Assembly (NCBI GenBank): GCA_965213925.1
Contig: OZ243927.1
Coordinates: forward strand, 3,360,001 to 3,424,000
Length of the DNA stretch: 64,000 nucleotides
Direction of reading: 5' to 3'
Source of the DNA: Trueperaceae bacterium
Lineage (GTDB): Bacteria; Deinococcota; Deinococci; Deinococcales; Trueperaceae
Position 1 is the first letter of the stretch. The number at the start of each line of letters is the position of its first letter. Shown here piece by piece: positions 1-64,000 of this stretch. Made by a program: the position numbers and the translations under genes. A model generated the notes under the pieces. It saw only the letters and a list, made by a program, of their open reading frames with translations, had not been told where the DNA came from and did not search any database.

Positions 1-813
1 ACGACCTTTAACCAGACCGTCACGGCGACGGGGCGGTTATCCAGCGCCAACCCGAACCTGCAAAACATCCCCGTGCGCACCGAAATCGGGCGACAGATTC
101 GGCGCGGTTTCGTCGCCGCCGAGGGGGCTAAACTGCTGGTCGCGGACTACTCGCAGATCGAGCTGCGCATCTTAGCGCACATCACAGGCGAGGAGGCGCT
201 CATCGAGACGTTTCAGAAGGGCGAGGACATCCACCGCCGCACCGCCGCGCAGATTCATGAGGTCGCTTTAGAAGACGCCACACCCGACATGCGCCGCGTG
301 GCGAAGATCATCAACTTCGGCGTGTTGTACGGTATGTCGGCACACCGCCTCACGAACGAGTTGGGCATCAGCTACAAGGAGGCGGACGCCTTTATTACGA
401 CCTATTTCGAGCGTTACCCTAAGGTGCAAGGGTATATCGACGACACGCTCACCTTCGCCCGCAAAGAGGGTTACGTCGAGACGCTTCTGGGGCGGCGGCG
501 CATGATCCCCGACATCAACACGAAAAACCGCAACCTGCGCGAGTACGCCGAGCGCACCGCCTACAACATGCCGATCCAGGGAACGCAGGCGGACATCGTG
601 AAGCTAGCCATGCTCCAGCTGGCCCCCAAACTGCGCGAGCAGGGCGCGAAGCTGCTCCTCCAAGTTCACGACGAGTTGGTCATCGAAGCGCCCGAAGATC
701 GTGTTCAAGAGGTCGCGCAAGAGGTTCAAACGACGATGGAGGGCGCGTTCGAGATGCGCGTGCCGCTCGTCGCGGAGGTCGGGGTGGGCGAGAATTGGCT
801 CGAGGCGAAGTAG
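1..813 (+). CDS. polA: DNA polymerase I, C-terminal polymerase domain (starts before the window)
   Basis: Frame is open from base 1 (TATGRLSSANPNLQNIP). Contains motif A DYSQIELR, motif B RRVAKIINFGVLYG and motif C QVHDEL. Confidence 0.97.
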   Translation, partial: TTFNQTVTATGRLSSANPNLQNIPVRTEIGRQIRRGFVAAEGAKLLVADYSQIELRILAHITGEEALIETFQKGEDIHRRTAAQIHEVALEDATPDMRRVAKIINFGVLYGMSAHRLTNELGISYKEADAFITTYFERYPKVQGYIDDTLTFARKEGYVETLLGRRRMIPDINTKNRNLREYAERTAYNMPIQGTQADIVKLAMLQLAPKLREQGAKLLLQVHDELVIEAPEDRVQEVAQEVQTTMEGAFEMRVPLVAEVGVGENWLEAK

Positions 814-832
814 CCCCGAGCCTCCTGATTTC

Positions 833-3800
833 TCAGTTCACGCGGACTAGCTCGAGCTTATCCAAGCGCGTCCCGTCTTCACGCATGTAGATCGTGAGCG
901 TATGTTCACCCACGTCTAAGTCGAATGTAAAGGGGGAGCGGCCGCGCCGCGCGGCGTCTTGCGGCTCGAAGCTGCTGTTGCGCGGCGTGTCCCAGCGTTC
1001 ATTCTTGATATCACTATCCACGCCGAGGAAGAACGAATCGCTGCTCCTCGAGCCCTGCACCCAACCTCTTACCTTATAGCGCCCTGGTTCGGTCACATTT
1101 ACGCAGTACTCGGCACGGTTAGCGGGATTGATACCCTTCTGGTGACCGACGCCGTCCGGCGTGTCAATGTAGCGTCCGCCGCTCGCGGACGCGCCGTCCG
1201 CGACGCGGAACGCGCCAAAAAGCTCGCCCGCTTCCGCTTCCTGGGTTAAAGGCCCGCAGGTGCTCGCCGTATTGACCCTTTCTAAGGCGACCTTGTCGAG
1301 TTTCGTGCCGTCCTCGCGCATGTAGACCGAGACGGTGTGTTCACCCGCGTCCAGGTCGAAGGTGTAGGCGGGCTGTCTGCGCCGCGCGGCGATCTGGGGT
1401 TCGAAGCTCCGGTTGCGCGGCGTATCCCAACGTCCGCCGCCCGCGCCGTCCACCGCGACGAAGAACGAATCGCTGCCGCTCGAGCCCTGGACCCAGCCCT
1501 TCAGGGTGTACTGACCTGGCTCGGTGACGGTCATGCAGTAGTCGGCACGGTGAGCGCGGTTAGGCGTTCCCTTCTGATGTCCGAAACCGTCCGGCGTGTC
1601 GATGTAACGTCCGCCGCTCGCCGAGGCGCGGTTCGCGGCGCGGAACGCGCCGAAAAGCTCGCCCGCTTCCGCCTCTTGGGTGAGGGACCCGCACGCTGGC
1701 TTAGACGGTGCGTAGGTTGCGACGAGAGTTCGCGGCTCGCTCTGAACCGTGATGTCGTGGATGCGCTCGCCGCTGTCGGACCAGCTCACGAAGTCCAGCC
1801 CCTCCTGCTCCTTTAAGGCGCTCAGTTGCTGGCGGGCGTTCACGTTCGTCGTGACGGTAAAGGGCGTTGTGCGCTCCACCCCTTCCCAGCTCAGCGTCAG
1901 ACCGCTCGGCTCAGTGTCGAGCGTGTATTCCACCGTGTTCAAGGTGAGCGTCACGCAGCTCGGGTCGCTCTTGTTGCCGTTTTGCATGACGCGCAAGCAA
2001 AGCTCTAGCGAGGTGTTGTCGCCGTGGTCGGGCACCGTGAACGCGCCGTCTTCGCCCATCGTGGGAGGCAACTCGTCGAAGTGTTGGTGCTCGTTATGGT
2101 TGAGCTTCAAAGACCAGGAGAAGTCCTCACCGCGCAGCGTCTCGCCCTGGTCCGACGCGAGGAAAGGAACCTGGTTGCCGACGGTGAAGGTCGCGCCGTC
2201 TTGGGGCGAGAGGATGACCGCGACGGGCTGGGTCGTACCCGCTTCGACAAGGACGGTGTCCGTGTTGCTCGCGCCCGCTGTGTCCGTCACCGTCAAGCGG
2301 GCGCGGTAGAGGCTGACCTCTTCATAGGTGTGGGTCGGGTTCGCTTCAGTCGAGGTGTTGCCGTCGCCGAAGTCCCACGAATAGCTGAGCGTGTCGCCGT
2401 CGTCATCTGTGCTGTCACCGCCCGTAAAGCGCACCGTTAAGGGAACGGAGCCTGACGCGCCCGACGCGCTCGCTTGCGCCACAGGCGGCGTGTTGCCCGC
2501 CGCTGTATAGCGCAGCCGCTTGAGCTTACCCTCTCGAATATTCATGAGGTAGAGGTCGCCCCCTGGACGCGCCACCATCTGCACCACGCCCTGCTCGGTG
2601 CCAAAGTTCACGTCCGTCACGCGACCGTCGGCCCCGAAGGTGAGCGTGCGAATCCAGCGCTGGTTGTAGTCGGTGATGAAGAGTGCGCCCCGGTACTCGT
2701 CCGGGTAGCGCGTGCCCGTGTAGAAGTCGCCGACTTGAACCGAGGCGCTCGTCCCGCTGCGCGTGTAGCTATAGAGCGGCGGCGTGACGCGCCCGTTTTC
2801 GTAGAAGTCTTGACAGAACTCCAGCGCTCTAAAGCCGCCTTGCTGCAAGCTCTCGCCGTTTCCGCCCTCGTAGCAGGGCCAGCCGAAATTTGCGCCCTCG
2901 CCCGTATTGACCTCTTCCCAGGTGCCCCGCCCTACGTCGCCGATGAAGGGCTCGCCCGTCGCGGGATGAACCGCGAAGCGGAAGGGGTTGCGTAGGCCCG
3001 AGCTGTAGACCTTCGAGCGGTTGCTGTCCGGGTCGCCGTCATAGAAGGGATTGTCTGGATAGCCTCGCCCCGTCGCCGGGTCTATGCGCATCACTTTGCC
3101 CGCGAGGCTGTCCAAACTGAGCGCGCGCGTCGTGTAGGGCTCGGTCTTCGTATAGTTCGCGCCGTCGCCGTTGCTGACGAAGAGCGAGCCGTCCGTGCCG
3201 AAGCGCACCGTGCCGATGGTGTGCGACTGCTCGTCGGCGGGCAAGCAGTCGCGGACGTACACGCCGTTCTCCTCACAGGAGGGGGGACCGTTGCGCTCCT
3301 CCGGATTGCCGATATTCGCGTACGTGCTGTTCGTTCCTAAAAGGACCCGCTCGCTGCCCGGCACCGCGACGTTATAGCCCTGCGCCTCGTCCGCGGTGAC
3401 GCGCACCAGGCGCGAAACCCGCGCGCCGTTGCCGTCGGGTCCGCCCGTCGCTGTGCCTGAGAGTTCCGGCGGGTCATAGGTGAAGAGCACGTAGACGTAA
3501 GGCTGCGCGGGAAAGTCGGGGTGCACCGCGAGCCCCAACATCCCCCGGTCGTGGCGGCTATTGACCTGCGCCGAGAGGTCGATAAAGGGGGCACCTTTCA
3601 GCGACCCGTTCTCAAACACACGTACAGCGCCGCCCTTCTCCCCGATAAAAATGCGCCCGTCGGACGCGAAGTCGAAGACGACACCTTGGTTGAGACCTGT
3701 GACCACATCCTCTAACACGAAGCCGCTCGGCACCGCCTGCGCGGTGAGGGCAGCGTCTCGGTCCACCGACCTGAGGGCGCGCACACGTATGGTGACGCGG

Positions 3801-4360
3801 CCCTCAGCTGCACTGCTCTTGAGCTGGAGGTGGTTGAGGGTAACCCTGTGGGTATCACTTTGGACGGTTTCTTCTGAAGCGCGTTCAGTGTCTAAGTAGA
3901 AATGCTCTGTACCATCGGCGAGGATAAGATAAACCTCGAGCATCTCCGGTGCGCCCGCACCGTCCACCTGTCCGGGCAGGTCGATGTGGAGGCGTTTACG
4001 CGCCGCAAAGGTGTCCGCCGAACCGTCGAGCGCCGCGTAGGGCAACGTGAGCGTGACGCTCGGCCCTATAGCTTCGACTGAGCCGGCATAGTCCGGGGGT
4101 GCGTCTGTCGGCGCGGGCTGCGGCGCGGCGCTCGAGGCGAGCGTTACGCGCGCTTCCTGGGAGAAAAACCCCTCCTCGAACGTAGCTTGCGCGCCGTTCT
4201 CTAAACGAACGCTCCCGGCGTCCGCCCCGAGCGTGGCGGTCACTTCGTCCTCTAAACGCGCCTCTCGAGTCTGCTGACAGGCAAAAAGCAAGAAGATTAG
4301 CCCGACGCTGCCAACCAATAAACCTAGCCTCCGCGTTTCTACCTTGCGCCATCTGTTCAT
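833..4360 (-). CDS. Putative lipoprotein: glucose/sorbosone (PQQ-type) dehydrogenase beta-propeller, PKD domain and two tandem carbohydrate-binding-like modules
   Basis: Lipobox-like LLFAC; GSDH motifs RGMLGLAVHPDF, SSGLRNPFRF, GDVGRGTWEEVN and NFGWPCYEG; PKD YSWDFGDG; C-terminal duplicated unit CGxLTQEAEAGELFGAF...REDGTxLDK. Confidence 0.8.
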   Translation of the reverse strand: MNRWRKVETRRLGLLVGSVGLIFLLFACQQTREARLEDEVTATLGADAGSVRLENGAQATFEEGFFSQEARVTLASSAAPQPAPTDAPPDYAGSVEAIGPSVTLTLPYAALDGSADTFAARKRLHIDLPGQVDGAGAPEMLEVYLILADGTEHFYLDTERASEETVQSDTHRVTLNHLQLKSSAAEGRVTIRVRALRSVDRDAALTAQAVPSGFVLEDVVTGLNQGVVFDFASDGRIFIGEKGGAVRVFENGSLKGAPFIDLSAQVNSRHDRGMLGLAVHPDFPAQPYVYVLFTYDPPELSGTATGGPDGNGARVSRLVRVTADEAQGYNVAVPGSERVLLGTNSTYANIGNPEERNGPPSCEENGVYVRDCLPADEQSHTIGTVRFGTDGSLFVSNGDGANYTKTEPYTTRALSLDSLAGKVMRIDPATGRGYPDNPFYDGDPDSNRSKVYSSGLRNPFRFAVHPATGEPFIGDVGRGTWEEVNTGEGANFGWPCYEGGNGESLQQGGFRALEFCQDFYENGRVTPPLYSYTRSGTSASVQVGDFYTGTRYPDEYRGALFITDYNQRWIRTLTFGADGRVTDVNFGTEQGVVQMVARPGGDLYLMNIREGKLKRLRYTAAGNTPPVAQASASGASGSVPLTVRFTGGDSTDDDGDTLSYSWDFGDGNTSTEANPTHTYEEVSLYRARLTVTDTAGASNTDTVLVEAGTTQPVAVILSPQDGATFTVGNQVPFLASDQGETLRGEDFSWSLKLNHNEHQHFDELPPTMGEDGAFTVPDHGDNTSLELCLRVMQNGNKSDPSCVTLTLNTVEYTLDTEPSGLTLSWEGVERTTPFTVTTNVNARQQLSALKEQEGLDFVSWSDSGERIHDITVQSEPRTLVATYAPSKPACGSLTQEAEAGELFGAFRAANRASASGGRYIDTPDGFGHQKGTPNRAHRADYCMTVTEPGQYTLKGWVQGSSGSDSFFVAVDGAGGGRWDTPRNRSFEPQIAARRRQPAYTFDLDAGEHTVSVYMREDGTKLDKVALERVNTASTCGPLTQEAEAGELFGAFRVADGASASGGRYIDTPDGVGHQKGINPANRAEYCVNVTEPGRYKVRGWVQGSRSSDSFFLGVDSDIKNERWDTPRNSSFEPQDAARRGRSPFTFDLDVGEHTLTIYMREDGTRLDKLELVRVN

Positions 4361-4775
4361 AAGTATCCCCTAAAGAGCAATCTGGTCCATATCGGCGTCA
4401 CGGCAAAGGAAGTAGAAAAGAAATAGACCCTCTAAGTGTTAAGTTTTTAACACTGCGTTAAGTTTCTCACACTATACCGAGCACACACAATACATAAAGT
4501 ATTAATTAAGCTCTCATTTTTTGAGTTTGTCAGGGTGGGTGGTCTCGCTAAGGTGCGTCTCCGAACGCGAGGTCATACGGACTGGTTCTAAACCGGAGCT
4601 TTTCTAACCATCTTTACACCTTGGCGGGTCATAATCTTTAGAGACTTATGAGTACCCACCACGAACCACTCCACATCATGAACGCCCCTATAGAGATGGC
4701 TATACATCACCTACCCCCTCCACATGCGTACAATCGCACGTCGCCTGTGGGCTTTCTCACGCTAGAATAGTCCCG

Positions 4776-6107
4776 ATGACGACACGACACTATTTCGGAA
4801 CCGACGGCATCCGTGGGGTCGCGGGCGAGGACCCGCTCACCGCCGCTTTCGCCTTTCAAGTCGGCGTAGCCGCCGCCGAAGCCCTCAGAGACGCGGGCAA
4901 ACATGCGCCCACCGTTCTTATCGGCACGGACACGCGCCGCTCCGGCCCGATGCTCGCTAACGCGCTTTCAGCCGGGCTCGCCTCGAGGGGCGCTGAAGCG
5001 GTGGGCTTAGGCGTGATGCCGACCCCCGGCGTTTCGCATCTCGCCCGCGTCTTGGGCGCGGACGCGGGCGTCGTGATAAGCGCGTCGCACAACCCGTTCG
5101 CGGATAACGGCATCAAGTTTTTCGACCACAAAGGGGAAAAGCTCTCGGACAAGATCGAGGCGGAGATCGAGCGTTACTTAGACAAAATTGACGCGCTAGA
5201 GCCCGTCACGGGCGAGAGCGTTGGCACGGTCCGGCGGCATAACCGCGCAGAAAACAGCGACTACTTCGACTTTCTAGTCGCCAACGGTCCTGACCTCAGC
5301 GGCCGCACCATCGGCTTAGACTGCGCTAACGGCGCGAGCTACAGGCTCGCGCCCGAGGTCTTCCGGGCGCTCGGCGCAGACGTCAAGGTCATCTGCGACG
5401 ACCCCGACGGCATAAACATCAACACAAACTGCGGCTCGACGCACCCGGGCGTGATTCAATCCTACGTGGTAGAAAATAGTCTCGACTTAGGCGTGACCTT
5501 CGACGGCGACGCCGACCGAGTTCTGCTCGTGGACCGCCAGGGTCGGCTCGTGTCGGGCGACCACATGTTGGCGATCTGCGCCCTGCACCGGGGCGAACAA
5601 GCGGTCGTCTCGACGGTGATGGGCAACCTGGGTTTAGAGCATTACTTGGGCAAGCACGGCGTCACGCTGCTGCGCTCCGCCGTAGGCGACCGCTACGTCC
5701 ACGAACTGCTCAACCGCGAGGACCTCACTTTGGGCGGCGAACAGTCAGGACATCTGCTCTTCTTGGATAAAGCGCCTACGGGCGACGGCATCTTTAGCGC
5801 GTTGCAGACCTTGGCGGCTGCGCAGGCGCTAGGCAAACCTTTAGATGCCTGGGTGGACGAGATCGTCATGTACCCGCAAACGCTCCTCAACGTGCGCGTG
5901 GAGCCGGCGCTTAAAGCGAGCGTGGCGGAGCACGAAGAGGTGCGCCAAGCGGTCGAGGCGGCGGCGCTGCGGCTCGAGGGGCAGGGCCGCATCAACCTGC
6001 GCCCGAGCGGGACGGAACCCCTGGTACGCGTAATGGTCGAAGGGCAGGACGAAGCGCTCATCGAAGCCGTCGCCAACGACGTCGCCTCGGTCGTCAAAGC
6101 AATCTAA
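4776..6107 (+). CDS. glmM: Phosphoglucosamine mutase
   Basis: YFGTDGIRG, phosphoserine loop SASHNP, metal loop DGDADR, GGEQSGH and RPSGTEP. Confidence 0.95.
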   Translation: MTTRHYFGTDGIRGVAGEDPLTAAFAFQVGVAAAEALRDAGKHAPTVLIGTDTRRSGPMLANALSAGLASRGAEAVGLGVMPTPGVSHLARVLGADAGVVISASHNPFADNGIKFFDHKGEKLSDKIEAEIERYLDKIDALEPVTGESVGTVRRHNRAENSDYFDFLVANGPDLSGRTIGLDCANGASYRLAPEVFRALGADVKVICDDPDGININTNCGSTHPGVIQSYVVENSLDLGVTFDGDADRVLLVDRQGRLVSGDHMLAICALHRGEQAVVSTVMGNLGLEHYLGKHGVTLLRSAVGDRYVHELLNREDLTLGGEQSGHLLFLDKAPTGDGIFSALQTLAAAQALGKPLDAWVDEIVMYPQTLLNVRVEPALKASVAEHEEVRQAVEAAALRLEGQGRINLRPSGTEPLVRVMVEGQDEALIEAVANDVASVVKAI

Positions 6108-6111
6108 GCCT

Positions 6112-7746
6112 TCAAGATTCGAAAAGTTCGGTGAACGCGAAGCGCGTTCCGTCGAAGAGCCCCCGGTCGCTGAGCTTGAGGTCGGGGATGACCAGCAGCG
6201 CCATAAACGAGAGGGTCATGTAAGGCGCGTGGAGCGCCGAGCCCAGCGCCTTCGCACGCTCACTCAGCTCGCTGTAGTGCGCCGCCACCTCGAACCCGTC
6301 CCGGTCGCTCATCAGACCTGCGATGGGGAGCGCCAGACACACCTTTTCGTCTCCGTCCACCAGCGAGAGACCGCCGCGCCCCTCGAGCACGAGGTTGACC
6401 GCCGCGCAGAGCGCGTCGTCCGAGGTGCCTACAGCGATGACGTTATGCGAGTCGTGCGCCACCGACGAGGCGATCGCGCCGCGTTTCAAACCGAAACCCT
6501 TGACAAAGGCGGCAGCGCAGGGCGCGTCTTCGTAGCGGTTCACGACACTCAGCTTGAGCACGTCGTTCTCTACATCTGGAAGGACCTCGCCCGCCTCGAC
6601 GCGCGCGCGGACGACCTCTCGTTTCGTGACCAGTTGCCCGTCCGACGCGGCGATGACGTTGAGGCGTCCCGGCTGAGCAGCGACGCGAAAGTCCGCGGGC
6701 GTCTTGAGCGCCGCCGCAAAGCGGTTGGGCGTGGCGACGCGCCGACTAGGAAGGTGCGTTGCGCCCCTTTCAGCCACCCGCTGACCTCGTAGATAGGTCG
6801 CTAAAACATCTATAGTCTCGAGGTCATCCACCACGATAAAATCCGCCGCGTCACCTTCGCGCAACAAGCCGATATCCAGCGCGTAGTGCTCGGTGGGCGT
6901 GACGCAAGCGGCGCGTAGCAGCGTCATGAGGTCTAGCCCTTTAGCTAGCCCCCGCTTCACGATGAGGTTGATATGTCCCGCTTCTAAGTCGTCGGGGTGG
7001 AGGTCGTCGGTGCAAAGCATGAGTTTGCCGGGGTAGTCGCGTAGCAGCGGCCAGAGCGACTCGAAGTTCTTCGCCGCCGAGCCCTCGCGGATCGCGAGTT
7101 TAAGCCCCGCCGCCAGCTTCTCCTCTCCCTCCTCGAGGCGCACGCTCTCGTGGTCGGTGGTGATGCCCGCTCTGGCGTAGCGCGCGAGCGGCTCGCCGCG
7201 CAGCCCCGGCGCGTGACCGTCGACGGGTTTGCCGAGCGACGTCGCCGCCGCCATCTTCGCTAGGAGCGCCTCGTCGCCCGCTAACACGCCAGGCACGTTC
7301 ATGACCTCGCTCAAGTAGCCGATTCTAGGGTCTCGCAGCAGCGCGCGCACCTCCTCCAAGCCGAGGCTCGAGCCCGCCGTTTCAAAGCTCGTCGCGGGCA
7401 CGCAAGGCGGCGCACCGAAGCACATCGTTAGGGGGCTCGCGTCCGCGTCGTCCAGCATGAAGCGCACGCCTTTGGCACCCAACACGTTGCCGATCTCGTG
7501 CGGGTCGCTCACTGTGGCGACCGTGCCGTGGCGCACCGCGAGCCGTGCGAACTCGCTCGGGGGCAACATCGAACTTTCGATGTGGACGTGGGCGTCTACG
7601 AAACCGGGCATGAGGTAGTGCTCGAAAGGTCCGTCCTCGCGCGTGATGCGGGTGATGACGCCGCCGGACAGCTCGAGCCGCGCCGGGTAGACCTCCTGGG
7701 CGTGAACGTCAACGAGGTTGCCGGTGAGAAAAGTAGGGCGTTCCAT
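6112..7746 (-). CDS. ade: Adenine deaminase (AdeC type)
   Basis: DAHVHIESS, DPHEIGNV, DGHAPG, TDHE, IREGSAAKN, TDDLHP and SSVAHDSHN motifs. Confidence 0.93.
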   Translation of the reverse strand: MERPTFLTGNLVDVHAQEVYPARLELSGGVITRITREDGPFEHYLMPGFVDAHVHIESSMLPPSEFARLAVRHGTVATVSDPHEIGNVLGAKGVRFMLDDADASPLTMCFGAPPCVPATSFETAGSSLGLEEVRALLRDPRIGYLSEVMNVPGVLAGDEALLAKMAAATSLGKPVDGHAPGLRGEPLARYARAGITTDHESVRLEEGEEKLAAGLKLAIREGSAAKNFESLWPLLRDYPGKLMLCTDDLHPDDLEAGHINLIVKRGLAKGLDLMTLLRAACVTPTEHYALDIGLLREGDAADFIVVDDLETIDVLATYLRGQRVAERGATHLPSRRVATPNRFAAALKTPADFRVAAQPGRLNVIAASDGQLVTKREVVRARVEAGEVLPDVENDVLKLSVVNRYEDAPCAAAFVKGFGLKRGAIASSVAHDSHNVIAVGTSDDALCAAVNLVLEGRGGLSLVDGDEKVCLALPIAGLMSDRDGFEVAAHYSELSERAKALGSALHAPYMTLSFMALLVIPDLKLSDRGLFDGTRFAFTELFES

Positions 7747-7885
7747 CCGTTAGTATAGAGGTTTTGATGAAGGTGTTCCGTTTTGTGTGTACGCGGATGC
7801 TAGACAACCTCCCTTACGAGCTTCGCGCAACTCTATACACAAAACGTGGTACACCGCCCTTTGATAGGGGTTCGAGGTGGGAGCG

Positions 7886-8074
7886 CTAAGCCAAACATTC
7901 TAAAATGCTTTGGTAGTTCCTTCTCGCACTTTCCGTGTGAGCGTGGTTGTCGCCCAAGCTCGTGCTAAAAACTTCGACTGCCTGCCGACAAAGCGGCTCC
8001 GCCTCCTCGCAACGCCCCATATCTTTAAGCAAATTGGCGAGGTTGTCCAGATGTCTACCGTGCCCTGGACGCAC
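7886..8074 (-). pseudogene. Remnant of a tetratricopeptide-repeat (TPR_10/12-like) gene
   Basis: LDNLANLLKDMGRCEEAEPLCRQAVEV...LGDNHAHT is one TPR unit; no intact upstream frame. Confidence 0.6.
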
Positions 8075-8398
8075 CTCGCCAAACGTCTGCTTGTCAATCT
8101 CTATAACTTTTCGGTAAAGCGGTTCAGCTTCCCTATATCGCTCTGTGTCATGAAAAATTATACGGACTCCGTTATCACCGGAATCCGTACCTGTTTCTAC
8201 TCGCTCAGGAGTCTTCAGCCGAAGGTATCATCTTCACATTTGCGCGCGTTGTCGTTGAGCTTGCCAGCAGCGGCTGAAGGCTCTTCCTCGGGACTAAACA
8301 CGCGATAAAGTCGCATGTTTAACCGGAAAGGGTATCATTTTTCGCTTAACGCTGTGCTAAGCGTAGCATTTATTTGGGCGTCCATGATAAGAAGAGCC

Positions 8399-9589
8399 TC
8401 AAGCTGGTGGCGCGTAGGTGTGCCCTCGTGCCCCGCAGTAGGCCGAACTCGGGCGAATCAGCTCATCCTCGTCTATCTGCTCTAGGATATGCGCGGTCCA
8501 TCCGCCGGCGCGTGCGAGCGCGAAGACAGAGGAGAAAAGCGGGGCGCTTAGACCTACGCCGTGCAGTACGAGCGCCGTGTAAAACTCCACGTTGGTTTGC
8601 AAACTGCGACCCGGTTTATGTGCGTTGAGTAGTCGCAGCGCGGCCGCTTCGACCGCTTTCGCGTCGTCGTAAAGCTGGGTATCTTTCTCCGTGAAGAGCG
8701 CGTTTGCCGCTTTGCCAAGCACGTCGGCGCGGGGATCGCGCACGCGGTAGACCCGGTGCCCGAAGCCCATGATGCGCTCTCCTTGCGCCAGCCTCTCCCG
8801 CACCCAGGCTTCAGCCTCTTCCGCGACGCTCCGCCCCAACGCCTCGGCGCGCCGCCTAATCTCGAAAACCATGTCCATCGCGGGTCCGGGCGCGCCGCCA
8901 TGCAAAGGACCTTTAAGCGCGCCGACCGCGCCCACGACCGCTGAGACCATATCCGAACGGGTGCTGGCGATGACCCGCGCGGTAAAGGTCGAGTTGTTCA
9001 CGCCGTGGTCGATAACCGTGTTGAAGTACGTTTCCAGGGCTCGAGCCGCCTCCGGATGGGGTTCCTCACCGTGCAGCGTCGCGAGGAAGTTCGCGGCGTG
9101 GCTCAGGGTTGCTTGCGGCGGGACGGGCTCGAGGCCCTGCAGCAAGCGCCAATACGCAGCGAGTACGTTAGGCAGCGCGGCGACTAAGTGCATGGCGCGG
9201 CGCAAGTTGGCGGGTCTTGAGAGGTCGTTCGGTTCCTCGTCTGCGAGGCTCAGCGTATCCACGCCGACGCGTAGCGCGTCCATCGGCGGTAGCTTGTGCT
9301 TAGCAGCGTGCCGCAGCACGGTGAGGGTCACCTCGGGAAGCGCGCGCCGCGCCACCAGCTCGCGTCTCAGCTCCGAAAGTTCCTCCTGGTTAGGCAAGCG
9401 GTCGTGCCAGAGCAGGTGAAGAACCTCCTCAAAGCTCGCCTTTGGCGCAAGCTCCTCAACCGCGAAGCCGCCGATGACGAGCTTTCCCGCCTGACCATCG
9501 ACCGCGCTGAGCCGTGTTTCGGTGAAGATGACGCCTCGAAGACCGCGCGCAATCTCTTGCTCACTCGCGCTTTTATCCGTATGGGTCAT
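8399..9589 (-). CDS. Citrate synthase family protein (citrate/2-methylcitrate synthase)
   Basis: GLRGV N-terminus, DHG, GPLHGGA, IMGFGHRVY, DPRA and NVEFY. Confidence 0.9.
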   Translation of the reverse strand: MTHTDKSASEQEIARGLRGVIFTETRLSAVDGQAGKLVIGGFAVEELAPKASFEEVLHLLWHDRLPNQEELSELRRELVARRALPEVTLTVLRHAAKHKLPPMDALRVGVDTLSLADEEPNDLSRPANLRRAMHLVAALPNVLAAYWRLLQGLEPVPPQATLSHAANFLATLHGEEPHPEAARALETYFNTVIDHGVNNSTFTARVIASTRSDMVSAVVGAVGALKGPLHGGAPGPAMDMVFEIRRRAEALGRSVAEEAEAWVRERLAQGERIMGFGHRVYRVRDPRADVLGKAANALFTEKDTQLYDDAKAVEAAALRLLNAHKPGRSLQTNVEFYTALVLHGVGLSAPLFSSVFALARAGGWTAHILEQIDEDELIRPSSAYCGARGHTYAPPA

Positions 9590-9597
9590 GTCGCTCC

Positions 9598-10227
9598 TTA
9601 ATCCGCACCAGCGGGGAAGTCGTAGGTGTTAGGCCATACCGGGGTATTGGGCGGGCGTCGGACGGTCGCCGCGCTTTGTAAGGACTCGAGCAGCGCAGGC
9701 GCGACGAGCGTCGCGGCGTAAGCTTGGCTCCGGTAAGAGGTCGGCGTAACGGGCACAAACGTCAGCGTCTCGCCAAAAAGCGCCTCGGCTCTCCTCGCGA
9801 GCGAAAGCGCTTGCGCCGCGTCACCCGCGAGCACTGCGATGTGCGGCGCTGTCGGCGCGACCTCTCTATTCGCGACGTGCGCGCCGATGAGCTGAAGCGT
9901 GTCGTCCGCTGTCAAACCTAGGTCGTATACGCGCTCGGCTACCTCCGCACTGAGGTGAGCGGCGAGCATCTCTTGCGCGCTCACGGGTGGCTCGGCGGCG
10001 ACCCTCGTCCCCGCCCGCCGCCGCTGCACGAGATAGCCCTGCGCTTCCAACGCTCGGTAGGCAGCCGCAACCGTGTTGTAGTTCGTATCCGTCGCTGCTG
10101 CCAAGGCGTGAACAGTCGGCAGAAGTTCACCGGGCGTAAGCGTACCCGTAATGATGAGAAGGCGAATTTGGGCTTGAAGTTGGTTGCCTAAAGGAACCGG
10201 GCTGCGCTTATCGAGGTTGATATCCAT
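9598..10227 (-). CDS. GntR-family transcriptional regulator, probably co-transcribed with the citrate synthase
   Basis: wHTH SPVPLGNQL...LPTVHALA...NTVAAAYRALEAQGY; 8 bp from the citrate synthase start. Confidence 0.85.
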   Translation of the reverse strand: MDINLDKRSPVPLGNQLQAQIRLLIITGTLTPGELLPTVHALAAATDTNYNTVAAAYRALEAQGYLVQRRRAGTRVAAEPPVSAQEMLAAHLSAEVAERVYDLGLTADDTLQLIGAHVANREVAPTAPHIAVLAGDAAQALSLARRAEALFGETLTFVPVTPTSYRSQAYAATLVAPALLESLQSAATVRRPPNTPVWPNTYDFPAGAD

Positions 10228-10230
10228 GAG

Positions 10231-10260
10231 TGATTTTAACTAAACAATTAGTTAAAATCA
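10231..10260. promoter_or_regulatory. Perfect 13-4-13 palindrome, probable GntR autoregulatory operator overlapping a leaderless -10
   Basis: TGATTTTAACTAA-ACAA-TTAGTTAAAATCA; on the minus strand TAAAAT lies 5 nt before the GntR ATG. Confidence 0.7.
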
Positions 10261-10431
10261 ATAGGCATCTTTTTAGTTTGCAGAATACTGAACTTTAGAG
10301 AAGAAGTTTTTCCTAGAATGGCGTTTCTCTTATAAATAGTTCTTTATTTCAAAAAGTGAAATATGCCTTGCTCTGTAGGTTCTGGCTCGAGTCAAAAATA
10401 CTACAACGTTGCAAAAAACGCTAATGAGTGC

Positions 10432-10461
10432 TTGACATGGACTCAGGTACTCCGTTATAGT
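10432..10461 (+). promoter_or_regulatory. Sigma70 promoter of tRNA-Ala
   Basis: TTGACA (10432-37), 18-bp spacer, TATAGT (10456-61), 16 bp upstream of the tRNA. Confidence 0.7.
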
Positions 10462-10477
10462 TCTCTTTGCATTTCGC

Positions 10478-10550
10478 GGGGCTTTAGCTCAGCTGGGAGA
10501 GCACCTGCTTTGCAAGCAGGGGGTCATCAGTTCGAATCTGATAAGCTCCA
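10478..10550 (+). tRNA. tRNA-Ala(UGC), 3' CCA not encoded
   Basis: Full cloverleaf: acceptor GGGGCTT/AAGCTCC with G3:U70, D arm GCTC/GAGC, anticodon arm CCTGC-TTTGCAA-GCAGG, T arm ATCAG-TTCGAAT-CTGAT, discriminator A. Confidence 0.96.
10507..10550 (+). repeat. att core, left copy (44 bp)
   Basis: GCTTTGCAAGCAGGGGGTCATCAGTTCGAATCTGATAAGCTCCA, identical to 15464-15507. Confidence 0.93.
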
Positions 10551-10576
10551 TACCGAGAAACAGCGTCAGGGACGTA

Positions 10577-10615
10577 AAGAAAGCACCTCACTTAAAACGG
10601 GGTGCTTCTCTTTTG
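10577..10615 (+). terminator. Intrinsic terminator after the tRNA (element-supplied)
   Basis: AAGCACCTC-ACTTAAAAC-GGGGTGCTT followed by CTCTTTTG. Confidence 0.65.
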
Positions 10616-10623
10616 CCCTAAAA

Positions 10624-10683
10624 TACAGCCAGAATACAGCCACGGGGTATTAAGACCTCTTCATACAGCCACAGGTACAGCCA
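10624..10683 (+). repeat. Four TACAGCCA direct repeats, probable integrase arm-type sites
   Basis: Copies at 10624, 10635, 10664 and 10676 in two pairs; three more copies at the other end (15299, 15319, 15330). Confidence 0.75.
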
Positions 10684-10844
10684 GCGTGACAGACGCCAAA
10701 GGTTAAGTTTTGTCCAGATGCCCCGGCTAAAGAAGAAGGGTGAGACCGTCGTGCGGTTCGTTCGGTAGTCACGCTCAAAAGCCACGCGCTGAGAGCCCCG
10801 CTACGGGCTTAGAGCGACCTCTTGAGGGTGAAGATACCTAACGG

Positions 10845-10877
10845 AAAAAGCCCCTACCCCGTGTAAGGGTAGAGGCT
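10845..10877 (-). terminator. Intrinsic terminator for the 229-aa ORF
   Basis: Hairpin AGCCCCTACCC/GGGTAGAGGCT preceded by an A-run, which is a U-tail on the minus strand. Confidence 0.6.
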
Positions 10878-10899
10878 CGAGGGAGTGCGCCGCGTGCGG

Positions 10900-11589
10900 T
10901 TAGCTGAGCGTAAGTCCCTCTTTGCTCATGGCGGGCTTGCTGTCCCAAATCACGTACGCTTCGAGCGCTTGCTTGAGGTCTTGGCGGGCGTCATTAAGGC
11001 GCGTGGCGGCGGCTAAGCTGTTCACACCCTCCTCTGAGAGCACCGTACCCATAAGCGGGGCTTTACGCTCATCGTATAAGGCTGTCAGGCTCGCACGCCC
11101 GATAGAGGTTAAGTAGCGCCCTGGAAACGGTGTCAGTAGCATCAGGTGACGCATAGCCTCATCCTCATCTTTCGCAAGGTTGAGCATGGCGTCGAGTACC
11201 TTTTCGGGCTCTACGCTGTTGAGAATCATTTGTGCGTCGGCGCGTGCGTTCATCTGTGCGCCCTGGTCGGGTGCGCCCTGGTCGCTCAGGATGCGCTTGA
11301 GTTTGCTCAGATACGTCTCGGTGTTGGTTCCCCAAACACTCTCAATGCTGCTAAGGCGCTGACTCACATCCGCGTTAAGAGGTGTGAACCGCTCGCCCTT
11401 GCCCGCCTCTGTCAAGCGGTGGTCGTTTAAGATGTCCCTTGCTTGCGCGTCGTGGCTGTCTAGCGTGGCGAAAAAGTTCTCCGTATGCCCGTGATAGCTC
11501 GAGGGGCTTGCGGGCGGCATGGGCGCGTTCTGAGCGGCGTTGATAACGGCGGTGAGGTGTTCTCCGAAGGTTTGCTGTGCGATGTTCAT
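10900..11589 (-). CDS. Hypothetical alpha-helical protein of the integrative element
   Basis: 229-aa ORF with AAGGAG RBS and its own terminator; no motif recognised. Confidence 0.7.
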   Translation of the reverse strand: MNIAQQTFGEHLTAVINAAQNAPMPPASPSSYHGHTENFFATLDSHDAQARDILNDHRLTEAGKGERFTPLNADVSQRLSSIESVWGTNTETYLSKLKRILSDQGAPDQGAQMNARADAQMILNSVEPEKVLDAMLNLAKDEDEAMRHLMLLTPFPGRYLTSIGRASLTALYDERKAPLMGTVLSEEGVNSLAAATRLNDARQDLKQALEAYVIWDSKPAMSKEGLTLS

Positions 11590-11769
11590 GTGTTCACTCC
11601 TTTAGTGAGGTTGGATTGTAGGGCGTTTCTTCCCTTACTATATCTATTCTACCATGTCAAGCGTTTACGTTACACTTTCGGGAATATCGGGAGAGGAACG
11701 CCAAAGGAAACACCCCCTTGCTAGAGAAGAGGGTGAGGGACGTGCTAACGGGTCCATCTTTGGATTGGT

Positions 11770-12075
11770 CTACTCTAACAGCTTGTGCCATTGTGGGGTG
11801 ATAGCTTGCGCCTCTGCGTAGTCCCTGAGTGCTTCACGGGTATAGCGCGGGTGTGCGCCTTCGTACTGGACAGCCTCGAGCTTACCCGTTTGACGTAGGT
11901 ACTTGAGCGCGTCCGTGTTGATGCCTAAGACCCGTGCGGCGTCTCCAGGGGTGAGGAGCGGCGGCACATGGCGCGGTATGCCCTTCGACGCTGCCAAGTC
12001 CTCTAGGGCGCGGCGGTAGCCCTCCTCAAAGGCTCGAGCCTCACTGCCTGTGTAGTCGGTCTGTAGGTCACTCAT
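11770..12075 (-). CDS. Helix-turn-helix (HTH_17/MerR-like) DNA-binding protein
   Basis: LLTPGDAARVLGINTDALKYLRQTGKL...HPRY; ATGA overlap with the rep gene. Confidence 0.75.
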   Translation of the reverse strand: MSDLQTDYTGSEARAFEEGYRRALEDLAASKGIPRHVPPLLTPGDAARVLGINTDALKYLRQTGKLEAVQYEGAHPRYTREALRDYAEAQAITPQWHKLLE

Positions 12076-12956
12076 GCTGCCCTCTGTAAAGCGGGTGTGG
12101 CGGGCGCGTTGACCTCAAAGCCTAGCAGCGCGGCGGCGTCATTCGCCTCGAGCCGCCTCTCGAGCCAGGGCTGGAGATTCATAAGCCCCACACCGTCATC
12201 ACGGTAGCCTCTCACGCCGTCGTACTTGCGGGCGCGGATGTCAGCGCGTACCGCGTCCAGAGCCGCACTAGAGGGTGAGGTGAGGGCGATGATATTGACC
12301 CCACCTGCTACGCTGTCACTCTCTACAGCGCTGTCATCCTCCGCGTCCTCCACACCTTCCTTCTTAGCCGGGACTGAGGTAGGCGCGTGTGCCTTTGCAT
12401 CATCCCTTTCTTTATCTTTCTTTAGACACTCGTGAACCTCGTCACTGACAGCGTTTCTAGCGTTTGGGCGGGTTCTTTTTGACCCCACCCCTGGGTTCTT
12501 TTTGACCCCACCTAAACGACGCTCCACACCTTCTTTGAGCACGCGATAAGCGTAGGATTTTTGATGGTTTACGGTGGCTCTAGTCCGTCCGATTAACCCA
12601 GCCTTTCGCAGACTTCTCAGGGCACGCTTAACACTACTCTTTGACTTACCCGTAGCCTCCACTAGGTCGTTCTGACTCATGGCGACCTCTTCACGATGCC
12701 ACCCGGTTGTGTTGCGCGTGAGGGCTACCATGACGGCGTACTCGCTTGCTGTGAGCCCCTTGAGCGCGGCTATGAGGTCATTATCCATCTTGGTAAAACC
12801 CTTCTTCTTAGCGCGTCTCTTAGGAGCTTCGGCGGGCGCGGCGGGCGCGGCGGGCGGCTCGGTGGCGGCGGCGGGCTTAGCGGCTTGCGCGGCTTTACGC
12901 TTAGCCCTGTTCGCTCTCACACGCTCGAGCATGTTGTCTACAGCTTTCTCGCTCAC
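12072..12956 (-). CDS. Phage-type (lambda O-like) replication initiator with winged HTH
   Basis: GFTKMDNDLIAAL..LTASEYAVMVALTRNTTGWH...MSQNDLVEATGKSKSSVKRALRSL resembles Phage_rep_O N-termini; internal iteron pair. Confidence 0.7.
   Translation of the reverse strand: MSEKAVDNMLERVRANRAKRKAAQAAKPAAATEPPAAPAAPAEAPKRRAKKKGFTKMDNDLIAALKGLTASEYAVMVALTRNTTGWHREEVAMSQNDLVEATGKSKSSVKRALRSLRKAGLIGRTRATVNHQKSYAYRVLKEGVERRLGGVKKNPGVGSKRTRPNARNAVSDEVHECLKKDKERDDAKAHAPTSVPAKKEGVEDAEDDSAVESDSVAGGVNIIALTSPSSAALDAVRADIRARKYDGVRGYRDDGVGLMNLQPWLERRLEANDAAALLGFEVNAPATPALQRAA
12470..12512. repeat. Two exact 20-bp direct repeats inside rep (putative iterons/origin)
   Basis: GGGTTCTTTTTGACCCCACC at 12470-12489 and 12493-12512 (period 23 bp). 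Confidence 0.7.
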
Positions 12957-13162
12957 GCTGCCACCCCTAACGCGGTCTCACGCTCAATAAAGCCCGTGAC
13001 CTCCGAAGAGGGGATGAGTATCTTGCGCCCGACCTTGAGGTGTTTGATACGGTTAGCCCGCAAGAGGTCATAGACGGAGTTGCGCCCTATCGCGCCTTGC
13101 ATCTGCGCTAGGAACTCGTCAACGGTTAGAAGGGGCTTAGGTGCGGCGTCTTGTAAAATCAT
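12953..13162 (-). CDS. Excisionase-like HTH_17 protein
   Basis: LLTVDEFL...IGRNSVYDLLRANRIKHLKVGRKILIP. Confidence 0.8.
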   Translation of the reverse strand: MILQDAAPKPLLTVDEFLAQMQGAIGRNSVYDLLRANRIKHLKVGRKILIPSSEVTGFIERETALGVAA

Positions 13163-13350
13163 CGTGTTACCTTCCGTTCTCTGTAGTCTGTCATGACACT
13201 AAGCGTGTGTCATATATGCTTTATTGTAGTTGTTGACTGAGAAGCAAGCAGGGGATTTTACACAACGAAAAGGGACGACGCGGTATGTCGTCCCTCATCA
13301 AAAGTTAATGTCTGTAAACTGTCGCCCTAAGCAGAATTAGCGGGTACGTG

Positions 13351-13746
13351 CTAGGTGTTCACCTCATGGCGCAACGCTTCTAGTTCATCCTGTGCCTCTG
13401 AGAGCCCTTGAGTTAGTTGACCTACTAGCGTCTCGAGCTTCTTGACGCGACGGCGCGTTTCGGCGGTCTGTGCGTCCTTCTGCGTTTGCTTTACGCCTAC
13501 TTCCCCCCACCCAAAGAGGTAGTACATAAAGGTTTGCAAGTCCATCCCGTACACCTCACCTATAGCCCTAGAGGACTTCATAGTTAAGGAGTTCACGTCA
13601 GCCTTACCCGTCTCCAAACGCCCGATATAGGAATACGACACCGCGCCGTCTGTCATCTCCTCCACATCGCGCATAGTGAGACCGTTGTGTAGTCGGAGGC
13701 TTCTTAACCGCTCATGGGGTTGCTTGTTTTTGTCGTCTTCGCGCAT
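13351..13746 (-). CDS. XRE-family HTH repressor with C-terminal coiled coil
   Basis: ERLRSLRLHNGLTMRDVEEM...VSYSYIGRLETG. Confidence 0.8.
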   Translation of the reverse strand: MREDDKNKQPHERLRSLRLHNGLTMRDVEEMTDGAVSYSYIGRLETGKADVNSLTMKSSRAIGEVYGMDLQTFMYYLFGWGEVGVKQTQKDAQTAETRRRVKKLETLVGQLTQGLSEAQDELEALRHEVNT

Positions 13747-13794
13747 ATGAGTAAACTACTATGGATTTGTTTACTCATAAGGTGATATGTCACG

Positions 13795-14100
13795 TTAGTC
13801 GTGAGCAGTAGCCGACCTCACGCCCGCGCCTGCACCCTCTACCTCTTGCGCTGTCGCCTTCTTCTCTACCTCGAGTGAGTCGCCTATGCGGTTTAGCTGC
13901 TCCAGGATTGCGCCCAAACCTAAGAAAAGCATTCCACTAAACAGCGATGAGCAAAATATTGAGATGCCATAAAGCGCGGTTAGTTGAAACGCCTGAGCCG
14001 ACGTTGAACCCTGGAGCCCGAAGATGGTTAGAGCCGTTGCGATTGTGCCCAAGATGAGTGTCACTCTACCTAAAGATTTCAGATTAGCTGCAATTTTCAT
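13795..14100 (-). CDS. Small two-TM membrane protein
   Basis: Two hydrophobic segments; start placed at the ATG 6 nt after TACGCT (leaderless -10). Confidence 0.6.
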   Translation of the reverse strand: MKIAANLKSLGRVTLILGTIATALTIFGLQGSTSAQAFQLTALYGISIFCSSLFSGMLFLGLGAILEQLNRIGDSLEVEKKATAQEVEGAGAGVRSATAHD

Positions 14101-14174
14101 GCAGACAGCGTAGCGCCTGCGCACTGAGAGCGCTGTGAAGCGTTTGGCACACCCCCCCGGCTAAAGAGAAGGGG

Positions 14175-15299
14175 TTAGGCGTCCTCCGGCTCGAGGGACG
14201 GCACAGTAAACACCTCATCATCCCGAAACGCCGTGTAGATGTCTAGCGTAGTGCTAGGGCGGCTGTGACCTAAGAGGCTCGAGGCGGTGCGCAGCTTGAC
14301 ACCTGAGTAATGCAGGTTCGTAGCGAAGGCGTGACGGAGGTCGTGAACGGTGGCGCGGGGTAGGTTCGGCGTGTTCGCTTGCAGCTTATAAAAGTCGCGC
14401 CTAAAGTTTTCGTGGCTGATAGGGGTATTGACCTGTGAGACGAACACGAGCCCCCCGTGTGACCACTCAGCCCCGATGAACGCTAACGCCTCAACTTGCT
14501 TAACCCTGTGCGCGTCCAGCACCTCTACAGCCTTGGCGGGTAGTCCTACCTTACGCACGCTCGAGGCGGTCTTGAGCGGCGCTACCGTGCCGTCTCTGCC
14601 TACCTGTTGCCTCACGCTTAACACGCCGTCCTCCATATCCACCCAGCGCACCCCTAGAAGCTCACCTAAGCGTAAGCCCGTGCTCGCTGCTAGATAGAAC
14701 GCGGCATATAGCCTGTGGTCCTTCGCGGTCTCTAGGAAGCGTGTGCGCTGTTCGGGCGTCCAGATGACCTTAGTGCGCGGCGTCTCTGCTACGGGCTCTA
14801 CAGCCTTGACGGGGTTGCGGTGCAATAGCTCGAGCCTCACAGCCTCCTCTAGCGCCCCGTGTAAGTAGGTGCGCGATTGGTTCGCACTCCTAGCCCCCAC
14901 CTTGCGCCCCGTGTCGCGTATTGCCCTCTTCACGTCGGCGGGTTTGAGCTTAGCAAGCTGTATGTGACCTATACGGCGCTGTACGTGCCCTAGAGCGCGT
15001 TTGTAGGTCTCGAGCGTGCGCGGTCTCACCTCTCCAGTCTTATCCTTTAGCCAGGACTGGAGGTAGTCGCCTAGCGTCTGCCTGTCATCGCTGTACGTGC
15101 CTAAGCCGACCTCACGCTTGATAGCCTCGAGCTTAGCTAACGCCTCAGCTTGCGTATTGCCTGTGACCTCTTTGCGCTTGCGCTTGCCTTCTGGACTGTA
15201 CCCGAGGGTGATAGAGCCGACCCATTTACCCGTTGACGCACGCCTGTAAACGCTGCCTTCATTGTTTGCCCGTTTGGAGGATTTCTTAGCTCGTGCCAT
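14175..15299 (-). CDS. Tyrosine integrase (ICEBs1/Tn916-like)
   Basis: N-terminal RANNEGSVYRR arm-binding domain; TGLRLGELLG, LKT, HDLRH, LLGHS and TLDIY; adjacent to the right att site. Start moved to MARAKK (TACGCT-N6-ATG). Confidence 0.93.
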   Translation of the reverse strand: MARAKKSSKRANNEGSVYRRASTGKWVGSITLGYSPEGKRKRKEVTGNTQAEALAKLEAIKREVGLGTYSDDRQTLGDYLQSWLKDKTGEVRPRTLETYKRALGHVQRRIGHIQLAKLKPADVKRAIRDTGRKVGARSANQSRTYLHGALEEAVRLELLHRNPVKAVEPVAETPRTKVIWTPEQRTRFLETAKDHRLYAAFYLAASTGLRLGELLGVRWVDMEDGVLSVRQQVGRDGTVAPLKTASSVRKVGLPAKAVEVLDAHRVKQVEALAFIGAEWSHGGLVFVSQVNTPISHENFRRDFYKLQANTPNLPRATVHDLRHAFATNLHYSGVKLRTASSLLGHSRPSTTLDIYTAFRDDEVFTVPSLEPEDA

Positions 15300-15463
15300 A
15301 CAGCCAGCGTAGCAGAAATACAGCCACAATACAGCCACGGTTTTCACATGAGACGGGATGAGCCGGGATAGAGCCTGTGAGATATTTCGAATAAAGCGCG
15401 TGAGGGACGCATAGAAAGGAGTTCTGTAAAGTACGGTAATTTCCGGCGGTACACTCCCGGTAG

Positions 15464-15510
15464 GCTTTGCAAGCAGGGGGTCATCAGTTCGAATCTGATA
15501 AGCTCCACCA
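15464..15510 (+). repeat. att core, right copy: displaced tRNA-Ala 3' half with CCA
   Basis: 44-bp identity to 10507-10550, followed by CCA. Confidence 0.92.
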
Positions 15511-15534
15511 TCAGAAAAGTGCGTGCAGGACGTA

Positions 15535-15575
15535 AGAAACCGAGATGCTTAAACGGCGTCTCGGTTCTCTTTTTG
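15535..15575 (+). terminator. Terminator hairpin after the right att site
   Basis: AACCGAGATGC-TTAAACG-GCGTCTCGGTT followed by CTCTTTTTG; layout resembles the terminator at 10577. Confidence 0.65.
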
Positions 15576-15622
15576 CTTAGTGGCACCTTAAAGGCACCTA
15601 CAGGGTTTTTCAGGGGTGCACT

Positions 15623-16648
15623 GTGAGCGGCGCGGCGTCCGTTCCACCCCCTGCTACTGATAGGGGGGTGGAAGTTACACACAAAATCGACTTTTTGACG
15701 TGTACGACGCAGAAACCCCTACTTGATACCGTCGCAGCTTTGAGCGACTTTATGAACGCGGACTTTGAGCACAAGCCGTATGGGTTCAATGGCTACCAAC
15801 AGCACTACGCAGGCATGAACGGTGTGACGGTTAGCTTTACCCCTGGACGCGCTGACATCTCGGTTTCAATCCCTGGTACAGCCTGCACTCAGTTGGGGAC
15901 ACTGAACCTCATCGGCATCACGGACGAACTAGAAGCGATGCCGACGCGGGTTGACTACGCTTACGACCATTGCAACTTCACGCCTAAGACCTTCGACAGA
16001 GCTTGGGAGAAGGGCAACGTGAACACCCGTGTGAGGCGTTCTGGTGACTCCTATCTGTACATGAGAAATGGGGAGGGCAACGAGACCGTGTACATGGGCG
16101 CGGCGTCCTCTGAAAGCCGTCTGGTGTGCTACAACAAGCGCGGGTATACCCGCCTCGAGATGAGGCTGAAAAAAGAGCGGGCGGCGAAGTTCTGGGCGAT
16201 GGTCTGCGCTGCACCTGAAGACCTCGGAGAGGTTGGCGCGGGAGTGATTGTTGCACACGTTGACTTCGTGAAGCGATCCAAGACGGACAGCAATGTGAGC
16301 CGTGCCCCTCGGTTGCGCTGGTGGGCTAAGTTTCTCAAAGATGCTGAGAAGATACGCTTATCCGACCCTGAGCCCGAACCAACAGTAGAGCGGGCTAAAA
16401 AGTTCGTGAACAACGCGGCGGGGATGATTGAAACGGTTTTTCAGATTGCAGAGCAGCGCGGTGTGGATGAGCGGACCCTACTAAACACGCTCCGAACGCG
16501 CGGTAAGCGTCTCATGCGAGACCGACACCGCAGCATCCTTGCAATGGCTGTGATGCGCCCTGAGCCGCCTGTAGAGCCTGAGCCGATACAGCGGAGTCTC
16601 TTTACAGTAGGCGAACCCGTGCGACAATTTCATAGCGGAGCGAGATAG
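15623..16648 (+). CDS. Rep_trans-family replication initiator / MOB-T-like relaxase
   Basis: KIDFLTCT, GFNGY, SIPGTAC, TRVDYAYD, ETVYMGAASSESRLVCYNK and TRLEMRLK match the Rep_trans (PF02486) motif series. Confidence 0.82.
   Translation: MSGAASVPPPATDRGVEVTHKIDFLTCTTQKPLLDTVAALSDFMNADFEHKPYGFNGYQQHYAGMNGVTVSFTPGRADISVSIPGTACTQLGTLNLIGITDELEAMPTRVDYAYDHCNFTPKTFDRAWEKGNVNTRVRRSGDSYLYMRNGEGNETVYMGAASSESRLVCYNKRGYTRLEMRLKKERAAKFWAMVCAAPEDLGEVGAGVIVAHVDFVKRSKTDSNVSRAPRLRWWAKFLKDAEKIRLSDPEPEPTVERAKKFVNNAAGMIETVFQIAEQRGVDERTLLNTLRTRGKRLMRDRHRSILAMAVMRPEPPVEPEPIQRSLFTVGEPVRQFHSGAR
15642..15673. other. GC-rich hairpin in the 5' end of the Rep_trans gene, candidate nick site (dso/oriT)
   Basis: TTCCACCCCC-TGCTACTGATAG-GGGGGTGGAA. 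Confidence 0.6.
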
Positions 16649-16796
16649 TTACGGAGCGCAGCGGAGTAACGCCCCTCGCACCCTAACCGCTATCCTCTTT
16701 TGTTTCAGAAGGTTGCTAACGCGGGTTTTTGGACTGGTTCTACCATAAGAGAAGCGCTAGCACGTAACATCTAGCTATCTTTACGGAGGCCAGAAC

Positions 16797-17756
16797 ATGT
16801 CAGATGAAGCTGAGCCAACTCATGCAGAATTAACAGATGAAAACAAAGCATTGAAAGATGAGATTGAAACGCTAAAAAATGAGCTTGCCCATCACAAGCG
16901 CACGATTGCAACAGGAAAATGGACCCTAAAGAATCTCATTGTATTCGGTAAGAAACTCTTCCTCGGCCCAAGCCTTGATAGCAGAATTAAGAAATAGCTC
17001 GAAGCTGTAAAGGGCGGTAACCTTCTACCTACCGATGAAACGGCGAATGTTGTAGCAGCCATCATTAGGCGAAGGATGGGCTTCTATATTTTCGCTATTA
17101 TCGGCACCCTAGGTGCGATCTCCACTACGGGGCTATTGGTATGGCAAAATACTCTATTCCAGCGACAGATCAGGCAGCAAGCGGAGCAAGATACACTAAC
17201 CCGCCGCGCCCAGTTGATTCAGGTTCTCTACGATGCAACTTGTGAAGAGGAGATTCAGCGGCGCGATACGGCTGATGGAGCGACAGAAGAGGTAACTGTA
17301 GAGACATGCACACCAGTTTCAGATGAACGGTCAAGAGCAGAGGCGGCGAAAGTTTTCCTGTCTATAGAACGCAGGGCTGGTGTGACTGAACCAGACTTAT
17401 CAAGAAGCCGTCTTGAGAATACAGACCTCAGTGGCGCAAACCTTAGAGGCGCAGACCTCATGGCTACAGAACTCAGCGGTACAAGGCTCAGTGGCGCAGA
17501 TCTCAGAGGCGCAAATCTCAGTCCTGCAGACTTCAGTGGCGCATTCCTCTTCGGCGCAGACCTCAGAGGTGCAGACCTCATTGAAGCAAATCTCAATGAC
17601 GCAGACCTCTCCACAAACTTCTTACTATTCCATACCAGTCAAACCGTGTACGATTCAGCAACACATTTTCCGCCTGCTTTCGAAATACCAGATAGCATGT
17701 GTCTTTATGAAAATGGCGATCCAAATGGTTGTTTTCGGTCTCGCACTGTAGATTAG
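16797..17756 (+). pseudogene. Membrane-anchored pentapeptide-repeat protein split by one in-frame TAG
   Basis: ORFs 16797-16997 and 17076-17756 are in the same frame with only the TAG at 16995-97 between them; GGAGG RBS before 16797; A(D/N)LxG pentapeptide repeats. Confidence 0.75.
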
Positions 17757-17912
17757 CTTTCCCTACCATTCACTTAGCGCTATCTGTACTTTTATGAAAA
17801 GTAGAGCAAGCAACGGGAAAGCGGTCTAAAGTGTTTCGACTCTGAACTCGTCACTAAGGTCAAGGGCTTGGGCCGAAGGGCTGCGAAGTGGAGCGCAGCA
17901 CCCTTGGCCGTG

Positions 17913-18285
17913 CTAACTGCGGCTAAGGGTGACGGCGTGACCTACGCTCGAGGTCTCCCAGAGGGAGAGCACGAAAAGCGTGTGCTCTCCCTCTGGGTTG
18001 GCTTGCGCTGAGCGTTCTTCCTGTTCGCTTTCTTCTTCCTCGTTAGAGTCCTCTCCTGACTCGATCCCTATTAAATTTGTAACCTTGTGCATCTCTTCGA
18101 AAGCTTCCCACATCATCTCTTTGAAGTCCTTCCTCTCTAGAGGAATGTAATCACCTGCGTCAGCACCTATGAATAATCCTGCGGTGAACTGCATCTGAGC
18201 ATCAATTTCTTTGCCTACTGCCTGCATCAAGTCGGTGAAGATGTCCTCGAGCTTTTCGACTGGTATGGACTTGAGTAGGTCTAAC
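17913..18285 (-). pseudogene. Acidic hypothetical ORF whose 5' part is removed at the ISL3 left end
   Basis: The open frame runs into the IS terminal repeat at 18286; no recognisable continuation on the other side of the IS. Confidence 0.5.
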
Positions 18286-20012
18286 GGCTCTTCCAACGAG
18301 TGCGTGGTTAGAAAGGGCTTGTTCTCAGCGCTTAGAACGCTCAGCCTAGAGCATGAACTGTTTTGGGTTATTTCCAGGTTGTGAAGTCGGTAGAGTCGAA
18401 CATTCAGAAACGGGGCTGACGCTTTTCCTTCACGCGCGCAAGCGAAGCTCATATTGCCCGAGCTGTGCCCTAGGTTCGAAGCGAGTCCACAGTTACCACA
18501 CGCGCTCCATCAGGGACACGGCGCTCAGCGAAAGGGCTGTTCATCTGCGTTTCAGGGTACGCCGCTTCTACTGTCTAAACGTGGGCTGCCAGCGGCGCAC
18601 GTTTACAGAGAGGTTGAAGTTGTTTGCGCCTCACGCGAGGCGCACCTTTCGGCTCATCAACCTGCAAACTACGGTGGGGACGTTTCTCGGTGGTGAAGCT
18701 GGCTCGCGTCTGCTCGGGAGACTGCAGATGCCTCTATGCGGGGCTGCCTTGTTGCAGAGCATCCGCACACAAATGGCGGAGCATAACCCCACCCCGCGCG
18801 TCTTAGGCGTGGACGACTGGGCGATCAAAAAGGGGCGCAGCTACGGCACGGTCCTCGTCGATCTCGAGAAACACAAGGTCGTGGACTTGCTCTCTGAGTG
18901 CAGCGCGGCGGCGCTCGAGCTATGGCTTAGGAATAGCCCAGGCGTTGAAATCATTGTGCGGGACAGGTCTTATGATTACATGATGGGAGCTAATGCAGGT
19001 GCACCAGAGGCAACTCAGGTTGCCGATCGCTGGCACCTGCTCCATAACCTTCAGGAGATGCTCGAGCGGTGGCTTGCCACCGTGTACGCAATCTTGCGGC
19101 ACCTACCGGTTGCGCCCGAACTTCAGCCTGAGGTCGAAACGCTCATGTCGCGGCGACACCGCACCTCTAGACCGACTCGGGCAGCCAAAGAAGCAGGTGA
19201 GGTTAACCGTGCTAAACGTTTAGCGCGCTTCAACAAGGTGAAAACGCTCTATACATCAGGAATGTCGCTGCTAACGATTAGTAAAAAGCTCGGAATGGAC
19301 CGGAAAACGGTGCGGGCTTACGCCTACGCCGAGAGCTTCCCTGAAAGAGCACCTTTCCCCTACGTCCCCAATGTGCTCACGCCTTACCTCGACTACTTGG
19401 AGAAACGCCACGCTGAGGGATGCGAGAACGCCTCACAGCTCTACAGGGAGATTTACGCCCAAGGCTACCGGAGCACGAAGTGGCATGTCCTATGGTGGAT
19501 GCAGCCGAGACGCCGTACCCCTTCGGAGCACACCCCCAATAAAAAGAGGAAACCTTCGGGCGACAAGCACACGAATAAACCCGTCGCCAAACTCGCGTTG
19601 CCTTCAGCGCCGCAACTTTCATGGCTGATGGTGCGCGATGGGGATACACTTAAAGATGAGGAAGCGCTCGTCCTCAAGCACCTCTCACAGCACCAAGCGT
19701 TCCTCTTCATGCGTGAGCACGCCAAAGCGTTTCAGAAGATGATCTGCCAGCGTGAGGCAGATGAATTCGATGCCTGGCTGGAGACTTCCCTTAGAAGTGG
19801 CGTTCTGCAGCTAAAGACGTTCGCCGAGGGACTCAAACGCGACTACGCTGAGGTAAGAGCCGCCCTAGAACTGCCCTGGAGTAATGGACAGACGGAAGGT
19901 CAGGTCAACAAGCTCAAATTGATTAAGCGGCAGATGTATGGGCGGGCGAACTTCGATCTACTACGCCAGAGGGTGCTACTCGCTGCCTGACCACGCACTC
20001 GTTGGAAGAGCC
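18286..20012 (+). mobile_element. ISL3-family insertion sequence (1727 bp), no target duplication
   Basis: Perfect 23-bp IRs GGCTCTTCCAACGAGTGCGTGGT (18286-18308) and its complement (19990-20012); flanks GGTCTAAC and CTTACCAA differ. Confidence 0.92.
18353..19990 (+). CDS. ISL3 transposase
   Basis: Zn finger CPSC...RFYC..C, GVDDWA, YGTVLVDL, QVADRWHL, SNGQTEGQVNKLKLIKRQMYGR. Confidence 0.95.
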   Translation: MNCFGLFPGCEVGRVEHSETGLTLFLHARKRSSYCPSCALGSKRVHSYHTRSIRDTALSERAVHLRFRVRRFYCLNVGCQRRTFTERLKLFAPHARRTFRLINLQTTVGTFLGGEAGSRLLGRLQMPLCGAALLQSIRTQMAEHNPTPRVLGVDDWAIKKGRSYGTVLVDLEKHKVVDLLSECSAAALELWLRNSPGVEIIVRDRSYDYMMGANAGAPEATQVADRWHLLHNLQEMLERWLATVYAILRHLPVAPELQPEVETLMSRRHRTSRPTRAAKEAGEVNRAKRLARFNKVKTLYTSGMSLLTISKKLGMDRKTVRAYAYAESFPERAPFPYVPNVLTPYLDYLEKRHAEGCENASQLYREIYAQGYRSTKWHVLWWMQPRRRTPSEHTPNKKRKPSGDKHTNKPVAKLALPSAPQLSWLMVRDGDTLKDEEALVLKHLSQHQAFLFMREHAKAFQKMICQREADEFDAWLETSLRSGVLQLKTFAEGLKRDYAEVRAALELPWSNGQTEGQVNKLKLIKRQMYGRANFDLLRQRVLLAA

Positions 20013-20134
20013 CTTACCAACTCCAGGGTCACCTGTGTCAAAAGGCGCAAGTGAGTACTTCACGTTGAGGCGCACCAAGCTCGCGCCCTCACCCACCCTC
20101 TATAATCGCCTTCTCATAACGAGAGGAGAACCTT

Positions 20135-21010
20135 ATGCGCAAGTTGGTCTTCACCCTGTGCCTGTTCGCTCTACTGAGCCTGTCTACTGCTCTAGCGAGC
20201 ACCCTCGTGTCGGTGCAGTTTGAGTCTGAGGTGCTGGGGCGCGACTGGAACTACACGGTCTACCTGCCGTCAGGCTACGACTATTCAGGACTCAGCTACC
20301 CCGTCGTCTATCTCCTGCACGGCAACGGCGGCGACGAGAACAGTTGGGCTACCCAAGGCAACGTCCAGGAGGTCGCCGACACACTGGTCAGCGAGGAGCG
20401 TATCCCGCCCGTCATTATCGTGATGCCCGAAGCGAATACGACCTGGTACGTAGACCGCAAAGAGAACATGGAGAGCGCGGTCATCGAAGAACTTATCCCC
20501 GAAATCGAGAACCAGTTCCGAACCATACCGACCCGAGAAGGGCGCGTCATCGCTGGGCTTTCGATGGGCGGTTACGGGGCACTGCGCTTTGCGCTGCTCT
20601 ACCCTGAGATGTTCGCAGCGGCGGGACTCCTCAGTCCTGCTATCTATGTCCCCGAACCCCCCGAAGACTCCTCAGCGCGTCGTGTCGGCGTCTTCGGTGC
20701 AGATGAGTATGACCCCGAGGTGTGGATAGAACTCAACTACCCTAACTACTTGGGCGCTTTCTTAGCCCAAAACCTCGACGTGCCCATGTACATCAACTCG
20801 GGTGACGACGACGAGTTCTTTATCGAGCGGCACGCCACTGAGCTTTACAACCTTCTCCGTAAAGCGGGCGAGCCCGCCGAGCTGCGCATTGTGGACGGGG
20901 CGCACGAGTGGCCGGTGTGGGCAGGGACAATTGGGGAGGCGCTCGAGTACACCTTAGCTAATGTGAGCCGTCCGAGGCTGGAGTTGGAAGCGGCGACGGG
21001 TAGGAATTAG
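20135..21010 (+). CDS. Secreted esterase (alpha/beta hydrolase, CE1/Fes-like)
   Basis: Signal peptide; YPVVYLLHG, GLSMGG nucleophile elbow, GAHEW. Confidence 0.85.
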   Translation: MRKLVFTLCLFALLSLSTALASTLVSVQFESEVLGRDWNYTVYLPSGYDYSGLSYPVVYLLHGNGGDENSWATQGNVQEVADTLVSEERIPPVIIVMPEANTTWYVDRKENMESAVIEELIPEIENQFRTIPTREGRVIAGLSMGGYGALRFALLYPEMFAAAGLLSPAIYVPEPPEDSSARRVGVFGADEYDPEVWIELNYPNYLGAFLAQNLDVPMYINSGDDDEFFIERHATELYNLLRKAGEPAELRIVDGAHEWPVWAGTIGEALEYTLANVSRPRLELEAATGRN

Positions 21011-21087
21011 TACCGCCAGCCTTTCAGCACTGCTACACAACTCTATCCACACTCCAAGTCACGCTCTTCAAGCCGAAAGGGGTAAAT

Positions 21088-21852
21088 ATGGCACTACTCG
21101 AGAACAAAGTCGCACTCATCACCGGAGCCGCCAGCGGCATCGGGCGCGAGATCGCGCTTCTCTACGCCGAGCACGGCGCACACATCGTCGTCGCCGACCT
21201 TCAGGCGAAACCGCGCCAGGACGCGGAGCCGACCCACGAACTCTGCGAGCAGAAGGGCGTTCAAGCCCGCTACGTCGAGTGTGACGTGACCAAGCGCGAG
21301 AACCTCGAGAACGCAGTCGGCGCAGCCGAGGAGCTGGGCGGCGTGGACATCATGGTGAACAACGCAGGCATCTTCCGGCAGCACAACTTTTTGGAGGCGA
21401 GCGAAGACGACTTCGAGCAGATGATGGCGATCAACGTCAAGGGTGTGTACTTCGGCGCTCAGGCGGCGGCGAAGCGCATGGCGGGGAAGGGAGAGGGCGT
21501 GATTATCAACCTCTCGAGCGTTGCCGGACTCCAAGGCACGGGCGGCTTTACGACCTACTGCGCCTCAAAGGGGGCGGTGCGGCTCTTCACCTACGCTTTG
21601 GCGCAGGAACTTGGGCCGCAAGGGATTCGCGTCATCGCCTTGCATCCGGGTCTTATCGCTACCGACATGACCACTGAGGACGTGCCGATTATCGGCACGG
21701 ATGCGGGTGAGGGCTACTTAGCGCAGATTCCTATGAACCGCTGGGGTCAGCCCGAGGACGTGGCGAAGACGGCGCTCTACGCGGCGAGCGACCTAGCGGC
21801 GTACGTCACGGGCGCGTCGCTACTGATTGACGGGGGGATGTTGCGAGTCTAA
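21088..21852 (+). CDS. Short-chain dehydrogenase/reductase
   Basis: TGAASGIG, NNAG, YCASK. Confidence 0.9.
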   Translation: MALLENKVALITGAASGIGREIALLYAEHGAHIVVADLQAKPRQDAEPTHELCEQKGVQARYVECDVTKRENLENAVGAAEELGGVDIMVNNAGIFRQHNFLEASEDDFEQMMAINVKGVYFGAQAAAKRMAGKGEGVIINLSSVAGLQGTGGFTTYCASKGAVRLFTYALAQELGPQGIRVIALHPGLIATDMTTEDVPIIGTDAGEGYLAQIPMNRWGQPEDVAKTALYAASDLAAYVTGASLLIDGGMLRV

Positions 21853-22003
21853 GGCAGAAGGATACGACGCTGATGTGTTCATATTCAAAAATATTCTCAC
21901 CACTTTCGAAAGCCAAAACGTTTGCTTAACCCTGGCACGAGCAAACGACAACTCAACTTTAATTGATGCGTAGATTTCATCTATTTAATCTGGGAGGTTA
22001 CCG

Positions 22004-23302
22004 ATGATGCTTTCCTGTTGGCTTCACCTGCTCGTTCAAAAGGACTCGTGTACATATGTGCGCGCTGTTGCCCGAGTCACAGCGCTCTTACTGATACTCA
22101 CCTTAGGCATCGCTACGCCGAGCGCCCACGCGCAAGACGACCCCTCCATTTGGCTCTACACCTGGACTGCCAGCCCCATGTCCCCTCCGCAAGGCTTAGC
22201 CGTCCCACCGGGGCTTTACAACGAGACGGTGCGCCAGAAGGTCTTCCTGAGCGAGGGTGGCGAGCGCCTCAGGGTTGAACTCTCCAACGAGTTCGGCGCG
22301 GTGCCGGTAACGGTTACAACGGCGAGTGTCGCGGTCGCTGCGGAGGACGCCTCGTTCCAGCCTGGTACCTACCGCCCCCTGACCTTCAGCGGCGACAGGT
22401 CCGTAACACTCATACCGGGGACGCCGATGCTGAGTGACCCGGTGAACCTCACCGCTCAACCGCTCTCCGAACTCGCCATCAGCCTCTACTTCGAGGACTT
22501 CACCGAGATCGCTACGGTGCACGAGCTGGGCGTGGCGACCGCTTACATCTCAGCCGATGGCAACTTCACGGACGACACCGAGCTGCCGGTGCGCCAGACG
22601 ACGACCGCCCGCCTCTTCATCACGGGCGTCGTCGTGGAAGCTGCCGAGGACGCCCGCACCATCGTCGCGTTCGGTGACTCCATCACGGACGGCTACAACT
22701 CCACCGTGGACGCCAACCGCCGCTGGCCCAACGTCCTCGCGCGTCGTCTCGCTGACGCGCCTGGCTTCGAAAACGTCTCCGTGGTCAACGGGGGTATCAG
22801 CGGTAACCGTGTGCTGCGCAACGGCGCGGGCATGAGCGCGCTCGCCCGCTTCGAGCGCGACGTCTTGAGCCTGCCCAACGTCTCGCACGTGGTGATCTTG
22901 GAGGGCATCAACGACATCGGCTGGCCCGACACCTTCCTGACGGGCGACGAGTCCCCCACGCCCGAGCAGCTCATCGGCGGATATCAGCAGCTCATCGACC
23001 GTGCTCACTTGCACGGCATCACGGTGGTCGGCGCGACGCTGACGCCCTTTGAGGACACCTTCGAAGGCGAACCGCTCGCTGACTACTACACGCCGAGCAA
23101 GGAGACCACGAGGCTGCGGGTCAACGAGTGGATTCGCAATTCGGGTGCGTTCGACGCGGTTATCGACTTCGACGCGGTGCTGCGTGACCCCGAGAACCCG
23201 TCGCGCCTCAGAGCCGAGTACGACAGCGGCGACCATCTGCATCCGAACGACGCGGGGTATGAAGCGATGGCGGAGGCGGTGGACTTGGAGGTGTTGAGGT
23301 AG
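22004..23302 (+). CDS. Secreted SGNH/GDSL hydrolase
   Basis: FGDSITDG, GISGN, EGINDI and DHLHP; GGGAGG RBS. Confidence 0.88.
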   Translation: MMLSCWLHLLVQKDSCTYVRAVARVTALLLILTLGIATPSAHAQDDPSIWLYTWTASPMSPPQGLAVPPGLYNETVRQKVFLSEGGERLRVELSNEFGAVPVTVTTASVAVAAEDASFQPGTYRPLTFSGDRSVTLIPGTPMLSDPVNLTAQPLSELAISLYFEDFTEIATVHELGVATAYISADGNFTDDTELPVRQTTTARLFITGVVVEAAEDARTIVAFGDSITDGYNSTVDANRRWPNVLARRLADAPGFENVSVVNGGISGNRVLRNGAGMSALARFERDVLSLPNVSHVVILEGINDIGWPDTFLTGDESPTPEQLIGGYQQLIDRAHLHGITVVGATLTPFEDTFEGEPLADYYTPSKETTRLRVNEWIRNSGAFDAVIDFDAVLRDPENPSRLRAEYDSGDHLHPNDAGYEAMAEAVDLEVLR

Positions 23303-23343
23303 GTTGGTGGACCTGGTTTCAGACTTGAGCTATCAAGCAACTG

Positions 23344-24060
23344 TCAAGCCACTTGCCCTTCGGCATCGTCTTTACGAAGTAGCGGGTCGTTCGTCTCCCG
23401 CATCCAGCGCTCGAGTCGCTCCCAAAAGCCTCGAGCCGTCTCAGCCCGGCTCTCAGCGAGGTTGCTCTGCTCATAGGGGTCGGTCTCCAAATCGTAAAGC
23501 TCCTCGGCGGCGCTCGGCAAGTAAGGGCGCTCGCCGAGAAGCGCGTTCGCTGAAGGGCTCTGGGCAACATCATCGGGCAAGTAGACCTGCGGTTCTGCCT
23601 CAAAATGCTGAATATATTTCCAACGCTCAGTTCGGATGCCGCGCACCGGCGCGTAATGGTCGTGCCAGGTCATCTCGCACATAAATTGGTCGCGAACCTC
23701 TTGCGCCTCGCCCCGCAGCAGCGGCAGAAAGCTCCGCCCATCCAGCGTTGTGTCCTCGTTACCGCCAGCCACCTCGAGCAAGGTTGGTAGCAAATCGATG
23801 TTGCAAAGAAGGTCGGCGCAGCGTGAGGCGCGAAGCTCCTCCGCCCAGCGGATGACACAGGCTGTCTCTAAACCTGCCCTAGCGCGTCGTCGGCAGCGCG
23901 AATCATGCCGTTAAAGGCAGCGACGTCGCGCCGCACCTCCGGCGTATCTGGGAGGTAGAAGGGCACGGAAACTGCCTCGGGGTCCTCCGGGATGTACGCG
24001 CCTTCTGCGAGATCGAAGGGGCGGTGCGCCTCGAAGAAGCCGAGCGATACGAAAAACGGC
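23344..24060 (-). pseudogene. Sulfatase (N-sulfoglucosamine sulfohydrolase-like) remnant: no N-terminus, internal deletion
   Basis: The minus strand reads PFFVSLGFFEAHRPF...PFYLPDTPEVRRDVAAFNGMIRAADDALGQ. It then jumps to NIDLLPTLLE...LDGRSF...RGIRTERWKYI...EELYDLETDPYEQSNL. Confidence 0.75.
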
Positions 24061-25092
24061 GATGGTCGGGCTTAAACTTCCCTCTACGGCGCGGTACTTC
24101 TGACTCTCTAAAGAGGTGAGAAAGAGGGCTACATCAGCGGCGACCTCGACATTTTGACTGTACTTGGAGACCGCGAGCTGTGCGCCGCCTAGCGTCGCTG
24201 TAGGCTCGCCGCCCTCGGCACTGCCCGCAGGGAGCGGCGCGACCTCGAAGTTGCCCGCGATGGCGCTGTCCGCGGCGTTGCCTAAGCTGTACGCATAGGG
24301 CCAGTTGCGCATAAAGGCGGCGTTGCCCGCCTGGAAGAAGTTGCGGGCGTCCTCCTCAGCGAAGCCCGTGACGCCTGTGGGCGAAATTGCGCCGATCCAA
24401 CCTGCCACACGCTCGAGAATTTCGGCGGCGTCTGGGTTGTCGATGGTGATGACGCCGTCGGTACTGATGATGAGCCCGCCGCCATTAGAGTGTATCCACT
24501 CGAGCGCGTCACAGGTGAGCCCTTCGTAGGCGTTGCCCTGCCAAACGAAGCCCGCGAAGTCGGGGTTATCCTGCCGCTCGCCCTCTTGAATGGTACGCGC
24601 CATCGCCTCGAGTTCTTCCCACGTTTGGGGTGGACCGTCATAACCGTATTCCTCTAAGAGATCGGTGCGGTAGTAGAGCAGCCCTGCGCCGATCTGCAAA
24701 GGCATTGCGGTGAGTGCGCCGTCAACCAGGTTGTTTTCAATGAACGCCTCAAAGTGCTGGTCAATGACCTCATCTGCGCCGTAGGGGTTGAGGTCAACTA
24801 CGTGCGGCGCGAGGATGCCTGTTCAGATCACATCCGTCTGGACGATATCGACTTCATTCGACTGCGCTTCGAAGTACTGCAAGTACAAGGCGAGGCGGTC
24901 ATCGGCTTGGTCGGGGGTCTGTACCAGGTTGATCGTCACACCTGGATTCTCCTCCATGTAACGTTCAGCCAGCGTCTGTGTGATCTCGAACTCTTCGCCG
25001 ACGGTGACGATGGCAACCGTGATGGTGGCGTCGTCTTGCGCCCAGGTAGCGCTCACGAATAGAAAAAGAACGAGAAGGATAAAGCGGACCAT
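24061..25092 (-). pseudogene. Sugar ABC substrate-binding protein (trehalose/maltose-like) with a nonsense codon and 3' truncation
   Basis: ORFs 24823-25092 and 23911-24705 are one frame (DVI*TGILAPH). Motifs LLYYRTDLL, YEGLTCDALEW and FMRNWPY. It ends abruptly at the sulfatase junction. Confidence 0.8.
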
Positions 25093-26454
25093 AGTGACCT
25101 CTTTTCAGTGCTCTGAGTTGTGTGTTCGGGTCTAGCATAGCCTGAATAGGGGTGCATACGCCACGTTCACCCTCGACGCTCAGCAATTCCAAATAAGGAA
25201 TAGCAAGGGAAAAGATGCAAGACTGTAGCTATACAGGGAAAGCTCAGCTTAACTTCGATAGTTGAATATTTAGCCAGCGTTTTTGATGCTCAGCAAGATA
25301 ACAGAAGAACAGCGCGCTGCAAGTATGAGATAAGCGACGCAGGTTTAGCAGCGTTCTCGGTTTTTTTCACGTAGAGCGCCTCATTTTTAGAGTATCAACG
25401 TGATTTGCAGCGGCGTAAAGGAAAAAGCAACGTAAGTAGCGTGTTCGGGTTGGCGGAAATACCGACAGACCCGCATATCAGGAACTTGCTTGATGGTGTC
25501 AACGCGGACGACTTAGCGGTGGTGTACAGACATCTTGTACAGGCTTTGGCTCAGATGAAGGTGTTAGAGCCGTTCCGGGTTGGACGTTACTACCTGCTAG
25601 CGATGGATGGCACGCACTACTTTTCGTCGGAGAAGATTCATTGCCAAAGTTGCACAAGGCGTGTCTCTAAAGGCAAAACTCGCCATAGCCATAGTGTCAT
25701 ACCCCCTGTGCTCGTCGCGCCTGGGCAGCGTGAGGTCATCAGCTTAGAGCCTGAGTTTATCTTGCCTCAAGATGGCGACGAAGAGCAGGACTGTGAACGC
25801 AAAGCTGCTAAACGCTGGCTCATGAGCAAAGCGCAGCACTATCCTTTAGAACACGTCGTGGTGCTAGGCGATGACCTGTACTGCTGTCAATCTCACTGCG
25901 AAGCGGTTCTAGCTAGAAACTGGCACTTTCTCTTTGTGTGCAAGCCTGAGTCGCATCAGACCCTCTATGAATATCTAGCGCTACAGCCCCTGCGCAGTTT
26001 CACGCGACGTCGTTGGAATGGTCGATTCACCGAAATCCATCATTACCGTTTCGCGACGGAGCTACCCTTGAGAGATAGTGATAGTCCCGATGCGCTTAGC
26101 GTCAACTGGTGTGAGCTGAGCATCCGTAGAGAAGAGGATCAGGGGTTGCTCTACCGCAACAGCTTTGCAACTAGTCTGCCCCTACATGAGTACAACCTAG
26201 CTAAGGTGATCTCGTGGGGGCGCTCACGCTGGAAAACCGAAAACGAAAACAACAATGTTCTCAAAACTAAAGGCTACAACTTTGAGCATAACTACGGTCA
26301 CGGCAAAAAGCACTTGTCCACTGTTCTCCTCAGCTTGCTCCTACTTGCCTTTCTCACGCACACCATCTTCGCGCTGACCGACAGCCTGTACAACGCCCTT
26401 CGGCAAGAACTAGGCAGCCGCAAAACGGTCTTTAGTGACGTTCGTGCCCTCTTA

Positions 26455-27583
26455 TACCAACCTGAATAAACTGTGACACAATAGCGAGATGCGACGGGAT
26501 TACGAGACACTAATCAAAGAGAGCGAAGCTGAGCTAAAGGCGCTGGAGGCGAAGCACCGCAACAGCGTGATTGGGACCCGCTTGAGACTGCTGCGCATCC
26601 TCAAAACAGAAGAAGTCACGAGCGTTGAGCGAGCGGCGCAGAAGGTCCACTACAGCCGCCGCCACTGCCAAAGGTGGCTGCGGCGCTACTACGACTCAGG
26701 GCTAGACGCACTGCTGGAGAAACCCGGTCAGTCAACAGGTGCGCCTGAACGGATGACGGCTAAGGCGTGGCAAGCGCTTGATGAAGCTTTGCGCCAAGGA
26801 GATATAGCGACCTATCCGCAAGCGCGTGAGCTAGTGGCTGAGCACGGTGTCGTGTACTGCGACGATAGCAGTCTGCTCAAACTCTTCAAGCGTCACCAGA
26901 TCAAAGCCAAAGTAGGCAGACCCCGCCACGAGAAGGCGGATACTTTAGTTCAAAACGAGTTCAAAAAAACTTCGCTGAGCGGCTAAACGCGCACCTTCCC
27001 AAGCATAAGGAGGCGTACGCCCACGTCAGGGTTTTTGCAATGGACGAGGCCCGCTTCGGATTGATCAACTGGCACAAACGTCGCTACTGTCCTCGTGGGG
27101 TGAGACCCCCTTGCACTGTGCAGCGCAAGTACGAATGGAGCTGGTTTTACACCGCTGTTGAGCCTATGACCGGCGAAAGTTGCAGTCTTTATCTCCCAAG
27201 ACTTGATGGCGACTGTTACGAAGTCTTCTTGGGCGAACTCAGCCAAACCTACCCCGATGACTTGATCCTCTTACTAAGGGACAACGCTCCTGCGCACATT
27301 AAACATGACCTCGATGTGCCTGACAACATCATCCCAGTAGCTCTACCTCCTTTTAGCCCCGAACTCAATCCCGTCGAGCGCTGGTTCTTAGAATTCCGCC
27401 GCCTACTCGCCAACCGATGTTTCGATACCATTGACACTTTGCACGAGGCACTGACGCAGGTGCTCATGCAATTCACTACTGACAAGGAACGTTTAGAACT
27501 CCTCACCAACTTCCCTTGGTGGCACTTCGGTATCTCGCAACTCGGTGAGCTATTGAATGTGACATGATTCTTTCAGGTTGGTA
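26455..27583 (+). mobile_element. IS630-family element nested in the transposase gene
   Basis: IRs TACCAACCTGAA / TTCAGGTTGGTA; (T)TA duplicated on both sides. Confidence 0.88.
26489..27567 (+). CDS. IS630 transposase encoded by two ORFs joined by a probable -1 programmed frameshift
   Basis: HTH ORF 26489-26986; A7 run at 26963-69; the -1 frame is open into MDEARFG...DNAPAH...SPELNPVE. Confidence 0.85.
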
Positions 27584-28304
27584 TTACGTTAACAGCTTTT
27601 TCCTTCTTGGAATCATCTGCTCCTCTTTATGGCTCACTCGCTCGAACGCGACTTCGACTCTAGCTAAGGTTCATTTGGAATTGCTGCTCGACGCTACTCC
27701 CTTTGCTCTAAGGAACCGTGCATCCTTGACCTCTATAGCAAGTATCATTTGGTTTGAGCCAATCCGAGAAGAGGGAACGCAGTCTAGCGCGCACGTTTGG
27801 AAATGATACTTGCGTGATTCAAGCTCAGTGCTTATGTGAACTGCTATAGCAGCTCGAGCCCGCCTAGCAGTGCCCAGCCGCTGGCGCTCCACTAGGGGAA
27901 CGGCGCTCAGGTCATGACATAAGTGACCTCGGCAAGGTTGCAGCCAGAGACCATATCAGTGTACGAACTTGGTCTCCGTCCATTGCAGGATGGTCGCACG
28001 GGGGCGGCGAGGCGCTGCTGGGTTGAGCTAAACCTTACGCCCTAGAGCGCTCAGCTATCATTTTGCCTCCAGCGTTGTGGCGGCTCGGGTCGCGGGCACA
28101 CCGTTTATGCGGGCGATAAAAGGTCGCGGGTCGAATGTCCGCACCTTCCTGTAGATGGGGTTTGGTATGACTGACGCACCTCTACAAGGAAGCTTCCATG
28201 GGAGTCGCTCGCGTTCCTTATGCAGCGAACGGCCCGTAAAGTTACTCAACTCGCTTGTCTAAAGCCAAACTATGAAGATTATGGTCAGAGCAAGCAACAA
28301 ACTA

Positions 28305-29285
28305 CTATCCCGTTGCAAAAAACGTTAGGGGCGGTGCCGTTTTACGAAGATTCTGCGCCACCTCTAGCGCGACGGTAGGACGAGTCTCCTCGAGCGCGAG
28401 CAGGGTCGCACCGACGACAGGCTCTACGGAAGCGCGAACCACTTCGGCTTCAGGCAATTCGCTACGCACCTGCGCGACTAAGGCGTCTTGCAGCAGACTC
28501 GAGGCGTGGCGGAAGACGCCGCCCGTAAGAACGAGCGGAAAGGCGTCGGCGGCTCCCAAGCCGACCTTACGCGCCGCGACGAGGGCGTAGCCGCCGAGCG
28601 CCGCGCCCTGCTGCGTCACAATTCCTTCAGCGACGGCGTCACGCGCCGCCTCGTCCAAAAGTAGCGGGGCCAACTCGCTTGAGCGTCCCAGTAGTGTTCG
28701 GCTCCTAGCGGTAAAGGCGTGCAGTAGGGCTTCGGTGTTCTCTAGGCCGAAATGTGAGAGCACCCTCTCCGTCAGGCGCGTCGGGGGCACGAGACCGAGG
28801 TGCGACAGGTAGATAGCCCGGAGCGCACGCTCGCCCAGCTCAAAGCCTCCGCCCGTGAGTTGCCAGAATGACGAGTGCCATGCCCCCCTCATCCCCCGCG
28901 CCCCCACCGCCGCGCCCGTACCGCAGGCTACCGCGACGCCGAAGTGAGGCGAGCCGCTCCGGAGCGCCCCGAGCGCGTCGTTGACGACCACAGGCGGGTA
29001 CTCAAAGTCCCAGGTGCCGAGTTCGCGCCGCCAAAAGGCGAAGTCTTCAGGCCAGTCCGCACCGACCAAGCTGAAGCAGCTCGCGCTGACATTCCGGACG
29101 CCCACCTCCGCCCTCGCCAGAGCCGCGTCCACCGCGCGGCGCACCTCCTGGACCGCGCGTGTCTCCGAGCCGTAGATGTCGCCCGCGCCGCCGCGCCCCC
29201 AGCCGAGGACTTCGCCGTCTTCTGAAGCAACTAACGCGACGGTTTTCGTGTTTCCCGCGTCCACGCCTAAAACGGTGGTGCTCAT
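28305..29285 (-). CDS. BadF/BcrA-type N-acetylglucosamine kinase-like sugar kinase
   Basis: GVDAGNTKT, VVNDA, ACGTG and LTGGVF. Confidence 0.85.
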   Translation of the reverse strand: MSTTVLGVDAGNTKTVALVASEDGEVLGWGRGGAGDIYGSETRAVQEVRRAVDAALARAEVGVRNVSASCFSLVGADWPEDFAFWRRELGTWDFEYPPVVVNDALGALRSGSPHFGVAVACGTGAAVGARGMRGAWHSSFWQLTGGGFELGERALRAIYLSHLGLVPPTRLTERVLSHFGLENTEALLHAFTARSRTLLGRSSELAPLLLDEAARDAVAEGIVTQQGAALGGYALVAARKVGLGAADAFPLVLTGGVFRHASSLLQDALVAQVRSELPEAEVVRASVEPVVGATLLALEETRPTVALEVAQNLRKTAPPLTFFATG

Positions 29286-29300
29286 AGGACCATGTCCGCG

Positions 29301-30047
29301 TCAGGTAGCCCGCGTAGGCCAGGCGGCGCGGTCCACGACGACGGTGACGTTTCTGTTCTGCAGATAGGACGCGGGCAGCTCGGGGGTCACCGGTCCTTGC
29401 AAGGCGCGCCGCAGCACCTCGCGCTTGTGCCCGCCCGAGACGAGGAGAAGCGTCCTTCTCGCGCCTAGCAGCGTGGACATGCCGCAGGTCAGGGCGAGGC
29501 GCGGGACCTCGCCCTCCCAGTAGGCCGCGTTGCTGCGCAGGCTCGCCTCGGACAGCGTAACTTGACGGGTCGGGGCGTCGGCGGCGGAGGGAGGCTCGTT
29601 GAACCCTAAGTGACCGTTCGGCCCGAGACCCAGAACCGCGAGGTCCACCCCGCCGCACCCTGTTACCTCGTGGTCATAGATACGGCAGGCGGCCTCTGTG
29701 TCCTCGGCGTCGCCGCGCAGCCGTACGACCTGGGTGACGCCGAGCGGCTCCACGAAGACCTTCCTCATCCAGCCGTAGAGCGAGCGTGGGTCGTCCTCGC
29801 TCACCCCAACGTATTCGTCGAGCTGGAGGGCGGTGAGGTGGCGCGTCTCCAGACCTGTCCCGCGCCGCCAGGCGAGCTTCTCGTACGTCCGCAGGGGCGT
29901 GTTGCCCGTCGCAACCAGAACGCTTAGCGTGGGCTTCTCGCGGATAGCGGCGGCGATGAGGTCTGCGGCCCGTTCGCTCATCGCCTCGAGGTCGTCCTCG
30001 ACGAACAGGTTCAGGTTCGGTGCGCTGGGCACTCCCTCGGACGTCAC
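29301..30047 (-). CDS. nagB: Glucosamine-6-phosphate deaminase
   Basis: ATGNTP, LDEYVG, LGLGPNGHLGFNEP and PASYL; GTG start overlaps the upstream TGA (GTGA). Confidence 0.85.
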   Translation of the reverse strand: MTSEGVPSAPNLNLFVEDDLEAMSERAADLIAAAIREKPTLSVLVATGNTPLRTYEKLAWRRGTGLETRHLTALQLDEYVGVSEDDPRSLYGWMRKVFVEPLGVTQVVRLRGDAEDTEAACRIYDHEVTGCGGVDLAVLGLGPNGHLGFNEPPSAADAPTRQVTLSEASLRSNAAYWEGEVPRLALTCGMSTLLGARRTLLLVSGGHKREVLRRALQGPVTPELPASYLQNRNVTVVVDRAAWPTRAT

Positions 30048-31342
30048 GCTAAGTACCTCTCGGGGAGCCACGCGCGTTGCGCGTGGGCCATCTCGTCGTA
30101 GAGCCGTTCGGCTAGGGGCAGCGAGAGTACCAGCGGGTGGCTCGTGAGAGCCCGCACCGCTTCCCGACGTGCGCCTCCCCACGCCGCGTCCGCCGCGAGC
30201 CGCTGGTACTCGCCGAGAGAGGTGACGAGGCCCCGCACGTGTCCCGGCAGGCGGCCCGAGGCGAGCGGCGTCGCGCCCTGACGGTTCACCACGGCGGGCA
30301 CCTCCACCACCAGGTCGTCTGGGAAGTCGGGGAGCGCGCCCCGGTTGGGCACGTTCAGCGTCCAGACCTCCTCCAGTTCGTTAAAGACCGCATTCATCAC
30401 GTCGAAAGCTAGCTCGAGTTCGAAGATGCCGCCCCTCGAGCGCGCCGGGTCGAGCTTAGGCGAAGGCGCGTGGCGTTGCTCGCGGTAGTGCTGCCAGTAG
30501 CCCTCTGCCGCCGCCATGATGTCTTGCGCCCGCGTCCTCGGCTTCGCCTGAAGCTCGCGCAGCACCTCGTCCTTGAAGTAGTAGTACTGAAAATAGGCTG
30601 CGGGCACGCGCCCCATCACCGAGGCGAGGTGGAGCATCCGCTTAGCGTGAGGCTCCACCTTCGGGTCGTTTCGCTTGCGTTTGTAAGCGTCCCGGACGAG
30701 CGGTATGAGGTCGCCGCCGTCGTAGCGGTGCCGCACGCTCCAGCAGGCGTGGTTGAGACCTATCATAACGGTATCGAGCTTGCCCGGCTCCAGGTCTGCC
30801 GCCGCCGCCAGCTCCTGCGGGAAGACGATGGGACCTTCGCACAGCGAGATGGTCTGGATGGGGCTGTGCCGCGTCACCGCGTCCGCGACGACGTTCACGG
30901 GGTTCGTGTAGTTGAGCAAGAGCGCGTCCGGGCAGACCTCTTCCATCTCCCTCACGAGGTCTTTAATGACCGCCAGCGCCCGCAGCGCCATGAAGAGCCC
31001 GCCGGGTCCCTGAGTCTCCTGCCCGATGACGCCGTGCTTTAGGGGGATCGACTCGTCTAAATGTCGCGCCTCAAAGCCGCCGGGTCTAAAGGAGGAGAGC
31101 ACCGCGTCGCAGTCCGTTAGAGCCGCTCTGCGCTCGGTCGTGCAGCTCACGGAGAGGTCCAGCCCCTGCGCCTCAGCCATGCGGCGCGTGAGCGCTGCGA
31201 CCAGCTCCAAACGTTCCTCGTCCAGGTCCACGAGCACGACCTCCGACCCGGAGAAGCGCTCCCCCTGCTCGATAAACGCCGCCATCGTCCCCGGTGCGCG
31301 GGTGCTGCCGCCGCCGATGTAAGCCCATTTAATGCGTGCGAT
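30044..31342 (-). CDS. GH4 NAD-dependent 6-phospho-glycosidase; apparent start codon is ATC
   Basis: YIGGGSTR Rossmann motif lies upstream of the first ATG; GQETQGPGG, NYTNP, LCE and GLNH. Confidence 0.85.
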   Translation of the reverse strand: MARIKWAYIGGGSTRAPGTMAAFIEQGERFSGSEVVLVDLDEERLELVAALTRRMAEAQGLDLSVSCTTERRAALTDCDAVLSSFRPGGFEARHLDESIPLKHGVIGQETQGPGGLFMALRALAVIKDLVREMEEVCPDALLLNYTNPVNVVADAVTRHSPIQTISLCEGPIVFPQELAAAADLEPGKLDTVMIGLNHACWSVRHRYDGGDLIPLVRDAYKRKRNDPKVEPHAKRMLHLASVMGRVPAAYFQYYYFKDEVLRELQAKPRTRAQDIMAAAEGYWQHYREQRHAPSPKLDPARSRGGIFELELAFDVMNAVFNELEEVWTLNVPNRGALPDFPDDLVVEVPAVVNRQGATPLASGRLPGHVRGLVTSLGEYQRLAADAAWGGARREAVRALTSHPLVLSLPLAERLYDEMAHAQRAWLPERYLA

Positions 31343-31529
31343 AAGTGCCTCCCGATGTGGCTAACTTGCGCCTGATGCCATAACCTCATCCAATTTTACC
31401 TCTTCGGGCTCGAGAGAAAAGGTTGGTCATTAGGTATGGCGTCACACCTTGCTCTACCCAACACCTTGCTGTACCCAGCGCGAAATCTACCCAGCAACGT
31501 CTTGTAGAATAGATCATCAAGTTGTCCCT

Positions 31530-32318
31530 CTAAGCGAGCACCTCGAGCCTGTCCCCCACCCGCACCGCGCCCGGCGCACGCGGCGCGAGGTGAATCCCGA
31601 AGGTGACGCCAGCAGGCGAGCGGCGCAAGTGGGCGAGGGTCGCTAAGGTCTCCTTACTGTACGCACCCGAGCGCTGGTCGAGGTTGACCATCACGCAGCG
31701 CACACAGGGCTCTAACACGTCCAAGATCACATCGCCGAGTTTCACCACGCGCCAGCCATCCTCAGCGTAGGGTATGTCACCTTCCACCACCAGGTTAGGC
31801 CGGAAACGCTCGGCTCCTACAGGTATCTCCAGGTATCCGTTGAGGTGCGCCAAGGACGCCGTGGTGACGAGGTGCAGCGGGTTGCCGTCGGTCAGCGCGA
31901 GCGGGACGTCCGAAGCCGCGCCGGAGGGAAGCAGCTTGGGGCGCGCCGTTCCCACGGGCATCCCGGCGAGCCGGTAGGGTGCGCCGAACCGCTCGGCCAG
32001 CCAGCCGCCGTCGTCAACTTGAACAGCGGGGCAGGGTTGACCGAACACCGTGACGGAAACCTCCGGACCGTCAATCTCTAAAGGTAGCTCGAGCCGCTCT
32101 TCACCCAATCGTAGTTGCAACGTGTCACCCAACACGACGTTCAGCCCCGCCAACCTCGGGCACTGCCGCTGCGTGACGACCTCGCCGCTTGGGTCGATGA
32201 TCGCCCAGTTCCGGTCGAAGCGCAGACCACACGGCGTGAGGTCTGCGTCGCGCAAAGAGATACCGGACGCGGACTTAACCGGATAGCAGTTGAGGCTCTG
32301 TAAGTAATCGTTAGACAT
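31530..32318 (-). CDS. MOSC-domain protein (YcbX/mARC-like)
   Basis: YPVKS, DRNW, RFRPNLVV, ED.W, CVRC. Confidence 0.88.
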   Translation of the reverse strand: MSNDYLQSLNCYPVKSASGISLRDADLTPCGLRFDRNWAIIDPSGEVVTQRQCPRLAGLNVVLGDTLQLRLGEERLELPLEIDGPEVSVTVFGQPCPAVQVDDGGWLAERFGAPYRLAGMPVGTARPKLLPSGAASDVPLALTDGNPLHLVTTASLAHLNGYLEIPVGAERFRPNLVVEGDIPYAEDGWRVVKLGDVILDVLEPCVRCVMVNLDQRSGAYSKETLATLAHLRRSPAGVTFGIHLAPRAPGAVRVGDRLEVLA

Positions 32319-32584
32319 GACGCTCCCTTGCCCCGAGAAAACCTTATTAGCGGTGCACTTCTAGATATCTGTATTCCGACATTTAGTGTAGCACCGAGTA
32401 CAATCTAAGTCTACTTTAGAGCGCTGAGGCACACCCCTATCCGCCGAATGTGATAGAATTCACCCGTAGACAACAGTTCAGAACGCACGGGGTAAGGGGG
32501 TCATCGGTTGGCACGATCTATAGGCATCGAACGTACAAGCGTCAGCTTAGTGAGCGGGGGTTCGGCTGGTCGCGGTGATACGGG

Positions 32585-33664
32585 ATGAGCGCGATACGAC
32601 TCGAGGGGGTCTCTAAACACTTCGGGGCGGAGGTGGCCCTAGAGCCGCTCGACTTGACCTTCCCCGAGGGCCAGTTCACCGTGCTCTTGGGACCGTCGGG
32701 CTGCGGCAAGACCACCACGCTGCGCATCTTAGCGGGGCTCGAGACGCCCACCGAGGGCCGGGTCTTCTTCGGGAACAAGGACGTGACCTTCGAAGAGCCC
32801 AGGGCGCGCAACGTGGCGATGGCGTTCCAGGACTACGCCCTGTACCCACATATGAGCGTCCACCGCAACATCGCCCTCAACCTGCGCGTAGGCGGGCTGG
32901 GTAAAGCCGAGGCGGACGAGCGCGTGCGGGGCGTGGCGGAGCGCTTGGGCATCACCGAACACCTGGACAAGCGTCCCGGTCAGCTCTCGGGCGGGCAGCA
33001 GCAGCGCGTCGCCCTAGGCCGCGCCATCGTGCGCGAGCCGCACCTCTTCCTGATGGACGAGCCTTTAAGCAACCTCGACGCCGTTTTGCGCGCCAGCATG
33101 AGAGCCGAACTCAAGAAGCTCCAGGCGACCTTGGGCGTCACCGCCGTCTACGTCACCCACGACCAGGCTGAGGCGATGGTCATGGCGGACCAGATCGTGG
33201 TGATGCAGCGGGGCCGCGTGGTGCAGCGCGGCACGCCGCGCGAGGTCTATGACCATCCGGCCACGCTCTTCGTCGCCCGCTTCGTCGGCAACCCGCCCAT
33301 GAACCTCGTTGACGGCGAGCTGCTCGGCTACGGCGCGGATGAGATGGTGGGCGTCCGCCCGGAGTACGTGAAGCTCGTCCCTGAGGGTGCGCCGGACACA
33401 GCGGGGCGGGCGCTCGAGGGTCGCGTCTCCTTCGTCGAGGACGCAGGCGGCTTAGGCTTCGCCGAACTGACCCTGCCGAACGAACAGGTCGTCACCGTCC
33501 AACTCGACCCGCGCGAGCTGCCCCGGATGGGCGAGACGCGCGCCTTGGAACTGCCCGAACCCCACTGCGTCCGCTTCGACCGCGAGACGGGGCGCGCCCT
33601 GTCCGACTCCGCTGATCCAAGCGCAACAAAATCCCACGTCCAAGCTCACCCTCTGGAGGTTTAA
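32585..33664 (+). CDS. Sugar ABC transporter ATP-binding subunit (MalK/MsmX-like)
   Basis: GPSGCGKT, LSGGQQQR, MDEPLSNLD. Confidence 0.93.
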   Translation: MSAIRLEGVSKHFGAEVALEPLDLTFPEGQFTVLLGPSGCGKTTTLRILAGLETPTEGRVFFGNKDVTFEEPRARNVAMAFQDYALYPHMSVHRNIALNLRVGGLGKAEADERVRGVAERLGITEHLDKRPGQLSGGQQQRVALGRAIVREPHLFLMDEPLSNLDAVLRASMRAELKKLQATLGVTAVYVTHDQAEAMVMADQIVVMQRGRVVQRGTPREVYDHPATLFVARFVGNPPMNLVDGELLGYGADEMVGVRPEYVKLVPEGAPDTAGRALEGRVSFVEDAGGLGFAELTLPNEQVVTVQLDPRELPRMGETRALELPEPHCVRFDRETGRALSDSADPSATKSHVQAHPLEV

Positions 33665-33665
33665 T

Positions 33666-34943
33666 ATGGCACGTCTTCTCTTCGCCCTTTTCGCCCTGCT
33701 CCTCAACCCAGCCTTCGCCCAAACCAACCTCACCTGGTGGACCACCTGGAGCGCCGAGGCGGACACCCAAGCCTGGGGCGACGCCCTCGTCGAGGCGTTC
33801 GAGGCGGAGCACCCGGACGTCACCGTCGAGCGCGTCGACTACGCCGGGGACGACCTCAAAGTCGCCATCCAAGCGGCGCTCGCGGCGGGCGCGCCGCCCG
33901 ACGTGTGGCACTCCTGGGGTGGCGGCGTTTTGGGCTCATTCGTGCAAGAAGGGGTCGTCTACGACATGAGCGAGCTGTTGGGCAACCTCCAGTCGGACGG
34001 GCTCGTCGGCGACGGCGTGCTCTCGGCGGCGACGTTTGACGGCACGCCCTACTGCTTGCCCTACGAGGTCTTCGCCGCGCCCATGTTCGTCAACGCCGAT
34101 CTGTTCGAGCAGGTCGGCTTAGAGATCCCCGACCCTATGCAGGGCGAGACCTGGACCTGGGAGGAGTTCATGAGCGCCGTGCAGACCTTTGAAGAGGCGG
34201 GCGTCCAGCCCCTCACCGTAGGCGGACAAGGCAACTGGCAGCTCTCCTTTTACTACATGTACCTCGTCGACCGCTTCGGCGGCTCGGACGCTTTCGCGGA
34301 GGCGCTGAGCCGCGAGGGCTCCTTTACCGCCCCCGCCTTTGTGCAAGCAGGCGAGTACGCGCAAGACCTCGTCGAGATGGACGCTTTCCAGCGCGGCTTC
34401 CTGGGCGCGGACTACGACGTGGGACAGCGCCCCTTCTTCACGGGTGAGGCAGCGATGTACGTGATGGGCTCCTGGATGGTCGGCGGGCTGCGCGAGTTCG
34501 CGCCCGACTTCAACCTGGCGTTCATCAACTTCCCCACCCTTCCAGACGGCGAGGGCGACCCCGGCGTGATGGTCGGCGCGACGCAGACCTACTACTGCGT
34601 CTCCGAAGCGTCGCAGCAGAAGGAGGCGGCTTTAGATTTGGTACGCTTTTTAGCCCGCCCCGAGAACGTGCGCGGTTACGTCGAGGCGACGGGGCGTCTG
34701 GCTGCTCTGAACGTCGACGTGCCCGAAGGTACGTATGACCCTGTGGTGGTGGATTTGCTCGAGCGCATCAGCAGCGCGCCCTACTTGCAGATCGCCTACG
34801 ACCAGGGCGCGCCGCCACAACTCGCCACCGAGCACATCGAACTGATGGGGCAACTCTTCGCCGAGCGCATGACGCCCGAAGAGGTCGCCACGCGCCACGA
34901 GACCGTCGCCGAGCAGTTGGAGTCCTCGGGTGAACTGCCCTAG
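33666..34943 (+). CDS. Sugar ABC transporter substrate-binding protein
   Basis: Signal peptide; PPDV, WTWEEF and AAMYVMGSW (family 1 SBP). Confidence 0.88.
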   Translation: MARLLFALFALLLNPAFAQTNLTWWTTWSAEADTQAWGDALVEAFEAEHPDVTVERVDYAGDDLKVAIQAALAAGAPPDVWHSWGGGVLGSFVQEGVVYDMSELLGNLQSDGLVGDGVLSAATFDGTPYCLPYEVFAAPMFVNADLFEQVGLEIPDPMQGETWTWEEFMSAVQTFEEAGVQPLTVGGQGNWQLSFYYMYLVDRFGGSDAFAEALSREGSFTAPAFVQAGEYAQDLVEMDAFQRGFLGADYDVGQRPFFTGEAAMYVMGSWMVGGLREFAPDFNLAFINFPTLPDGEGDPGVMVGATQTYYCVSEASQQKEAALDLVRFLARPENVRGYVEATGRLAALNVDVPEGTYDPVVVDLLERISSAPYLQIAYDQGAPPQLATEHIELMGQLFAERMTPEEVATRHETVAEQLESSGELP

Positions 34944-34961
34944 ACCTAGCGGGCGGCGCGG

Positions 34962-35834
34962 ATGACGCGCCGCCCTAACGCATGGGCGTACGGGTTGTTG
35001 CTGCCCGCCTTGGCGGTGTTCGTGCTGTTCTATATCTGGCCCAACCTGGAGATTTTTTACCTGTCGTTCTTCAACTGGTCGGGCATCTCGCCGCAAAAGA
35101 CCTTTATCGGGCTCACCAACTACCGAGCGCTTTTAGATGATGACCTCTTCATGTTCTCGCTACGCAACACGGCGCTCATCGCGGCTGTGTCGGTATTCAT
35201 ACAGATTCCTATCGCCGTCGCCCTGGCGCTGGCGCTCGAGCGCCCCACCCGTACCAATAAGGCGCTCTCGGCGATCATCTTCTTGCCTATCGTCATCTCA
35301 CTCGCAGCCACCGCGCTCATCTGGACCTGGCTCTTAGACCCGTCGTTCGGCGCGGTCAACTGGGCGCTGGAAGCTGTAGGTTTGGACGCCTGGGCTAGGG
35401 CTTGGCTCGCCGAGCCGCAGACCGCCTTCCCGACGATTCTCTTTGTCACCAACTGGGTCTACATCGGGCTCTACATGGTGCTCTTCATCGCGGGGCTCAA
35501 GGCTATTCCGCGTAACCTCTACGACGCGGCGAAAGTGGACGGGCTCTCGAGGGTGCAGACCGCGCTGCAGGTCTCCGTGCCCCTCTTGCGCGAGGTCATC
35601 GTAGTCGCCCTGATCCTCGCCATCACGGGCTCGTTCAAGGCGTTCGACCTCATCTGGATCATGACGGGCGGCGGTCCCGCGAGCGCCACGGAGGTCGCGC
35701 CGACCGTGATCTACAAAACGGCGTTCCGACGCTTGCAGTCGGGCTACGCCGCCTCACAAGCGGTCGTCGTGTTCTTGGCCGCGCTCTCGCTCGTTTTAGT
35801 GCAGCTCCGTGTGACGCGGGCGAGGGAGGCGTAG
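34962..35834 (+). CDS. Carbohydrate ABC permease
   Basis: FIGLTNY; EAA-type loop YDAAKVDG. Confidence 0.9.
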   Translation: MTRRPNAWAYGLLLPALAVFVLFYIWPNLEIFYLSFFNWSGISPQKTFIGLTNYRALLDDDLFMFSLRNTALIAAVSVFIQIPIAVALALALERPTRTNKALSAIIFLPIVISLAATALIWTWLLDPSFGAVNWALEAVGLDAWARAWLAEPQTAFPTILFVTNWVYIGLYMVLFIAGLKAIPRNLYDAAKVDGLSRVQTALQVSVPLLREVIVVALILAITGSFKAFDLIWIMTGGGPASATEVAPTVIYKTAFRRLQSGYAASQAVVVFLAALSLVLVQLRVTRAREA

Positions 35835-36710
35835 GTGGCACGGACGCAAACACGGGCGGGGCATAGCGACGCCACCGTCAAAACGCAGCAGCGCGGACCG
35901 GGCTATTGGGTCTTGCGCGTCTCGCTCCTCGCGTACGCTTTCGCCGTTCTTTTCCCCCTCGCGTGGATAGCGATTACCGCCCTCAAGACCGAGGACCAAA
36001 TCTTCGAGGAGCCCCTGGCGCTGCCCGCCTCGCCCGCGTGGGGCAACTTCGTTCAAGCGTGGACCCAAGGCGGCTTGGGGCTTGCCTTCTGGAACTCGCT
36101 CTTCGTGACCGTCATCGCGGTGCTCATTGTCGCATTAGGTAGCGCGATGGCGGCGTATCCGCTCGCCCGCGCCTCCTTTCTAGGTCGCCCCGTGTTCTAC
36201 TACCTCTTTTTGTCGGGTACCTTTTTAGCGCCCATCACCGCCATCGTGCCGCTCCTCAAGCTCCTGCGCAACTTGGGGCTCTACAACACGCCCTGGGCGC
36301 TCATCTTGCCGAACGCCGCCTTTGGGTTGCCTATTTCCATCTTCCTGATGCGCTCGTACTACCTCTCGCTGCCGCGCTCTTTAGAGGACGCCGCGCGGGT
36401 GGACGGGCTCTCGCCCTGGCGCACCTTCTTCCAGGTGATCTTGCCGTTGGCGCGACCTGCGCTCTACACCGTCGTCATCTTGCAGACCATCTTCATCTGG
36501 AACGAGTACCTCTTCGCGCTCGTGTTCCTAAACGACCCGGCGACCTACACGCTGCCCCGTGCACTTGTCGCCTTTCAGGGGACGTACGTGACGCAGTACG
36601 GTCCGTTGGCGGCGGGCACGCTGCTGACCGCGCTGCCGACGGTCGTGCTCTATCTCGTGTTCAGCGACCGCGTGCGGCAGGCGATGGGGGTGAGTAGCGG
36701 AAAGGGGTAA
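35835..36710 (+). CDS. Carbohydrate ABC permease
   Basis: LEDAARVDG; WNEYLF. Confidence 0.9.
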   Translation: MARTQTRAGHSDATVKTQQRGPGYWVLRVSLLAYAFAVLFPLAWIAITALKTEDQIFEEPLALPASPAWGNFVQAWTQGGLGLAFWNSLFVTVIAVLIVALGSAMAAYPLARASFLGRPVFYYLFLSGTFLAPITAIVPLLKLLRNLGLYNTPWALILPNAAFGLPISIFLMRSYYLSLPRSLEDAARVDGLSPWRTFFQVILPLARPALYTVVILQTIFIWNEYLFALVFLNDPATYTLPRALVAFQGTYVTQYGPLAAGTLLTALPTVVLYLVFSDRVRQAMGVSSGKG

Positions 36711-37050
36711 AGGACCAGGCGTTCGTCCTCAGTCTAAACTGCCTTGTGGACAAGGGTTGTGCGCACTTCTTACGAAACCGAGCACGGAATCAACCCGACA
36801 GGAATTTATGCAGTAATCAATCGGAATCTGTATAAACCGTGCAATTCCGTATAAGGAGGCAGAAGCGAAAGCTAGCTAGCGCTGAAGAGAAAGCTGGACC
36901 TAACGGTATCTTAGGACCGAGCGCTTATACGAGAGATGCTCCGCAACTTTGAAGACGCTCCAACCTAATGAGTGCTGCGGCGCTGTCCCCCTCGCTCCTC
37001 TTCCGTATGCTCTTCCTGAGGCGTCAGCCTTAACTCAAGGGGGAGTAGCT

Positions 37051-37524
37051 ATGAACGAAGACAACCTTAAACAACTCTTAGCCGATGGACTGTTGGCCCT
37101 CGAAGCGGGCGGGCGCATCGCCGCCGAGTCAGCCGACGAGATCAAGGGCTCAGCGTCCGACGACGAGCTGAAGTCGCTGCTGGAGGAAGGCAACGAAAAG
37201 TCTAAAGAGTGGAGAGCGCGCGTGAACCGGGCGATGGAGGAAGTGGGCGCGAGCGGCGAGGGCGAGAACCCGATCATGAGGGCGCACTACGACGTCTCGA
37301 AGCAGATTCGCGAAGCCGCGCCGGACGACCAGGTACGCGACCTGGGCATCATCACCTCGGGGCAGCTGGTGTTGCACTACTGGATCGCGGCGTTCGGCAC
37401 GATGGCGGCGTACGCGAAGCAGATTGGGCTGGAGACGACGAAGCAGGAGCTGGGAAGCTCTATGGAGGAGGCGAAGCAGGCGGACGAGGCGCACACGCAG
37501 CTCGCCGAGCGCATCATGAGCTAG
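37051..37524 (+). CDS. Ferritin-like DUF892 (YciE/YciF) stress protein
   Basis: RDLGII..Q...HYWIAAFGT...EEAKQADE; GGGGGAG RBS before the ATG at 37051. Confidence 0.75.
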   Translation: MNEDNLKQLLADGLLALEAGGRIAAESADEIKGSASDDELKSLLEEGNEKSKEWRARVNRAMEEVGASGEGENPIMRAHYDVSKQIREAAPDDQVRDLGIITSGQLVLHYWIAAFGTMAAYAKQIGLETTKQELGSSMEEAKQADEAHTQLAERIMS

Positions 37525-37544
37525 TTCATAAAATTCGATATGAA

Positions 37545-37579
37545 GAGGGGGGCTGCTCGTAGTAGCTCCCTTTCTTTTT
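37545..37579 (+). terminator. Intrinsic terminator
   Basis: GGGGGCTGCT-CGT-AGTAGCTCCC stem followed by a T-run. Confidence 0.55.
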
Positions 37580-37643
37580 GGTATTAGATTCTACCCGTAT
37601 CCGAGCTTCTCCCGAAATAGACACGCATATCGCCGCGCAACCC

Positions 37644-37958
37644 TCAAGCGTCTTTGGCTTTACCACGTCTCTGCGCCTGCTGCTCCTCGCTGTAGAGGAA
37701 ACCCTCGAAGAGGTCGTCGAGCCAGGGCGTAAGTACGAGGTTCAGCAGCGGTACTAAGATGAGCGTCTCCAGAAAGAGCTTGAACCACAGCACCAAGCTG
37801 CCGTCGGGCTTGACTAGCGGCTAGGAGGGTGAGAAGAGGTTTTGGCTGAGCAGTGTGAGGCCATAGGAGATAACAAGCAGCGGCGGGAATAGCCCTAGCC
37901 ACTTGACTAGCATGAGCCGCCAGGTCGGGGGTGAGGGTCCTTCTTTAGGGTCGCTCAT
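37644..37958 (-). pseudogene. Small two-TM protein with one in-frame TAG (not in the ORF track)
   Basis: MSDPKEGPSPPTWRLMLVKWLGLFPPLL...FSPS*PLVK...LETLILVPLLNLVLTPWLDDLFEGFLY; stop at 37821-23. Confidence 0.55.
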
Positions 37959-38069
37959 GAGGTGAGCCAAACACTGGGTAGTGCTGCGTGCGGTGAAGGG
38001 ATCATCGGTGGCTATTATGCCGCTTTCAAAGCATAGTGACCGTGAAGCTGCGCATAAATAGCCTGAGTT

Positions 38070-38783
38070 TCACCCCCCGAAGCGCTCCCTCAACTGCTCG
38101 CTCGCGCTTCGGGCAAGCGGCTCACCGTGACCAAACACGGCCACTTCCACCTCGAGCTGGGCCAACTTCTTCAGGCTGCGCTCGCCCTCCTCAAGGTCCT
38201 CGAAAATGGGCGGGTTGCCCAGCCCGCGCTGCCAAGGGAAGGCCCGGTAGGTGGCCGCATCCGCTGCCACGAGCACACCGCCGTGCTGGGACCACACGAG
38301 CGCGATCTGCCCTGCGCAGTGGCCGGGGATGTGGAGCACCCTTAACCCCCCAGCGAAGGGTAAGATGTCGCCCTCCTCGACGTGGTGGTCCACCTCGACA
38401 GGGCTGATTTCCGGCGGAGACGCTAAGCGCATCGCTGTGTAGAGCAGCCGGTTCATAATGCCGGGTGCAGGTCGCACCTCACGCATGGCTCGCCCCTCCC
38501 TTACAAGTTCTGCGTCGGCGGGGTGCATCCAGACGGGTGCGCCTGTCGCCCCCTTGAGCGCTGCTAAGCTGCCGGTGTGGTCGGCGTGGCAGTGAGTCAC
38601 GATGATAGCAGCGACCTCTTCGGGTCTGCGCCCGAGCTCGCGGATAGCGCCGAGAACCTTGTCCTCGCTACCCGGGGTGCCCGTGTCGATCAGGACGAGG
38701 GTCTTGTCCGCAATGAGGTAAGCGTTGACCACCCCGAGCGGCAACCGGTAAAGCCCAGGGACGACCTCTTGAGCTTTAGCCAC
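38070..38783 (-). CDS. MBL-fold metallo-hydrolase
   Basis: THCHADHTG, PGHCAG, ADA, FGHG. Confidence 0.9.
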   Translation of the reverse strand: MAKAQEVVPGLYRLPLGVVNAYLIADKTLVLIDTGTPGSEDKVLGAIRELGRRPEEVAAIIVTHCHADHTGSLAALKGATGAPVWMHPADAELVREGRAMREVRPAPGIMNRLLYTAMRLASPPEISPVEVDHHVEEGDILPFAGGLRVLHIPGHCAGQIALVWSQHGGVLVAADAATYRAFPWQRGLGNPPIFEDLEEGERSLKKLAQLEVEVAVFGHGEPLARSASEQLRERFGG

Positions 38784-38846
38784 TGTTTACGTCGATGACT
38801 GGATGAACATTAAGAAGGTTATGCAAAACTACTCGTTTCACCCTCC

Positions 38847-39617
38847 TCATACGCCTTGACCGACGTTGACCGACTGCCCGCCGTCGATGGTGAAGGTCTG
38901 CCCAGTGGCGAAGTCGGTCTCTTCGGATGCTAAGTAGAGCGCTAAGGCTGCCGCCTCCCAAAGCTCCGCCGCACGCTCCCAGGGGATGTTCTGGGTGCTC
39001 TTCTTGCGGGTCTCCTCGTCTTCCAAAGCCGCCTGGTTAAAAGGCGTCAGCACCATGCCCGGCGCGAGGTTGTTGACGTTGATCTTGTGCGGCGCGAGCT
39101 CCTGTGCCAGCACCCGCGTGAGGTTGCGCAGGCCGCCTTTCGAGGCGTCGTAGGCCGCGCCGCCCGGCGTCGGCAGCTCCTGGTGCACCGAGGTGAGGTT
39201 GATGATCTTGCCCCCACCCCCTGCCGCTTTACGCAAGCGTATGAAGTGCTGGCAGCAGTAGAAGGGGTCGTAGAGGTTCGTCTTCAAAACCTTGCCCCAG
39301 TCTTCCAGGGGCAGCTCGGCCACGGGACCGTCCGCCGACGCGCCCGCGTTATTCATGAGCACGTAGGGCGTACCCAGCTCCCCTGCCCGCTCGAAGAAGT
39401 GCGCCACCTGTTCGGGGTCGCGCACGTTGCTCTGGACAACGACGGCGCGCTGGCCTGCCTCCTCCACCTGGCGCTTCGTCTCCTTGGCCCCTTCTTGATC
39501 TTCCAGATAATCGGTAGCGACGTCCGCGCCCTCGCATGCGAACGCTATAGCGGTAGCCCGCCCTATCCCTGAATCCGAGCCGGTGATGACGGCAACTTTG
39601 CCCTCTAGCTTACCCAT
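38847..39617 (-). CDS. SDR, glucose 1-dehydrogenase-like
   Basis: TGSDSGIG, NNAG, SVHQ, YDASKGG. Confidence 0.88.
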   Translation of the reverse strand: MGKLEGKVAVITGSDSGIGRATAIAFACEGADVATDYLEDQEGAKETKRQVEEAGQRAVVVQSNVRDPEQVAHFFERAGELGTPYVLMNNAGASADGPVAELPLEDWGKVLKTNLYDPFYCCQHFIRLRKAAGGGGKIINLTSVHQELPTPGGAAYDASKGGLRNLTRVLAQELAPHKINVNNLAPGMVLTPFNQAALEDEETRKKSTQNIPWERAAELWEAAALALYLASEETDFATGQTFTIDGGQSVNVGQGV

Positions 39618-39707
39618 AAGTTTCCCCTCCGGTTATGCAGATAAGAGGAGCTTACGAAGCACTCTGCCTTGTCGCTAGAGGGTGTCCTACAGTTCAACGA
39701 CAACTTC

Positions 39708-39741
39708 AGTGTGCGGCGAACGCGCGCGTTAGCCGCACTAC
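39708..39741. repeat. 34-bp dyad site S1
   Basis: AGTGTGC GGCG AAC GCGCGC GTT AGCC GCACTAC. Confidence 0.75.
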
Positions 39742-40009
39742 ACTTACGCAACTCTTGGTTCGGAAGCCTGCGCTAGGCTTCGGCTCGAAGAAGCCAATCT
39801 CGATGACTCATCTATGCTTGTTGCGTTCACCTCTTGGGATAGGCGTAACTCGTCGGAAACACTTATGTCCGAAATCGCTTGTACTCGGGCGCTAGAACGC
39901 CTACGCTAAAGGTGTTCCAAAAAAGTCAATATGGCTTTCTAGTAACCTGGGCAATTTGCCCGGAAGTTCAGTGCAGATGCTCAACACATATTGAGCAGTT
40001 AGGAATTAC

Positions 40010-40234
40010 ATGATGACGACAGGCAAAGTAAAATGGTTTAACGGTGAAAAAGGCTTCGGCTTTATTGAACAGAGTGACGGCGGCAAAGACGTCTTCGTCC
40101 ACTTCTCCGCAATCCAGGGTGACGGCTACCGTGACCTCAACGAGGGTGATGAGGTCGAATTCAAGGTAGAGCAGGGGCAAAAAGGTTTGCAGGCGACCAA
40201 TGTGAGCGTCACCAGCAGCGCGAGCGTCCGCTAA
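40010..40234 (+). CDS. cspA: Cold-shock protein
   Basis: [23 protein letters not shown]. Confidence 0.95.
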
Positions 40235-40331
40235 GCGGCGTTCGCCAACCTATTTGTTCACCTAGTTGCAGTCCGCTTCAAACTGGACACGACTGTCCGC
40301 CCAACGCGAGCGTGCGGAAGAAGGGCTTGCT

Positions 40332-41648
<1,317 letters not shown>

Positions 41649-41675
41649 CCTTTCACCAGTTCGAGGAGATTTGTC

Positions 41676-41822
41676 ATGTTCAGATGTACCTACCGCCTCA
41701 CCGACCAACGCACCGCCTTGACGACCGCTAAACTAGGGCGCTTATCGCATGCAGGTGAGTACGTCACCCTCCACCATCAATCTTACGCAGTTGACGCTTA
41801 TCGCAAGAAGGCGTCGCAGTGA
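41676..41822 (+). CDS. Possible 48-aa small protein
   Basis: GAGGAG RBS 7 nt before the ATG, directly after the sigma gene. Confidence 0.35.
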   Translation: MFRCTYRLTDQRTALTTAKLGRLSHAGEYVTLHHQSYAVDAYRKKASQ

Positions 41823-41883
41823 CGACCTCTGTGAGCGAATCTCTAGGCAAGAATGCCCTTAGAGTGGGCAAAAGCTAGCCACT

Positions 41884-42105
41884 ATGGAGCACAACCTGCT
41901 AGATCTTAGAAAGCGCGTCGTTGATCAGCTCAGACCTCCCTATCAACGTTTGTTACAGCGCGGTCAAGAATCCGACGAGGCGTACGCGGCGACCTATGAA
42001 AAAGCCGTCACCTCCCTCGCTAAAACGATGAAGGTGAGCCGAGAAAAGACGAAGTTTGAGTCTCGTACCTTGTTGCAAGAGATCATGAATGAGGTGACTC
42101 GGTAG
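41884..42105 (+). CDS. Hypothetical protein (73 aa)
   Basis: ORF with helical composition; no motif recognised. Confidence 0.45.
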   Translation: MEHNLLDLRKRVVDQLRPPYQRLLQRGQESDEAYAATYEKAVTSLAKTMKVSREKTKFESRTLLQEIMNEVTR

Positions 42106-42162
42106 GGCAGTAGGCGGGGAGGGAGCTTAATGAACCTCGTGACCTCTCAGTCGCATGGGCTT

Positions 42163-42196
42163 CTTCTGCAAGAGTTGCGCGCGTCTCTTGCAGAAG
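42163..42196. repeat. 34-bp dyad site S2
   Basis: CTTCTGC AAGA GTT GCGCGC GTC TCTT GCAGAAG. Confidence 0.85.
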
Positions 42197-42345
42197 CAGT
42201 CGTACAGCACTCGAGCCGCCGACAGGGCGTTCTGTCAGTTCCAGACCCTCTCTTAGATGTTTGTTTAGTCGTCTTGGTTGACGTAGCTTTTTAGTGGCAG
42301 ACCGAACAACGCTCTCCTTGCTACGACCACCTGATAGGCTAGTCT

Positions 42346-43314
42346 ATGACCTACCAAACCGTTGGACGTACCGGCGTCAAAGTCTCCAACCTCTGCTTCG
42401 GCACCATGTCATTCGGTGACAGCGCCGACGCCTCTGAGTCCGCCCGGATGTTCAAGCGTTGTTTAGGTACCGGCATCAACTTTTTCGACAGCGCCGACGT
42501 CTACACAGGGGGACACTCCGAGGAGATTTTAGGCGACCTCATTAAGGATATGCGCGACGACTTGGTGATTACCAGTAAGGTGTTCGGCAAAGTTGGTGAG
42601 GACGTCAACGCTAGAGGGCTCTCGCGCAGGCACATCACGAGAGCGGTTGAGGCGAGCTTGAAGCGTCTCCAAACAGACCGGCTCGACTTTTATTTCGTGC
42701 ATCAGTTCGACGCGGACACGCCCATTGAAGAAACCCTGAGTGTATTGGATGACCTTGTTCAGCGCGGCTTGATCCTCTACCCGGCGGTGAGTAACTGGGC
42801 GGCGTGGCAGATTATGAAAGCGCTAGGCATCAGCGCGAAAGACCAACTCGCCCGCTTCGAACTCATTCAGCCGATGTATAACCTCACCAAGCGCCAAGCT
42901 GAAGTGGAGATTTTGCCGCTAGCGCACTCAGAGAGGCTCGGCGTGATTCCGTATAGCCCTCTAGGTGGCGGTCTCTTGACGGGTAAGTACAGCACCCAAC
43001 ACAAGCCCGAGCGCGGTCGCTTGGTGGAAAACAAGATGTATACGAAGCGTTACGGTGACGTCAAGTATTATGAGGTCGCTGAACACTTCACATCTTATGC
43101 TCGCGACCACGAGTTACACCCCGTCACCTTAGCGGTCGCCTGGGTCGGGTCACACCCAGCCGTCACCGCGCCCATTATCGGCGCACGTGACGTGGAACAG
43201 TTAGAGCCTTCATTGGCAGCAGCCGACTTCGAGTTGACGCCGGAGATGCGTGAAGAGATCACAGCGTTGACCCCAGCTTTAGCGCCCGCGCACGACCGGA
43301 GCGAAGAGGCGTAG
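42346..43314 (+). CDS. Aldo/keto reductase
   Basis: LCFGTM, FFDSADVY, SLKRLQTDRLD, PYSPLGGG. Confidence 0.92.
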   Translation: MTYQTVGRTGVKVSNLCFGTMSFGDSADASESARMFKRCLGTGINFFDSADVYTGGHSEEILGDLIKDMRDDLVITSKVFGKVGEDVNARGLSRRHITRAVEASLKRLQTDRLDFYFVHQFDADTPIEETLSVLDDLVQRGLILYPAVSNWAAWQIMKALGISAKDQLARFELIQPMYNLTKRQAEVEILPLAHSERLGVIPYSPLGGGLLTGKYSTQHKPERGRLVENKMYTKRYGDVKYYEVAEHFTSYARDHELHPVTLAVAWVGSHPAVTAPIIGARDVEQLEPSLAAADFELTPEMREEITALTPALAPAHDRSEEA

Positions 43315-43342
43315 GGTTAGGAAAGCAGGCAAGGAGACAAAC

Positions 43343-44179
43343 ATGCACATCGTCGTCACGGGCTCGAGTGGCAAAGCAGGTCGCGCCGCCGCCCAAGAAC
43401 TGCTCACTCACGGGTATACAGTCACTGGAGTAGACCGCCTAGCTGCACCGGATGACCTGAACGCGCCCAGCTTGCAAGCGGACCTGACTGACTTAGGGCA
43501 GGTGCTCGAGGTGCTAAGGGGTGCGGACGCCGTCGTGCATATGGCGAACATCCCCGCGCCCGACCTCTATACGCCGGGGCGCACCTTTTCTGAAAACATC
43601 ACCATGAACTACAACGTCTTCTCGGCTGCCGTTAGTCACGGACTCCAGCGGGTGGTGTGGGCGTCTAGCGAGACCACGCTAGGTCTACCTTTCGGTACGC
43701 CGCCGCGCTACGCTCCGGTGGACGAGGCGCACTACCCGCTGCCTGAGTCGTCCTATGCGCTCTCGAAGGTTGCAAGCGAGACCATCGCTGAGCAGTTCAA
43801 CCGCTGGAGCGGCATCCCCTTCGTCGGCTTGCGTTTCTCGAACATCTTGAACCCAGAGGTCTACCAGCAGTTCCCCGAGTACTGGGCTGACGCACACTTG
43901 CGCAAATGGAATTTATGGGGCTATGTGGACGAGCGGGATGTGGGGCAGGCGTGCCGGGTAGCGCTCACAGCGAATATCGCCGGTTCGGAGAACTTCATTA
44001 TCGCTGCCGCCGACACGGTGATGAACCGACCCTCGCGCGAGCTGACGAGTGAGGTTTTCTCTGACGTAACAGTAGAGGACGACCTCTCGGAGTTCGGCAC
44101 CCTACTCGCCATCGACAGGGCAAAGAGGCTACTCGGCTACGAGCCTAAGCACTCCTGGCGTGATCACTTGGAGGGGTAG
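43343..44179 (+). CDS. NAD-dependent epimerase/dehydratase
   Basis: TGSSGKAG, ASS, YALSK. Confidence 0.88.
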   Translation: MHIVVTGSSGKAGRAAAQELLTHGYTVTGVDRLAAPDDLNAPSLQADLTDLGQVLEVLRGADAVVHMANIPAPDLYTPGRTFSENITMNYNVFSAAVSHGLQRVVWASSETTLGLPFGTPPRYAPVDEAHYPLPESSYALSKVASETIAEQFNRWSGIPFVGLRFSNILNPEVYQQFPEYWADAHLRKWNLWGYVDERDVGQACRVALTANIAGSENFIIAAADTVMNRPSRELTSEVFSDVTVEDDLSEFGTLLAIDRAKRLLGYEPKHSWRDHLEG

Positions 44180-44275
44180 AAGCTACAGTGATGCGTACCG
44201 TAGTTAAAGATGACAAACCGAAGTAAAAGAGTACCTGAGAGGGACGCTTATGCTCAAGAAAAGGGTGACACAACG

Positions 44276-45277
44276 ATGAGAGTTCTGTTTATCGGCGGCA
44301 GCGGCGTCATCAGCTCTGCCTGCTCGGCACTGGCAGCCCAGCGCGGCATAGAACTCTATATCCTCAACCGCGGTCAGAGCACAAGACCCATACCGGAGGG
44401 CACGCACGTCCTGCGGGGTGACATACGTGACCCGACGTCAGCTCGCGAAGTTTTGGGCGACCTAACCTTCGACACGGTCGTGAACTGGGTCGCCTTCACA
44501 CCCGACCATATCGAGACCGACCTGGCGCTGTTTCGAGACAGGACGCAGCAGTACGTCTTTATCAGCTCGGCGTCTGCCTATCAGACGCCACCGGTCAGCC
44601 TGCCCGTCGCCGAATCCACCCCGCTTGTCAACCCCTACTGGCAGTACTCGCGTGACAAGATTGCTTGTGAGGAGCGGCTCGTGCGGGCGTACCGCGACGA
44701 GGGATTCCCAATCACCATCGTCAGACCCTCGCACACCTACGACCGGACGCTCCTGCCGATGGACGGCGGCTACACGGTGGTCAACCGGATGCGCCAGGGC
44801 AAGAAGGTGATCGTCCACGGCGACGGCACCTCGCTCTGGGTCTTGACGCACCACCGCGACTTTGCTCGGGGCTTCGTCGGACTACTCGGCAACCCCCACG
44901 CCACCGGCGAGACGTTCCACATCACCTCGGATGAACTATTGACCTGGAACCAAATTTTCGAAATGGTGGCGCGCGCCGCGGGTGCCACTGCCAACATCGT
45001 CCACATTCCTTCAGAACACATTGCCGCTTTCGACCCAGGCTGGGGTGCGGGTCTCTTAGGTGACAAGGCGCACAGCATGATCTTCGACAACACGAAGATC
45101 AAAAGGGTCGTCCCTGACTACACCGCCACTATCTCGTTCGCCCGCGGGGCCGAGGAGGTGATGGCTTGGTACGACGCTGACCCGGCTCGCCGAACCATTG
45201 ATGAGGAGCGCGACCGGCTGATGGACGGGATTGTCGCCGCTCAAGAAGCAGTGTTACCTCCCCGAACGCCGACCTGA
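44276..45277 (+). CDS. NAD-dependent epimerase/dehydratase (extended SDR)
   Basis: MRVLFIGGSGVIS, YVFISSASAY, YSRDK. Confidence 0.88.
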   Translation: MRVLFIGGSGVISSACSALAAQRGIELYILNRGQSTRPIPEGTHVLRGDIRDPTSAREVLGDLTFDTVVNWVAFTPDHIETDLALFRDRTQQYVFISSASAYQTPPVSLPVAESTPLVNPYWQYSRDKIACEERLVRAYRDEGFPITIVRPSHTYDRTLLPMDGGYTVVNRMRQGKKVIVHGDGTSLWVLTHHRDFARGFVGLLGNPHATGETFHITSDELLTWNQIFEMVARAAGATANIVHIPSEHIAAFDPGWGAGLLGDKAHSMIFDNTKIKRVVPDYTATISFARGAEEVMAWYDADPARRTIDEERDRLMDGIVAAQEAVLPPRTPT

Positions 45278-45344
45278 TCGGCACCCTTTTTGACCTTAAC
45301 CTCTCCAGTGACCCTGATGTCCTACCTCAGAGGGTTGCTGAGCC

Positions 45345-45378
45345 CTTCTGCTACAAACGCGCGCAACTCTCGCAGAAG
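45345..45378. repeat. 34-bp dyad site S3
   Basis: CTTCTGC TACA AAC GCGCGC AAC TCTC GCAGAAG. Confidence 0.85.
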
Positions 45379-45404
45379 CTCTTCCTACGACCTCGCCATG
45401 AGCA

Positions 45405-46502
45405 CTAAGCAGAGGACGCTCGCGTTCCCCGCTGCATGATCTCTCGCCGGACCACGGGCGCGACCTCGGTGCCCAGAAGCTCGATCGCCCGCATCACCTT
45501 AGCGTGGGGCATCGTGCCCACGCTGAGCTGCAGAAGATAGCGCTGATGCCTGAAGACATCGTGCTGAAACAGGATCTTCTCGGCAACCTCAGCGGGGTTC
45601 CCCACCGCGAGGTGTCCCCTCAAGGCGCGGGACGCCTCGTACTGCGCTCTGGTCAGCGGAGACCAGCCACGCTCCCGCCCGATCTTGTTCATCACGGCGG
45701 CGACTGAAGGGAACGATTCGTCTACAGCTTTCTGGCCGTCGTCCGCAAGATAGCCGTGCGAGTTGATGCTGAGCGGGAGGTGCGCCGGGTCGTGCCCGGC
45801 ACGCCGCGCCGCCTCCCGGTACAGGCGGACAAGGGGCGCGAACCGCTCGGGCTCCCCGCCGATGATGGCCAGCGCCATAGGCAGTCCTAAAGTGCCCGCG
45901 CGCACGACCGATTCAGGGGTGCCGCCAACCGCGACCCAAATAGGCAGCTTCTCCTGCTGCGGTCGGGGATAGATGCCTGAATCCTCGAGGGGCGGTCGGT
46001 ACTTCCCCGACCAGGAGACCCGCTCGGACTCGCGCAGTTTGAGCAGCAGCTCGAGCTTCTCACTGAACAGTACGTTGTAGTCGCGCAGGTCGTAGCCGAA
46101 GAGCGGGAAAGATTCTATAAAAGAGCCGCGACCCGCGATGATCTCGGCACGCCCTTCTGAAAGCAGGTCGAGTGTGGCGAAGTCCTGAAAGACGCGCACC
46201 GGGTCGTCGGAGGAGAGCACAGATACCGCGCTGGTCAGGCGTATTCGTTTCGTGCGAGACGTTGCGGCGGCGAGGACGACGGCGGGTGCAGAGGAGACGA
46301 AGTCGGGACGGTGGTGCTCACCGAGACCGAAAACGTCTAAGCCGACCTGGTCAGCCAACTCGATCTCTTCTACCAAATCGCGCAGGCGCTCGGTCGGGCT
46401 GATGGTACTCCCGGTGGTAGGGTCGGGCGTCAGCTCGGCGAACGAGTAGACACCTAGTTCGAAGGGGCGCTCAGTAAGGGGAGGAGAAGGCAAGGTGCTC
46501 AT
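45405..46502 (-). CDS. LLM-class (luciferase-like) flavin-dependent oxidoreductase
   Basis: [48 protein letters not shown]. Confidence 0.92.
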
Positions 46503-46595
46503 ACCTCCTTGTACTCTATTTGCTCATCAGGGTCAGCTTTGCTAGGTACATGGCGACCTCTCATCATGCCTATAGGTGCGTTGGTGACGGGGGTC

Positions 46596-46629
46596 CTTCT
46601 GCGAGAGACGCGCGCGTCTCTCGCACAAT
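46596..46629. repeat. 34-bp dyad site S4
   Basis: CTTCTGC GAGA GAC GCGCGC GTC TCTC GCACAAT. Confidence 0.85.
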
Positions 46630-46715
46630 AGTTTGAGTCATAAGCTGAGTCTAATACTAAAGACGTTAGGCGCAGGGCGACCACATAAAGTACTTACCGC
46701 TAAGCTAGAGCCAAG

Positions 46716-48263
46716 ATGGCTAAAGACCAAGGCGAGCCTAGCGCGCTTCGTAACAGAACTAGACAGGAAGTTCGCCTGTCAGAACTTGTCATCGCCCTCT
46801 CCTTGGCCGCCGACCTGGGGATGGGTCAGCCTTTGGGATGGGGGCTTCGGGGCTGTCTATTGGCGATGCACGCTGCCGAGGGGCTCGAGCTAACGCAGCA
46901 CGAACGCAAGGACCTCTATTACCTGTCGCTCCTTCACTACCTGGGCTGTACCACCGACGCCCACCTGTCAGCTCGTCTGTTCGGGCAGGACCGCCGCGCG
47001 ATGCAACACTTTGCCCTCACCCACATGGGTGCCTACCCTATCTTGGAGCAAGCGCGGCCTTCGGAGGTTTCTCGCCCTGTACTGCCCGAGACGCTGCGCG
47101 ACTCCGCTCGGGCCCGCTGCGAGGTCGCCATGCACCTAGCCCGCTGGTGCGACTTCGGCCAGGGGGTCCAAACGGGTTTGTGGCAACTCTTCGAAAGGTG
47201 GGACGGCAGCGGCCTCCCCAACGGGCTTGCGGGTGAGCAGCTTAGCTTACCTGTGCGTATCGTACAGATCGCCCAGGATGCCGAGACCTTTTTTCGCCTC
47301 GAGGGGCTAGCCGGGGTGAAGCGGCTGCTCGCCGAGCGCTCAGGTAAGGGGTATGACCCGCGGTTAGCGGCGCACTTTTTAGACCAAGCGGAGGCGCTTT
47401 TTGCGAGCTTGGAGGTCACCTCGTTACCTCAAGCGGTGCAAGAGGCAGAGCCGGAGGCTATTAGGCGCTTACCTTCCGAGCAGTGCCAAAAGACCTTAGA
47501 GGCGATGGCGGACTTTGCCGATATGAAATCGCCTTTTACCGCCGGGCACGCGCGCGGGGTCGCTGACCTAGCAGCTCGAGCCGCGACCGAAGCGGCTTTG
47601 GATGACACCCAGGTGACGACGATAAAATGGGCGGGCCTCGTTCACGACCTAGGGCGCGTGCGTATCGACGCCGCCATTTTGGATAAGCCGGCGCGTCTCA
47701 GCGATAGCGACTGGGAAGAGGTCCGGTTGCACCCTTACTACACGGAGCGGGTGCTGGCGCGCTGTGAGCCTCTAAGCGACGTTACTCAGCTCGCCGCCCT
47801 CCACCATGAGCGCCTAGACGGCTCGGGCTACCACCGGGGGGTGCCAGCCACGCTCCAGCCGTTCGGGGCGCGGCTGCTTGCGGCGGCGGACGCTTACCAC
47901 GCCATGAACGAAGCCAGGGCCCACCGTGAGGCGCTGCGCCGGGGCGAAGCCGCCGCCGCGCTCAAAGCCGAGGTCAAAGCGGGTAAGCTCGACCCCGAGG
48001 CGGTGGCGTGCGTACTCAAAGCCGCCGGTCATAGGGTGCGCCAGCGCAACCGCGACCTTCCCGGAGGGCTGAGCCCACGTCAAGTGGAGGTGCTGCGCCT
48101 CATCGCCAGAGGTCACACCGATAAAGAAGTGGCTGAACGCTTAAGCATCTCACCGAAAACCGTCGGGCACCACGTGCAGCATATCTACGGCAAGCTCGAG
48201 GTGTCTACCCGGGCCGCCGCGACGCTTTTCGCCGCACAACATCACTTGATCCGCGACCTATAG
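46716..48263 (+). CDS. Tandem HD-GYP-like domains with a C-terminal LuxR HTH
   Basis: ERWDGSGLP (degenerate) and HDLG...HHERLDGSGYH; LSPRQVEVLRLIARG.TDKEVA..L.ISPKTV. Confidence 0.88.
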   Translation: MAKDQGEPSALRNRTRQEVRLSELVIALSLAADLGMGQPLGWGLRGCLLAMHAAEGLELTQHERKDLYYLSLLHYLGCTTDAHLSARLFGQDRRAMQHFALTHMGAYPILEQARPSEVSRPVLPETLRDSARARCEVAMHLARWCDFGQGVQTGLWQLFERWDGSGLPNGLAGEQLSLPVRIVQIAQDAETFFRLEGLAGVKRLLAERSGKGYDPRLAAHFLDQAEALFASLEVTSLPQAVQEAEPEAIRRLPSEQCQKTLEAMADFADMKSPFTAGHARGVADLAARAATEAALDDTQVTTIKWAGLVHDLGRVRIDAAILDKPARLSDSDWEEVRLHPYYTERVLARCEPLSDVTQLAALHHERLDGSGYHRGVPATLQPFGARLLAAADAYHAMNEARAHREALRRGEAAAALKAEVKAGKLDPEAVACVLKAAGHRVRQRNRDLPGGLSPRQVEVLRLIARGHTDKEVAERLSISPKTVGHHVQHIYGKLEVSTRAAATLFAAQHHLIRDL

Positions 48264-48305
48264 GGTAAATACCCGATGTTCATAGGATTGCTCTTGTCCT
48301 ACGCT
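48260..48305 (+). promoter_or_regulatory. NarL/LuxR-type inverted repeat and -10 upstream of the secreted-protein gene
   Basis: ATAGGGTA-AA-TACCCGAT (48260-77) and TACGCT at 48300-05. Confidence 0.5.
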
Positions 48306-48346
48306 GTTCTTAACGCTGATAAGCAGCGTTGGAAAGGAGCTAATCT

Positions 48347-48922
48347 ATGCGAAACTATCGCCACATCATAGCGGCGTTCGGCCTGGCGCTTGGGCTGGTC
48401 ACCTTTGGGCTTACACCAGCGCAGGAGGGCGCCGAACAGCCGTCGGTCAACTACGCTCACGAACACTTTCAACCTGCGTACGCCGAGGGCGGCTTGGTCC
48501 AGTTCGAGCAGCAGGGCCCTGCTCCTGAGACGGTAGCCGAGGAGAACATCCGCTTTCTTTACGAGGTCGAGTACCCGGCAGGTTGGGAAGAGGTGCTCGC
48601 CCGACCTATCTGCAACTACTGTGACCACTTCGGTGACGGTGAAAACGCTTGGGACTACCACGACCACGTGCTGGCTAGTTTGCCAAGCACAGCCCAAAAC
48701 CAGGCGGGTGTGGTGCACTGGCACGTGCTTCACGTCCGCCCCACCTCTACCGGTGATGCGAGTCAGGACGCAGAGATTGCCGCAGCTTACGCAGACAGGT
48801 TGCCCGTGACCTCAAGTCAAACTGTACGTGAGCTGCTTGACAGCACTCTGGCTGACGGTACACCTCTTGCTGAAGTCGTGGACACCGAGTACGTGTTCAC
48901 CGCGCCTCTAAGTCGCCGGTAA
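48347..48922 (+). CDS. Secreted hypothetical protein, His/Cys-rich
   Basis: AAGGAG RBS, signal peptide; CNYCDH, YHDHV, HWHVLHV. Confidence 0.75.
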   Translation: MRNYRHIIAAFGLALGLVTFGLTPAQEGAEQPSVNYAHEHFQPAYAEGGLVQFEQQGPAPETVAEENIRFLYEVEYPAGWEEVLARPICNYCDHFGDGENAWDYHDHVLASLPSTAQNQAGVVHWHVLHVRPTSTGDASQDAEIAAAYADRLPVTSSQTVRELLDSTLADGTPLAEVVDTEYVFTAPLSRR

Positions 48923-48942
48923 ACAGTGATTAGTTCTGAGTC

Positions 48943-48971
48943 AACCCGAGGTACAGAGATTATCTCGGGTT
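48943..48971. terminator. Hairpin between convergent genes
   Basis: AACCCGAGGTA...TATCTCGGGTT followed by AAATTTT. Confidence 0.5.
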
Positions 48972-48979
48972 AAATTTTG

Positions 48980-49013
48980 CTTGTGCGACGAACGCGCGCG
49001 TCTCTTGCAGAAG
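48980..49013. repeat. 34-bp dyad site S5
   Basis: CTTGTGC GACG AAC GCGCGC GTC TCTT GCAGAAG. Confidence 0.85.
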
Positions 49014-49056
49014 CCCGCATCAGGTTTTAGCTTAGCTCACTGATTTGACCTATAGT

Positions 49057-49962
49057 TTAGTTGTCTTGTAAGCCCTTTAGCGGCATTACGGGCACCTGCA
49101 ATTCGATGACCACCGGCGCGTCCTTGCCCGTTTCTACTACCGGTCCGGAGAGGTGCACCTCGCGCGCCGCGCCCACGCTGCCGTAGCCGTTCGCCCCGGT
49201 CCATAATAGGAGCGCCCGAGCTGCCCTGTCTATCTCGTGATAGTAGCCGCTAAAGACTAGGCTCGCCGCCGCCTTCGCGCCCTGCAGCCTGCGCACCGTA
49301 AAGGTTTCATCGTCGGGCAGCTCGAGCCGCTCCAGGTCGCCGCTGCTCAGGACCACCGCCACCTCCACGTCAACGTTTTTGGTCACGTACTCGCGCGTGT
49401 GGTAGAGGGTGAACTCGGCTTGGATAGGTGCGAGCTTCTGGGCGTTCAGCACAGCGTAGAGCTCTTTGTAAAAGAGGGTGCAATACTCTCCCATCTCCGC
49501 TAGGTCCGGCACAGCGTAGCGTTTGGAGAAGACCGTCATGGTCGGCAGCTTTTTAAGCGTCACGTCGAAGCCGAGCGGCGCGTCCTCGAGCTCTACCTGC
49601 TCGAGCCTCGCTTTCAACCGCGCCAGCCGCGCTTGCTCCCCCTGGAGCTTCAGGGTGATCTCAGCCTGTTTGCGCTCTAGCATCACCTTAAGGTCGTCCG
49701 CCGACAGGTCCTGTTCCAGTAAGGTGCCGATTTCGTTGAGTGAAAAGCCCAGGTCCTTGAGGGCCACGATGCGGTTGAGGCGCGGCAGCTGCCAGGCGGT
49801 GTAGTAGCGGTAGTCGGTCTGCGCGTCCACCTCGGCGGGCTTGAGGAGCCCGAGTTCGTCGTAGTGTCGCAGGGTGCGAACGGACACCTGACCGAGCTGA
49901 GAGAAGTCGCCGATGCGGAACACTGACCCCTGTTCTAGCATAGCTCTCTCGAAGATGTCCAT
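49057..49962 (-). CDS. MerR-family regulator with a GyrI-like ligand domain (BmrR type); start uncertain
   Basis: FRIGDFSQLGQVSVRTLRHYDELGLL...YRYY...LKDLGFSL; C-terminal GyrI-like domain. Confidence 0.9.
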   Translation of the reverse strand: MDIFERAMLEQGSVFRIGDFSQLGQVSVRTLRHYDELGLLKPAEVDAQTDYRYYTAWQLPRLNRIVALKDLGFSLNEIGTLLEQDLSADDLKVMLERKQAEITLKLQGEQARLARLKARLEQVELEDAPLGFDVTLKKLPTMTVFSKRYAVPDLAEMGEYCTLFYKELYAVLNAQKLAPIQAEFTLYHTREYVTKNVDVEVAVVLSSGDLERLELPDDETFTVRRLQGAKAAASLVFSGYYHEIDRAARALLLWTGANGYGSVGAAREVHLSGPVVETGKDAPVVIELQVPVMPLKGLQDN

Positions 49963-50023
49963 CCGCTCTCCCGCTTCCACCGTTCGTGCTCGAATAGTCA
50001 TAGCGACCTCGCTTTCTACACTC

Positions 50024-50054
50024 ATCTTGAGGTCTCACGTAGCGAGAGGGTCAA
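50024..50054 (-). promoter_or_regulatory. MerR-type 19-bp-spacer promoter for the regulator gene
   Basis: Minus strand TTGACC-ctctcgctacgtgagacct-CAAGAT with a dyad in the spacer. Confidence 0.65.
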
Positions 50055-50301
50055 TAGAGGGTGCTACGTTACGACACCTGCTCAGCTTCACCTCAAACGC
50101 AACAAAGCCCTGCTGAGCGCGGCTTCTTCTCTATAAACGTTTTATATGACACACCTGAGCACTATCAAGCTTGCCCTTCACCTAGTCGATTCGCTCACCG
50201 ATGCTTGCCGCACCAAAGCCTGGCAATCTCGCTGGAGACGGACTTCTCGCGCGCCGGTCCTCCGCTGACGTCAGCTCTATGCTGCACAAGAAGCCGAGTG
50301 C

Positions 50302-50332
50302 TTGACTCTCTCGCTGCGGGAGGCTCTACCGT
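50302..50332 (+). promoter_or_regulatory. MerR-type 19-bp-spacer promoter for the divergent operon
   Basis: TTGACT-ctctcgctgcgggaggctc-TACCGT; the dyad matches the one at 50033-47. Confidence 0.72.
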
Positions 50333-50487
50333 TCTCTTAGCCCTGCAGAAGGGCGGAAGGTCGCGAAGGTTGGAGGCGTTCGGCGGTCACGGACCACAGA
50401 AAGGAGAGTCGCGGTTCTGACGGTAGCGAGGTTGCCCATACCCTCGGCGAAACAGCCAATGAGCGAAATCTAAAAAGGAGAACGACG

Positions 50488-51225
50488 ATGGTAACAACTG
50501 TGAACACGCAAGACCAAAAGCGGGGCAGTCTAGCCTCCCTGACTGTAGCGCTGCTGGTGCTCGAGCCCGTGCTGATGTACCTGGCTTTCTTCGTCCTGAA
50601 CGGCGCGATCGACTGGCCTGCGTCGCTGGGCGAGCCCGCCAGCGTCATCCTGCCGCTGATCACCGAGCAGCGCGGCGCGGTGACGCTGGGCTACGGCGCG
50701 TACCTGCTCTACTCGCTTCTCATCCTGCCGCTCTCGCTGATGCTCTACTTCGCCCTCAAGGAGCGCGGGGTCGCCTCGCCGCTCCTGGCAGTCGCGGCGG
50801 GCTTCGGGGTGGCCTCCGCCGTCACCCGAGTGCTGGGCATCGTGCGCTGGCTTTTCCTGATGCCCTTCCTGGCCGACCTCTACCTCGACCCAAACGCTAG
50901 TCAAGCGACCCGCGAAGCCGTCAACGTAACGTACATCGCCTTTAATGAGTATGTGGGCGGGGTCGGTGAGCTGCTCGGCGTGAGCCTCACCGGTGCACTT
51001 TGGGTTGGTCTGGTCGGCGTGGCGCTGCTGCGCTCAGGCGGGTTCCCACGGTGGCTCGGCGCGCTCGGGTTGCTGACCGCTACCCTCCTGTTGCCGGGAC
51101 TGCTCTCGGTTGTCGGCGTCGACGTTGGGGCGCTGTTCGCGGTGATCGGCGGCAACGCCCTGCTGCTCTGGATGCTCGCCCTGGCGGTGGTACTAGTGCG
51201 CACAAGCCGGGCGAAGGGGGTGTGA
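50488..51225 (+). CDS. DUF4386-like multi-pass membrane protein
   Basis: About 6-7 TM helices; DWPASL.EP, LGIVRW.F..P.LA, GVGE.LG. Confidence 0.7.
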   Translation: MVTTVNTQDQKRGSLASLTVALLVLEPVLMYLAFFVLNGAIDWPASLGEPASVILPLITEQRGAVTLGYGAYLLYSLLILPLSLMLYFALKERGVASPLLAVAAGFGVASAVTRVLGIVRWLFLMPFLADLYLDPNASQATREAVNVTYIAFNEYVGGVGELLGVSLTGALWVGLVGVALLRSGGFPRWLGALGLLTATLLLPGLLSVVGVDVGALFAVIGGNALLLWMLALAVVLVRTSRAKGV

Positions 51226-51227
51226 GG

Positions 51228-51821
51228 ATGGCGCGGGTCGGTCAAGTGGTCGAGGGGGCAAAGACCAAGATCGTCTTTGTAGAAACCTCAGCCGATACGG
51301 GCGGGGCACGGCTCACCTTCAAACAGTTCGTGCAGCCGGGTTCGCCCGCTACCCCCGAGCACCTTCACCCTAAGCAGGCTGAGCACTTCAAGGTCTTATC
51401 TGGGCGAATGGGCGTCCGCGCGGGCGGCGCCGAGAGGGTTTTAGGTATAGGGGAGTCGGTCACCGTCCCGCCCGGCGTAGCTCACGCCATGTGGAACGCC
51501 GGGCAGGAGGTGCTGGAGCAAGAGATCCGGCTCGAGCCCGCCCTCAAGTCTGAGACCTTTTTCGAGACCGTCGTCGGCTTAGAGAGCGAGGGCATGGTGC
51601 CCGAGAGCCGCCCCACCTTTAAGCAGCTTCTGCAATTTTCGCTGATCGCGCCCTACTATGAGAACCCGGTAGCAGCCATCCCTCTCAGACCTCAGCGTGT
51701 GCTCTTCGCCCTGCTAGGTGTAATCGCACGCTCACGGGGCTACCGCCCCTGGTACCCGAAGTACAGCCCCTACGGTCCCGTCACCTTACGACAAGGGCGT
51801 TCCGGCGCTCGAAAGGAGTAA
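51228..51821 (+). CDS. Cupin-domain protein
   Basis: PEHLHPKQAEHF.V.SG and VPPGVAH; start re-assigned to ATG 51228. Confidence 0.82.
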   Translation: MARVGQVVEGAKTKIVFVETSADTGGARLTFKQFVQPGSPATPEHLHPKQAEHFKVLSGRMGVRAGGAERVLGIGESVTVPPGVAHAMWNAGQEVLEQEIRLEPALKSETFFETVVGLESEGMVPESRPTFKQLLQFSLIAPYYENPVAAIPLRPQRVLFALLGVIARSRGYRPWYPKYSPYGPVTLRQGRSGARKE

Positions 51822-51825
51822 TATC

Positions 51826-52767
51826 ATGGCAGAAGCGAAAGAATTACACGTCGTCTTCGGTGCGGGTCCCGTAGGACTCGCGACCGTGAGGGCACTTCTG
51901 AGACGTAATCACCGGGTACGCGTAGTGAGCCGTAGCGGAAAACTGCCACCTACATTCGAAGGCGTAGAAGTTGTCGCCGCTGACGCCCTTAACCCAGTAC
52001 AAGCTAGGGAGGTTGTCAAGGGCGCGCACGTGGTTTACCAGTGCGCTCAGTCCGCTTACACCCGCTGGCCCCGAGACTTTCCGCCCTTGCAGCGCGCTAT
52101 TCTAAACGCCACCGCCGAGGCTGGCGCTAAGCTCGTTCTAGCCGACAACCTCTACATGTATGGTGAGGTTCATGGCCCTATCCACGAAGACCTTCCTTAC
52201 GCCGCCGCGACCCGCAAGGGCAAGGTGCGCGCGGCGATGGCGGAAGAGGCACTCGCCGCCCATCAAGAGGGCAGGGTGCGCGTCGCCGTCGGACGAGCTT
52301 CGGACTTCTACGGGCCGTTCGTGCTCGAGTCGGCGCTCGGTGAGCGGGTCTTCAAGCCGCTGCTCAAGGGCAAGTCCGCGCAGCTCGGCGGGGACATCGA
52401 CCTGCGGCACAGCTACACCTTTATCCACGACTTCGGTGAGGCCCTGGCTATCTTAGGTGAGCGTCAGGAGGCGGACGCTCAGGCGTGGCACGTGCCCAAC
52501 GCGGAGGCGCGCAGCACCCGTGAGCTGGTCAGTCAGGCTTTTGCTATCGCCGACAAAAAGCCTAAGATGAGCAGCGCGGGGCGCACCGCCATGCGACTCA
52601 TCGGCCTTTTTAACCCCGGCGCGCGTGAGAGTGTCGAGATGATGTACGCCTATGAAAAACCTTATGTGGTGGACGACGGCAAGTTCAAGCGGGCGTTCGG
52701 GGACATCAGCACGCCCTTCGAGGAGGGGCTCGAGCAGACCTTGTCATGGTATCAGCAGACACACTGA
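51826..52767 (+). CDS. NAD-dependent epimerase/dehydratase (atypical SDR)
   Basis: VFGAGPVG, DNLYMYG, RASDFYGP. Confidence 0.85.
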   Translation: MAEAKELHVVFGAGPVGLATVRALLRRNHRVRVVSRSGKLPPTFEGVEVVAADALNPVQAREVVKGAHVVYQCAQSAYTRWPRDFPPLQRAILNATAEAGAKLVLADNLYMYGEVHGPIHEDLPYAAATRKGKVRAAMAEEALAAHQEGRVRVAVGRASDFYGPFVLESALGERVFKPLLKGKSAQLGGDIDLRHSYTFIHDFGEALAILGERQEADAQAWHVPNAEARSTRELVSQAFAIADKKPKMSSAGRTAMRLIGLFNPGARESVEMMYAYEKPYVVDDGKFKRAFGDISTPFEEGLEQTLSWYQQTH

Positions 52768-52819
52768 AGGGCGAATCACAGGGCGGAGTAGCGTCTCTTG
52801 CCTAGCTGTAGAAGAGGTG

Positions 52820-52853
52820 CTACTGCGTCAAACGCGCACGTCTCTCGCAGAAG
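52820..52853. repeat. 34-bp dyad site S6
   Basis: CTACTGC GTCA AAC GCGCAC GTC TCTC GCAGAAG. Confidence 0.8.
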
Positions 52854-52953
52854 CCCCTACGCAACTCGCAGCCTGATCTCCTTGCTACATGTAAGCCGTA
52901 CAGCGCCGGGTAAGGCAAAAGCTCCGCTGACACGAGGCTGTTACACTAGCCGG

Positions 52954-53475
52954 ATGATCTTCTTCAACTCCTGGGCAGATATAGGGCGCGTGCTGCTGGT
53001 CGGTCCGCTCGCCTACCTCACCCTCCTGCTGATGCTGCGCGTTTCGGGCAAAAGGACGCTCTCGAAGCTCAACGCCTTCGACTTCATCGTCACGGTCGCT
53101 TTGGGCTCGGTGCTGGCGAGCACGCTCTTGAGTAAAGATGTGGCGCTCGCCGAGAGCGTCGCGGCGCTGGCTGTACTCATCGTCGGTCAGTTCATCATCA
53201 CCTACTTGTCGGTGCGTTCAAAACGCTTCCAGGACTTCGTCAAGGGGGAGCCAACGCTTCTCTATTACAAACAGCGCTTCTTAGAGGCGCAAATGAGGCG
53301 TGCGCGTGTGACGAAAGAGGAGGTGAGGGCGGCGGTGCGGGCGAGCGGGCAGGGGTCGCTCGAGCAGGTCGGGGCGGTGGTGCTCGAGACAGATGGCAGC
53401 TTGTCGGCGGTAGGAGATTCAGAGAGCAGCGCTAGCGGGTGGCTTGCGAACGTCGCTGAGCCTGGAGAGGCTTGA
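52954..53475 (+). CDS. DUF421 (YetF-like) membrane protein
   Basis: RVSGKRTLSKLNAFDFIVTVALGS, VVLETDGSLS; leaderless start (TACACT-N6-ATG). Confidence 0.88.
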   Translation: MIFFNSWADIGRVLLVGPLAYLTLLLMLRVSGKRTLSKLNAFDFIVTVALGSVLASTLLSKDVALAESVAALAVLIVGQFIITYLSVRSKRFQDFVKGEPTLLYYKQRFLEAQMRRARVTKEEVRAAVRASGQGSLEQVGAVVLETDGSLSAVGDSESSASGWLANVAEPGEA

Positions 53476-53493
53476 GCCGGAAACTTTGTAAGT

Positions 53494-53527
53494 CTTCTAT
53501 GCGAGTTATGTGCGTCTGCTGCAGAAT
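53494..53527. repeat. 34-bp dyad site S7 (degenerate), start of a longer inverted homology with 57345-57492
   Basis: CTTCTAT GCGA GTT ATGTGC GTC TGCT GCAGAAT. Confidence 0.7.
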
Positions 53528-53766
53528 GGTGCATCCGGTTAATCTCGCGCACGCTTCGGAAGTGGCTTTCCGTATTGCCAGCGCAAACCACTGAGAAAAC
53601 ACCTTGCAGCGGACTTAAAAGATGCACCAACAGCGACCTAGAAGTAGCACGTTGGAAAATTCAACGATTCGAACTCGTATCCTGCAAGGACCGTCCGCTT
53701 ATTCAAGGGGTGGGCAAGCCCCAATTGTATTCACCTCGTGGAGAAAGCAAAAAACTCGACCTCCGC

Positions 53767-55824
53767 TCAGTCTGAGACCGCCACCGGCGCCGACTCGGTG
53801 GGGCGGTAGCGTGCCACCATCCGCGACCAAATCAGGTTGCTCTGGATGCGCGCCTCCAGCACAGCGAGGTAACGCTCGAGCCCCTCATCCGCCGGGCCGA
53901 ACGAAGGTCGCTTCAGCCGCTCCTCGCGGAAGTCCGCGACAGCCTGGTGGTACATCTGCGCCGCCCGGCTCATGGACTCGGGAAGGGAGCCCCCATATTC
54001 TCTCTGTAGTGCGAGCACAAGGTTGTGAACGTCGTCGTGGTGCAGCTCTTTGTTTAGTGAAAAGAGGTCGTTCGCCCAGCACACCGCCTGGTCCGCGAGC
54101 AGATTCAGCCGGGTCACGGTTTGATGCTCGCGCACTTCCTGTGGCAACCAGACGCCGTCAGCGAGTTCGATAAAGGCGGCGTCGATCGAGAGGCCCCCGG
54201 TCACGGGATGCAGGATCAAGTAGCTCGCTAACTCGGGCGGGCTATTCCGAGTCCGGTTCGACGCTTCCCAGACCGTCGCCGCCATGAACGCTTTAACGGT
54301 CGCGCAGAAGCGGGCAAACCACTCGGGTGTGCCGTGCACACGCAGCCGCGCGCCCAGGTCGAAGAGGAGCTGCGCTACCGGTCCCTCGCGCTCGTCGGGC
54401 GGCGTCCCTGCCAGAACCGTAGTCAAGCGGGCGTTCATCCTTTGCAAACGTGCGGGATCGTGACCCACCTTGTCCTCGTCGCAGAGGTCGTCGTAAAAGA
54501 ACATCCACAAATACCAGTCGGCGATGAGTTGTTTGACCTCTTCGCTCGCCTCCCGGTGGATAGTGCTCGCAAGATAGCCGGGGCGGATCGCGGCGACGAG
54601 ACGGTAGAGGTCGCGCTTCGAGGCGATGTCGAAACGCGCCAGCCACCTTACCGCGCCTCGGTCGAGGTGTTCGCTCAGCTCGGCGTCGTAGACGTCGTCA
54701 ACATCGGGCAGTGACGTCAGTTCAGGCGGCGGTAGACGCTCGACATATTTCCTCGTAAACGCCTCGACGCGGTTGCGCCCACCCGCTTTGCTCGCGTAGA
54801 GGGCTTCGTCGGCGCGTCTGATTAACGTGTCCGGCGTGTCCCCTGCCTGACAACTTGCGACGCCGAAGCTGGCCGTAATCCCCCCTATCTCGAAGGGGTA
54901 GTCCGCCACTTGGCGGCGCAGGCGTTCGGCTAAGACGCTCGCGCCTTCAAGTCCGGTGTGAGGCGCGAGGACGAGAAACTCCTCGCCGCCCCAGCGTCCG
55001 AATAGGTCGGTGTCGCGCACGAACGTCGCTGCTAGGTCCGCGACTTTGATCAGCACCTTGTCCCCCGCCTCATGACCGTGAATATCGTTGACCTGTTTGA
55101 AACGGTCGATGTCGACGAGGATGAGCGAGAAGGGGTTACCGTAGCGCTCGCCCACCGCGAACGCTTGAGCGAGGGAAGACTCGAGGGCGCGCCGGTTCGG
55201 CTTGCCTGTCAGTACGTCGAGGTAGGCGAGTCGCTCCATCTGAGCGAGCTGCGTCTGTAACGCTGCGATCTTCGTGCGCGAGAAGGAATAGCTGTAGAGC
55301 ACCCCCGAGTAGAGGGCGTAACTGAGATAGAACTCGGTCAACCCGCTAGGCAGTACGCTCGGAACGCCCCCGGAGGCTGCGAAGGCAGCCGCGAGCCCCG
55401 CTACCAGTGCGAGCGCGTAAATCGACGCTGTGTAGCGCAGCGCCGAGCGTTGCTCGAATAGTATATAGGCCAGTATGAAGATAGTCGGCGACCAGACGTA
55501 GAGCTGGACGAGCTCCTGTTGGGCGCTCGCCTGAGCGTAACTCAGATAGACGCTGGTCGCGAACTTGCCGATAAAAACAGCCGCCAGCACGCTGTAGACG
55601 AAATTCTCGATGTAAAGAAGCGCGGGCTTGCGGAGGTGAACGGCGAGGCTCGCGGCGAGTAGCAGTGCCGCTAAAACGGGTAAGACCAGCGCGTCGAAGG
55701 CGGCAGGCTGCCCGTCCTGGTAATCAACCCAATAGGTCGCCGCGACCGCGACGCTCAGCAGGGGCAGAACGACACGGTAAATCTGGCGCTTGATCGTCTG
55801 GTGGGTGGGTGAGGTCGTGTCCAT
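53767..55824 (-). CDS. Membrane diguanylate cyclase fused to a class I terpene synthase
   Basis: About 5-6 N-terminal TMs; GGDEF domain with DVLTG..NRR, DIDRFKQVND.HGH, RDTD I-site and GGEEF. C-terminal terpene cyclase with FFYDDLCD, WANDLFSLNKE, HNLV and WSRMVARY. Confidence 0.88.
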   Translation of the reverse strand: MDTTSPTHQTIKRQIYRVVLPLLSVAVAATYWVDYQDGQPAAFDALVLPVLAALLLAASLAVHLRKPALLYIENFVYSVLAAVFIGKFATSVYLSYAQASAQQELVQLYVWSPTIFILAYILFEQRSALRYTASIYALALVAGLAAAFAASGGVPSVLPSGLTEFYLSYALYSGVLYSYSFSRTKIAALQTQLAQMERLAYLDVLTGKPNRRALESSLAQAFAVGERYGNPFSLILVDIDRFKQVNDIHGHEAGDKVLIKVADLAATFVRDTDLFGRWGGEEFLVLAPHTGLEGASVLAERLRRQVADYPFEIGGITASFGVASCQAGDTPDTLIRRADEALYASKAGGRNRVEAFTRKYVERLPPPELTSLPDVDDVYDAELSEHLDRGAVRWLARFDIASKRDLYRLVAAIRPGYLASTIHREASEEVKQLIADWYLWMFFYDDLCDEDKVGHDPARLQRMNARLTTVLAGTPPDEREGPVAQLLFDLGARLRVHGTPEWFARFCATVKAFMAATVWEASNRTRNSPPELASYLILHPVTGGLSIDAAFIELADGVWLPQEVREHQTVTRLNLLADQAVCWANDLFSLNKELHHDDVHNLVLALQREYGGSLPESMSRAAQMYHQAVADFREERLKRPSFGPADEGLERYLAVLEARIQSNLIWSRMVARYRPTESAPVAVSD

Positions 55825-55918
55825 CTAAGCTCACGCTATCAAGCAAGGATATCCGGGAGCGTTAAATTTTGCGCACCTTCACCTGCGGGTACATGGTAAA
55901 AGCGCGAGGGGAGGACGG

Positions 55919-57283
55919 ATGCTCAGCTCAAAACGACAAGGTAATGTGCAAGGGCCGGGGGGCGTTCGCGCACTCGGGGTACTGCCTCGACTGCTCAGAC
56001 ACGACATGCTCAGCGTGCTCGAAGAGGCTAGAGAAGGTTACGGCGACCTCTTCAAGCTCCGCGTTGGCCCCGCCTTGCTGGTCATCGCCAGCCACCCGGA
56101 GCACGCCCGGCACATCTTACAGACGGCGAGTGCAAACTACACTAAAGGGCGGGTCTACGAGCCCGGTCGCCGCTGGATGATCGGCGACGGACTCATCGCT
56201 AGCACGGGCGAGCACTGGCTTCGCCAGCGGCGCATGATGCAGCCACACTTCCACCGCCAGCAGTTGGCGGGTCTCACGACCCTGATGACGGACGCGATTG
56301 GTGAAGCACTGGCGAGTTGGGAGCCTCGAGAAGAGGGAGCGACGCTCCACCTCGACAAGGCGACTGCGCGGCTCTCCATCAAGGTCATCACGCGCACGCT
56401 CTTCGGCAGCGGAGCGTTGAGCGAGGCGGAGATGGACGAGGTCGGGGCGGCGTTTTTGACGTTGATGCGGCAACTCACCCCACGTCTCTTCCTCTACTTT
56501 TTGCCGGAACAGCTTCCGCTGCCCGGCGACCGAGCACTCCGCAGAGTGAGACGAACAGTTGACGCGGCGATCTATAAACTCATCGCGGAGCGGCGGCGTA
56601 CACCTGGCGGGAACGACCTGCTCGCCATGCTCATGGGCGCGGTAGATAGGGAAGGAGCGGGTGAAGGGGGTGGCATGAGCGACGCGCAGTTGCGCAACGA
56701 AGTCGCCACCCTGTTCATCGCCGGATATGACACCGTTTCGACGGGTCTGACCTGGACCTGGCACCTCCTCAGTGAGCATCCCAGGGTGTTGGCGCGTCTC
56801 GAGGAGGAGATTGAGACAGCGTTGGGAAAACGAACACCGACCTTCGCTGACTTGGGAGCGCTGCCCTACACGCGCAACGTGTTGCGGGAGAGCCTGCGCG
56901 TGCGTCCGCCCGTCGGTATGGTGCCCCGCACGCTCAAAGCGGACGATGAACTGGATGGGCACCTTCTGCGTAAAGGCACGACGGTGTGGCTCTATATCTA
57001 CGGCATTCATCACCACGTCGACTTCTGGGACGCCCCGGAGGACTTCGTACCGGAGCGCTTCGAGTCCGACCAGAAACACCGCTTCGCCTATCTCCCCTTT
57101 ATCGCCGGACCTCGGCAGTGTGTCGGCAACGAATTCGCCATGACGGAGATGGCGCTGGCGCTGGTGATGACCGTTCAGCGCTACGAGGTTACAACTCTGA
57201 ACGACCCGCCCGCACTACCGCTACTCACCACGGTGCTCAAGCCTCGGTACGGGGTGCAAGCGAGGGTTCGCTCGCGAGCGTGA
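55919..57283 (+). CDS. Cytochrome P450
   Basis: I-helix AGYDT, ESLR (ExxR), PERF, heme motif PFIAGPRQCVG. Confidence 0.95.
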   Translation: MLSSKRQGNVQGPGGVRALGVLPRLLRHDMLSVLEEAREGYGDLFKLRVGPALLVIASHPEHARHILQTASANYTKGRVYEPGRRWMIGDGLIASTGEHWLRQRRMMQPHFHRQQLAGLTTLMTDAIGEALASWEPREEGATLHLDKATARLSIKVITRTLFGSGALSEAEMDEVGAAFLTLMRQLTPRLFLYFLPEQLPLPGDRALRRVRRTVDAAIYKLIAERRRTPGGNDLLAMLMGAVDREGAGEGGGMSDAQLRNEVATLFIAGYDTVSTGLTWTWHLLSEHPRVLARLEEEIETALGKRTPTFADLGALPYTRNVLRESLRVRPPVGMVPRTLKADDELDGHLLRKGTTVWLYIYGIHHHVDFWDAPEDFVPERFESDQKHRFAYLPFIAGPRQCVGNEFAMTEMALALVMTVQRYEVTTLNDPPALPLLTTVLKPRYGVQARVRSRA

Positions 57284-57458
57284 GATAGAGACCCATTCGC
57301 GTAGCGTTCAGCGATGCTCATGCAAAAACTCCGACTACGATGAAGCTAGACATTCTTGGTCCATCTTGAAAGTTCGTCGCAGAATGCCTATTCGACGCTC
57401 AGGGCTGATGACGTAGAAAGCTATTTTCAAAGTGTGCGCGAGATTTACCGGATGCACC

Positions 57459-57492
57459 ATTCTGCGGCGAACGCGCGCATTTCACGCAGAAG
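57459..57492. repeat. 34-bp dyad site S8
   Basis: ATTCTGC GGCG AAC GCGCGC ATT TCAC GCAGAAG. Confidence 0.82.
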
Positions 57493-57509
57493 CTCATGCC
57501 GAAGCCCTC

Positions 57510-58673
57510 TTAGTCTCGAGCCTCCGAACTCACCGCCCGCCCGACCTCGCGCGGCTGGAAGACCAGAACGCCCAGCATGAGCAGCGCACTCAGCCCAAAC
57601 AGGAGGGGCATTCCGAGCGCCGGGACGAGCGCCCCGAATACGGGCGGTCCCACCAACTGCCCCGCCGCGATGAGTAGAAAGGTTGCTCCTAGCCCGGTCG
57701 AGGGGCGCGAGCGGAACACGTTCACGCTCCAAACTGCCATGAGCCCGGTGATGAGAAAGAAGCCTGCCCCGAAGAGCGCAGCGGAGATGAAAGCTGGGGC
57801 GATACTCGAAGGGTTTAGCCCTAGCAGGGCTGTAGCGAGCGAGATGACGACCCCAGTAGCGGTGAAGAAGGTTCGCATCCCGAAGCGCGCGATCAGGTCG
57901 CCTGCTGCTACACCGACCATACCGGCTGCGCCGACGAGAACCCAGAAGAGCTGACCGACACTTGGAGGCAGCTGACCTACGGACACCAGCAGGTCGACTG
58001 CGAAGGTCCAGTAGACCGAGGCGACGAAGCCGAGCCCGAAAGCCGCCGCGAACAGGGGTCCAGAATGGGGGCAGACGAACCAGCTAAGACGTAATTTTGG
58101 CACGCTCACGGCCTCCACCGGTCTTGCCGGGAGCACCCACAAGTTCCATGCAGTCACGAGTAGGGCGAAGACAGCGAAGCATAACCACGCGGTGCGCCAA
58201 CTGCCGCTCAGAAAGAGCGCCACAGGTCCAGAGAGCAAGACGCCGAAGCTCGTGCCCGCGTTAATCCAGGAAAGCGCCCGGTCTTGCTCGCGCTCAGGCA
58301 CCTTCTGCGCCACCGCCTCGGGCATTGCCGGATAGACCCAACCCGAGCCGGTACCCGCCAGTAGCACGCCAACTGCCAAGACCCAGCCACTCGATGCGAG
58401 CGCGACCAGCCCCATGCCCAGGCAGGCGCAGAGTCCACCGATGAGGACGAGTAGCCTAGGCCCGGTGCGACTCGCCACGGCTGAGCTGACCGCTGTGGCG
58501 AGCAGGTAGCCCACGTACGAGCCGCTGGCGATAAGACCAAGCGTGGCAGGGCTCAGTCCTAAAGCCGCGCGGATATCAGGTAAGAACAGACCGTAGCTGT
58601 AGCGAGCCAGCCCGTAGGTGGCCGCGACGATCGCGACGCCCGCGTAGGTGAGTTGCTGCTGGGGGAGTTTCAT
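57510..58673 (-). CDS. MFS transporter (YbfB/YjiJ-like)
   Basis: About 12 TMs; YGLARYSYGLFLP. Confidence 0.88.
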   Translation of the reverse strand: MKLPQQQLTYAGVAIVAATYGLARYSYGLFLPDIRAALGLSPATLGLIASGSYVGYLLATAVSSAVASRTGPRLLVLIGGLCACLGMGLVALASSGWVLAVGVLLAGTGSGWVYPAMPEAVAQKVPEREQDRALSWINAGTSFGVLLSGPVALFLSGSWRTAWLCFAVFALLVTAWNLWVLPARPVEAVSVPKLRLSWFVCPHSGPLFAAAFGLGFVASVYWTFAVDLLVSVGQLPPSVGQLFWVLVGAAGMVGVAAGDLIARFGMRTFFTATGVVISLATALLGLNPSSIAPAFISAALFGAGFFLITGLMAVWSVNVFRSRPSTGLGATFLLIAAGQLVGPPVFGALVPALGMPLLFGLSALLMLGVLVFQPREVGRAVSSEARD

Positions 58674-58731
58674 GGCCTTATCTTCCCGCGGTAGGACTAA
58701 GGTGTCAATGAGGCTGCCGAGGGCGAACGGG

Positions 58732-58765
58732 TTTGTGCAATTGACGAGCGCGTCTCTCGCGGAAG
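58732..58765. repeat. 34-bp dyad site S9
   Basis: TTTGTGC AATT GAC GAGCGC GTC TCTC GCGGAAG. Confidence 0.72.
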
Positions 58766-58777
58766 ATACGCTCCCAC

Positions 58778-59002
58778 TCAGTAGTTTGGACGCTTGACGA
58801 GCAGCTCGCTACGCCCCACAATCTCTGGCTCGTAAACCTGCTCACTTCAGTCCTCCTCTGCGACCGGCTCGAAAGCGATGAAGATTGCGCCCTCACCAAC
58901 CCCGAGCGACTGCTGCACGGCTGAGGTGATAGCCTCAGCGAACTCCTGCTTCTCCTGGTCAGAGAGCGGTTGCGGAAAGTGTTTGATGTTGATGTGGGGC
59001 AC
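58778..59002 (-). pseudogene. 4-oxalocrotonate tautomerase family (PptA/YdcE-like) with an in-frame TGA (not in the ORF track)
   Basis: AAGGAG RBS, GTG-PHINIKHFPQPLSDQEKQEFAEAIT...EPVAEED*SEQVYEPEI...KRPNY. Catalytic Pro-1; TGA at 58847-49 where homologs have Trp. Confidence 0.75.
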
Positions 59003-59093
59003 AGTGTCTCCTTTGAGATGAGTCATTTATCGGTGAGCTTCCCCCGCGAATGAAATAGTGGAACTAGCTTCTCAATCCACTGAACTGCCCGCG

Positions 59094-60038
59094 CTACGCC
59101 GCCTCTCTGTTACCGAAGGTTAGAAAGCCTATTCCCAGCGCAATAAGAACACCTCCTATAGCCAGACCTTGCGGCATCGCCTCCCCAAGTAGGAGCACCG
59201 CGATAGGCACGCCGACCACCGCGCCGACCGAGCCGAGCAAGCTGAGATACACTGGTCCCCCGCGCTTCTGAAGTACGAAGAATAAGAGGAATTGGAGCGA
59301 AAAGGTCGCGACCTGAGCGAGGATGAGCAGGGCGGGCGCGGCGCGATCAAGGGGAACGGCGAGAGAGAAGCCTCCTGGGTTGCTGGGGATAACTCCTGCA
59401 AACACGCCAAAAACGAGAAGCATAAGCCCGGACACCGCGAGCATCCCAGGCGCGAGTTCGTCCGGAGCCGCACCCTCCGGCCAGCGCGCCGTCCGGTAGA
59501 TGTTGCCGACAGCGAGCAAAACCGGACCTAGCAGGGTCGCTGCGACCCAGAGCGGGTCTGCGTTCGGGTCGGAGAGCTTGAAGATAGCGAGCACAGCAGC
59601 ACCGCCTAAGGCGAGTACAACACCGGTCGCGCTGCGAAGTTGTAGACGCTCCATGCCGAGCAGCAGCGCCCCAAGGTAGGTAAAGAGCGGCGGGAAAGCG
59701 ATGGCGAGCGCCACGAAGCCAGCCCCGATGCGGGGCACGGCAGCGAAGAAAAGGAGATTAGGTACAGCGACGCTGATCAGCCCCGAGATGACGAAGTACT
59801 CGGTGGTGCGGCTGGTAAGTTGCGGAAGCCGGTGACGCGCTGCACCGACACCTACGAGCACGGCTGCGGCTCCGACCACCGACCAGGTGAGGAAGGCTAG
59901 CGGGTCGAGCCCAGACTGAGCAGCAAGTTTCGCGAGATTGGTCGAGACCCCGAGGAGTGCACCCGTGGCGAGCAGGAGAGCAAGCGGCATTAGCCATACG
60001 TAACGGGGCGGTGGTTTAGAAATTGAAATGTGAGACAT
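59094..60038 (-). CDS. EamA/DMT transporter
   Basis: About 10 TMs in two repeats, LLGME and LLGE motifs. Confidence 0.85.
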   Translation of the reverse strand: MSHISISKPPPRYVWLMPLALLLATGALLGVSTNLAKLAAQSGLDPLAFLTWSVVGAAAVLVGVGAARHRLPQLTSRTTEYFVISGLISVAVPNLLFFAAVPRIGAGFVALAIAFPPLFTYLGALLLGMERLQLRSATGVVLALGGAAVLAIFKLSDPNADPLWVAATLLGPVLLAVGNIYRTARWPEGAAPDELAPGMLAVSGLMLLVFGVFAGVIPSNPGGFSLAVPLDRAAPALLILAQVATFSLQFLLFFVLQKRGGPVYLSLLGSVGAVVGVPIAVLLLGEAMPQGLAIGGVLIALGIGFLTFGNREAA

Positions 60039-60077
60039 AGTGGTTCCTCTACAGACTCGGTGCAATACGCTTAGGGT

Positions 60078-60488
60078 TCACGGACGTAGCACGCCCACAG
60101 CTTCGATCTCCACGAGTTGACCTTCGTACGCCATCGGCGCAACAGGGATGATCGTGCAAGTCGGCTTCAGCCCTTCACCAAACGCCCTCTCGACTTCGGC
60201 GATGAGTGTGCGATGCTTGTCTTTATCATGCTCGGCGATAAGCACAGTGAGCTTCGCGATATCACCTAACCTGCCACCTGCCGCCTCCATTGCAATCTGT
60301 AGATTGGCGAGCACCTGCCGCACCTGTGTTTCAAAGTCGCTTTTGGGCGTGTTTCCGACCTGCCCCGCGACGAAAATCAACCGGGCACCTTCGGGCACCA
60401 CGGCAAGGTGCGAGTAGGCGTTGGCGGAGGGATCGTACAGCCCCTTAGGATTACTCAGCGTGAAGTTTCGGTCCTCTGCTTTGTCCAT
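60078..60488 (-). CDS. RidA/YjgF family protein
   Basis: YSH, IFVAGQVG, LVEIEA. Confidence 0.88.
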   Translation of the reverse strand: MDKAEDRNFTLSNPKGLYDPSANAYSHLAVVPEGARLIFVAGQVGNTPKSDFETQVRQVLANLQIAMEAAGGRLGDIAKLTVLIAEHDKDKHRTLIAEVERAFGEGLKPTCTIIPVAPMAYEGQLVEIEAVGVLRP

Positions 60489-60509
60489 ATCTCTATCTCC
60501 CTAATCTCT

Positions 60510-61301
60510 CTACGACGTCGCCCGGTGCGCGCCGCCGTCCAGCGCTAGCGACTCGCCTGTCACGAATCCAGAAAGGCTCGAGGCGAAGAAGAGCACGGCT
60601 GAGGCTACGTCCTCTGGTTTAGCCAGCCGTCCCAGCGGCGTCGAGCCAACGAGAAAGTCACGCACGTCTTGCGGGCTTACGCCTTGTGCCTGGGCGAGCT
60701 TCTCCACCATCGCGCCTCCGAGCCCGGTGTCCGCCGCGTTCGGGTTGACGGCATTAACGAGGATGCTGTCACCCGCTAGCTCGTCCGCGGCGCTCTTGGT
60801 GAGTGCGAGCAGCCCGGCGTTGATGACGCTCGGGGCTGTGAGCAAGTGATACGGCTCATGTCCGGCGAGTCCGACGATGTTGACGATTCTGCCGCCCCCC
60901 TGCGCCCGCATCACCTTTGCGGCAGCTCGCATCATCCGCAGATAGCCGAGGAGTTTGAGGTCGAGGTCGGCCTGCCACGCCGCGTCGCTCAGGTTCATAA
61001 GCCCGCCGACCGTCGCGCCACCCGCGGCGTTGACTAAAATGTCGACACGCTCCCTTGCTTTGCTGGCTTTTTCAACTATGCGGTCGGGCTCTCCCTCCTT
61101 AGAAACATCTCCTTCGACTACAGTCGCTCGTTCCCCTAGCTCTTCAGCGAGCGGGCGCAATCTCTCCTGCTCGCGTCCGACTAAAACAACGTTCGCGCCA
61201 GCGTTGACCAAGGCTCGAGCCGACGCTCCACCGAAACCTCCTGACGCGCCGGTCACGAGCGCGACGTTTCCTTGCAAGTTGAATATGTCTTGAGCTTCCA
61301 T
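60510..61301 (-). CDS. Short-chain dehydrogenase/reductase
   Basis: TGASGGFG, VNAAG, TPLGRLAKPEDVA; GGGAG RBS before 61301. Confidence 0.88.
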   Translation of the reverse strand: MEAQDIFNLQGNVALVTGASGGFGGASARALVNAGANVVLVGREQERLRPLAEELGERATVVEGDVSKEGEPDRIVEKASKARERVDILVNAAGGATVGGLMNLSDAAWQADLDLKLLGYLRMMRAAAKVMRAQGGGRIVNIVGLAGHEPYHLLTAPSVINAGLLALTKSAADELAGDSILVNAVNPNAADTGLGGAMVEKLAQAQGVSPQDVRDFLVGSTPLGRLAKPEDVASAVLFFASSLSGFVTGESLALDGGAHRATS

Positions 61302-61452
61302 AGCAATCTCCCTCTGCACTCACATCGCATAATGCTTAACACCAAACTACTTTGTAAATAGCTATATGTCAAGCTAATTTAGACAAAGTTATATAAAGAA
61401 TTAGTTAGCGAAAAGCTATGTGGTAAGTTTAGAAGAGCGGGTTAGGAGGTAA

Positions 61453-62022
61453 TTGTTGGCGGCAAGAAAGCAGGCTTTACCGCGAAAAAAGCGGGAAGTA
61501 GAGCAGGACGGGGTCGAGCTAATCTTAGAGCAGTGGGCGAGAGAACGTCCGGACTTGGACGCCTCGCCGATGGGCGTGATTGGGCGCATTTTCCGGCTTT
61601 CACACCTCTTCCAGCAAGCGGTGCAGGAGGTATTCTCCGACTATGGCTTGCACCGCGGCGAGTTCGATGTTCTCGCGACCTTGAGGCGCTCGGGGGAGCC
61701 CTACCGCCTTACCCCCACAGAGCTTTCGAACGCCTTGATGGTCTCCTCGGGAGGGATGACAAACCGGCTCGACCGTTTGGAGAAGGCGGGGTTAGTCGCC
61801 CGGCAGCCTGACCCTGGCGACCGCAGAGGAAGCTTGGTAGGGCTGACCGAGGAGGGGTTCAGTATAGTGGATGAGGCTGTGGCTGAGCACGTGGCAAACG
61901 AGCACCACCTGCTTGGTGTGCTCGAGGACAAAGAGCAGACAGAGCTCGCTGAGCTGCTTCGCAAGCTGCTGCTCTCGCTAGAGTCGCCCAAGCACCGGCC
62001 AAGCGTGAGGAAGAAGTCCTGA
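61453..62022 (+). CDS. MarR-family regulator (HucR/PecS/TamR-like)
   Basis: N-terminal helix EQWARERPDLD, EFDVLATLRRSG, SSGGMTNRLDRLE, DRR; AGGAGG RBS. Confidence 0.9.
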   Translation: MLAARKQALPRKKREVEQDGVELILEQWARERPDLDASPMGVIGRIFRLSHLFQQAVQEVFSDYGLHRGEFDVLATLRRSGEPYRLTPTELSNALMVSSGGMTNRLDRLEKAGLVARQPDPGDRRGSLVGLTEEGFSIVDEAVAEHVANEHHLLGVLEDKEQTELAELLRKLLLSLESPKHRPSVRKKS

Positions 62023-62034
62023 TTTCACTATTAT

Positions 62035-62068
62035 TTTGTGCGCGAGTAGCGCGCGTTCGCCGCACAAA
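62035..62068. repeat. 34-bp dyad site S10
   Basis: TTTGTGC GCGA GTA GCGCGC GTT CGCC GCACAAA. Confidence 0.8.
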
Positions 62069-62201
62069 TCCGTCTTGTTGTGGAGCGTCAGGTCACCTGT
62101 TGGGTTCAGGCGCAGTGAGCACGACGGGTTACGTGACCTCCCACCTCCGCTCAACTTCTCACCCGAAGAACCTGGTCCGCCTTTCGGCACTAGGCGAGCC
62201 T

Positions 62202-62591
62202 TTACGCGACAGTCGCGCCGTGCTCGACGAGCAACGCTCTGAGCAGCCTACGATGACAATGCTCCCCGTCTTTGCAGTAGCACCCGACCGAGAAGCTCGT
62301 CGCTGACGAGAGTGCTGCAAGCAACGTCAGGACCCGAGCCGCCGACGGCTCTCGCATCTCGCGGCGGTACTTGCGCGTATACTCGGTCCACCGCTTGTCG
62401 GTGAACGGCTCTGACAGCGCCCACGAGACGAGCGGCGCACTCGGGGCGAGTTCGGGAAGCCAGACGTCATAGTAGTCGCGCCTGGCGAACTCTGATTTGG
62501 GCACACCGCGAGGGGGTCTGCGGACCGTGCCGATGCGGAGACCTTCAGCGGGATGCCGAGCTGTCCCAAGGCGCACAATTCGAATCGGCAT
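62202..62591 (-). CDS. DUF488 family protein
   Basis: GLRIGTVRRPPRGV.K, WLPELAPS, CYC....CHR; AAGGAG RBS before 62591. Confidence 0.85.
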   Translation of the reverse strand: MPIRIVRLGTARHPAEGLRIGTVRRPPRGVPKSEFARRDYYDVWLPELAPSAPLVSWALSEPFTDKRWTEYTRKYRREMREPSAARVLTLLAALSSATSFSVGCYCKDGEHCHRRLLRALLVEHGATVA

Positions 62592-63032
62592 GTCGTTTCT
62601 CCTTTCGCACCGACGAGGCAAGCAGCGTAACGCCCTGGCGTTCACCTGCGGCGTGCGAAGCGCGCGTCCGCAACCTAAAGAATGACGGTGGACATCCGCC
62701 AGGGCAGCGATACCGGTACCTTAGCGCCCGAATACGCAAATGTTTCACTTGACCTAGGTTGCTTAGACAACGCCTCACTGTACGGGTTCGTTCAAGTCCT
62801 GGAGCAACCCTTTATTGAGGCGGTAGAACGATCTGGGGTCTTGTTGGCATCTGTTTAGGAGGCCAGCAGACAACAATGGACCTCCTGCGGAAGCACCGTT
62901 TTTCTACCCGTTGTGCCTGCTCATACTCGGGAGGCTCCGCGTCACTTCGTTCCCACTAGCGACTGCGTGAACTGCTCAGCAAAAGTGGGAGGCAGGCTTT
63001 CTTCGGCCTTCCACTTCTGTAAGAAGCCTAAT

Positions 63033-63422
63033 TTAGGTGCTGAATGAATACATACCAACGTGGTTGCCTTCGGTGTCGCTAAACACAGCCCGAACGAGAC
63101 CAAACTTGCTTTCTTTTTGCGGGGGATGTACGACCCTGCCACCAGCGTCTCTTACTGCTTTCAACTGAGCGTCAACGCTGTCAACCAAAATCATGATAAG
63201 TGGACGGTCAAGCTGCTTACTACGTGGTGAAATGTCGCCATTGATGCCCCCTGCCTCTGTGGGATTGCCTCGCTCATCGGCTGCTGTCGTAAGCGCAAAA
63301 ACACCACCATTGCCCATCGGGGGCGTCCGCCAGCCGAAGACTGTGGTGTGAAATGCGCTCGCTCGCGCAACGTCTTCGGCTGGCAGTTCAAAATAGGCGA
63401 CCTTGTTGACTTGTACTGACAT
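63033..63422 (-). CDS. VOC/glyoxalase family protein
   Basis: AYFELPAEDVARA..F...FGW, GGING, FSDTEGN. Confidence 0.88.
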   Translation of the reverse strand: MSVQVNKVAYFELPAEDVARASAFHTTVFGWRTPPMGNGGVFALTTAADERGNPTEAGGINGDISPRSKQLDRPLIMILVDSVDAQLKAVRDAGGRVVHPPQKESKFGLVRAVFSDTEGNHVGMYSFST

Positions 63423-63491
63423 CTGAAAACTCCTTTTCGATTGGAATCTTCATCTACTTTAGTCAGCCGTAAGCGGCATGTATTGTATAAG

Positions 63492-64000
63492 TCAGACATC
63501 AAACTTCTTTGCGTATTGCGCTGGCGTGTAGCCGGTGATTTTTCGGAACGCGTGAATATAGTGCGACTGATCGAAATAAGACGCCAGGTAATGCTTCTTA
63601 AAGGAATGTTGCAAGCGCAATACTTTGAGAAAATCGTGGGGGAGAGAAGCCTGTCGTTCGTTTGAGTGTTCGCTGGAGTTGACGGGGCGACAAGTCAGCA
63701 ATCATTGCCATGTCCGCTACACTATGAATATCATCAATATGCGCCAGTATTTTCGCTGTTACGGCGTTCGGTACCACTACCTTCTCAGCTATAAGCCGCT
63801 GTACCAACTCTGCCATAACTGGCTGTTTGGCAGGGAAGTCGAATTTGGCAAGTTTGCGGTTTGTTTCAACCAGCGGCAAATCACCTCCGTAAGGTATGCC
63901 CACAAAGCTATCAGCGATCTCGTCCTGGTTGCCTTGCCACACACCGGGTAAGAGTTGAATGCCTGCGTAATGAAATGCCTTACCTAGATTCAATACTATG
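63492..64000 (-). pseudogene. AraC-type HTH regulator, frameshifted in a G5 run, 5' end outside the window
   Basis: LSPRQLQRTLKRTTGFSP continues in another frame as HDFLKVLRLQ...YFDQSHYIHAFRKITGYTP; one extra base at 63638-42. Confidence 0.75.

Follow-up and report, generated by a model that had tools for sequence, protein, structure and literature searches.

A Trueperaceae bacterium carries a gene whose product joins a membrane domain of six transmembrane (TM) helices, a GGDEF domain and a class I terpene synthase (TS) in one polypeptide of 685 residues. The gene lies on the reverse strand of a 64,000-nucleotide stretch of contig OZ243927.1, hereafter the window, and is a genuine conserved gene, not an assembly artefact. 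A first-pass annotation had proposed a coupling between c-di-GMP signalling and terpene chemistry, and this general inference is strongly supported by comparisons of sequence, which revealed both the conservation of the fusion and the position of related TS genes beside membrane GGDEF-EAL genes. Among the mechanisms considered, we rank first, with a probability of about 0.4, that the membrane domain reads the terpene made by the TS and sets c-di-GMP synthesis accordingly.

An intact and conserved fusion gene

The open reading frame (ORF) begins with an ATG codon and is free of interruptions in the ORF listing (Table 1). Pfam matches to both the GGDEF domain and the TS lie within it, bearing out the single in-frame ORF first described, and each of the motifs named at that time (RDTD, GGEEF, DDLCD, NDLFSLNKE and W/RY) was located in the translation. 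Read support across the GGDEF/TS junction had been proposed as a check, and contigs from public runs were found to span this junction (about 54670-54762) free of gaps. The contig of X2 record 10 (54232-54819) crosses it with 0 differences to the fusion, and those of X1 records 2 and 3 (54524-54817) likewise cross it ungapped. Since the source sample may be among these public runs, the junction contigs provide weak independent support.

Independent support for the fusion came from 19 protein clusters, 37-93% identical to it, that contain both PF00990 and PF19086. At 12 of 12 further loci, an RxxD motif, five residues, GG(D/E)EF, DDxCD, the NSE triad and the RY pair were encoded in one open frame, and one of the fused homologues, a partial protein, comes from a Deinococcales MAG. 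Together, the fused homologue clusters, the junction-spanning contigs and the 12 open-frame loci rule out an assembly chimera. Both domains are under constraint: the invariant columns of A1, an alignment of 20 rows, include all catalytic residues of the GGDEF domain and of the TS.

Across 1.84 billion representatives at 50% identity, only about 6 match the whole profile; Pfam was run on three of these whole-profile representatives (P0235-P0237). A literature search found no paper on a GGDEF-terpene synthase fusion or on its pairing with signalling genes. Literature and database searches thus agree with the earlier statement that no characterised protein has this architecture.

In an AlphaFold2 (AF2) model of the fusion, per-domain pLDDT was high, pTM was low (0.51) and the packing between domains was without confidence. 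Blastp alignments of stand-alone TS relatives start at about residue 368 of the fusion, just past the linker.

Table 1. Positions of the fusion gene, its parts and its immediate surroundings in the window
Feature	Position	Strand	Basis or remark
Whole gene, 6TM-GGDEF-terpene synthase fusion, 685 aa	53767..55824	-	ORF list, Pfam, 19 fused homologue clusters
Six-helix N-terminal membrane domain with short loops, residues 1-185	55270..55824	-	Hydropathy, AF2, conservation
Stalk helix and GGDEF diguanylate cyclase domain, residues 186-357	54754..55269	-	PF00990
I-site RDTD (RxxD), residues 270-273	55006..55017	-	Translation; five residues before GGEEF
Active site GGEEF, residues 279-283	54976..54990	-	Translation; invariant in A1
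Linker RKYVERLPPP, residues 358-367	54724..54753	-	AF2 pLDDT <50 at 358-362
Class I TS domain, residues 368-673	53806..54723	-	PF19086, PDB match, RrNerS identity
Asp-rich motif DDLCD, residues 445-449	54478..54492	-	D445, D446, C448, D449 invariant
His539 codon CAT, pyrophosphate-sensor position	54208..54210	-	A1; X2 record 9, 0 differences
NSE triad NDLFSLNKE, residues 585-593	54046..54072	-	N585, D586, S589, K592, E593 invariant
C-terminal RY pair, residues 672-673	53806..53811	-	W666 six residues earlier; invariant
Stop codon of fusion gene	53767-53769	-	
Divergent intergenic region, fusion/P450, 94 nt	55825..55918	.	ORF coordinates
Divergent cytochrome P450, 454 aa	55919..57283	+	PF00067 E 9.4e-87
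Left arm, 77-nt imperfect inverted repeat	53494..53570	.	Brackets fusion-P450 pair
Right arm, 77-nt imperfect inverted repeat	57416..57492	.	Downstream of P450

Domains of the fusion and the neighbouring P450 gene

The multi-TM N-terminus of the original description was resolved by hydropathy and two AlphaFold2 models into six TM helices (residues 6-36, 42-64, 69-97, 99-122, 125-151 and 162-201), the sixth of which continues directly into the GGDEF domain. Loop counts of Lys and Arg agree with an N-in, C-in topology, which would place both the GGDEF domain and the TS in the cytoplasm. When fused and unfused relatives were compared, intramembrane polar residues were found to be kept across the fused family (T30, E73, K87, Q107, W111 and E164). 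The best four fold matches of the membrane-domain model were all cyclase membrane domains, with Z-scores in the chance range for helical bundles: adenylyl cyclase AC9 (6r3q_A) was matched at Z 14.1 (175 aligned residues, rmsd 3.4), where chance bundles reach about 13-14, and ImcA (8wcn_B) and AC5 (8sl3_A) at Z 12.7 and Z 12.4, likewise within that range. Six-helix domains of membrane adenylyl cyclases have been reported as lipid receptors in two studies (PMC11606603, PMC12505454).

An identity with MASE6 (PF20966) was not supported, as the window N-terminus had no match to this profile even at E up to 10. Among the relatives, one passes the MASE6 cut-off (28.9 versus 27.4) and three match weakly; in one profile search the remaining 34 of 35 proteins had no match to MASE6. 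The fused 6TM-GGDEF module is part of a broad family, to which several paralogues encoded in the same genome as the fusion also belong. At 79 loci of this family, tblastn with the TS and TM parts gave 0 matches to a TS beside the 6TM-GGDEF gene. These loci came from a scan of contigs with a profile of the full-length alignment, in which ordinary GGDEF proteins dominated through GRWGGEEF and no fused locus was recovered. That the family elsewhere lacks a nearby TS argues that a generic sensor gained a TS.

The GGDEF domain was described at first as apparently intact, and its GGEEF motif, the RDTD I-site five residues upstream and the invariance of its catalytic residues agree with that description. 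PF00990 was matched at residues 200-352 (E 2.1e-42, 145.1 bits versus a cut-off of 23.8) and TIGR00254 at 142.6 bits (cut-off 37.4). Within A1, R270 and D273 of the I-site are invariant in 20/20 rows, as are D238, D240, N246, D247, D255, R277, K346 and R352; by analogy with PleD, we take the invariant residues to have metal- and guanine-binding roles. These features suggest an active, product-inhibited diguanylate cyclase.

Completeness of the terpene cyclase, also proposed from the start, was confirmed by a match to Terpene_syn_C_2 (PF19086) above cut-off at residues 436-631 (E 7.9e-44, 150.2 bits versus 23.7) and by the canonical spacing of DDLCD (445), the NSE triad (+140) and the RY pair (+87). 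W666, N601, R505 and E553 were located as well, and the Pro -21 and Leu -14 anchors (PMC8450962) were absent at those offsets in the window TS. The best match to a solved structure was (+)-T-muurolol synthase 9hqd (also 9hqi), with an E-value of 9.1e-52 over residues 386-679. NCBIfam product equivalogs for selinadiene, epi-cubebol, isoafricanol, cadinene, epi-isozizaene and pentalenene synthases were all below cut-off, the best at 123.1 bits versus 450. On these motifs and relationships, we infer that the window TS is active and that FPP is its substrate.

One detail of the window TS was missed in the initial description. By the rule of PMC8450962 and PMC5082573, the pyrophosphate-sensor position is residue 539, 46 residues before the NSE triad, and is occupied by His. 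The window's copy is the sole row of A1 with His at this position; the 19 other rows have Arg, and Arg539 is also found in the three closest relatives (P0001, P0223 and P0224; 93-96% identity). Mutation of the sensor Arg harms selinadiene synthase, SmTS1 is active with Gly at this position (PMC8450962), and Leu occupies it in 3 of 30 sister TSs. His539 may weaken the TS of the window strain.

The divergent gene upstream of the fusion encodes a general cytochrome P450 (PF00067, 292 bits versus 22.8). Against the terpene-oxidising equivalogs, pentalenene oxygenase and CYP170-type, it scored below cut-off (229.2 versus 800 and 209.2 versus 700); its best NCBIfam matches are nonetheless terpene-oxidising P450s, at scores far below those cut-offs. 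The fusion-P450 pair is kept in 3/3 genomes of the genus, G022 and G023 included, despite differing outer flanks, and in both of these genomes the roughly 150 nt past the P450 gene are conserved at 93-94%. The P450 is a probable tailoring enzyme. Outside the genus of the window, no P450 partner was found and the gene context of the fusion was not conserved. The left arm of the inverted repeat belongs to a small repeat that is dispersed in the genome, where it has 8 matches. A polyprenyl synthase was considered as a further cluster member and rejected, as the genome has two copies, both at other sites and the closer of them at a distance of about 68 kb.

Terpene synthases and signalling genes in two phyla

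Among genomes of the host phylum, TS genes were found in 22 of 364 (12/127 in family f1, 9/125 in family f2 and 0/111 in four other families, with G000 added), and all were long open frames except on a contaminant-like contig and in one fragmented assembly. Within the host family, the only stand-alone TS was that of G080; its contig also bears SusD and PorP/SprF genes, so it probably does not belong to this genome bin. No TS was found in three named Deinococcota genomes. DdrB (PF12747) was not found in the window's 96.9%-complete genome; the same profile matches D. radiodurans.

In a phylogenetic tree, 20 of 21 fused TS domains grouped in a single clade (SH-aLRT 96), and a single change is enough to account for all 21. 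On this topology, the fusion is likely to have arisen once. The sister clade consists of stand-alone Rubrobacter-type TSs, RrNerS included. At one locus (L171), a small TM-GGDEF gene with a RADD I-site and GGEEF lies 68 nt upstream of a TS gene in the same direction, and GGDEF matches were found at the equivalent position in L172-L174. Thus, a gene order of this type, the putative state before the fusion, exists. The first-pass annotation had held that homologues always encoded as two genes would refute its reading. This refutation fails: the relatives in Rubrobacterales are encoded as two genes, but the fused form is conserved in its own right.

In Rubrobacterales, 29 of 30 TS loci adjoin a 6TM-(PAS)-GGDEF-EAL gene within flanks of 1.5 kb, against a background of 57 GGDEF domains in 5 genomes (about 16 Mb in total). 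The TS and the neighbour 6TM domain occurred together in 24 of 104 genomes, each alone in 1, and neither in 78, related genomes among these not being independent samples. Of 47 metagenome loci, 5 were fused and 22 had a signalling neighbour. The metagenome pairs of TS and neighbour were found in four orientations, with gaps or overlaps of 0-4 nt, and at some of these loci the neighbour 6TM domain bears PAS-HisKA-HATPase(-REC) in place of GGDEF-EAL. A membrane domain that stays constant while its output varies is consistent with a sensor that is matched to the product of the TS. Collectively, the Rubrobacterales pairing and the histidine-kinase variants indicate that the link between terpenes and signalling is older and wider than the fusion. 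The partner gene was missing at 6 loci of TS relatives that are more distant (26-35% identity) and whose flanks were long enough to show it.

The neighbour 6TM domain (profile A4) was absent from 6/6 fusion-carrying genomes searched, and by this measure the fused form and the neighbour form exclude each other. Comparison of the window 6TM domain with A4 gave an hhalign probability of 0.4% (0.7% with an 82-row profile), and this lack of detectable homology between the two membrane domains gives no support to a shared terpene-binding sensor. A complex prediction for the neighbour of L130 (residues 195-753) with its TS, run without controls, scored 0.00, which speaks neither for nor against a complex.

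Mechanisms of coupling and comparison with known systems

In the mechanism that we prefer, an option that emerged from the comparative data, the six-helix sensor would lead through the stalk helix to a product-inhibited diguanylate cyclase and, after about 10 residues, to a sesquiterpene-type TS on the cytoplasmic face. The TS would convert FPP to a lipophilic terpenoid, which in the genus of the window the P450 would oxidise further. The terpenoid would enter the membrane, where the 6TM domain would read it and set c-di-GMP synthesis, so that information would flow from product to c-di-GMP. Synthase, receptor and transducer would then be one chain and one circuit, in a layout comparable to that of the DSF/Rpf system. 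A wider proposal is more tentative: a sesquiterpenoid may serve as a self-made, membrane-borne signal in two radiation- and desiccation-tolerant lineages, perceived by 6TM sensors that are paired with or fused to the TS and that have c-di-GMP or histidine-kinase outputs.

The strongest competitor, itself somewhat doubtful and in line with the first of the two mechanisms in the first-pass annotation, reverses the direction: control of the TS would lie with the membrane sensor, with dimerisation of the GGDEF domain or with c-di-GMP at the I-site, and the terpene would be an output, not an input. The order of sensor, transmitter and C-terminal enzyme is usual for signalling proteins, and the fused 6TM-GGDEF module belongs to a generic diguanylate cyclase family otherwise without links to a TS; such an order, together with a generic sensor family, favours gating of the TS by the sensor. 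The linker is very short, the I-site is kept throughout A1 and at all 12 further loci, and the cyclase and phosphodiesterase genes that adjoin the TS in Rubrobacterales would suit an effector TS under local control by c-di-GMP. However, ordinary diguanylate cyclases commonly have I-sites, and the TS has no known c-di-GMP-binding motif, nor was one found in it. In addition, members of the TS clade are paired with neighbour 6TM domains that carry histidine-kinase outputs, and such outputs cannot act through c-di-GMP.

It is rather improbable that the two enzymes are merely co-localised, acting independently from a common anchor and promoter that let both answer to one condition, with the TS held at the membrane near its product and no allostery between them. 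The low pTM, the packing of domains without confidence and the unconserved gene context outside the genus are consistent with such an arrangement, but the pairing in a second phylum (29/30 loci; 24/1/1/78 genomes; four orientations) is hard to explain by chance or co-expression, and the mutual exclusivity of fused and neighbour forms would be left unexplained. Least probable of all is the second mechanism of the first-pass annotation, in which the TS fold is a prenyl diphosphate (FPP) sensor that reports isoprenoid supply to the cyclase and forms little or no product: enzyme-derived sensor domains are common and the window copy lacks the sensor Arg, yet the metal- and diphosphate-binding motifs are invariant over 37-93% identity, Arg539 is present in 19/19 other rows, the synthase that is its nearest characterised relative is catalytically active, the genus retains a P450 of terpene type next to the gene, and the TS lies C-terminal to the cyclase, which is not the position of a sensor.

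The role of most bacterial terpenes is open and the inputs of c-di-GMP enzymes are mostly unknown; this one TS clade ties both, by a fusion in one phylum and by a near-obligate gene pair in another. Were the terpene product the signal read by the membrane domain, bacterial terpenes would gain a defined signalling role and an identified receptor, and the window protein would combine the synthase, the receptor and the source of the second messenger in one chain. Were the coupling reversed, this would be the first terpene synthase under second-messenger control. Either direction would link secondary metabolism with the main bacterial lifestyle switch. Since the products of RrNerS are known (nerolidol and linalool), the response of the sensor to a terpenoid can be tested now.

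RrNerS of Rubrobacter radiotolerans (AHY47823.1; P0158) is the closest characterised relative of the window TS, with 43% identity over 91% and with DDLCD and the NSE type in common. According to PMC7192455, it makes trans-nerolidol from FPP and linalool from GPP. RrNerS differs from the fusion in being a stand-alone soluble protein of 315 aa, and the signalling protein that accompanies it is encoded separately, with a different 6TM domain and with an EAL domain; at the RrNerS locus (L167), a convergent PAS-GGDEF-EAL gene lies 68 nt away. In a Roseiflexus enzyme (81/175/221/309; PMC5082573), the spacing of DDxxD, sensor, NSE and RY equals that of the window TS. The T-muurolol, 10-epi-cubebol, selinadiene and epi-isozizaene synthases, unlike the fusion, are without a GGDEF or membrane domain. 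The sole published association that we found between a TS and a domain of cyclic-nucleotide type is that of 2-MIB synthase with a Family 2B encapsulin that has a cAMP-binding-domain fold; according to PMC11550324, the domain there neither binds cAMP nor modulates the synthase. This system further differs from the fusion in that the partner is a protein shell instead of a membrane enzyme and c-di-GMP plays no part.

In layout, with a bundle of six TM helices, a stalk helix and a GGDEF domain, the membrane and cyclase parts of the fusion resemble P. aeruginosa ImcA (8wcn; PMC10904736). The fold match of the window's 6TM model to 8wcn_B extends over 180 residues at a Z-score in the chance range, and sequence similarity of the TM parts was not significant. 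By sequence, the window GGDEF domain matches both 8wcn and PleD (1w25), with RxxD five residues before GGEEF. To our knowledge, no membrane diguanylate cyclase with a hexahelical anchor has a C-terminal terpene synthase.

In the DSF/Rpf system, the synthase RpfF produces a fatty-acid signal, RpfC is a polytopic membrane sensor and RpfG is an HD-GYP protein. That system differs from the fusion in that homology is lacking, the signal is a fatty acid, c-di-GMP is degraded by HD-GYP via a phosphorelay, and synthase and sensor are separate proteins. Under the reading in which the terpenoid sets c-di-GMP synthesis, the two would be alike in having a dedicated synthase, a lipophilic signal, an adjoining polytopic sensor and a c-di-GMP output.

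Architecture, conservation and origin of the fusion protein

Analysis of the ORF list and Pfam matches bore out the first-pass annotation of a single-ORF membrane GGDEF-terpene synthase (TS) fusion, and every motif named there was placed (table). Hydropathy and two AlphaFold2 models concurred on six transmembrane (TM) helices with very short loops (pLDDT 85.7 and pTM 0.51 for the whole protein; 81.5 and 0.74 for the N-terminal part). In AlphaFold2, TM helix 6 (residues 162-201) led on to the GGDEF domain in the form of a stalk, model confidence was low at residues 358-362, and the helical TS fold ran from 381 to 669. Since alignment of stand-alone TS relatives began at about residue 368, the true GGDEF-TS linker comprises only about 10 residues. 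The distribution of Lys and Arg was compatible with an N-in, C-in topology, and both enzymes are therefore predicted to be cytoplasmic.

Features of the fusion and its surroundings in the window, and gene orders at loci (L) with a stand-alone TS
Feature	Position or locus	Strand	Remark
Fusion gene	53767..55824	-	one ORF, 685 aa
GGDEF domain, PF00990	residues 200-352		Pfam, E 2.1e-42
Terpene_syn_C_2, PF19086	residues 436-631		Pfam, E 7.9e-44
RDTD (I-site)	residues 270-273		five residues ahead of GGEEF
GGEEF	residues 279-283
DDLCD	residues 445-449
NDLFSLNKE	residues 585-593
W666, RY pair	RY, residues 672-673
Cytochrome P450 gene	55919-57283	+	divergent from fusion across 94 nt
77-nt imperfect inverted repeat arms	53494-53570 and 57416-57492		bracket fusion-P450 pair, 78% complementary
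Neighbour upstream of TS	L118		7-nt overlap
Neighbour downstream of TS	L123, L130, L160		0-4-nt gaps
Neighbour convergent with TS	L120, L122, L125, L138
Neighbour divergent from TS	L135

The fusion is genuine. Contigs from public runs, which may include the source sample, spanned the GGDEF-TS junction gap-free. Homologues were not always encoded as two genes: among 5.8 billion protein clusters searched, 19 had the fused form (P0001-P0019; 37-93% identity, 563-770 aa) with precomputed PF19086 and PF00990, and a search limited to the TS region added cluster P0121. Among 1.84 billion 50%-identity representatives, a profile of A1, the 20-row alignment of fused proteins, gave about six full-length matches (731-1040 bits), below which scores fell to at most 456 bits and reflected single modules. 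Pfam detected both domains in three of the six (P0235-P0237). Thus, the architecture is rare but genuine.

Within the host's family, 13 of 128 genomes carried a TS homologue, 12 of them within open frames of 667-1070 aa. The thirteenth, a stand-alone 315-aa gene (genome G080, contig C53, locus L113), lay near SusD-like and PorP/SprF (type IX secretion) genes; the locus resembles bin contamination, and the contig is probably foreign to its genome bin. Phylum-wide, TS was present in 22/364 genomes (12/127 in the host family, 9/125 in a second family and 0/111 in four others, with the window's genome counted separately). RxxD followed after five residues by GG(D/E)EF, DDxCD, NSE and RY shared one open frame at 12/12 loci inspected. 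The window's genome held 39 GGDEF matches and only one TS. Tandem TS proteins were also seen, with four Terpene_syn_C_2 domains in P0265 (1617 aa) and two in P0288.

Invariant in A1 were D238, D240, N246, D247, D255, R270, D273, R277, GGEEF 279-283, K346 and R352 of the GGDEF part, and D445, D446, C448, D449, R524, N585, D586, S589, K592, E593, N601, W666, R672 and Y673 of the TS part. Conservation of both catalytic centres, and of the I-site, therefore extends down to 36% identity. At residue 539, the pyrophosphate-sensor position 46 residues before the NSE triad, the window encodes His (CAT, 54208-54210); Arg occupies this position in the other 19 A1 rows and in the three closest relatives of the fusion (93-96% identity). 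An identical protein was recorded from two contigs (P0222), and a public-run contig over codon 539 showed no difference. An important role has been reported for the sensor Arg of selinadiene synthase, and SmTS1 is active despite Gly at this position (PMC8450962); Leu occurred there in 3/30 sister-clade TSs. The effect of His539 on the window's TS is uncertain.

Among solved structures, the best match to the TS domain was (+)-T-muurolol synthase (9hqd, E 9.1e-52), with other sesquiterpene cyclases ranking next, and all product-specific NCBIfam models scored far under cut-off. The nearest stand-alone sequences bore the name Rubrobacter (38-43% identity). Protein P0158 (AHY47823.1) is RrNerS, characterised as an enzyme that yields trans-nerolidol from FPP and linalool from GPP (PMC7192455). 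Maximum-likelihood analysis of 88 TS domains (quick search, LG+G4; P0215 and P0218 left out for their short alignments) placed 20/21 fused domains in one clade (SH-aLRT 96), with the long-branched P0019 adjoining it and Rubrobacter-type enzymes as the sister group. A single state change accommodated all 21 fused domains, and the fusion likely arose once.

Genes adjoining the fusion

The best NCBIfam matches of the divergent P450 were terpene oxygenases, far under cut-off. The fusion-P450 pair was kept in both other genomes of the genus though the outer flanks differed; the P450 was not found beside more distant fused genes. The bracketing repeat is a small dispersed repeat with eight matches in the genome, two at 99-100% identity, and in both sister genomes the sequence following the P450 showed 93-94% conservation. 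Together the fusion and P450 genes may form a mobile cassette. Both polyprenyl synthases of this genome were located elsewhere in it. A P450 32% identical to that of the window was found 119 nt after a distant stand-alone TS at locus L149 (1184-3494; 31% identity for the TS); TS-P450 pairing thus recurs in another branch.

A GAF-GGDEF-EAL or PAS-GAF-GGDEF-EAL gene adjoined the fusion or its P450 in genomes G023 and G012 (L105 13626-15422, L107 6945-9197), and a cNMP-binding protein came after the fusion in G022 (L104 11142-11834). In the window, 5.5 kb from the fusion, 46716-48263 (+) encodes a 515-aa protein with about 260 N-terminal residues bearing no domain assignment, an HD_5 (HD-GYP-type) domain (residues 263-428, E 7.5e-38) and a C-terminal LuxR/GerE HTH; the protein is possibly a transcription factor related to c-di-GMP.

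Stand-alone terpene synthases and membrane signalling genes

A metagenome scan by TS-only alignment yielded 47 loci: 5 fused, 22 stand-alone with parts of one neighbour type within 2.5 kb, and 20 without it, mostly short contigs or more distant TSs. Six loci truly lacked the neighbour: their flanks reached 2 kb or more on either side, and their TSs had 26-35% identity. The neighbour protein (about 650-780 aa) has about six TM helices, often PAS, then GGDEF and EAL; its GGDEF motif, EAL, DDFGTG and EGVE are kept and RxxD is absent. At L122, IS110-type (5336-6475) and DDE (10385-11776) transposase genes flanked the TS and GGDEF-EAL pair, which hints at mobility.

TS was present in 25/104 Rubrobacterales genomes, and the neighbour lay within the 1.5-kb flanks at 29 of 30 TS loci; at the sole exception (L192, from genome G135), one of the flanks was only about 450 nt long. 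Five of these genomes together held 57 GGDEF domains in about 16 Mb, with 7-17 per genome, so chance adjacency to a TS would be about 1%. A profile of A4, the neighbour's six-TM domain, also matched 25/104 genomes; in raw counts from kindred genomes, both TS and domain occurred in 24, TS only in G205 and the domain only in G202 (contig ends each), and neither in 78. Almost every A4-type copy adjoined a TS copy. Leaving out G135, which is flagged as unpublished, the neighbour was found at 28/28 loci and both in 23 genomes. Collectively, in each of two phyla this TS clade has membrane signalling proteins as obligate partners. The proposed coupling of c-di-GMP signalling to terpene chemistry was in part supported and also widened, as the signalling link reaches stand-alone TSs in a second phylum.

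At L147 and L129, the neighbour-type membrane domain beside TS bore PAS-HisKA-HATPase-REC and 3xPAS-HisKA-HATPase. Thus, TS has the membrane domain as its constant partner, whereas outputs are variable. Locus L167 encodes RrNerS letter for letter; 68 nt away lies a PAS-GGDEF-EAL gene in convergent orientation. At L171, a 285-aa TM-GGDEF gene (RADD I-site, GGEEF) lay 68 nt upstream of TS and co-directional with it, and GGDEF matches occupied the equivalent position at L172-L174; such a gene order could be a source of the GGDEF::TS fusion.

When the two ARRANGEMENTS, the window's six-TM domain and the neighbour's, were compared, no homology was detected (hhalign probability 0.4% and 0.7%), and the A4 profile had no match in 6/6 fusion-carrying genomes. 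The fused and neighbour forms are therefore alternatives. The fused six-TM-GGDEF module falls in a broad family of 350-400-aa diguanylate cyclases (DGCs), including P0020-P0035 and many A1-profile matches, which, at 79 loci elsewhere, had no TS nearby. At least five paralogues without TS were seen in the window's genome (contig C1 at 1654459, 3938472, 241366, 2912231 and 803699), their alignments to the fusion beginning near residues 5-15 and ending near residue 355. Y16, P49, E73, W111 and P113 are common to the fusion and this family; T30, K87, Q107 and E164 are fixed in the fused proteins' own membrane domain. Pfam gave this domain no name, MASE6 passing in one relative only. The best fold matches of the window's six-TM model were the six-TM domains of adenylyl cyclase AC9 (Z 14.1), DGC ImcA (12.7), AC5 (12.4) and Rv1625c (9.7), values that helical bundles can reach by chance. 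The cyclase membrane domains have been reported as lipid receptors (PMC11606603, PMC12505454).

Possible mechanisms and comparison with known systems

We infer that both the GGDEF and TS domains are active and that the TS substrate is FPP. The favoured reading, at a probability of roughly 0.4, is a circuit in which the hexahelical domain would sense a lipophilic terpene product inside the membrane and would in turn set DGC output. It is favoured mainly because the sensor is constant and its outputs vary, and also because the product of the nearest characterised relative is lipophilic. The chief rival, in which TS is gated by the sensor, by dimerisation or by c-di-GMP, is argued for by the domain order and by the fused DGC belonging to a generic family, and is a tentative second choice. 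Mere co-localisation of the two enzymes is improbable, and a TS serving as an FPP-sensing pseudo-enzyme is less probable still.

The signalling hypothesis for the link between TS and membrane sensor is testable. Full-text literature searches, with most subscription journals outside their scope, returned no description of a GGDEF-terpene synthase protein or of a c-di-GMP-terpene link. Among published cases, the closest is the 2-MIB synthase encapsulin, in which a terpene synthase is associated with a cyclic-nucleotide-type domain; this CBD does not bind cAMP (PMC11550324).
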